From: a virus
Lineage: Duplodnaviria > Caudoviricetes
Reading direction: 5' to 3' (one strand)
Length of the DNA: 30,802 nucleotides
Virus record (IMG/VR): IMGVR_UViG_3300020464_000016
Location: 1 to 30,802 of that record
Part shown: piece by piece, positions 1-30,802 of the stretch
Layout: the number at the start of each line of letters is the position of its first letter
How positions within the stretch are numbered: position 1 is the first letter of the stretch
Notes under the pieces: model-generated
Seen by the model: the letters and a program-made list of their open reading frames with translations, nothing else
The model's database searches: none
Told to the model about the DNA's origin: nothing
Made by a program: the position numbers and the translations under genes

Positions 1-1326
1 TTTATCAATGTCCTTCCACTTCGTCTTGCCAAGATCATAATGACCGGCTTCCGATAGCGTTTCTTTAACATTGTTGAGTAGGGTGCGGCGGGTGAGATTT
101 TCAACATTGATACCAGTACGTAAAGCAGTTTCGCTAATCATGTTGCGAAGTCTACCGTGAACGGTACCCTCGTTTTTAACAATACGTGCTTGGTCAGCAG
201 CAGCTCCAGCAGCTCCGAGATCGTCTACTGTAAGTGCAGCTTCTTCATGCATATTGAATGCTTCACGATGAGTACCCAACATGGGCTCATCCAGACTTGG
301 TTGTACAGTGCGGCTATAGGCAGCCATCTCATCCAAATCGTCGGCACGCAGCAGCATGGCTCGCTCATAGCTTTCACGAGCGATCTCTGCGGCGTCTAGC
401 AGGTCATCCCCGGACTGCGAAGCTTCCATCATACCCATTGCCTCAAGCTCCAACGTTTCACGCGTTGCAGCCTCGTCTAGGCGCTTCTGAAAGGCTTCAC
501 CCTGGGCATCCTTTCCAATAAACTGCAGCGCTTCATCTTTACGCTTGAGAGCGTGGAAGAATTTAGCAGCAGCTGGTAGGAATTCAGCAACGGCATTGAA
601 GGTCATCCCCTCTAGCACGTTCTTCTTTTGTCTAATATCAGCACTATCTGACGGTAAAGTTTCCAGGTGTTCTGGAATCATAAACTTAAACCGTTCAGGT
701 AGTTGAGACTTAAGCCATGTAGCAAAGGTATCGTCTTCTTGGTTAACTTTGTGAATGTTATCTACAGCTCCACCGGCACCAAATGTGATACCTAAAAGTG
801 CAAATTTCTCAAACAACTTGTCAGCACCAAGGCGAGACAAATACTTAGCAGGTACATTTCCTCTACCAGCAGCACGTAGCATAGCGCTTTGTGCTCCCAT
901 ACCGCCAACCTGAGTAAGACCACCTAACCAAATAGAAGGTAGGATAAGACCACTTAAGTTTCGGATAGCTTGGAAAGCTTCGTTTTCAAACTCTGGTGGC
1001 TTAGGAATGTCAATCGAACCTTTAGATAGAGCATATAAAGCATCAATACCAAAGTCAACTGGACCAAGAGGTACTGCTGCAGCACCTTCCGCTTCGCCCA
1101 TGATAACGGCGTCTTGCTCTTCACTGAACCCAACAGACCTGACACCTGCAAATGCAGCTGGGTCAATTTGAGGTTTCTCTCCTCCAAAACGATCCTCCTT
1201 AGATTCTACTTGTTCTACTTGGGGAGCAGGAGGAAGTTCTGGTTGTTCTTCAGGTAACTCAGGTGTTACCGGGTTTATAATCGATTGCTGTTCCGCATTC
1301 GACATTTCTAAATTTAGTTCTTCCAT
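1..1326 (-). CDS. gp16: Internal virion (ejectosome) protein D, gp16-like; N-terminal part only, runs off the window
   Basis: Not in the ORF track because it has no stop. ATG at 1326 overlaps the gp15 stop (TGATG). Reads MEELNLEMSNAEQQ...DIPKPPEFENEAFQAIRNLSGLILPS. Position after gp14/gp15 fits T7 synteny. Confidence 0.75.
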   Translation of the reverse strand, partial: MEELNLEMSNAEQQSIINPVTPELPEEQPELPPAPQVEQVESKEDRFGGEKPQIDPAAFAGVRSVGFSEEQDAVIMGEAEGAAAVPLGPVDFGIDALYALSKGSIDIPKPPEFENEAFQAIRNLSGLILPSIWLGGLTQVGGMGAQSAMLRAAGRGNVPAKYLSRLGADKLFEKFALLGITFGAGGAVDNIHKVNQEDDTFATWLKSQLPERFKFMIPEHLETLPSDSADIRQKKNVLEGMTFNAVAEFLPAAAKFFHALKRKDEALQFIGKDAQGEAFQKRLDEAATRETLELEAMGMMEASQSGDDLLDAAEIARESYERAMLLRADDLDEMAAYSRTVQPSLDEPMLGTHREAFNMHEEAALTVDDLGAAGAAADQARIVKNEGTVHGRLRNMISETALRTGINVENLTRRTLLNNVKETLSEAGHYDLGKTKWKDIDK

Positions 1327-3815
1327 CATAGTAGTTCTCCTCCTTTAGCTTCAATAGCAGCTCGTACAGCATCTTCACCGAATTTCCGAATCATTAACTG
1401 TACAGCAGCAAGGAATTTCTCTTGATCGTAAGCCTCGGGAGTTTGGAAGAATGATTCTAATGCCATTGGTGCGTCCGGTTGTCCTAGCCATTCAGCCATT
1501 GAACCTTCTGGACCACCAGTAGCTCCATCTATTGTAGCTTGATCTGTTCCATCAGTAACTGTTTGTGGTGCGGTGTAGTAACCAGCAGCTCGCTCACGTC
1601 CCTTAGTACTTTGAATGTTACCCATCCTTGTCAGAACAGCTTGATCAGCTGCAAAGGTGTTGTTAGGGTTAACTGTAGCAATCTGTTCGATAGGTTGTAC
1701 TAAACCAGTAGACTTAGCAATATGATCGTAAACTTGCAAGATTGTAACGGTTTTACCATTCTGCCTGGGGAGAATAGAAGCCACCAAATCGAGACCAGTA
1801 CCATCAGGAATCTTTGCACCTCTTATTAATGCCTGTTCAGCTTGTTGTAGTGCTTCAACAGAAGTCCACTTTTGCCATTCACCCTCTTTAAACAATACAC
1901 CCCAGTTACCAGCTTTAGCAGCTTTAACTTTAAGGTCATGTTTTTGACGTTGAAGACGTGCCCACGGAGTTACAGTAGGTCCAATTGTGTAGTTACTAGA
2001 CAGCACTTCACCAGATTCACCAGTCAATTTAAAGGCATTTGGAAACTTGTCAGCTTCATCCATACCAGACTGATTCCAATAAAACACGCTGTTTTGACTC
2101 TTAGCACCAGAGGTTATAAGATCCATGGTGAGTTGAGCAGCTTGTTTTGGGTTGTTTGGGCTTTTAGGATTATCTTGCTCTAAAATTTTAAGCTGTTCAT
2201 AGTAAATCTTCTCTGCTTCGCCAGCAAGAATGTCACCAGTAGCTGATTCTGATTTACCAAGCATGTTTAGTTTCAAAGCCAAACCGTTGCCATCACCTGG
2301 GTTAGTACCAGAATTAAGGAACGTTTTAACAGAAGTCAGTGCTTCTTTAGAACCAGCTAGTTTTCTTAGTGTATTGTTACCCGTAGGACCATCGAGAAGA
2401 TCTTTAACTTGTGAGTAAGCTTGTGGAGATACAGTTAGTGGATCAATTGGGTGACCATTTGCAGCCCTCATTCGTAGAGTTTGAACCTCACGGTCAATAG
2501 CAATGTCATCCATTGAGTTACCATTTGACCACCGATCCAACAATCGAATGTATTTATGGGTTGGTTTCATACCACGGTCCTCAGCATCTTGCTTTAAAGC
2601 CGTCAAAGTAGCTTCACTGGGTATGTCACCGGTCCCGTCAGACGGGTAGATTTGCAGGAATTCCGCATGTTTAACATCACCTTCACGGGCTATATCAAAC
2701 TCACTTATGGAAACTTGCTGCTTATTGTACTCACGCATCCCTTTCCAGAGTTTATCGAACACCCAACCCTTTTCTTTGGGATCGCTGAGTAATCGATTGG
2801 GATCTTGAATACCCATCTCTTGCTCCATTTTAAGCAAGACGTCTTCAGGAATACCTCCTTCTTTAATGCGTTGGTAGAGATCATTAGTTAGTTTTTCCCA
2901 ACCTCGACCTAGACCAATTGCAAAACCAGTTTCTTCGTCAGGTAGTCGTCCATACATCCTAGCGGCTTTAGCTAGCGACATACCTCCAACTGTAGCATTT
3001 AGGATTTGTGACTTTGAAGCCGCACCTTGTTGCTTATTAATTTGGAGATTACGTTTGCTAAGAGCGTCACTTGCATGGGTAGCGATCTTTTGTTTGGCTA
3101 CACTTTGCAGCTCAATTGGCATACGGTCGATACCTGAACGTGAGAGAAAACTCCTAGTGTAGGCATCGATAACAGCAGCAGCTTCCGCTTTAGTGTTTGC
3201 CTGCCGTGGCAGAATAACAGCACCGTTTGGAAGCGTAACCTGTTGATCGCTTTGTAAAAAAGTTTCAAGACCAGATTTAAAACTTTTATCGGATTGTTCT
3301 TGTAAATAGTTAGCAGCCCAGTGTTGTTGTTCTGGATCTAGGTCTTGAAGGCGTGCAATGACTTGATAGTCTTTACCTTCTTTTGCTGCTTTATCAGCAA
3401 GTTTATCGATTGCATCACCGGCATTGCGAAGGTCGGCATAGCCGCCTCCGAATTCCATGGCAAATCGAGCAGCGTCTGCTGCAGCGCTTTGAGCTTCTTT
3501 CCGGCGATCATCAAGTCTTCGCTTTTGAATACCCTCAATGACACTGTTAATTGTGTCAGAGAATGGTGCGAGTTTACTAAGGAAAGTTTCCTCAGGAGTT
3601 TTCGATGCTGCCTCGTTTAACGCTATTTGATTGTCTAAATCCCGTGCTACTTTGTTTAGCTCAAATTGTAGCTGGGATGCTTCCATCTGTACCTTGAACG
3701 GCTGTGCAGCCTGTGCGGACGTGTCCGGCGTTCTGGCACCTTTAGTCGGATTTAGATCATATTGATCTGCTTTATACCCCACCTTAGTGGAGAATATTGT
3801 GTCTTGTTGAGCCAT
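1326..3815 (-). CDS. gp15: Internal virion protein C, gp15-like (829 aa)
   Basis: Large helical Ala/Gln/Glu-rich ORF; size and position match gp15 of T7-like phages (synteny-based). Confidence 0.7.
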   Translation of the reverse strand: MAQQDTIFSTKVGYKADQYDLNPTKGARTPDTSAQAAQPFKVQMEASQLQFELNKVARDLDNQIALNEAASKTPEETFLSKLAPFSDTINSVIEGIQKRRLDDRRKEAQSAAADAARFAMEFGGGYADLRNAGDAIDKLADKAAKEGKDYQVIARLQDLDPEQQHWAANYLQEQSDKSFKSGLETFLQSDQQVTLPNGAVILPRQANTKAEAAAVIDAYTRSFLSRSGIDRMPIELQSVAKQKIATHASDALSKRNLQINKQQGAASKSQILNATVGGMSLAKAARMYGRLPDEETGFAIGLGRGWEKLTNDLYQRIKEGGIPEDVLLKMEQEMGIQDPNRLLSDPKEKGWVFDKLWKGMREYNKQQVSISEFDIAREGDVKHAEFLQIYPSDGTGDIPSEATLTALKQDAEDRGMKPTHKYIRLLDRWSNGNSMDDIAIDREVQTLRMRAANGHPIDPLTVSPQAYSQVKDLLDGPTGNNTLRKLAGSKEALTSVKTFLNSGTNPGDGNGLALKLNMLGKSESATGDILAGEAEKIYYEQLKILEQDNPKSPNNPKQAAQLTMDLITSGAKSQNSVFYWNQSGMDEADKFPNAFKLTGESGEVLSSNYTIGPTVTPWARLQRQKHDLKVKAAKAGNWGVLFKEGEWQKWTSVEALQQAEQALIRGAKIPDGTGLDLVASILPRQNGKTVTILQVYDHIAKSTGLVQPIEQIATVNPNNTFAADQAVLTRMGNIQSTKGRERAAGYYTAPQTVTDGTDQATIDGATGGPEGSMAEWLGQPDAPMALESFFQTPEAYDQEKFLAAVQLMIRKFGEDAVRAAIEAKGGELL

Positions 3816-3819
3816 TCAG

Positions 3820-4674
3820 TTAATCTAATAAACTGCTGTGTGCGGAGCTACCAGGTGTAGGTGGTCCTTGATAACCAGCAACTTCATTCCCAGGATTGGA
3901 TATATTCCCAAAACCGTCTGTAACGTCTTCAGTTATTTGCTGACCCCCGAATACATTTTTCATGAGGTATGGAGTCGCCGTAGCAACACCCGCTTTAAGG
4001 AGGTCTGGTGCAATATCTTTGAAGCCCAAACGGTTGGCCTTCAGATGGCTTGGAGTTTTATAGCTGGGTAGAGCACCCATCCTAGGATACGGTCTAAGGG
4101 TTGGTTTATCTTTGACTGCTGCATACCATGCATCACGTTGAGCATTTCCAACATACTCAATCTTCTCGATAGTACGCACTACTTGTCCAAGATCATTTAA
4201 CGCACCCGTACGTGTTCGTCTCCTAGCGTCTAAAAATCCTCCTTCCATATTCTTCATTTCAGCCAGCTTAGCTGAGGCACTGTTGATACCCTTTGCGGCT
4301 AACGTACCAGATTGCTGTACGTAGTTTTTAAGGAGATCAATGTTCTCCTCCATAAACTCTGCAACCTCGCCGTTAGCCTGCATCTGGGCATCATTGTAAG
4401 CTCTTGTTTCCTCATCAGCTAGCTGAGCTACGTTCGTGTTGTATTGATTAACACGTGCGTTATGCTGTGCAACAAGAGCTTGGTTGTAGAAATGAACTTG
4501 CTCAGTTGCCTGATTAAATTCATCAAGATACTTACCACGCTCTTGTTGAAATTTTAATTTATCCATACGACGCAGCGATTCCTTTTGCCGGTTCGCCTTG
4601 TCGTTATTCATGGCCCGGTTAAAAATACTGGACCCTGCTTGCAGTGCAAATGTAGCCAGAAGATTCCAGGCCAT
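3820..4674 (-). CDS. gp14: Internal virion protein B, gp14-like (284 aa)
   Basis: Hydrophobic/Gly N-terminus followed by an Asn/Gln-rich coiled coil and an 'SGTLAAKGINSASA' segment; directly follows tail tubular B (TAATG overlap). Confidence 0.65.
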   Translation of the reverse strand: MAWNLLATFALQAGSSIFNRAMNNDKANRQKESLRRMDKLKFQQERGKYLDEFNQATEQVHFYNQALVAQHNARVNQYNTNVAQLADEETRAYNDAQMQANGEVAEFMEENIDLLKNYVQQSGTLAAKGINSASAKLAEMKNMEGGFLDARRRTRTGALNDLGQVVRTIEKIEYVGNAQRDAWYAAVKDKPTLRPYPRMGALPSYKTPSHLKANRLGFKDIAPDLLKAGVATATPYLMKNVFGGQQITEDVTDGFGNISNPGNEVAGYQGPPTPGSSAHSSLLD

Positions 4675-7600
4675 TAACTCCTCCTATAATAATTAGTCGA
4701 ATAGCGCCCTTCCCAGTTGATCGATTCAATAGTAGTAGGGAATGCTGTATTACTTTGAATAGTAATAGTAGTGTTGTTGTTGCGCTGATAGACAGGAACG
4801 TCATGCACAGCACTCTCGGTCATGTTAGTACTGTTCAGTAGATACTGCTCAGGAGGTGTGACCGATACAGTGCTAGTTCGCACTGGGATACCAATAATTT
4901 TAATCTTATAATCAACCGGACCAGTCAAACCAGTCTTCACACGTAGACGGTGAAGGATCAGGTCAGCATCAATATCAGAGCTGACTTGCTGGTTCTCTGA
5001 TTTCTTGTAATACATTCTCGGTAACTCTACCGACATATCAAACTTATAACCAATAAATACATCAGAGCCTCGCCAATCACCGGAAACTTCGACATAATCG
5101 CCATACGAGTCACTCCCTGTTGTGTATGTCACATTGTCCTCATCGAACACCTGTGACCGGTTTGAGTACATCACAACAACCAATTTAAGGCCTGTGACTT
5201 TAGCAGTAGGTAGGTAAACCTTTGTCTTGTTAACATAGCTACCACCAGCCACTTCCGTGTAAGTAGTGAATGGGTTGTTTTGGAATACATCCAGGTGAAG
5301 GTCAGTCTTCTTACCACTCTCCAAACTCAACACACCGTCAGTAGAACTTTGAGCAACGTCAAAAGATACAACAACGTGCTCATTGTTATCGGTACGGAGA
5401 ATAGTGTGGTAGGAGTTACCGTCAAAGAATTGATGTTCTAGGTTACCAGGTAGTTTCCATCTATACCAAGCACTACCAATCTCTTGGTCAGCAGCTCTGA
5501 GATAGTTAAAGTGATAAAGATCTTTTGTACCAACCTTACCAAACGACACCAAACCAACGTCAGGAGATCCTACAATAGAGTCTACATCAGTAGGTACCAG
5601 TTCTGGAACTGTCCGTGTCTGTTCAATACTTTGAGGAGGTTCAAGAGCGTTAACTTTTAGCAGCTCAAACATCTTAGTTGTACTTGCTGTCTTAGAGATA
5701 AACGCAGTCGTAGAACCAAGGCTAATAGCTGGGTTGTCCATATCAGCCTCGTAACCAGCCACTTTGTTAATTTTAGCAGTAGTTGGAGATAGGATGTCAG
5801 AGTCAGTTGCCAGCAGGTACTGACCAGTTTTACCGTACAACAGCAAACCAGCAGTCTCCTTACTCACATAGTTAAGGCTAGGACTATCATTGTCAGAAAC
5901 AGAAATATCAATAGGGTCATCGTTACCTGAAGCGACAGCGGATTTAGCGAAGAAGTTAAAGAACTCACCAGCTTTACTCAAGCTTACGTAGTCTTCAGTC
6001 AAGAAACCTAAACGGTTACGGTAGACAAAGATGTCTTTAATGTATCTGTTAATACCACCAGTTGTAGAGATAAAGTGAGGTGTTGGGTTAGTAACCTCAT
6101 CACCTACTAACCTATCTTCCCAGTGTGGCCAAGGAGCGAAGCTGAAACTTCCATTAGGATTGATTGTCAATGCATGAGGCATTGTAGTTTTATCAATCTT
6201 GATAGGAATATTAAAACCAGGAGCTTCAACCCAGGTACCAGCACTGTACTCGTTATCGGTTTCAGTTCTAAATTCTAGATACATGTCATCAGCGTTAACA
6301 TCAGTAGTGTTAACAATTTTAACTTTGTACCCATCTTTAATCTGTGTTGGGAGCTGTGACGCTGAACCTATTTCGTGACGAACTGCTTCAAACGCACCTG
6401 ATTGCGGACTCTCGACTTCAAGTTCAAACTGAACACCAGCAAAGCCTGCTTTGGATTTAATGTAAATACCATTACCAGATTTAATAAAATCAAAGTTACT
6501 GGTAAAGCTACCATAGGCAGACTGGAACGAACTTTCTAACGCCGCTCTCATGGCCTCCACAGTGGCTGTAGAGGTGCTGTAAGTAGCTGTAGCTACAATC
6601 GTACCGTTAGTACCAAAACTACTGTCTACAGTCCGTATATAGTTAAGCTCGTGCGGTTGCAGACCACTTGGGTCATTCTGTAATTTAGTAAGATTAACTT
6701 TGTAGTCACCTGAAGTAAGCACATTAAAGAATAAAAATCCATCTTCAAATGTAGAGACTGGAGTTTTATAAGTAGTGTACGATACCTTTTTAGTAGGGTT
6801 AAGGATAAATGTAGTATCCTGGAAAGTTACAATCTTAAGCTTAGTTAAGTCAACAGTGCCACCATTTAGATCGTCTGCAAAATAATCATTTGCAGGTGCT
6901 ATGCTTGTGTCAAATGTAGGGTAACTACCATCTGTTGTAGTTATTGCGTTATTACGAGCAGTGATTAAACCCTCGTAAGTTGTCTGTTCTGTAGCATAGG
7001 TTCCAGCCTCATAAGTTGCCAAAGCTGAACCATCAGCATCAGTAGCTTTAGTAACTTCAATCAATTCCCAAATTTTAGAATCAGGATCCAACCTATTCAT
7101 CAAGATAGGGTAAGCGTCTGTTTTATCGACACCAATTCTAAAGACTCGATTTGTTGAAGTTTCTGTAAACTCACCAGTACTAGCAGAAATTGGGAATGTA
7201 GTACCACCAGCCAAACTTGGAGGTGAAATGGTTAACGTTGGGTCGCTAATGTAATTACTATCTCCACCTGTAACTGTAATGTTTTGAATCTTACCTTGTG
7301 AAATATCAATAGAAGCTGTAGCTCCTGTACCCCCACCACCGGTAATAGTACCAGTAGCTGTCACATAACCAAGACCAACATTAGTAGTTTCTACAGCAAA
7401 AGTTGGTTTAAGGGTTACAGTTGCAGTTGCCTGTGAGGTTGAGTTACCAGCAGCAATACTAATTGTTGTAGCTAAATTGTTGTTGTAGTTACTACCAGGA
7501 TTAGTTAAATTAATTTTGTTAACCGAATAACCCATTATAACATCAGCTACAGCTGTAGTAATACCTTCATTAAAATAGGTAATCCTATTAGGTGTAGTTA

Positions 7601-9569
7601 ATGTACCAAAGAATGAACTTGGTGTAGTTGGGAAAAAATCCAGGACTGTCCATGGTCCCCCTGGAGGATAGTAGTTTTGTTGATAAAGAGGAAACTGGTC
7701 TGGAACCCTAGAAGAAAGTGCTGTGTTTTCAGTGAAGACTACTTCAGAATCTGTGATGTCAGTTGTAGTAGGAGTCTCGTTTAACAGTGTCAGCGTAGTG
7801 ACAGTAAACTTTTTAGATGTATCCGCTGCAAGAATCCCCGGTGTTTGTGTACTGGTACCTACGGCAATGTAACAATCTGGACCACGTAATTCTGCAGGAA
7901 TATCAAACTCATACTCACTTAGGTAGTATGGTTCATCACTGTTTTTATCAGGGTCGTTTGAAAAGATTTGCCCAATGTGCTGCCAGTCACCTCGGTAACC
8001 AGAACCGGAGTAAAGATCAGGGTGAGCAGAAAGATAATTGCTATCTGGCGGACCATTTGGATCAGTACTACCAGTCCAGCCTGATTCCTGTCCACCGTGA
8101 CCAAACGCAGTTACACCTGCTTTGGCAATATAAACATCAAGTTTCGGGTATCTAGAATTACCATAAGGACCGTCTTTATAGTCATTATACTGACCACCAT
8201 TATAGGTACCTACGCTGTAATGTTTTGTACCATCACCGTAACTATGACTAACACCGTTGTGAGCACTCGCACCTTCAGCAGATGGCCAATTTTTGTTACC
8301 GGTAGCAGCCATGATACGGATTTTACTTTTACCAGTAAGATCCTTTTTATGCAGATAAATACCCTGAATACCAGTACATAAACCAGATCCATCAGAAAAG
8401 ACCATTTGATCTCTTCCGGTATTGTAAAATTCTACATCATTAGTTACTAAAGTAGGGTTGCCATATTCATCAAACCCGTTCTTTTGAAACAGTCTTTGAC
8501 CTTCAAAGGAACCATCATGACCACCATACCCACTTGGATGCTGACCTATATTACAGCCAGTTTCTCGTCGATTATTAGGATCAGCTAGATCAATAAAATC
8601 ACCATCCTCTACAAGTACTTTAACTACTTCCTGTGTGAACCAATTGACAACAGCTGTAGCTTTGTAATCTTTCAGACCACCAGTAAAGCTTACAATTGGG
8701 ATGTCAAAATAATTACCACCAGCGTTGGTTACATTAATAGATTTTAAATCACCAGTTTCATTTAACACAACTTCAGCTGTAGCAGCAGAACCGCTTCCAC
8801 TAATAGTTGCAGCTGGAGGAGTTTCATAACCCGCTCCTGCACTTGTTAAATTGATTTCAGTAATCAGATTATCAGAAAGAGTAATAGAAGCTGTAGCTTG
8901 AATAGAAGGTAGACTACCACTCATCGTACCACCATCTCTGATGTAACTAATGTTACCGTTAGAGTCTTCTAGGATGGCATTGTTGATAAACTGGTAAACC
9001 TCTCCCAAATTATAGGTAGTACTAATATCAAAAATATTATTGAATTGATCGTTAGTAGCTTGATAATTTGTGTAGTAAGTTTTCTGTTCATTCTGGAAAG
9101 TTGTCAGACCAGAAATCTTAGAAGATAAAGCAGAAGCTTCGGAGTTGATGTTGGCAACGTATGTAGCCCAGGAACCACTAGAGATATAAGCTGGGTTGCT
9201 GTAGTAGTCATCGTAACTAACAGCTCTAGGTAGTCCACTTTCCTTGTACCAAAGTTTTAAATTAATATGATGTCCTGTTACACCGGTGTTTGCGTAGTCA
9301 TTGATCTGACCAACATACGGAACACCGTCAATGTTAATGTCGAACCACTTTTCAGTAGCTCCCCATTCTCTTGTGCCTTCAGTTCCTCCTGGGGTAGCTG
9401 CTCCCCTAAGAGAGGATTCCAGCTTAGCGCCAGGACGCTTCATCAGACCCAGAGCATACTCAGGAAATGCGTTAACCATGTCACGCACTTCACCGGGATA
9501 TTTTTTAGCGTCAGGTTGTTGGCTAATGCCTCCCAACAGGTTAGGTATCTTCTGGGTAATTGTTGTCAT
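4674..9569 (-). CDS. gp12: Tail tubular protein B (nozzle) with a large internal insertion (1631 aa)
   Basis: N-terminus 'ITQKIPNLLGGISQQPD...GLMKRPG', internal 'DRLVGDEVTNPTPHF', 'YRNRLGFL', 'DDPIDIS', and C-terminus 'WEGRYSTNYYRR' are typical of T7-like gp12. Confidence 0.92.
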   Translation of the reverse strand: MTTITQKIPNLLGGISQQPDAKKYPGEVRDMVNAFPEYALGLMKRPGAKLESSLRGAATPGGTEGTREWGATEKWFDINIDGVPYVGQINDYANTGVTGHHINLKLWYKESGLPRAVSYDDYYSNPAYISSGSWATYVANINSEASALSSKISGLTTFQNEQKTYYTNYQATNDQFNNIFDISTTYNLGEVYQFINNAILEDSNGNISYIRDGGTMSGSLPSIQATASITLSDNLITEINLTSAGAGYETPPAATISGSGSAATAEVVLNETGDLKSINVTNAGGNYFDIPIVSFTGGLKDYKATAVVNWFTQEVVKVLVEDGDFIDLADPNNRRETGCNIGQHPSGYGGHDGSFEGQRLFQKNGFDEYGNPTLVTNDVEFYNTGRDQMVFSDGSGLCTGIQGIYLHKKDLTGKSKIRIMAATGNKNWPSAEGASAHNGVSHSYGDGTKHYSVGTYNGGQYNDYKDGPYGNSRYPKLDVYIAKAGVTAFGHGGQESGWTGSTDPNGPPDSNYLSAHPDLYSGSGYRGDWQHIGQIFSNDPDKNSDEPYYLSEYEFDIPAELRGPDCYIAVGTSTQTPGILAADTSKKFTVTTLTLLNETPTTTDITDSEVVFTENTALSSRVPDQFPLYQQNYYPPGGPWTVLDFFPTTPSSFFGTLTTPNRITYFNEGITTAVADVIMGYSVNKINLTNPGSNYNNNLATTISIAAGNSTSQATATVTLKPTFAVETTNVGLGYVTATGTITGGGGTGATASIDISQGKIQNITVTGGDSNYISDPTLTISPPSLAGGTTFPISASTGEFTETSTNRVFRIGVDKTDAYPILMNRLDPDSKIWELIEVTKATDADGSALATYEAGTYATEQTTYEGLITARNNAITTTDGSYPTFDTSIAPANDYFADDLNGGTVDLTKLKIVTFQDTTFILNPTKKVSYTTYKTPVSTFEDGFLFFNVLTSGDYKVNLTKLQNDPSGLQPHELNYIRTVDSSFGTNGTIVATATYSTSTATVEAMRAALESSFQSAYGSFTSNFDFIKSGNGIYIKSKAGFAGVQFELEVESPQSGAFEAVRHEIGSASQLPTQIKDGYKVKIVNTTDVNADDMYLEFRTETDNEYSAGTWVEAPGFNIPIKIDKTTMPHALTINPNGSFSFAPWPHWEDRLVGDEVTNPTPHFISTTGGINRYIKDIFVYRNRLGFLTEDYVSLSKAGEFFNFFAKSAVASGNDDPIDISVSDNDSPSLNYVSKETAGLLLYGKTGQYLLATDSDILSPTTAKINKVAGYEADMDNPAISLGSTTAFISKTASTTKMFELLKVNALEPPQSIEQTRTVPELVPTDVDSIVGSPDVGLVSFGKVGTKDLYHFNYLRAADQEIGSAWYRWKLPGNLEHQFFDGNSYHTILRTDNNEHVVVSFDVAQSSTDGVLSLESGKKTDLHLDVFQNNPFTTYTEVAGGSYVNKTKVYLPTAKVTGLKLVVVMYSNRSQVFDEDNVTYTTGSDSYGDYVEVSGDWRGSDVFIGYKFDMSVELPRMYYKKSENQQVSSDIDADLILHRLRVKTGLTGPVDYKIKIIGIPVRTSTVSVTPPEQYLLNSTNMTESAVHDVPVYQRNNNTTITIQSNTAFPTTIESINWEGRYSTNYYRRS

Positions 9570-10180
9570 CGTGCAAGTGCCTGGAAGGGTTTATAGCTGC
9601 TATAAGTATTATAGCCGTCTTTCCAACCAAACATTGAGTAGTCACCTTGTTGGGTTTCATACTCCATCATAGCCTGCTTACTCATCTCTTCATCAATAGA
9701 GAGAAGTCGAACGAGTTCTTGATCGCCAACTAGTTTCAGAGCGATTTGACGTGCAGCTTTTGCTTGAATGTGTGCTTGGAAAGCGTAGGGGAGATCGTTA
9801 AAGTCGTAGTAGTAAACGACATCACAGTAGATGTCTTCTGTAAATTCGTTGGTATGATTATACTTATCATACAGCAAACGTTTCTTTTGGATTAAATTGT
9901 ACGTGTCACGATGCATGTCTCTACTAGCATCGATTTGTAAAATATCAAACTCAAGTGCAATAGTCTTATCAGCACGTGGAGTGAACTTGACACGACGTTC
10001 AGTGTTAAACACCCACCCCTCAGCTTGGAGGTTTCGGCTTACTTCACGCAAAGTCTGCAGTGTTGTGTAAACCTCAGGGTTTTGCATATCCAGCGTAGTG
10101 ACAGGAGCCTGTCCCACGGAGCTTAGTATTTGGTTTACTGCATCCAGTTCTGTGGACACTGCATAGTTAGGATTAGGCAT
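9566..10180 (-). CDS. gp11: Tail tubular protein A (adaptor)
   Basis: 'TELDAVNQILSSVGQAPVTTL', 'QAEGWVFNTE'; lies between capsid and gp12. Confidence 0.93.
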   Translation of the reverse strand: MPNPNYAVSTELDAVNQILSSVGQAPVTTLDMQNPEVYTTLQTLREVSRNLQAEGWVFNTERRVKFTPRADKTIALEFDILQIDASRDMHRDTYNLIQKKRLLYDKYNHTNEFTEDIYCDVVYYYDFNDLPYAFQAHIQAKAARQIALKLVGDQELVRLLSIDEEMSKQAMMEYETQQGDYSMFGWKDGYNTYSSYKPFQALAR

Positions 10181-10197
10181 TGTCTAATTTTGGATAT

Positions 10198-10230
10198 AAA
10201 AAAAGGGAGACCCCAGTTAAGGAGCCTCCC
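10198..10230 (-). terminator. Rho-independent terminator after the major capsid gene (T-phi equivalent)
   Basis: Minus strand GGGAGGCTCC-ttaact-GGGGTCTCCC followed by a T7 run, about 20 nt after the capsid stop. Confidence 0.85.
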
Positions 10231-10251
10231 AAGGAGAAAAAATTAATTTGA

Positions 10252-11388
10252 TCAGACAGTCAGGACGACACCAGCGGTTTCAGTACCGACGGTGGTAGCA
10301 GTCAGATCGGTGGAGGCACCAGAGGAATCACCACCAGCGTGGATGGCGACAGCGCCAGCACAGTTCAGGTGAGATGCACCCATAGCCAAGCGTCCCACGA
10401 CCAGATCACCCTGGTACATGATCGACACGTCACCAGAAGTGGTTTGAACGGAAGGACCAATTGCCTCAACCACACCCACAGAATCCTTGTGCATGATAAT
10501 GCCTTGGAGGTTCTGGTTTGCAGCGAAGCTGTAGTCGTTGTTCTCACCATCAGTGTGAGTCGAAGCGCTAGTGCCAGTAGGCAGGTTGTTGGAGCGCAGG
10601 ATCTTGATGCCAGCGATGCTGACCAGACCGTCACCGTTCTGCAAGGAAGAACCAACCACGTCGCGGTTGATCAGTGCAGCGTCAACCTTAGTAATCAGGT
10701 CATAGTAGCTAGCGGGAGGGAGAATAGCAACACGTCCTTCAGCAGGCACGTTGGTTTCATCAAAGCGAGTAGCTGCTGCAAAGAATGCATCAACCATCTT
10801 CTGAGCGTGACCAGCAGCACCTTGGATGTTAGCGTTGCCGATCTCGATACGAGCACCAGCGAACTGACCAGACACAGCGCGACCCTGTTGGGAAGCAATA
10901 GCGGCAGCACGGAAGATTTTCTTATCGTATGCATTTGCGAGGCTGTAGCCAAGCTTGCGTGCGATTTCACCGCGCAGGTCATAGTGAGCCAGAATTTCGT
11001 CAAGGTCATCAACGAAAGTCGAAGCGATCAGCAAATCATCCATGATGATCGTCTTTTCAGCCACGTCGAGCTGGTTAGCAGTGCCACTAGCTTCAGTAGA
11101 CTCACCGAGAATCGCCTTACCAGGAGTATGGTAGTAAGCATCCAGAACGCCGGTGAAGATGAACTGCATTGATTTGCCGCTCTTAAGAGTACGGCGGGTG
11201 CAGAGATCTTTGGCGATAGTTTTGTTCTGATAAGCCTTGAACAGCTCACCGCTGAACAGCTTCAGATACGTAGAATATTTGCCGGATTGGATACCAGCAT
11301 CATAACCCTGAGTATTAGAGTTAAAAGTAAGAGATCCAGTCAGTGCAGGCGTAGCGCCATACATACCGGATACAACTTGGTTAGACAT
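10252..11388 (-). CDS. gp10: Major capsid protein
   Basis: 'YLKLFSGELFKAY', 'RTLKSGKSMQF', 'IIMDDLLI', 'YQGDLVVGRLAMG' are characteristic of T7-like cyanophage capsids. Confidence 0.95.
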   Translation of the reverse strand: MSNQVVSGMYGATPALTGSLTFNSNTQGYDAGIQSGKYSTYLKLFSGELFKAYQNKTIAKDLCTRRTLKSGKSMQFIFTGVLDAYYHTPGKAILGESTEASGTANQLDVAEKTIIMDDLLIASTFVDDLDEILAHYDLRGEIARKLGYSLANAYDKKIFRAAAIASQQGRAVSGQFAGARIEIGNANIQGAAGHAQKMVDAFFAAATRFDETNVPAEGRVAILPPASYYDLITKVDAALINRDVVGSSLQNGDGLVSIAGIKILRSNNLPTGTSASTHTDGENNDYSFAANQNLQGIIMHKDSVGVVEAIGPSVQTTSGDVSIMYQGDLVVGRLAMGASHLNCAGAVAIHAGGDSSGASTDLTATTVGTETAGVVLTV

Positions 11389-11399
11389 TGTATTGTTTT

Positions 11400-11545
11400 A
11401 AAAGAAGGTTTACGTTTACCTTCAAGCGCTTGAAGTATTCAATTTGTATTGTGGTCTATCCCACCGTCTAGACGGCAGCAAGGTATCCGCGTACGGGCTT
11501 GATGCCAATGCAAGGGAGGTCCGACTCTGAGGTGCCTCCCAAGCT
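11400..11545 (-). promoter_or_regulatory. Structured 5' leader of the capsid gene (several hairpins and palindromes)
   Basis: GGGAGG..CCTCCC stem (11514-11540); GGCATCAAG/CTTGCTGCC stem with a UACG-capped inner helix (11474-11506); palindromes CCGTCTAGACGG (11464-11475) and CTTCAAGCGCTTGAAG (11420-11435). Confidence 0.5.
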
Positions 11546-11546
11546 G

Positions 11547-12128
11547 TTAAATAAAGTAGCCCATACTAGTGGGCCGTTTCTCTAGCTGTTTCTGTTTGAA
11601 CCTTGTATACATACGCTCTGCCTCTTCAGCCCTTCGATCGTAATGAGGAATACTTGGCTTGAAGTAGGTGCGAGTAAAGTATTCAGATGCTTCAGAAGCT
11701 GAACCAAAGCGATCGGGATTATCGAAAGCTCTAGTATAACCAGACAGTGATGCACCGTTTGGATCATGTTGTCCACCATACTCTTGTGCAAAGTAAAGTA
11801 GTTGAGAACTCATAAGGTTAGGATCTAACCCAGTTCTCATCCACGATTCTCTTTGTGAATCATATGCTTTCCTACGCGGTCCAGTATATTGTGATAAACC
11901 ACGACCAGCAGCGTAGCCACGCTCAACCACATCCAATTGCATGAGGTTGGGGTCACCGGTCTCGACAGCCCAAGAGCCTAAGAGACCAGCCGCAGCTTGT
12001 GCGCTGAATGGTCGTGGGATTCTGCCACCAGAGTCTTGAACAACTTGAGGTGACATCAGATACGTGAAAGCCGCATCGATGTTTCTGTAATCCTGTTGGG
12101 ATATTTGTGGAGGTTGTTGTTCAGACAT
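11547..12128 (-). CDS. Phage lysozyme-like (Phage_lysozyme2 / tail-type lysozyme) peptidoglycan hydrolase
   Basis: 'AAAGLLGSWAVETG', 'GRGLSQYTGPRR', 'QLLYFAQE', 'ASEYFTRTYFKP...RRAEEA' follow the pattern of this family. ATG at 12128 is preferred over the TTG at 12155. Confidence 0.65.
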   Translation of the reverse strand: MSEQQPPQISQQDYRNIDAAFTYLMSPQVVQDSGGRIPRPFSAQAAAGLLGSWAVETGDPNLMQLDVVERGYAAGRGLSQYTGPRRKAYDSQRESWMRTGLDPNLMSSQLLYFAQEYGGQHDPNGASLSGYTRAFDNPDRFGSASEASEYFTRTYFKPSIPHYDRRAEEAERMYTRFKQKQLEKRPTSMGYFI

Positions 12129-12151
12129 AGTAGCATAAAGGACAAATTCTA

Positions 12152-12265
12152 TCAACTGTAAACTTTGTTTTTAACAAGATAGGTAACGCCGCGATACTTC
12201 AGCTTCGCTGCTTTGTCAGCGGCTTTTTGCTCTTTGAGTCGAGCTTGCAGTTCAACATTAGGCAT
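12152..12265 (-). CDS. DUF4278-like small peptide (37 aa)
   Basis: Manual translation MPNVELQARLKEQKAADKAAKLKYRGVTYLVKNKVYS carries the L.YRGV.Y signature. GGAG RBS at 12272-12275; lies directly downstream of the riboswitch-like motif. Confidence 0.75.
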   Translation of the reverse strand: MPNVELQARLKEQKAADKAAKLKYRGVTYLVKNKVYS

Positions 12266-12283
12266 GTTAATCTCCATTGAAGT

Positions 12284-12506
12284 ATCACACCCCCGTTCCA
12301 TGGTGTGAGTGTTATGCGTCCAGCATGTAAGTCTCCTCTAAGAGTACACGTTGCAGACTATCTTTTAAATACTCATAGTATTGCTGCTCCACTGGGTCTC
12401 CACCTGGCCAGTTTTTGTGGGCAAAGGTGACAGCCTTGTGGAGCATTCGCAAAGAGGTGACTGTAAATTGTAGCTCGTAGATGCTTTCTTCCATGTTGGA
12501 TGAACG
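12284..12506 (-). ncRNA. Downstream-peptide (glutamine-II) riboswitch-like element, interrupted by a nested ORF
   Basis: 5' half CGTTCATCC (12498-12506); 3' half GGACGCA...TCACACC-ATGGAACGGG-GGTGTGA (12285-12321). CGTTC is complementary to GAACG. Upstream of a YRG-peptide ORF, the known context of this motif. Confidence 0.65.
12312..12494 (-). CDS. Hypothetical cyanophage protein (60 aa, 'WPGGDP.EQ' motif), nested in the riboswitch-like RNA
   Basis: ORF-track ORF with ATG start and plausible helical composition; I recall the motif from other cyanophage small proteins (unverified). Confidence 0.65.
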   Translation of the reverse strand: MEESIYELQFTVTSLRMLHKAVTFAHKNWPGGDPVEQQYYEYLKDSLQRVLLEETYMLDA

Positions 12507-12514
12507 TACGTTAC

Positions 12515-12883
12515 TTAGAAGGAATATTTAAACCCGGCTTTAGTCCCAACTCCAAGCCCTTCGACTTCGAGACCTTCAGAGGTGATAGCAGAGACTTCGC
12601 CATAGGCGGAGAGACGCTTAGTAACACCGACATTCAGGCCGACTTTACCAGAGGCAGCGCCAACTTGCTCAGCGTCATCAGGAAAGGACACAGCAGGTCC
12701 ACCCTGAATATACCAGCTGGAGCTAGAACCGAGAGCATTCTCATAACCCACATGGGTTTCGAGCAGAGCACCTTGGTAGTCCTCACCGGACCAACCTTGG
12801 TTTGCTTCAACGTTTACATAGACACCAGCTGCAGCGGGAGCAGCGAAGGCAAGAGTAGAGATAATAAGGAGGGCGTTTTTCAT
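12515..12883 (-). CDS. Small outer-membrane beta-barrel-like protein with signal peptide
   Basis: N-terminal signal peptide (MKNALLIISTLAFAAPAAA), alternating Gly/aromatic beta-strands, and a C-terminal 'GFKYSF' beta-signal ending in Phe. Confidence 0.7.
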   Translation of the reverse strand: MKNALLIISTLAFAAPAAAGVYVNVEANQGWSGEDYQGALLETHVGYENALGSSSSWYIQGGPAVSFPDDAEQVGAASGKVGLNVGVTKRLSAYGEVSAITSEGLEVEGLGVGTKAGFKYSF

Positions 12884-12972
12884 TTCTTTTTAGTAGATTT
12901 CTTTTTAGCGTTTTCTGCAGCTTTCATCCCCGCTGCAGTGTAGGGATATTTTTTACCACCAACTTTAGGCAT
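12880..12972 (-). CDS. Lys-rich microprotein (30 aa)
   Basis: Manual translation MPKVGGKKYPYTAAGMKAAENAKKKSTKKK. Stop overlaps the next ATG (ATGA); start overlaps the end of the previous ORF. Confidence 0.6.
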   Translation of the reverse strand: MPKVGGKKYPYTAAGMKAAENAKKKSTKKK

Positions 12973-13120
12973 TTTTTTTCTTAGCAGTTTTTGCAGATCG
13001 TTTGAAATTGGCTGCCGTAGGAGCACCTTTGCTCCCAGGCTTCCTCATTTTTTCACCACTACCTTTTGCGATACGTTCGCGCTTGGCGTGGATGTTTGCA
13101 TACAATCCTTGTTTAGCCAT
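12965..13120 (-). CDS. Basic microprotein (51 aa)
   Basis: Manual translation MAKQGLYANIHAKRERIAKGSGEKMRKPGSKGAPTAANFKRSAKTAKKKNA. TAATG overlap with the hli stop; I recognise 'GLYANIHAKR' as a recurrent marine phage peptide. Confidence 0.7.
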   Translation of the reverse strand: MAKQGLYANIHAKRERIAKGSGEKMRKPGSKGAPTAANFKRSAKTAKKKNA

Positions 13121-13290
13121 TACCAGAATCCTGGAATAAGTTGACCGGTTACAGCATAGGAGCCGATCGCAGCGATGACTCCCAGCATAGCCAGGCGCCC
13201 GTTAAGGCGCTCAGCTTTTTCGTTATGTGGGACTGAGTTTTCGTCGATGTACATACGTGGTTCGGTGGGCCAGATTTGTGTGTCGTTCAT
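13120..13290 (-). CDS. hli: High light inducible protein (56 aa)
   Basis: Manual translation [56 protein letters not shown] contains the AExxNGRxAMxG chlorophyll-binding motif and the TGQxxPG tail. TAATG overlap with psbA. Confidence 0.95.
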   Translation of the reverse strand: MNDTQIWPTEPRMYIDENSVPHNEKAERLNGRLAMLGVIAAIGSYAVTGQLIPGFW

Positions 13291-14369
13291 TAAGCAATAG
13301 CGGGTGCAGTGAGAGCAATGGGAGTGGACTCAGCAGCTGCCAAGTCAAGAGGGAAGTTGTGAGCATTACGTTCATGCATCACCTCCATCCCCAAACCTTG
13401 ACGGTTCAGAATGTCAGCCCAAGTAGGAATGACACGGTTAGAACTGTCAATGATAGATTGATTAAAGTTGAATCCATTAAGATTGAATGCCATAGTGCTT
13501 ACCCCCAAAGAAGTAAACCAAATACCAACAACTGGCCAAGCAGCAAGAAAGAAATGCAGACTGCGTGAGTTGTTGAAGCTGGCGTATTGAAAAATGAGTC
13601 TACCAAAGTAACCATGAGCTGCTACAATATTGTACGTTTCTTCCTCCTGGCCAAACTTGTAGCCTTGGTTCTGACTAACCGTTTCAGTTGTCTCGCGAAC
13701 CAAAGAAGAAGTAACAAGGGAACCATGCATAGCTGAAAACAGACTACCGCCAAAAACGCCAGCGACCCCAAGCATATGGAAAGGGTGCATAAGAATGTTA
13801 TGCTCAGCCTGAAATACCAACATGTAGTTGAAGGTACCCGAGATTCCCAGCGGCATTCCATCAGAAAAAGAGCCCTGTCCGAAAGGGTAGACAAGAAATA
13901 CAGCTGTTGCAGCAGCGACTGGTGCAGAATATGCGACAAAGATCCAGGGCCTCATCCCAAGTCGGTAACTAAGTTCCCATTCGCGTCCCATATAAGCGAA
14001 GACGCCAAGGAGAAAGTGGAAGACAACAAGCTGGTATGGTCCTCCGTTGTAGAGCCATTCACTGAGTGAGTTGGCTTCCCAGATGGGGTAAAAGTGGAGC
14101 CCGATTGCGTTACTAGAGGGTACGACGGCTCCTGAAATGATGTTGTTTCCATAGAGGAGTGCTCCTGAAACTGGTTCTCTAATTCCATCGATGTCTACTG
14201 GAGGTGCAGCGATAAACGCAATGATAAAGCAGGTAGTTGCGGCAAGCAACGCGGGGATCATCAAGACCCCGAAGTGTCCGACGTAAAGTCGGTTGTCAGT
14301 ACTTGTCACCCAGTTGAGATAGTTATCCCACAGTGATGACTGCTGACGTGTAGCAATAGTAGCAGCCAT
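13290..14369 (-). CDS. psbA: Photosystem II reaction centre protein D1
   Basis: Full-length D1 with Y161, D170, E189, H190, H198, H215, H272, H332, E333, D342, A344 intact; Glu130 form; no intron. Confidence 0.99.
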
Positions 14370-14380
14370 TTATTTAAAAA

Positions 14381-15121
14381 TTAAAATTCAAGGTTAGGGG
14401 AGTTAGCAAGTTTGTTCATGACATCGTTGCGATAAGCAGGATCATTCTCATACTTAGGATCATTCATGTCACGGATCAACTCTTGCTGACTTCGATAAGA
14501 TTGATTATTTATAGCTTGGCGACCGGTCAAGGTAGTACCTTCTTGGCCATTGGCGTCGAAGAAACGTTTGGCAACTGCATCAACTGCCATATTAATCTGG
14601 GTCACATTTGCTGAATCAATGATTTGATCAAATTGTTGGATTTCTTCTGGAGGAAAGACTGATGCTGCCCACCTCATCATCTGTTCGTACTGCTCTTGTC
14701 CACCAACTCTACCAACAACATCGGTAATCTGTTGGTCGGAAAGATCAGCCGGAGCTTCTGAGTTATCAAAGAAAGCTTTGATCAGGTCTTCCTTTGAAAC
14801 ATCGTTAAAAGCTTCTGCGTTGAATTGTTTTTCGTTTGTGTAAGCCTCAAATGCCTCAGCCAGTTTGTCTCCAACAGAGGATGGTTGTTCAAACTGTTGT
14901 TGCTGTTCAGGTTGTTGAGGGTTTGGGTTTTGCTCACTAAATTTAGTTTGCAATTCCAGATAACCACGTTCGAGATCCTCTGCGGATTTATATTTACCAG
15001 CCAAAAGTTGGTTCTCAGCTTGAGAAAGTTGCTCACCAATTTCTAGTGAGCTAGCTTCATCAGCTGCTTGAGCTTCTGACTGTTCGGCAGGTACACTGCC
15101 ATCAAATTGCATTTCAGACAT
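14381..15121 (-). CDS. gp9: Capsid assembly scaffolding protein
   Basis: Acidic; 'LLAGKYKSAEDLERGYLELQ', 'VGGQEQYEQMMRWA', 'MNDPKYENDPAYRNDV'; follows portal. Confidence 0.92.
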   Translation of the reverse strand: MSEMQFDGSVPAEQSEAQAADEASSLEIGEQLSQAENQLLAGKYKSAEDLERGYLELQTKFSEQNPNPQQPEQQQQFEQPSSVGDKLAEAFEAYTNEKQFNAEAFNDVSKEDLIKAFFDNSEAPADLSDQQITDVVGRVGGQEQYEQMMRWAASVFPPEEIQQFDQIIDSANVTQINMAVDAVAKRFFDANGQEGTTLTGRQAINNQSYRSQQELIRDMNDPKYENDPAYRNDVMNKLANSPNLEF

Positions 15122-15248
15122 TGGGGCGAGTTACTTTAATATTTGGTTTGACTTTTCCATCCACAGTAACAGTTTTAGTTTCTTCAGATTTCTGTGGATT
15201 CGGGGAGGTCTTCGGCGTCTCCTTCCTGGGGTTCTTGGATGTTCTCAT
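15114..15248 (-). CDS. Possible small basic protein (44 aa) bridging portal and scaffold
   Basis: Manual translation MRTSKNPRKETPKTSPNPQKSEETKTVTVDGKVKPNIKVTRPNV spans the intergenic gap and overlaps both neighbours. Confidence 0.4.
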   Translation of the reverse strand: MRTSKNPRKETPKTSPNPQKSEETKTVTVDGKVKPNIKVTRPNV

Positions 15249-16779
15249 TTTTAGAGGGATCGAGTAGTGGAGCTTTGGCTAGCTGTCCAGCCTGTTGCAG
15301 AATCGTCATGTCCTGCTGCTGTTGCATAGCTGCCTCTTGCTCTTCCTGCATCTGATCCATAGACTTAACCAGGTTAAGAACGTCGATGCCTTGTGCAGCT
15401 GCGAGGCGTTTGATGGCTTCGTCAGCGTTAACGAAATTGACCAGTGCTTCAGGTCCAAGTGTGGATGCAATAGTTTGCAGGAACATAGTCAAGGATTGTT
15501 GATCTTGACCACGACCAAGACTATTAATGCCAGCAACAATAGTTGGATTAACAATATCTTTGGGGTAGCGTGGTAGCTCACCGGTACGTTGAAGCACCAG
15601 CAGTTTACGATTAAGATAAGGGACTAGGAACTCTACAGTCAGCAGGGAGAACAGTCCCCCAAGGCTGGATTCAAGTTCTAGTTGAGTCAACCTAATTTCT
15701 TCGGCTGTGACGCGTTCCGCTCGCCGTGGATTCATTACTAGGAATGCTTCCAGTAGCCTACGTTCGTAGTCACCAATCATGGCAGCAGCGGTAGAGAAGT
15801 CCATCGACTTTCCAACTTGCACCACACCGATGTCATCAGGACGGCCTGCAATGATAGCACCATTGCCAGCAGCGGCTAGTGCCTGCGGCTTGGTCATGCT
15901 GCTTGGGGAGACCGTGAACACCACCTTAGCAGCTGCAGCGCTGCCTTCGACCAGTGCTTGTGACAGTGCGTCAAGTGACTTGAAGTCGCCCAGGAATTCC
16001 CCCACGCGTCCACGTCCATAACTCTCACCGTCAACAGTATTGAATCTCAATGCGAGCCAGGGAGATGCATCCTTAGGAGCTTTGCCTTGGCTACCAGGAA
16101 TGATTTGATCATAAGCTTCCTGGTGCCACACCCAACGGTTGCCTTGCAGCACTACGTGAGTGTACACTTCACATTCTTTTTCATAGGACACACTGTTGTC
16201 AGTGTCTCCGTTCATTTCTCTTGCTTGCTGTGCTTTAGCTTTGAAGTTATCAGGCAGCAAGTCTTCATGGATCAGTTCTTTTGTGACAATCTCTATCACA
16301 TTTCCGTTGCCGTCTCTGTCTATGACATAACGGTTGAGCGGGTAGTGTTTGACACCAGCCTTACCCATAAACAACAACGCGTTACCGCCCACAACAAGGT
16401 GCTTGATTGCTTGGTGAATCGTGACACGATCACTGGATGCTGCAATGCTATCCATCACCATGCGCTCCATCTTAGCAAAGCTTAGATCAAGTTCGGATCG
16501 TACTTCAGCTGGGAGCTCATCTCCAAGCTTGTCGTCACGAATCTGGAACTTAAAAAATGTGGTTTGTGGTGGTAACAAAGCAAGCATTAGTTTACTTGCC
16601 AGAGTTACCACGCACTTAGCACCAACACTTTGCCAGGGAGTTTTAACCTTGTTAAATGTAGTACGAGTTACGTCATCAATGATGAGGTAAGGTAGAGTCA
16701 ACCGGGCACACTCAACCGCTTCGTCTAGAAACTGCTGCCGGTATGATGTGAGGCGACTGTATCTGTTACGAGCGGTCAT
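15184..16779 (-). CDS. gp8: Head-tail connector (portal) protein
   Basis: 'PWQSVGAKCVVTLASKLMLALLPP', 'GESYGRG', 'AERVTAEEIR', 'LGRGQD' match T7 gp8. Confidence 0.96.
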   Translation of the reverse strand: MTARNRYSRLTSYRQQFLDEAVECARLTLPYLIIDDVTRTTFNKVKTPWQSVGAKCVVTLASKLMLALLPPQTTFFKFQIRDDKLGDELPAEVRSELDLSFAKMERMVMDSIAASSDRVTIHQAIKHLVVGGNALLFMGKAGVKHYPLNRYVIDRDGNGNVIEIVTKELIHEDLLPDNFKAKAQQAREMNGDTDNSVSYEKECEVYTHVVLQGNRWVWHQEAYDQIIPGSQGKAPKDASPWLALRFNTVDGESYGRGRVGEFLGDFKSLDALSQALVEGSAAAAKVVFTVSPSSMTKPQALAAAGNGAIIAGRPDDIGVVQVGKSMDFSTAAAMIGDYERRLLEAFLVMNPRRAERVTAEEIRLTQLELESSLGGLFSLLTVEFLVPYLNRKLLVLQRTGELPRYPKDIVNPTIVAGINSLGRGQDQQSLTMFLQTIASTLGPEALVNFVNADEAIKRLAAAQGIDVLNLVKSMDQMQEEQEAAMQQQQDMTILQQAGQLAKAPLLDPSKNENIQEPQEGDAEDLPESTEI

Positions 16780-16785
16780 TGTTTA

Positions 16786-17232
16786 TCAGGCCATGTTGAT
16801 TGATGCGCCAATTGGTTTGGCTTGCAGTGAGCTATCACCAGTACCACCGAGATAGCCGCTGGCTTGCAGCACGTTAGTGTTGCGTACGCCAGATTGTTGT
16901 GCACGTTTCTGTGTCTTAGATCGAGCACCACGTGGACCAGCATTAGCTGCCTTCAGTGTGCTGACTAGTTGTTTTGTTTGTGCTTTAGCAGGAGCTGCCT
17001 GGGAGCGTGCCGCTGCTGCTGCTTGTTGCATCTGTTGTTGCATCTGTTGCATCCGCAGTTGGTTGCGACGATTCTGAGCAGCAGCTTGGATGCCACCGCT
17101 GTGCGCTTGCCAGTGCTTCAGTGCGTTCTTTTCTGAGACCGCATTCATGTGGTGAGCTGCGACGCTTGCTGCTTCAGGCAGTCCAGCGTAGGCACCCATG
17201 ACTAGGTTATAAAGTTGTTGCTTTTTGCTCAT
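16786..17232 (-). CDS. Hypothetical Ala/Gln-rich protein, possibly virion-associated (gp7.3 position)
   Basis: 148 aa low-complexity basic ORF immediately upstream of portal; function inferred from position only. Confidence 0.55.
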   Translation of the reverse strand: MSKKQQLYNLVMGAYAGLPEAASVAAHHMNAVSEKNALKHWQAHSGGIQAAAQNRRNQLRMQQMQQQMQQAAAAARSQAAPAKAQTKQLVSTLKAANAGPRGARSKTQKRAQQSGVRNTNVLQASGYLGGTGDSSLQAKPIGASINMA

Positions 17233-17234
17233 GA

Positions 17235-17420
17235 TTAAAATTCCTCTTCTAGTTTCTTGTTCAACCAGTCGATGACTGATCGTTGTCCAGCCCGGTACAT
17301 AATAGTTGACATACTATCGCCAGGGCCGGGGTTGGTTGGGGGGAATGATTCATCAGCTTGGTTGAGCAATGTCCTTACGGTCATGCCGTATGCTTCAAGC
17401 GTATTGAGGGAGATTGACAT
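17235..17420 (-). CDS. Conserved T7-like phage hypothetical protein (61 aa)
   Basis: 'FPPTNPGP...IMYRAGQRSVIDWL' is a motif I recognise upstream of portal in T7-like phages. Confidence 0.7.
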   Translation of the reverse strand: MSISLNTLEAYGMTVRTLLNQADESFPPTNPGPGDSMSTIMYRAGQRSVIDWLNKKLEEEF

Positions 17421-18111
17421 TAGAGTGTTCGAAGAAAGCAGGCATTCTGGCCCGCTGTGTTTCTAAAAGACCTTCGGCTTTCCCTGCGTACATTAAAGAG
17501 TCGCTTTGATCGAGCCAAAATTTTTTGTCTAAATATTTATCGGTAGTATTTATACCTAATGGCTGCATAATCCAGTTAATGGTAGCTTTACGCAGTTTAT
17601 CAAGGGAGGGGGAAATTGTCAAGCCCAGCTCCCTAGAAACCAAGGAATTACATGCAACGTGGACCTGTTCGTCTCGGCTTATGTCAGCACTGACTGTTCG
17701 CATTCCTGGATCACCATTAAATCGCAGGAACGGGAGGAGCACGAAAAAAATCGCACGCTCGGCAACCATCGCTTTGAGGATTGTGTGATCAGGATGAGCA
17801 ACCCACGCGTCTCTGAGTCTGATGGCTTCGGCTTCAGCTTTTTCATCAACCCCGAAAGAATTGGCGATGTAACCGAGAGCAAGGTCGTGCTTTTCCTCGT
17901 CTTTAACGTTGGATAGGAGTAGATCACGCGCCGATTCAGGGACATCATTTTCGAGAGCATCTTGTATAAAATCTCCTACGGGGAGTTCCATGTGCCGTAT
18001 GGCCAGGGCGCGGTAAATCGTTTCTTCCGCGCCTTCGCGCACCTTACCAGCAGTAGTCTGTACTGGAGTCCAGGTGCGCTTTCGATTAAGTAGTTTTGTA
18101 TAAGGGTTCAT
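17395..18111 (-). CDS. nrdB: Ferritin-like protein, putative ribonucleotide reductase beta subunit
   Basis: Two (D)ExxH motifs (DEEKH, DEQVH) plus Glu in 'HMELP' and 'VAERAIFF'. ATG at 18111 overlaps the alpha stop (ATGA). Confidence 0.75.
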   Translation of the reverse strand: MNPYTKLLNRKRTWTPVQTTAGKVREGAEETIYRALAIRHMELPVGDFIQDALENDVPESARDLLLSNVKDEEKHDLALGYIANSFGVDEKAEAEAIRLRDAWVAHPDHTILKAMVAERAIFFVLLPFLRFNGDPGMRTVSADISRDEQVHVACNSLVSRELGLTISPSLDKLRKATINWIMQPLGINTTDKYLDKKFWLDQSDSLMYAGKAEGLLETQRARMPAFFEHSNVNLPQYA

Positions 18112-19487
18112 TCGCCGCAATTACAATCAGGAACAGGGGATAGAAGTTCCTCCAGGTAATCATCAACATCATCTTCATCTAGAGCAGCATAAACGTTGCT
18201 CTTGTCTTGAGTGTCATGCATAACCTGCAAGGAATAGTAAAGGGAAGTTTGCGGTGAAGCTAACCACTCTTCGACGAATTCGTTGTCGTAGGTTACAATA
18301 TCACTCCAAGAGTTAAAACTGTATCCGTGAAGAAGTCCCGTGTTATTAAGCAGCGTCATCAAACCATCCGCTACTTTTTTGTATGCAGCCCAACCAACTT
18401 CACTAGCGATTTCAACTTCGCCGTAGTCGTAGGACTCAACTCCAAACGTCCCGCTGTCTCGATCGACGGTGCGGGAGATAGGTGGAGCAATTTCTGGGGT
18501 AGTAGTAAAGCCATCAGTATCTTTGTACCGGTAGCTGCAGGAGGCCGTAGGAGCCACTGCAAATGCCCTGACCATGCCATGGTCCCGAGCCACCTCTGCA
18601 GCCGCCTTGATGGCGTTCTGGAAGGACTCTGCGAGGGCGTATCCAGCGGAAGCGGACAGCCTGCCACGGTTCAGATCCTCTAGACCTTGACCGAACTCTT
18701 TGTAAGATACTTTGTATCGCCGCAGCATGTTGGCAAGTCCAAGCATACCGAGACCAACTTGACGATCTACTTCTGGGGACAGGTATTCACCTGATTCCTC
18801 GATGTTTGTTTTAGCGTGCAGCTCACACAGCTGCCTCATACCTTCTACAAAGGCAGGCTCAAGATCACCCACAGTAGCAGCGCCACAGTTAATATGCTGC
18901 AGCAAGCAAGTACCACGGGAAGGTAGATAAACCTCCAAACAAACGTTACCATAAATCCGGTTGCCATTTTTATCGTATTTAATTTTGTTTAACCAGATGT
19001 CGCCTTGACGAATACCACGTAGCAGGTCGTCCTTTGTTTGGGGAGACGACTCATCCCACATGGTCTGGTTTAAGTTTACACAACGCTTAACCCACGGTAA
19101 TTCGTGACGTTGGACGTTGATAAAGTCAAGAATATCAGGGTGCGAGAGGTCCAAATGACACACTACTGCACCGTTTTTGTACACCCCGCCGCGACGGAGA
19201 ATTTCATTGAGGGTACTGTAAATTTTAGCGAAACTAACCGGCCCTGAAGCTACAAGTCCATTTTTGTTCTCAGAACCTTTTGGACGGAGCTTTGTCAGGT
19301 GGACAGCACAGCCTGCGCCAAAACGCAGAGCATGGCTGACAAAACGCCAAGACGCTTCAATACCGTTTTCTCCCTCGATGCTGTCCTCTACGGAATAGAC
19401 CGTACAGCTGACTGGCAATCTGGAAGTAGGATCATCGATCCAAGATTGTACGCGCCCAGTTCGGGCTACAAGATCGGAAATACTCAT
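18108..19487 (-). CDS. nrdA: Ribonucleotide reductase large subunit (short cyanopodovirus type)
   Basis: 'PVSC', catalytic 'NVCLE', 'GLGMLGLA', 'APTASCSY', 'SLYY', C-terminal 'CNCGE'; 459 aa with no ATP cone. Confidence 0.9.
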   Translation of the reverse strand: MSISDLVARTGRVQSWIDDPTSRLPVSCTVYSVEDSIEGENGIEASWRFVSHALRFGAGCAVHLTKLRPKGSENKNGLVASGPVSFAKIYSTLNEILRRGGVYKNGAVVCHLDLSHPDILDFINVQRHELPWVKRCVNLNQTMWDESSPQTKDDLLRGIRQGDIWLNKIKYDKNGNRIYGNVCLEVYLPSRGTCLLQHINCGAATVGDLEPAFVEGMRQLCELHAKTNIEESGEYLSPEVDRQVGLGMLGLANMLRRYKVSYKEFGQGLEDLNRGRLSASAGYALAESFQNAIKAAAEVARDHGMVRAFAVAPTASCSYRYKDTDGFTTTPEIAPPISRTVDRDSGTFGVESYDYGEVEIASEVGWAAYKKVADGLMTLLNNTGLLHGYSFNSWSDIVTYDNEFVEEWLASPQTSLYYSLQVMHDTQDKSNVYAALDEDDVDDYLEELLSPVPDCNCGE

Positions 19488-19490
19488 TAT

Positions 19491-19859
19491 TTAAACTAGG
19501 TCTGACAGGTTGGGTGGTTCGTAATTTGGTCCTTTTAGGACTTTACCATCTTCACGGTAAATTGGTTTGCCGTCATTATCGAGCTTACTCATGTTACTTT
19601 TATGGACACGGCGCAATGCTTGCTCCAAGTCCCAGTCCATGTTCTCAGCGTACTGAGCACAAACATACACTAGATCGGCTAGTTCTTTGAGGCAGTCAGC
19701 ACGGCTACTGATGTCCATCATAGCCATGTTGTAATCTGCTTCAATAAATTCTTTGAATTCTTCAACGATCAAATTCTTCTGCATAAGGCGTCGATTCAAA
19801 TCGTTCTGTATACCGTAGGAGTTCCGGAACTCGATCGCTTGGTTGCTGAGCAGTGACAT
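19491..19859 (-). CDS. MazG-like / all-alpha NTP pyrophosphohydrolase
   Basis: 'LIVEEFKEF', 'LKELADLVYV', 'RRVHKSNMSK...REDGKVLKGPNY'. Confidence 0.85.
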   Translation of the reverse strand: MSLLSNQAIEFRNSYGIQNDLNRRLMQKNLIVEEFKEFIEADYNMAMMDISSRADCLKELADLVYVCAQYAENMDWDLEQALRRVHKSNMSKLDNDGKPIYREDGKVLKGPNYEPPNLSDLV

Positions 19860-20040
19860 ATTTCAGTTCGTTGGTGAGGTAGTGAATTGCTTTTTCTAAG
19901 TCTTCGACATAATTGTCTTTGTATCCAGCTCGGCAGATGTATTTTACCGCATTGCCTAAGTGGTAGGATAGTTCTTGATCACGAATAAAGTCCCATACTT
20001 CGATGGATCCGCGTCGGTAATAGTCTGGGGAGTGGGCCAT
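19762..20040 (-). CDS. DUF3310 family protein (T7 gp1.7-like nucleotide kinase)
   Basis: 'SPDYYRRGSIEVWDFI...LGNAVKYICRAGYK...EDLEKAIHYL'. Confidence 0.85.
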   Translation of the reverse strand: MAHSPDYYRRGSIEVWDFIRDQELSYHLGNAVKYICRAGYKDNYVEDLEKAIHYLTNELKYVTAQQPSDRVPELLRYTERFESTPYAEEFDR

Positions 20041-20240
20041 TCTTTAAGCAGTTGCTTAACTGTATTTGTTAGTGCGTAGTTTTGTCGTTGTAGTGCCATA
20101 AGGATGGTAATAATGTCATCCTTAGAAGCTTTAGGTAGGAGGTCTTCAAGCCGCTTCAGTGCGAACTCCTGCTCCATTGTTGGTTGTGTTACGGGCATCG
20201 GGGGGAGTCCAGTAGAGGATTTGTTTTCGTCCGGCGTCAT
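19956..20240 (-). CDS. nblA: NblA-like phycobilisome degradation protein, overlapping both neighbours (start uncertain: 20276, 20240 or 20198)
   Basis: 'TMEQEFALKRLEDLLPKASKDDIITILMALQRQNYALTNTVKQLL' fits the NblA helix-loop-helix pattern (xS/TxEQxF...S/xxxx...L..Q......N..K.L). Confidence 0.75.
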   Translation of the reverse strand: MTPDENKSSTGLPPMPVTQPTMEQEFALKRLEDLLPKASKDDIITILMALQRQNYALTNTVKQLLKEWPTPQTITDADPSKYGTLFVIKNYPTT

Positions 20241-20916
20241 AATGTTCGTTATGTAGAATCTTTGCCAGTCGAGCATTCAGTAAAGCATCGTCTTCCGACA
20301 ATCCCTTAGCTTTGTAAGCCTTGACTACAGTATCCCATGTACAGCCATCTTTGTCAAGCAATGCTGCTGCACGCTTAACGCCGATACCAGGGATGCCACT
20401 GTAACCATCTGTTTGGTCTCCTGACATTGTTTGAATAAGATGCCAACGTTCTGCTTCCTCAGGTGTGATAGTGATAACACCATCGGACAGGTCAAATAAA
20501 TCTCCTGGGATTTGACGCATATCCTTGTCAGGAGAAACGACTATATTACCAGGGTGCCTTGTTGCATAGATACCAATAGCATCATCAGCTTCAAGGAATG
20601 GGTGAATAATAACGTGGTGCTCTTTCTTCAGTTGGTTAATCGCTCTTCGGTAACCACAGGGTTTCTTTCGATTACGGTGTCCTTTATACGCTGGATAGAG
20701 TAATTTACGAAAGTTGCGGCTACTAGAAAAGAAAAGAATAAAATCATCGAAACATCCAAGATCACTTGCGATGTCATAGAGGTTTGATTCGATTGTTTCC
20801 ATGACTTCGGAGAATCTGGAGGTGACGACGATAACGTCTTTTCCGAAATCAATCTCTGTCTCGCAGGCTGCACAGGCCTTGTAGACGATGTAGTCTGCAT
20901 CAATTAGTAGTGTCAT
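20146..20916 (-). CDS. gp6: 5'-3' exonuclease
   Basis: 'LLIDADY', 'YKGHR', 'LEADD', 'SPDKD', 'GDQTDGYSGIPGIG' are FEN/5' nuclease motifs. Confidence 0.93.
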   Translation of the reverse strand: MTLLIDADYIVYKACAACETEIDFGKDVIVVTSRFSEVMETIESNLYDIASDLGCFDDFILFFSSSRNFRKLLYPAYKGHRNRKKPCGYRRAINQLKKEHHVIIHPFLEADDAIGIYATRHPGNIVVSPDKDMRQIPGDLFDLSDGVITITPEEAERWHLIQTMSGDQTDGYSGIPGIGVKRAAALLDKDGCTWDTVVKAYKAKGLSEDDALLNARLAKILHNEHYDAGRKQILYWTPPDARNTTNNGAGVRTEAA

Positions 20917-20917
20917 A

Positions 20918-22189
20918 TTAGTGTACCTCTGCCCAATTTACACCAATTTTGCCTTCGGCTGCAATAGGACAGCGTATGTTGTAGAACTCTCCAGCAAGTG
21001 TAGCGGATAGTTCCAGAGCAAATTTAAGTTCATCGGCTTGAGGTGGGTGGCATTCATATTGCAATTCGTCATGTACAAACGCTAGTTGCGATGCACACAA
21101 GTTTGTTTCTTTAACAGTGTCGTTAGCTATGACTAACCATTTCTTCGCCAAAGATGCGCTAGACCCTTGTAGTAGAAAGTTGAGTGCTTTATGCGGTGAG
21201 TCAACGTTAAGTCGTCTTCCATCAATCGCGTTAACATAGCCACGATCAGCCGCAGTTTGAACAGCAGCAAGTAGGTCAGCAAGACCCGGAATGGCTTCGA
21301 TATAAGCCTTGCGGATCTCTTTGCCTTTTGCTTTAGCCTGTGAAGGGGGGAGTTGCTTATCATAGCTTAATCCAATTTTAATGTCTCCAGCGCCGTAGAG
21401 GAAGGCATAAGTAACTGTTTTGACGAGTTTCCTACTGATTCCAATTTTGTCTGCATTGGTTTGATGTATGTCGCCGGTGAGTAGAATGTGCGCATAACGG
21501 CCCTCATCGTAGCGATGAAGATAATGGGAGAGCATACGAAGCTCAATACCAGCAAGGTCCGCACCCACCAGTATTTGTCCGGGCGTGGCGGTAAATAATT
21601 GTCTAAATCGTTCGTCACTAGGCGTTTGTGCAAGGTTTGGGTTTCGGTGGGCACAACGGCCCGTGTTAGTAGCTACACTACAATGGTGGTGGATGCGTTT
21701 AGATCTCGTAACAAGCTTCAGCCAGGCGTTCTTCCCTTCGGAGAGCATCCCTAACATCTTCGTAATCTCCAGCATCCTCAAGAACGAGAGCGCCAGGTCG
21801 GTTCCAATATCCTTCAAAGATGTTTCGTCTACGATAGGCTTTCCAGTAGCTGTCAAAGCGGTTGGGATCCATCCGCTGTGTGTCTTCAATATCCATGCTA
21901 TGTGGTCCCGTGATGTGGGGTTAAACTCCTTCAGTCGTGTAAATTCGGCACCTGCGATGTAGCCTTTGCTTTTGTTATCTCGCTTAGGAGTGAATCTCTG
22001 TCCTGGGACGAGAGGGTACCGCTTTCGTAGTAGTGAATCAATGTTTTCAAGTTCAGTTCGGAGAGCTGATGCAAGTTCCCATGCAGCTCGTTCATCAAAA
22101 TACCATCCATGTTGTTCTTGTGCAGTTAATATAGTAGCTACTTGGTGCTCCATCTGGAGCCATTCAGGTAGGGGAGGAAATGCTTCCAT
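20918..22189 (-). CDS. gp5: DNA polymerase family A, polymerase domain (second of two ORFs)
   Basis: 'FNPTSRDHI', 'TGR..H.NPNLAQ', motif A 'DLAGIELR', motif B 'KTVTYAFLYG' (Tyr at the E. coli 762-equivalent site), motif C 'VHDE'. Confidence 0.93.
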   Translation of the reverse strand: MEAFPPLPEWLQMEHQVATILTAQEQHGWYFDERAAWELASALRTELENIDSLLRKRYPLVPGQRFTPKRDNKSKGYIAGAEFTRLKEFNPTSRDHIAWILKTHSGWIPTALTATGKPIVDETSLKDIGTDLALSFLRMLEITKMLGMLSEGKNAWLKLVTRSKRIHHHCSVATNTGRCAHRNPNLAQTPSDERFRQLFTATPGQILVGADLAGIELRMLSHYLHRYDEGRYAHILLTGDIHQTNADKIGISRKLVKTVTYAFLYGAGDIKIGLSYDKQLPPSQAKAKGKEIRKAYIEAIPGLADLLAAVQTAADRGYVNAIDGRRLNVDSPHKALNFLLQGSSASLAKKWLVIANDTVKETNLCASQLAFVHDELQYECHPPQADELKFALELSATLAGEFYNIRCPIAAEGKIGVNWAEVH

Positions 22190-22662
22190 AATTTACGTGT
22201 TACAACAACGTCTTGTGCCATATAATCTTCCATCTCTTGACTCCATGCATCCCAAGCTGTTTCGATCTCAGCCTTGTGTTCACCCAGGCGGTAACCGTAG
22301 GCTTTAAGACTGTGCGATCCGTACAGTTTAGCAGGCATGTCAAGCCATTTGCGCTTCTTATCAATGTCCAATAGATTAGCGTGATACACGTGAGACAGGA
22401 TAAGAGTGTCAACTGCTTGACCTTTAAAGTCAAAGAATGGGTAGCATTTTTTAAGAGCAGGTAGGTCGTAGTTAATAATGTTGTGACCAACCACATGTTC
22501 TGCTTCTTCAAGCATGGTGACTGCTCTTGTTATAGGTTCACCAGTTCCAACGTCGTTGAAGATTGAGGTTTGATTATTATCTATATCGTAGATACAGACA
22601 CAATGTATAGAACTTACATCTTTTAAAAGTCCATTAGCTTCAACGTCAAATACTAGATTCAT
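22138..22662 (-). CDS. gp5: DNA polymerase family A, 3'-5' exonuclease domain (first of two ORFs)
   Basis: Exo I 'FDVEANGL', Exo II 'GHNIINYD', 'DTLILS', 'HSLKAYGYRLG', Exo III 'YMAQDV'. Likely start is the ATG at 22662. Confidence 0.92.
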   Translation of the reverse strand: MNLVFDVEANGLLKDVSSIHCVCIYDIDNNQTSIFNDVGTGEPITRAVTMLEEAEHVVGHNIINYDLPALKKCYPFFDFKGQAVDTLILSHVYHANLLDIDKKRKWLDMPAKLYGSHSLKAYGYRLGEHKAEIETAWDAWSQEMEDYMAQDVVVTRKLWKHFLPYLNGSRWSTK

Positions 22663-22834
22663 CTCGCGCAACTTCTGCTTTACGAGCTTTTTTAAGGTTA
22701 CGTAATTCTTTCTTAATCTCTTGGTAAGCAGACTCGAAGTCAATTTTCTTACCTCGTTCCATAGCAATAATCACCTCACAGCGAATACCGAATTGATACA
22801 ACGCTTCGTCGTAGGAGTTCAGTTTGTTACACAT
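22646..22834 (-). CDS. Small helical protein resembling a conserved cyanobacterial/cyanophage hypothetical protein
   Basis: 'ALYQFGIRCEVIIAMERGKKIDFESAYQEIKKELRNLKKARK' follows the F..RV..I.A.E.GGK.....AY..IK...K.LK pattern as I recall it. Confidence 0.65.
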   Translation of the reverse strand: MCNKLNSYDEALYQFGIRCEVIIAMERGKKIDFESAYQEIKKELRNLKKARKAEVARDESSI

Positions 22835-22839
22835 TGGGG

Positions 22840-23034
22840 TTACTTGTGATTCCAGTAATAGGTTTTGTCTTTGAATTGTGCACGCTCTACCATCTCGGGC
22901 GTGGGAGGGTTAGGTCGCTTTAATTCTGAGTAATCTAGCGATGGGTGCTCATACTCATACCAAGGATGTACCCAAGGTTTATAGGGACTAGATTCAAAAA
23001 TCGGTTGACGGGTTGAAATTGGGTTCAGCTTCAT
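22840..23034 (-). CDS. Hypothetical protein (64 aa), overlapping the helicase 3' end
   Basis: Fills the gap between helicase and the next gene; Pro/aromatic-rich, 'RPNPPTPEMVERAQFKDKTY'. Confidence 0.55.
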   Translation of the reverse strand: MKLNPISTRQPIFESSPYKPWVHPWYEYEHPSLDYSELKRPNPPTPEMVERAQFKDKTYYWNHK

Positions 23035-24571
23035 TAGTCTCTGTAAATTGGCATGTATTAAGGTTATATTTCAGGTGGCAAGCGATGCCAGTCTCGCCAG
23101 AGTATCGATTTTTAAGGACTCGCACAGTTGTATTAGCGTCAGCAGATCTGTCTTGTTGATCTCTTTCGAGGCCAATAACTCCGTCAGATAGCTGTGCAAT
23201 TGCCGCGCTTCCGCGGAGCTGTCCAAGTGTGACGCGTGCTCCTTCCTCATGGCCTTGATCAGTTTGTGAACGTCGTAAATGTGAAACTAGAAATAATGCG
23301 ATGCCAGTACGTTCAACAAGTGATCGTAGCTTAGTCATCGTGGTATCAATCATACGGCGCTCATCACCGTCGAGACCGCTAAGTAGAATAGAAAGGTGAT
23401 CAAGGAAGATAACCTTACAGTCCAAGGCGCTACTGAGATACTCAATACGATTGTAGATAATGTCCGGCTCATAGCTGCCAAATCCGTCGTAGAGGAACAA
23501 TTGCCATTTATCAAGAGTCCGCTGGAATGCGGTGTCAAGTTCATCGTGTTCATGTTCTCCAAGATGGTAGGCCTTATGTTCGGCCACCGACATCAATCCA
23601 AGTGCAGTTCGTCTATTTGATTCCTCAAGAGCCAGGTAACCGAGTCGCTCCCCGTTCTGCAGTAGTGAAGTAGCAATGTGCCTACAGAATGAGGACTTGC
23701 CAACACCGCTTCCCGCAGTGATAGTGATAAGCTCTCCGTACCTAATACCGTGTAAGATCCGGTGTAGGCCTTGGAAGGGGTAGTCATGATTAGATGGAGG
23801 ACTAGGTGTTGTTACTAGAGATCGTAATGTTTTACCATCGACAATCCCATCTGGTCGGTACTCTGTTGCATCCCAAATTGCTTTGCGGATTGCTTCAGTG
23901 TCATCAGCCATAAGTGCATCAGAAGCGTCCTTATACTTATCGTCCAACAGGGCGATGCTCACCTTTCCGGGTGGCAGAACACTAGCTGCTTCTTCAGCGG
24001 CCTTACGGCCAGGCTCGTCATTATCAAAGAATAAGACAACCTCTTCATATCCTTGTAACCAGTCCAATGATTGCTGAATACTCTTACGAGCTGAGGCAGC
24101 ACCAGATGGCAGTGATACATGAGGCCAGTTCGGCATAGCTACAGCACAGCTGGCAGCATCAAGCTCACCCTCTGTAATAACTACGCGTCTTCCATTTGAT
24201 GGGAAAAGGTTCTGACCCCAAAGGGCACCAGCAACCTTGCCTTCATACTTGAAAGTCTTGTCCTTCGATTTAACTTTACATCCAACGATACGTCCACTCT
24301 TGTCTGTATAGTAGAAACGTAGAACATTATCATCGGTGTAAATTTTGTATTTAGTACATACGTCTTCAGATATTTTCCTTCGCTTGAGCCGTACGGGCTC
24401 GCCTTTAATAGTTACGTCATGTGTCATTTGTGGTGTGGATTCGACATCATGTTGATAGGTGTGACAAGAGAAACAGAAAGTATGTCCGTCTGAGTACAAC
24501 GAATTGGCATCAGACGAACCACAGTTATCACATGGTATGTGTCGTACAAACTCACTCTCTAATTCAGCCAT
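22994..24571 (-). CDS. gp4: DNA primase/helicase
   Basis: Cys4 zinc finger (CDNC...CFSC), TOPRIM 'ITEGELDA'/'FFDND', Walker A 'AGSGVGKS', 'FLDHLS', 'LRGS', 'KNRYSGETG'. Confidence 0.97.
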   Translation of the reverse strand: MAELESEFVRHIPCDNCGSSDANSLYSDGHTFCFSCHTYQHDVESTPQMTHDVTIKGEPVRLKRRKISEDVCTKYKIYTDDNVLRFYYTDKSGRIVGCKVKSKDKTFKYEGKVAGALWGQNLFPSNGRRVVITEGELDAASCAVAMPNWPHVSLPSGAASARKSIQQSLDWLQGYEEVVLFFDNDEPGRKAAEEAASVLPPGKVSIALLDDKYKDASDALMADDTEAIRKAIWDATEYRPDGIVDGKTLRSLVTTPSPPSNHDYPFQGLHRILHGIRYGELITITAGSGVGKSSFCRHIATSLLQNGERLGYLALEESNRRTALGLMSVAEHKAYHLGEHEHDELDTAFQRTLDKWQLFLYDGFGSYEPDIIYNRIEYLSSALDCKVIFLDHLSILLSGLDGDERRMIDTTMTKLRSLVERTGIALFLVSHLRRSQTDQGHEEGARVTLGQLRGSAAIAQLSDGVIGLERDQQDRSADANTTVRVLKNRYSGETGIACHLKYNLNTCQFTETNEAEPNFNPSTDF

Positions 24572-24915
24572 TCGTTGGGGATAGATCGAAAATGTGTCCA
24601 GGGAAAACCATGCTTTTCAGCCCACTTCGCATATGTAGTACGTGAGCCCTTGTATATTTTATTGTAAGGAGCTTGGAATACAAAGCGAATATCAAGATCG
24701 GGATGTTGCTTTTTAACAGCAATCATCTTGCGTCTATCATCCGGGCTAAGGTGGCCCTTGGCTTCAAGCATAATACCTGATGGCAAAATGAAGTCGGGTG
24801 AGTAGTTGCAGCTTAATACATATGGTAGTTTAACACTTTCGTATTCATAACAAACTCCAGAGTCGGAGAGAAAGTCAGCGACCTTCTTCTCCAAACCAGA
24901 GCGGAAGTTAGTCAT
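24559..24915 (-). CDS. gp3: Endonuclease I (Holliday junction resolvase)
   Basis: 'FRSGLEKKVA', 'YSPDFIL', 'EAKG', 'LDIRFVFQ', 'YAKWAEKHGF'. Confidence 0.95.
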   Translation of the reverse strand: MTNFRSGLEKKVADFLSDSGVCYEYESVKLPYVLSCNYSPDFILPSGIMLEAKGHLSPDDRRKMIAVKKQHPDLDIRFVFQAPYNKIYKGSRTTYAKWAEKHGFPWTHFRSIPNEWLN

Positions 24916-25093
24916 CGATTGCTTTTTCTACGATTTCTTCCACAATTTCGCCAACAGCTCGCCGCATTTCGTATTTGAAATCGTTGCGGTCAGCCTTGTA
25001 ACGGGTGACAGTAATAGCAGGCAGATCGATGGTGAATACACCCTCGTAGAGTCCGAGTTCGGCATTCTTTGTTACGGTAAAATCAGAAGTCAT
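24908..25093 (-). CDS. Hypothetical protein (about 61 aa)
   Basis: Fills the gap between SSB and endonuclease with short overlaps; likely start MTSDF at 25093. Confidence 0.65.
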   Translation of the reverse strand: MTSDFTVTKNAELGLYEGVFTIDLPAITVTRYKADRNDFKYEMRRAVGEIVEEIVEKAIDD

Positions 25094-25652
25094 CAGTTGC
25101 ATCCTCATCGTTATTGGTCAAGCCAACAGCAGCGTCAGCTTTGAAACCATCAGTCTTGCCAAACAGTTCAGCAACAGCGGAGTCACTCAGCTCAGCTTCA
25201 CCACCAGCAGTGGTGCCGCCAAGTTCGACAACCTGTACGCCAACGAGTTTAAGGCTAGTACCGTAGGTAACACCATCTTTGAGGATGTAGGGTTTTTGGA
25301 AGAAAGCAAGTTTGACCTTGGAACCACTGTACAGCGGCACGTTTTCATCAACGATAGGAGTACCTTCAGCGTCAACCACGGGCGGGCGACGGTCTTCCTT
25401 CCAGGAGAACTTAACTTTGTAGCTATTCTCTGCGAGCTCCTCCCAGGGAGTAGGCTTCAGAGTAGAACGCTTGGGGTTCTTCAGTTTAGATTCGCACCAC
25501 TTCAATACTTCGGTGCGATCTTCTTCAAGGTGCGACACCATGTTGGCGTCCACAACAGCAGTCAGTGAGTAACCAAATTTACCGGGTTGCAGGATAGCTT
25601 GGAAACCATCGAGCAGCACAGGATCATCAGTTACAAAAGGGGCTTTAGACAT
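25083..25652 (-). CDS. gp2.5: Single-stranded DNA-binding protein
   Basis: OB-fold-like 'LYSGSKVKLAF...YGTSLKLVGVQVVEL'; acidic C-terminal tail ending in Phe (DEDATDDF). Confidence 0.9.
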   Translation of the reverse strand: MSKAPFVTDDPVLLDGFQAILQPGKFGYSLTAVVDANMVSHLEEDRTEVLKWCESKLKNPKRSTLKPTPWEELAENSYKVKFSWKEDRRPPVVDAEGTPIVDENVPLYSGSKVKLAFFQKPYILKDGVTYGTSLKLVGVQVVELGGTTAGGEAELSDSAVAELFGKTDGFKADAAVGLTNNDEDATDDF

Positions 25653-28000
25653 TAGCAGAAAAAATAAGTAGAGTTAGTCACCATCTCGGGTTCAAGATCC
25701 CCGATCATAGGCGGTTCAGTTTCAGCGCCGATAGAATCAGCAAACTGTTTCAGGATTTCATGCTCTGCAAATAAGTGCAGGTAAGTTTCTCTGACGACGG
25801 ATGATAGAGAATCCATGTCGCCAGCGCGGCATAAAACCGAATCGTGTATGACGGCCAACGGGCCGTGAAAGCGGAGTGCAGAAATGTGGAGTAAGCTTGC
25901 ATCAAGTGAATGTACTAAATTAGGTGCAGTTGCATTTTTATGATGTTTAATATCAACTTCGTCGCCTTGTTTAGCCACACTTACTTGACATCGACCCAGT
26001 AACTGGAGCGACAGTCTTTCAACTTCAAGCTTATTGAGTTTTTGGTGGACGATAAAACCAGAGGGTGTTTTCCATTGAAGGAATCGATCCCCTCTCTTGA
26101 TTGATTTAGCGACCTCCTCCTCAATCCATTTCATTACTGACATAGGACCAGGAAAGACCTTGTTCATGGCATCACGAACAGCAGTAACAATCTGTGTTAG
26201 CTCATCCTTATTCACTTCAACGTCAATCTCAGTAAAAGCATCACGTATGTACTGACGGTTTGAATAAGGTTTAGCGTTATAACAAATTGTCATAACCGAT
26301 CGTTTGGTTTTTTTACGATCCCAGTAAGGTCTCAATCGTTCCGGGATCTGATCAACACTGGCTTCAGCGATAGCCTTGTAGGCATCCTGTGGCCTGTCAC
26401 TAGGTAGGACATTAACCATCCGAGCTGTTGAGGCATCTTTTGCAAGACCTGCCAGGATTTGTAACCCTGAGCATGTTGCATCGACAGCAATTGGTAAGCG
26501 AGTGTAGTGCCTAGAACAATCAATAAAACAAGCATAGTAATCTTCACATGCAGCTAAGAAACACCACGGTTCAGAGACCTCCTCCCAATCGCCAATGTTA
26601 CCAATTGGATCAGTAGCAACCCGCGTAATTAACGCGTGATTGTGAGTAACCCAATCGTGACGATCAGCAAGAGTAGCCTTGTCCAGACCATAAGTAGTAG
26701 CTACTTGAAACGACAACCATTTCTCATCTTCAGGGAATACAAAGGAAGCATCCGCAAAGCTAAGTAATGATTTACCAAAGTCTGTATCTTGTGGTGTGAG
26801 AAATGCAGGTATTGGATACACCCTTCCGCGGTAATCGTACGACCACGGCAGGTAGAATCGTTCCCGATCCTTGAATCTCCTAACAGCCTCCATCGTCATA
26901 CGAGTACGACAACTCCTGCGAAAGGCTTGACTATTTACATTGTTAACGACAGCAGCCTTGCGCCTGTAGGAGTGCCGAGACTCTTTGTTCTCTGCAATAT
27001 CTACAGGTTTAGGAGGTAGTGGCATCTCAGTAATAGGAATAAACTTCCCCACCTTAATCCCACTCTTCTCTAACTGTTCAGCTACTTCTACAATAAAGGG
27101 GTTTAACCTGTATCCTACTTTCTGGATACGGTTAAGAAACTCGTAGATTTCCTCCCCCTGTAATAGGGAGCTGTTACCCCGGCGGACCATATCGTGACCC
27201 TGCATAACCTCATTCAGTACGTAGCCGCCTTGTGTATCAGGCGACCAATCCTTTGGAGGTGTGACCATTGGCCACGCAAGCGGACTAAATAATTCGCAGT
27301 CATGCATGATGGTATCTTTCATGCGAGTGAACTCATCTGTAATGACTACAAAGTTTTCAGTCTTACGTCCGCGACGTTGGGATTCGATCGTAAACCACCC
27401 TGTTCCTTTGATAACTTGTTCAAGTAACCAGTTACCAATCTTTATGTTGTGGTTTGTGGACCATGATTCCCACGCTGGTACATCAGCATTGTTCATAGCT
27501 TGTCGGGTATTCTTCAGCTTTTGCTGTGTACCCATACCGCTATGTCCCTTCCAGTACTTCTTCTTGAGATACTCAAGTAAACCTGGTGCTTCTGTTTCAT
27601 AGTGTCGCATCTGACACTCATCCTGTACGGCTCTACCAATTGCAGCATTTACTGTTGCAAGTAGTGAGTTGCGAGGTTTTGGTGAACATACCTTATCGAC
27701 TGTGACCTTGAGCGCAATGGACGCTAGAGCCAGTGATTCGATGTCATCAGTATGTTTCCTTATCTCACGGAACGCAGGCCCGTTCTGGCCTCTTGCAAGG
27801 CGGTTTCGTGTGTCATTTATACAGTTGATGACAGATGGTAGTTTAGCTTGGATGCCATACGTTCCATACTCTGATGCACTAGCGTAATCTTTTTGCTCTA
27901 GTTTCTTGGTATTGGATTGTAGTTTATCCAGCCCTTTGCGTATCTGTTCACGCTCAAGGGCGATCTGTTCAGCAATTAACAGTTCAGCTGGATCGGGCAT
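25652..28000 (-). CDS. gp1: Single-subunit DNA-directed RNA polymerase
   Basis: 'DYRGRVY', motif A 'DATCSGLQ', motif B 'RKKTKRSVMTICY', 'APNLVHSLDA', motif C 'IHDS'. Confidence 0.98.
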   Translation of the reverse strand: MPDPAELLIAEQIALEREQIRKGLDKLQSNTKKLEQKDYASASEYGTYGIQAKLPSVINCINDTRNRLARGQNGPAFREIRKHTDDIESLALASIALKVTVDKVCSPKPRNSLLATVNAAIGRAVQDECQMRHYETEAPGLLEYLKKKYWKGHSGMGTQQKLKNTRQAMNNADVPAWESWSTNHNIKIGNWLLEQVIKGTGWFTIESQRRGRKTENFVVITDEFTRMKDTIMHDCELFSPLAWPMVTPPKDWSPDTQGGYVLNEVMQGHDMVRRGNSSLLQGEEIYEFLNRIQKVGYRLNPFIVEVAEQLEKSGIKVGKFIPITEMPLPPKPVDIAENKESRHSYRRKAAVVNNVNSQAFRRSCRTRMTMEAVRRFKDRERFYLPWSYDYRGRVYPIPAFLTPQDTDFGKSLLSFADASFVFPEDEKWLSFQVATTYGLDKATLADRHDWVTHNHALITRVATDPIGNIGDWEEVSEPWCFLAACEDYYACFIDCSRHYTRLPIAVDATCSGLQILAGLAKDASTARMVNVLPSDRPQDAYKAIAEASVDQIPERLRPYWDRKKTKRSVMTICYNAKPYSNRQYIRDAFTEIDVEVNKDELTQIVTAVRDAMNKVFPGPMSVMKWIEEEVAKSIKRGDRFLQWKTPSGFIVHQKLNKLEVERLSLQLLGRCQVSVAKQGDEVDIKHHKNATAPNLVHSLDASLLHISALRFHGPLAVIHDSVLCRAGDMDSLSSVVRETYLHLFAEHEILKQFADSIGAETEPPMIGDLEPEMVTNSTYFFC

Positions 28001-28124
28001 ACGCGGTTGAGATGTCGTCTTTGAGTTGGTCCTGCATCAGTTGCAGCAGTTCAGCCTTGTGATTGTGGTGGTTAATCTCAGTGATAAGATTACTTATCCG
28101 TCGATTGAATGTCTTCGGTTTCAT
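27984..28124 (-). CDS. Hypothetical protein (46 aa)
   Basis: Likely start MKPKTFNRR at 28124; bridges the upstream gene and RNAP. Confidence 0.55.
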   Translation of the reverse strand: MKPKTFNRRISNLITEINHHNHKAELLQLMQDQLKDDISTAYARSS

Positions 28125-28434
28125 CGTCGAGTTCTTCAGGGTAGAAATAGTGGATAGATTCATGATCAGCAACTGTGAATTCAACATTCTTTTCGCCGCT
28201 AAATAGTTTTTGTATTTTCTTTTTGGCTGCAGATGGACTGCGGTAGACATACTCTTTGACCTTAGATGTGTCTACATCTTGCACTCGTATCATACAGCAC
28301 ACAGTTTGTGGTAGTTCCCAACCTGCTACTTTCCATTCCATGATCTCATCATACGAATGTTGTACAAAGAAATCATCGGGTGCTTTCTTGTATAGCTCCC
28401 AGTTGTTGTCAAAGTAGGGTTGTTTTTTAGGCAT
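28090..28434 (-). CDS. Conserved cyanopodovirus hypothetical protein (114 aa)
   Basis: 'YFDNNWE...MEWKVAGWELP...KVKEYVY' is recalled from genes upstream of RNAP in related phages. Confidence 0.75.
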   Translation of the reverse strand: MPKKQPYFDNNWELYKKAPDDFFVQHSYDEIMEWKVAGWELPQTVCCMIRVQDVDTSKVKEYVYRSPSAAKKKIQKLFSGEKNVEFTVADHESIHYFYPEELDDETEDIQSTDK

Positions 28435-28609
28435 CTTTGGTTACATTGAGTAAAGGTTTCTTAAGCTGTCTAGATAAGTGATAGGCTTGCCATGCAGCTT
28501 CCTCATCATCATATGCTAATACATACTTATGTACTTGATCAGTTAGTGTTGCACGATAGACGTGTAATGACCTTCGGCCTTGTGATAGTGACATAGTTGC
28601 AGTAGTCAT
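28427..28609 (-). CDS. Hypothetical protein (60 aa)
   Basis: ATGA-coupled to the upstream ORF and overlapping the downstream start. Confidence 0.6.
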   Translation of the reverse strand: MTTATMSLSQGRRSLHVYRATLTDQVHKYVLAYDDEEAAWQAYHLSRQLKKPLLNVTKDA

Positions 28610-28779
28610 AAAGAATAAACGTAGTCAAAGTAAGCATTTGGATACTGCTCGCTGTATTTATCAACGAGTTTTTGTGCAGCATTTTCACAAGAACAAACTG
28701 TCATTGTACGTGTGGCTAGTGTATCCCAGCACATCATACGCACACGATAGTTTGTTCCCCGGTGATCAGGATTCAGCAT
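28606..28779 (-). CDS. Hypothetical protein (57 aa)
   Basis: Manual translation MLNPDHRGTNYRVRMMCWDTLATRTMTVCSCENAAQKLVDKYSEQYPNAYFDYVYSL fills the gap; its stop overlaps the next ATG. Confidence 0.6.
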   Translation of the reverse strand: MLNPDHRGTNYRVRMMCWDTLATRTMTVCSCENAAQKLVDKYSEQYPNAYFDYVYSL

Positions 28780-29062
28780 TAAAGTAATCGTAGAGTTTGG
28801 TCATAGATTCTTTGAGAAGATCGGTTGAATGCTCATTGAGTTTGGTGATTGCTCCCTTCTTATTGAGCTGATCGTTGGGCATGAGATAACAGCATACAAA
28901 GTTACGCATGAATCGAACAACTGTCTCAGGTGTACACCCAACCGTCAGTTCGTCATTGTAATTGTTGCTCGTGTCCATGTCAAACCACAGCTCATCGCTG
29001 AAGTCAAAGTAGCCCATGTTCTGGACAGTAGCATGAACTTTAAGGGTGGTGGATGTTTCCAT
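28766..29062 (-). CDS. Hypothetical early protein (98 aa)
   Basis: TAATG-coupled ORF in the early cluster. Confidence 0.65.
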   Translation of the reverse strand: METSTTLKVHATVQNMGYFDFSDELWFDMDTSNNYNDELTVGCTPETVVRFMRNFVCCYLMPNDQLNKKGAITKLNEHSTDLLKESMTKLYDYFNAES

Positions 29063-29235
29063 TAAATGTCGTCGGAGTAGATTTTGTGCAGTTCTTCCCT
29101 GTATTCAAAGGGAAAATCGTATTGAAGATCGGAGTAATACTCTGTCAAGTCTGCCAAAGTATAGCGCCGGCACTCGTCATCGCTGAGCATGTCAGTGATA
29201 CGTTGTGCTAGCTCTTCTGGTTCGATGTCACGCAT
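29062..29235 (-). CDS. Hypothetical acidic early protein (about 57 aa)
   Basis: Likely start MRDIE at 29235, overlapping the upstream stop. Confidence 0.6.
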   Translation of the reverse strand: MRDIEPEELAQRITDMLSDDECRRYTLADLTEYYSDLQYDFPFEYREELHKIYSDDI

Positions 29236-29596
29236 TGCGGAAGAAGAAGTTGTCATTGATAGTATCGTAATCGTAAGTCACCAGACGATCCCATACATCC
29301 TGCCAGTCGATGAAGTTGTACAGTGGATGGTCCTCGCTGATGTAACAAGCACAGTCTACCATGAGTTGCTCGGCAAAGTCAGCACATGGGTGCCAGCCGT
29401 CGAAGTGTCCCTCGTAGCGGTCCTCAAAGTCCTCCTTTGACTCAATGCCAATATCGGACAGTTCATCCAACAAACGCTGCTCATCTTCGGGTTCGTCGAA
29501 GTACTCAGCGAATGCGTTTGCAGTGTAGTCTGCAATGTAGTCAAGCATTTCCTCTTGATCTTTGGTGAACACGGTATTTACGTTGCAAGTGGTCAT
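29228..29596 (-). CDS. ArdA-like acidic antirestriction / DNA-mimic protein
   Basis: 32 Asp/Glu versus 6 Lys/Arg in 122 aa; 'DFEDRYEGHFD...DFAEQLM...LYNFIDWQDVWDRL..DY...FFFRN' parallels the ArdA C-terminal region. Confidence 0.65.
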   Translation of the reverse strand: MTTCNVNTVFTKDQEEMLDYIADYTANAFAEYFDEPEDEQRLLDELSDIGIESKEDFEDRYEGHFDGWHPCADFAEQLMVDCACYISEDHPLYNFIDWQDVWDRLVTYDYDTINDNFFFRNA

Positions 29597-29651
29597 GATC
29601 GGCCTTGTGGATGGTGTGATGATAGTGAAGATAAAAAGAATTACACACCAC

Positions 29652-29739
29652 TGTGTAATAATAATTAATCAGTGTTGTTTAATAAGAATCAAACAGTACT
29701 GTATAATTAGAATTAGTTAGTGTTGTGTAATAATAATTA
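29652..29739. repeat. 16-bp direct repeat TGTGTAATAATAATTA (2 copies) in an AT-rich intergenic region
   Basis: Exact copies at 29652-29667 and 29724-29739. Confidence 0.8.
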
Positions 29740-29850
29740 TTTAGAGTAGTAGCGATAACTAATACGATTGGCACGTTGATATGTTACAGCAGTGCTGAAT
29801 AGACCAATCATACCAATGACTGCAAGAATAATAGTTGACTCAGTGATCAT
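29737..29850 (-). CDS. Single-pass membrane microprotein (37 aa)
   Basis: Manual translation MITESTIILAVIGMIGLFSTAVTYQRANRISYRYYSK: hydrophobic helix followed by a basic tail. Confidence 0.55.
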   Translation of the reverse strand: MITESTIILAVIGMIGLFSTAVTYQRANRISYRYYSK

Positions 29851-29946
29851 AAGAATTAGATAGTAGTGAGAGAAAGAAATAGTAATGGTTATTATGATTA
29901 AGTAGATGCGCTACGTTTAGCCATCTATACATCTCGTGCGTAGGCA

Positions 29947-30195
29947 TTAGTAACCCAACCACTCGAGCATGTGTAATGCGTTGTGTTGTGGGTTACCATC
30001 GCGCAGGTACTCGAGTTCATTACTACCATGGTCGCGCATTAGTTTAATGCTAGCCCATTTAGGAATAGTACCATCGAGTTTCGCAAGAGATAATACATCG
30101 CACACGTAGCCATTTGTATACTCATCGTTATCATAATGGTCGTGGAAGTAATCCCAAAGACGCTCGGTAACGTTGGATTCAGTGATGTTAATCAT
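29947..30195 (-). CDS. Hypothetical early protein (82 aa)
   Basis: ORF in the early cluster, ending 'LEWLGY'. Confidence 0.65.
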   Translation of the reverse strand: MINITESNVTERLWDYFHDHYDNDEYTNGYVCDVLSLAKLDGTIPKWASIKLMRDHGSNELEYLRDGNPQHNALHMLEWLGY

Positions 30196-30197
30196 GA

Positions 30198-30359
30198 TTA
30201 GTATGCAGGTTGGATACGGTACTCGTAAGAGTTGAACTGGAAGTAGTCGCGATAGAATTGTAATCGCTCACAAGCCTCATAGTATGTAACTGGATACGGT
30301 GTTAATGTATACCAACTACCGTTGAGTTTGTGTTGGAGTGTGTGCAATGGATGACGCAT
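30198..30359 (-). CDS. Hypothetical early protein (53 aa)
   Basis: Manual translation MRHPLHTLQHKLNGSWYTLTPYPVTYYEACERLQFYRDYFQFNSYEYRIQPAY ends 2 nt before the next ATG. Confidence 0.55.
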   Translation of the reverse strand: MRHPLHTLQHKLNGSWYTLTPYPVTYYEACERLQFYRDYFQFNSYEYRIQPAY

Positions 30360-30398
30360 ATTCTATAATTAAATGGATCGTTGAGAATAAACCAGGGA

Positions 30399-30572
30399 TC
30401 AGAACATAGCAGGCTCGCTAACAGTGTCCCAAGAAGTTTGTGGTTTGTTAAGAACAATCGCATTAGTATCAGCAGTCAACTTACCCTCGCCAGTAACAGC
30501 GTCAAGAATCTTGAGGATCTCGGCGCCAGTCTTGCCACGCTTGAGCAGTTCGACCATGAGTTTAGTAGACAT
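30399..30572 (-). CDS. Hypothetical early protein (57 aa), first gene after the promoters
   Basis: Manual translation MSTKLMVELLKRGKTGAEILKILDAVTGEGKLTADTNAIVLNKPQTSWDTVSEPAMF, directly downstream of a sigma70 promoter. Confidence 0.65.
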   Translation of the reverse strand: MSTKLMVELLKRGKTGAEILKILDAVTGEGKLTADTNAIVLNKPQTSWDTVSEPAMF

Positions 30573-30598
30573 GAAGTGTTGTTTGAGTTGATGTGTAC

Positions 30599-30627
30599 AA
30601 ATTACAGGATCGGAGCGTGAATGTCAA
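30599..30627 (-). promoter_or_regulatory. Host sigma70-type early promoter
   Basis: Perfect -35 TTGACA (30622-30627), 17-bp spacer, -10 TAATTT (30599-30604). Confidence 0.75.
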
Positions 30628-30692
30628 GGGTTGCCGACCAGTTGCTTGATTGGCTGAGTGATGTTGGACTCATCTCCCTCACCTGTGTACAC

Positions 30693-30750
30693 AGTATAGC
30701 CTGAATGGAGCGGCGTGCTCATTTATTGTGCCACTTGCACAGGTGTCACA
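30693..30750 (-). promoter_or_regulatory. Second early promoter: -10 TATACT with an upstream imperfect palindrome
   Basis: TATACT at 30693-30698; inverted repeat TGTGACACCTG-TG-CAAGTGGCACA at 30727-30750 (9/11 arm match); no clear -35. Confidence 0.55.
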
Positions 30751-30802
30751 TCAGTGTTACTAACTCATCGTTGGTCCAATGTATATTATTACCGTGTGTG
30801 AT

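Follow-up and report, generated by a model that had tools for sequence, protein, structure and literature searches.

Can a metabolite-sensing RNA be built around a complete protein-coding gene, and would the sensor then govern the gene that splits it? The locus that raises this question lies in a 30,802-nucleotide stretch of viral DNA (the window), a linear record of a T7-like cyanophage with genes for RNA polymerase, primase/helicase, head-tail adaptor, scaffold, and major head and tail proteins, together with psbA, hli, and an outer-membrane-like gene. The element sits in an island of small genes that runs from psbA to the capsid gene, the whole of it on the minus strand (Table 1). The original prediction described CGTTCA, a nested ORF, GACGCA, P2, a ribosome-binding site, and a YRG peptide, and each of these features was found at its predicted position. 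The conserved GACGCA is supplied by the codons GAC GCA, followed by TAA. Around a 156-nt loop, the start of the ORF faces its last codons over 13 positions, of which 11 pair and two are mismatched (A-C and G-A). CGTTCA and CGCA are separated by a 182-nt insert, and the nested ATG follows 20 nt after the stop of the upstream gene. Contigs of independent DNA runs, one of which may be the window's source sample, carry positions 12292-12791 (X6) and 12292-12529 (X5) with 0 differences, which excludes an assembly artefact. A promoter scan of the element stayed at chance level, and no terminator-like site was found on the minus strand inside it.

Table 1. Features of the nested element and its neighbors, in window coordinates.
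Feature	Position	Strand	Basis
Upstream gene, cyanophage outer-membrane-protein-like beta barrel	12515..12883	-	Pfam PF24653 (E 5.4e-37); phrog_417
Palindrome AACGTACGTT, overlapping the aptamer 5' strand	12503..12512	-	Read from sequence
Aptamer 5' half CGTTCA, equivalent to C1-A6 of the crystal structure; pseudoknot strand	12501..12506	-	Numbering as given in PMC6698751
5' arm of predicted long-range P1, TCCAACATGGAAG; contains the nested ATG (12494-12492)	12488..12500	-	Sequence
Nested 60-codon gene, phrog_628 family	12312..12494	-	phrog_628 (E 8.8e-15)
3' arm of predicted long-range P1, CTTACATGCTGGA; last codons of the nested gene	12319..12331	-	Sequence
Linker strand CGCA (C17-A20; 12318-12315) and stop TAA (12314-12312)	12312..12318	-	Codons GAC GCA
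P2 stem-loop, TCACACC (12308-12302) with GGTGTGA (12291-12285)	12285..12308	-	RF01704 match, 27.9 bits
ATGGAACGGG, equivalent to A33-G42; pseudoknot partner strand within the P2 stem-loop	12301-12292	-	Sequence
Shine-Dalgarno-like GGAGA of the downstream peptide	12271..12275	-	Sequence
Downstream 37-aa YRG peptide, DUF4278/IF17-like, ATG at 12265	12152..12265	-	Pfam PF14105

Judged by sequence and comparison, the nest is real, and this variant of the glutamine-II riboswitch is both conserved and common in T7-like marine cyanophages. Sequence and comparison show an intact ligand-binding core, a class-specific stem, a start codon within the stem, coding selection, the exchange of filled and empty aptamers at one site, and an independent parallel in glutamine-I riboswitches. 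What the architecture does is a separate matter. We put the chances at about even that a glutamine-II aptamer, split by a real gene, exerts glutamine-linked repression on that gene.

In its core bases, the sensor is complete. All core bases of the glutamine-II riboswitch (RF01704), namely C1-A6, C17-A20, and A33-G42, are identical in the window, including the ligand contacts C1, G18, C39, and G40. In the crystallised RNA, as described in PMC6698751, the pocket consists of C1, G2, G18, C19, and G35-G42, with G18 and C19 lining the ligand and C1 contacting glutamine; the window matches it at every one of these bases. The wild-type P1 of that RNA starts AUCCA and ends UGGAC (PMC6698751), and the base of P1 in the window has the same ends. 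Complementarity of CGUUC with GAACG and the C19:G41 pair are likewise present; the pseudoknot strands are invariant and therefore give no evidence of covariation. P2 has 7 pairs in the window and is kept in 52-53 of 53 unique aptamers that carry a nested gene (hereafter filled; those without one are empty), with two-sided changes, and G42 is conserved in 53 of 53. The window aptamer lies 5' of a short DUF4278-like YRG ORF, and YRG peptides stand downstream of most loci, although the match of the window peptide to PF14105 (E 0.0039, 17.9 bits, from a query without the first Met) does not reach the cut-off of 25.3. According to PMC6698751, the P1 loop was replaced in the crystallised RNA, and a two-piece RNA cut in the linker retained glutamine binding. 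Thus, the glutamine pocket is independent of the P1 loop.

Filled aptamers mostly score below the Rfam threshold. In the window, cmscan detected the 3' half alone, whose 27.9 bits fall short of the gathering score of 33, and the nested aptamer of the cultured phage S-SBP1 reached 19.6 bits. With natural empty alleles standing in for an in silico deletion of the loop, 8 of 8 empty alleles scored above 33 (50.5-57.8 bits), compared with 1 of 10 filled loci. That a standard Rfam search would miss the nested form had been anticipated, and it does so in the remaining 9 of 10. Because the gathering score is not reached, we class the window element as a variant rather than as a plain member of RF01704. 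It shares with the known glutamine-II (Downstream-peptide, type 2) form the pseudoknot and pocket bases, P2, the TCCA/TGGA base of P1, and the DUF4278-like YRG peptide. It differs in that P1 encloses a gene of 53-60 codons (127-185 nt) where the known form has a short loop, the overlap with that gene takes in both arms as well as the linker strand and the stop codon, and the Rfam score is sub-threshold.

Outside the conserved core, two further elements were seen. A possible outer helix, pairing window positions 12516-12512 with 12284-12280, would close around the entire aptamer, whether filled or empty. Where TTCGTA stands upstream, TACGAA stands downstream in 17 of 22 cases (against 1 of the other 63), and AAGTA is accompanied by TACTT in 24 of 25. 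The TTCGTA type extends over the start region of the downstream gene and may serve as expression platform; the association is confounded by lineage. A hairpin with GGGATAGACCACA lies upstream of the capsid gene in the window (11475-11450, minus strand) and in S-SBP1 (L220, ~2890-2916), and has no Rfam match.

The nested gene is a gene in its own right. Its product is predicted to form a two-helix hairpin (model pLDDT 89) and matches the phrog_628 profile, which is characterized by a WxGG motif and two helices. Other cargo proteins match this profile in 8 of 9 and 2 of 2 cases, the sole miss being an internally deleted allele. Relatives of phrog_628 are unnamed cyanophage proteins (219 clusters at E<=0.001). 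The nested protein itself has no Pfam match and resembles no solved structure at E<=0.001, and searches with Pfam, phrog profiles, and structure comparison revealed no likeness of the cargo to a recombinase or nuclease. The nested ORF is under purifying selection, as judged from pooled dN/dS among alleles of 0.11 (60-codon), 0.10 (54-codon), and 0.07 (59-codon set) for pairs of at least 60% identity; synonymous change at the last two codons is 0, against a pooled pS of ~0.5. Internal deletions in two alleles (L154 and L610) preserve both the frame and the stem. None of the 64 filled aptamers has a Shine-Dalgarno-like GGAG, GAGG, or AGGA in the 20 nt before the nested AUG. In 2 of 4 RNA-library runs (X15, X17), contigs span portions of the nested gene, with strand and level not given; they may derive from DNA and were not counted as expression.

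The same family also exists outside aptamers. It is free-standing in the four cultured phages that we checked (S-CAM22, Syn9, S-8S55, and S-CRES2) and, amid other small genes, on six Synechococcus contigs (L222-L225, L228, L230), two of them megabase-long. Another phage lineage has a free-standing phrog_628-like gene immediately upstream of a short glutamine-I aptamer with its YRG peptide, in 10 of 74 type-I loci found with a looser motif (L232, L416, L418, L426, L431, L437, L445, L455, L473, L476; nine inspected), a recurring link of the gene with glutamine switches. Several database entries need care: in P0006, P0007, P0009, and P0012 a TGA stop is read as Trp, which joins the nested ORF to aptamer or downstream-peptide sequence, and these read-through fusions are likely gene-calling artefacts. 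P0019 looks chimeric, with two cargo classes meeting near WPGG.

The predicted long stem was compared across the filled aptamers. In a first set of 41 arm pairs, the predicted P1 duplexes range from -8.5 to -18.5 kcal/mol, all closing at the P1 base. Pairs 1-3 are kept in 53 of 53 unique filled aptamers and pair 4 in 41 of 53, as A-T (24) or T-A (17). When every internal window was tried as a partner for the 5' arm, the cognate 3' arm came out best in 36 of 41 unique arm pairs. Cognate arms pair better than arms swapped between classes (median p 2e-4 over 7 classes and 5e-5 over 9 classes), and still do so without the three shared base pairs (p 1e-4, worst 3.4e-3), with the caveat that these class-level values overstate independence because the cargo classes are related. 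The duplex of start and end has a median of -13.3 kcal/mol in 64 nested genes vs. -5.3 in 40 free-standing homologues, only 1 of which is as strong. Some two-sided arm changes can be read directly (L016 vs. L011, L595 vs. L597). Finer comparisons are weaker: just 10 of 41 arm pairs did better than their synonymous recodings at p<0.05 (median p 0.09), and permutation of arms within classes was not significant (p 0.61, 0.10, 0.15). The covariation expected of the long stem appeared as concerted change between cargo classes and was not significant within them. At homologous loci, the nest is present in 33 of 33 complete close relatives, and its arms are class-specific. The palindrome had been proposed as a competing fold for the 5' strand; a dedicated role of this kind was rejected, because 47 of 64 filled aptamers contain it, as do 6 of 60 empty ones, it is missing from S-SBP1, and as a hairpin it forms three pairs only. 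It is lineage-typical and dispensable for the nest. In the 176-nt class, 4 of 12 loci (L050, L072, L088, L120) have a second CGTTC 5 nt before GACGCA within the last codons of the cargo, which could supply a local 5' strand or be chance.

How common is the nest? Among 34 close homologues, some of which may be near-copies of the window, both aptamer halves and the nest were present in all 33 complete loci; the 34th ends at a contig end. A protein-led scan, which took the best 80 of 529 matches, added 61 loci, of which 21 had both halves, 40 had neither, and 0 had one half only. An aptamer-led scan with the 3' half as bait drew 119 loci from 27 of 64 collection parts; after 12 were dropped on a longer 3' motif and 2 for want of an upstream CGTTCAT, the 105 viral aptamers comprised 62 with a short P1, 2 ORF-free expansions, and 41 with ORF-bearing inserts of 127-180 nt. 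Eight of nine inserts tested match phrog_628 and the remainder resemble those. In a metagenome sample, 91 of 118 matches had a P2-like duplex, and these included 64 short P1 stems and 8 nested ORFs. Taken together, the filled set holds 64 unique aptamers in 113 locus records (some contigs were fetched twice, and one is the window) with nine cargo classes, whose identity to the window's protein goes down to 30%. ORF-free expansions of the same stem measure 68 nt (L420, a long hairpin in a glutamine-I aptamer), 61 nt (L084), and 42 nt (L094). One contig from a Gammaproteobacteria MAG (L221) agrees with a viral contig (L160) in length, range, and nest and is likely a mis-binned cyanophage.

The scans of glutamine-II aptamers for other cargo gave phrog_628-like nests and no others. 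Whole-collection scans for inserts of ~128-158 nt gave 7 matches, with 2 phrog_628-like nests, and those for ~185-215 nt gave 10 matches, with 6 such nests, the rest being chance or short aptamers; lengths of 60-127 and >215 nt were covered in partial samples. No nest was found in 10 matches with other P1 bases, or among 46 GCGCA-type matches with a P2-like duplex (of 120). By blastn, the window element matched no cultured phage. A cultured example is S-SBP1 (host WH7803), in which gp32 is nested in a glutamine-II aptamer. Its record carries no riboswitch annotation, and the word riboswitch does not occur in the main text of the S-SBP1 transcriptome paper (PMC7885011). Downstream of gp32, an unannotated 35-aa YRG peptide can be read (L220:2710-2817). 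Table 3 of PMC7885011 lists a host DUF4278 gene that rises 15 min after S-SBP1 infection.

The nest is exchanged with its empty form. In the filled/empty pair L066/L069, the flanks agree at 108 of 108 positions on the upstream side and at 131 of 142 on the downstream side; the pairs L051/L093 and L126/L078 have the upstream gene and downstream peptide in common, and in other pairs the downstream flank alone is close. Two alleles (L079, L126) look like deletion products that kept parts of both arms, and single samples hold contigs in which the cargo between 12321 and 12498 has been replaced. The protein tree implies 3-4 changes of nested state, with the bootstrap unsettled over 62 columns, and is still compatible with one origin. 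Filled inserts start like an empty P1 ending ATGGA in 47 of 64 cases; 14 of 60 empty P1 stems have the form TCCnnnnGGA, and 8 of 40 free genes end in ATGGAC and a stop. A short common TGGA may have guided gene capture.

A second riboswitch class shows the same arrangement. In the tandem glutamine-I (glnA, RF01739) aptamers of T4-like phages, of which five cultured-phage records were checked, Syn9 has two nested genes, gp196 (phrog_6471) and gp197 (phrog_504), and S-CAM22 has one (phrog_504) beside a short stem. As in the glutamine-II form, the gene lies inside the stem between CGTTCA and CGCA with its ATG in the 5' arm, at stem position 5 in each of the three, and a YRG peptide follows; the riboswitch class, the phage group, the tandem cores, and the cargo are different. 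The original prediction looked for different nested ORFs in related phages: these were found in the glutamine-I aptamers but not in the glutamine-II aptamers, where all cargo is phrog_628-like. A separate glutamine-I scan detected no nested ORF among its 120 matches, with a pattern that does not fit the second T4-like tandem core. That one geometry recurs with three unrelated cargo families in two riboswitch classes speaks for selection and against accident, although a permissive loop would also attract repeated insertions.

These observations suggest how the nest could work. The long-range P1 would pair the start region of the nested gene with its last codons, and in every one of the 48 unique arm pairs the predicted stem takes up 2-3 bases of the nested AUG. 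Since the start codon lies in the predicted stem that joins the aptamer halves, glutamine sensing would likely shut the nested gene off: the filled aptamer would bind glutamine, and binding would hold P1 shut. Ribosomes would be able to start on the nested gene when glutamine is low or while the 3' arm has yet to be transcribed, and a ribosome there would unfold the sensor. In 63 of 64 filled aptamers, compared with 21 of 60 empty ones, the stop directly follows CGCA, which would place terminating ribosomes over the binding site. With the start codon paired and the stop placed just after the pocket strand, we infer that folding and translation of the nested gene should be mutually exclusive on any one molecule.

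Folding was predicted with ViennaRNA at 25 C (pseudoknot and ribosomes lie beyond its model). The ligand-free probability of the P1 base has the same median of 0.79 in 52 filled and 49 empty aptamers, and the predicted cost of the binding-competent fold is 4.8 kcal/mol in filled vs. 5.8 in empty ones, so a nested gene does not have to disable the sensor. For the long P1 of the window, the ligand-free probability is only 0.001-0.03, depending on the flanks, which fits ligand-driven closure and also a weakened allele; the nested AUG is unpaired with probability 0.41 in the free state vs. 0.00 in a bound-like fold. Across the set, however, the long P1 exceeds 0.5 without ligand in 31 of 52 filled aptamers, in many near 1.0, and would therefore leave little for glutamine to switch.

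Such ligand-free closure fits a kinetic brake. In the RNA phage MS2, a long-range stem closes over a start region and translation is allowed only before folding, a form of long-distance control that, unlike the nest, involves no ligand-binding aptamer. One account of the nest, to which we assign a substantial but minority probability, is that P1 is a tolerated landing pad and a ligand-independent brake: the stem would be kept for downstream control, and the nested gene would be translated on nascent RNA before closure at any glutamine level. The shared flanks of filled and empty alleles, the swapping of cargo at the bases of the stem within single samples (joint 12321-12498), the ORF-free expansions, and the free-standing state of most homologues (40 of 61 protein-led loci) all suit this account, which has a precedent in the ORFs of group I intron loops as described in PMC3984707. 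A neutral passenger could start in the loop, yet the AUG lies in the stem in all 48 arm pairs and in 3 of 3 glutamine-I nests, and the stop directly follows the pocket strand in 63 of 64 filled aptamers; moreover, in ~20 of 52 filled aptamers the stem is marginal without ligand, as a switch needs.

It is improbable, by contrast, that the insertion simply inactivated the riboswitch and left halves that are relics or are renewed by recombination with empty alleles. The sub-threshold Rfam scores of the window, S-SBP1, and most other filled loci, the low predicted P1 probability in the window, and the evident recombination at the nest site are what a dead switch would show. Against it, none of 94 complete protein-led loci retains one half alone, the synonymous sites of the last two codons are frozen, and the P2 stem changes on both sides among filled alleles. 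Recombination cannot renew the class-specific arms, because they reach into coding sequence absent from empty alleles; their class preference persists once the shared base is taken away.

We consider it very improbable that the nest is a mobile DNA cassette whose arms serve as terminal inverted repeats for insertion and excision: presence/absence polymorphism at one site and a weak preference for the sense strand (better pairing than antisense in 30 of 48 arm pairs, worse in 17) would agree with this, but the arms differ among all nine classes, include G-T pairs, bulges, and mismatches, and have in common three pairs only, which empty aptamers also possess, and the cargo resembles no recombinase or nuclease. 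Two known kinds of element were also rejected. A non-autonomous element with terminal inverted repeats should show a terminal repeat shared across copies, and the nine classes have none; for a group I intron with a loop ORF, no ribozyme-core Rfam match was found in the window at E up to 5.

Under glutamine-linked repression, the bound state would still turn on the IF17-like peptide, as the Prochlorococcus type-2 leader does: PMC6212724 describes that leader as an ON switch in a Synechocystis reporter, and by analogy with this one reporter the peptide downstream of the nest may be switched on too. The folding model is neutral here, neither supporting nor testing this half of the switch: accessibility of the downstream ribosome site stays the same in the window (0.32 vs. 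0.31), and it rises in only 10 of the 52 filled aptamers and 16 of the 49 empty ones. A full reciprocal, nitrogen-dependent toggle, in which bound glutamine locks the nested start and activates the IF17-like peptide, translation of the nested gene dismantles the sensor, and the arrangement has evolved at least 2 times in cyanophages (glutamine-II in T7-like and glutamine-I in T4-like phages) with three unrelated cargo genes, is a tentative extension of minority probability.

Glutamine riboswitches in phages have been published as such (PMC9004378, PMC9964418, PMC9602691), and PMC12379486 concerns host deletions. A full-text literature search, with subscription journals mostly outside its reach, returned no description of a gene inside a riboswitch aptamer, whether glutamine-I, glutamine-II, or any other. 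The accessible part of the founding glutamine riboswitch paper (PMC2864571) mentions no such insert; in its supplementary alignment, the P1 loop region is ~85 columns wide by eye. The closest parallels are of other kinds. Homing-endonuclease ORFs of group I introns, as treated in PMC3984707, also place a protein gene in a peripheral loop of a structured RNA, sometimes over its core, with a conflict between expression and folding; here there is no ribozyme or splicing, the RNA that carries the gene is a metabolite sensor of 50 nt, and the cargo cannot be recognised as a nuclease. The Neurospora TPP riboswitch, by the account in PMC3597705, also acts by long-distance pairing, but there an intact aptamer competes with a site ~530 nt away and steers splicing, whereas here the aptamer itself is split by the coding region.

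Riboswitch aptamers are assumed to be compact and separate from the genes under their control, an assumption on which search tools rest. Yet about 4 in 10 sampled viral glutamine-II aptamers of one subtype (41 of 105) are split by a gene, and most of these are invisible at the Rfam threshold. Phage riboswitches are therefore undercounted, and split aptamers may hide in other classes. Matched empty and filled alleles, and the cultured pair of S-SBP1 and Synechococcus WH7803 with a filled allele, offer material for experiments. If the coupling to glutamine is true, the nest would be a new wiring of ligand sensing to translation, with phages reading the nitrogen status of the host during infection; if the toggle is true as well, it would be a new riboswitch logic, a sensor built around the gene under its control.
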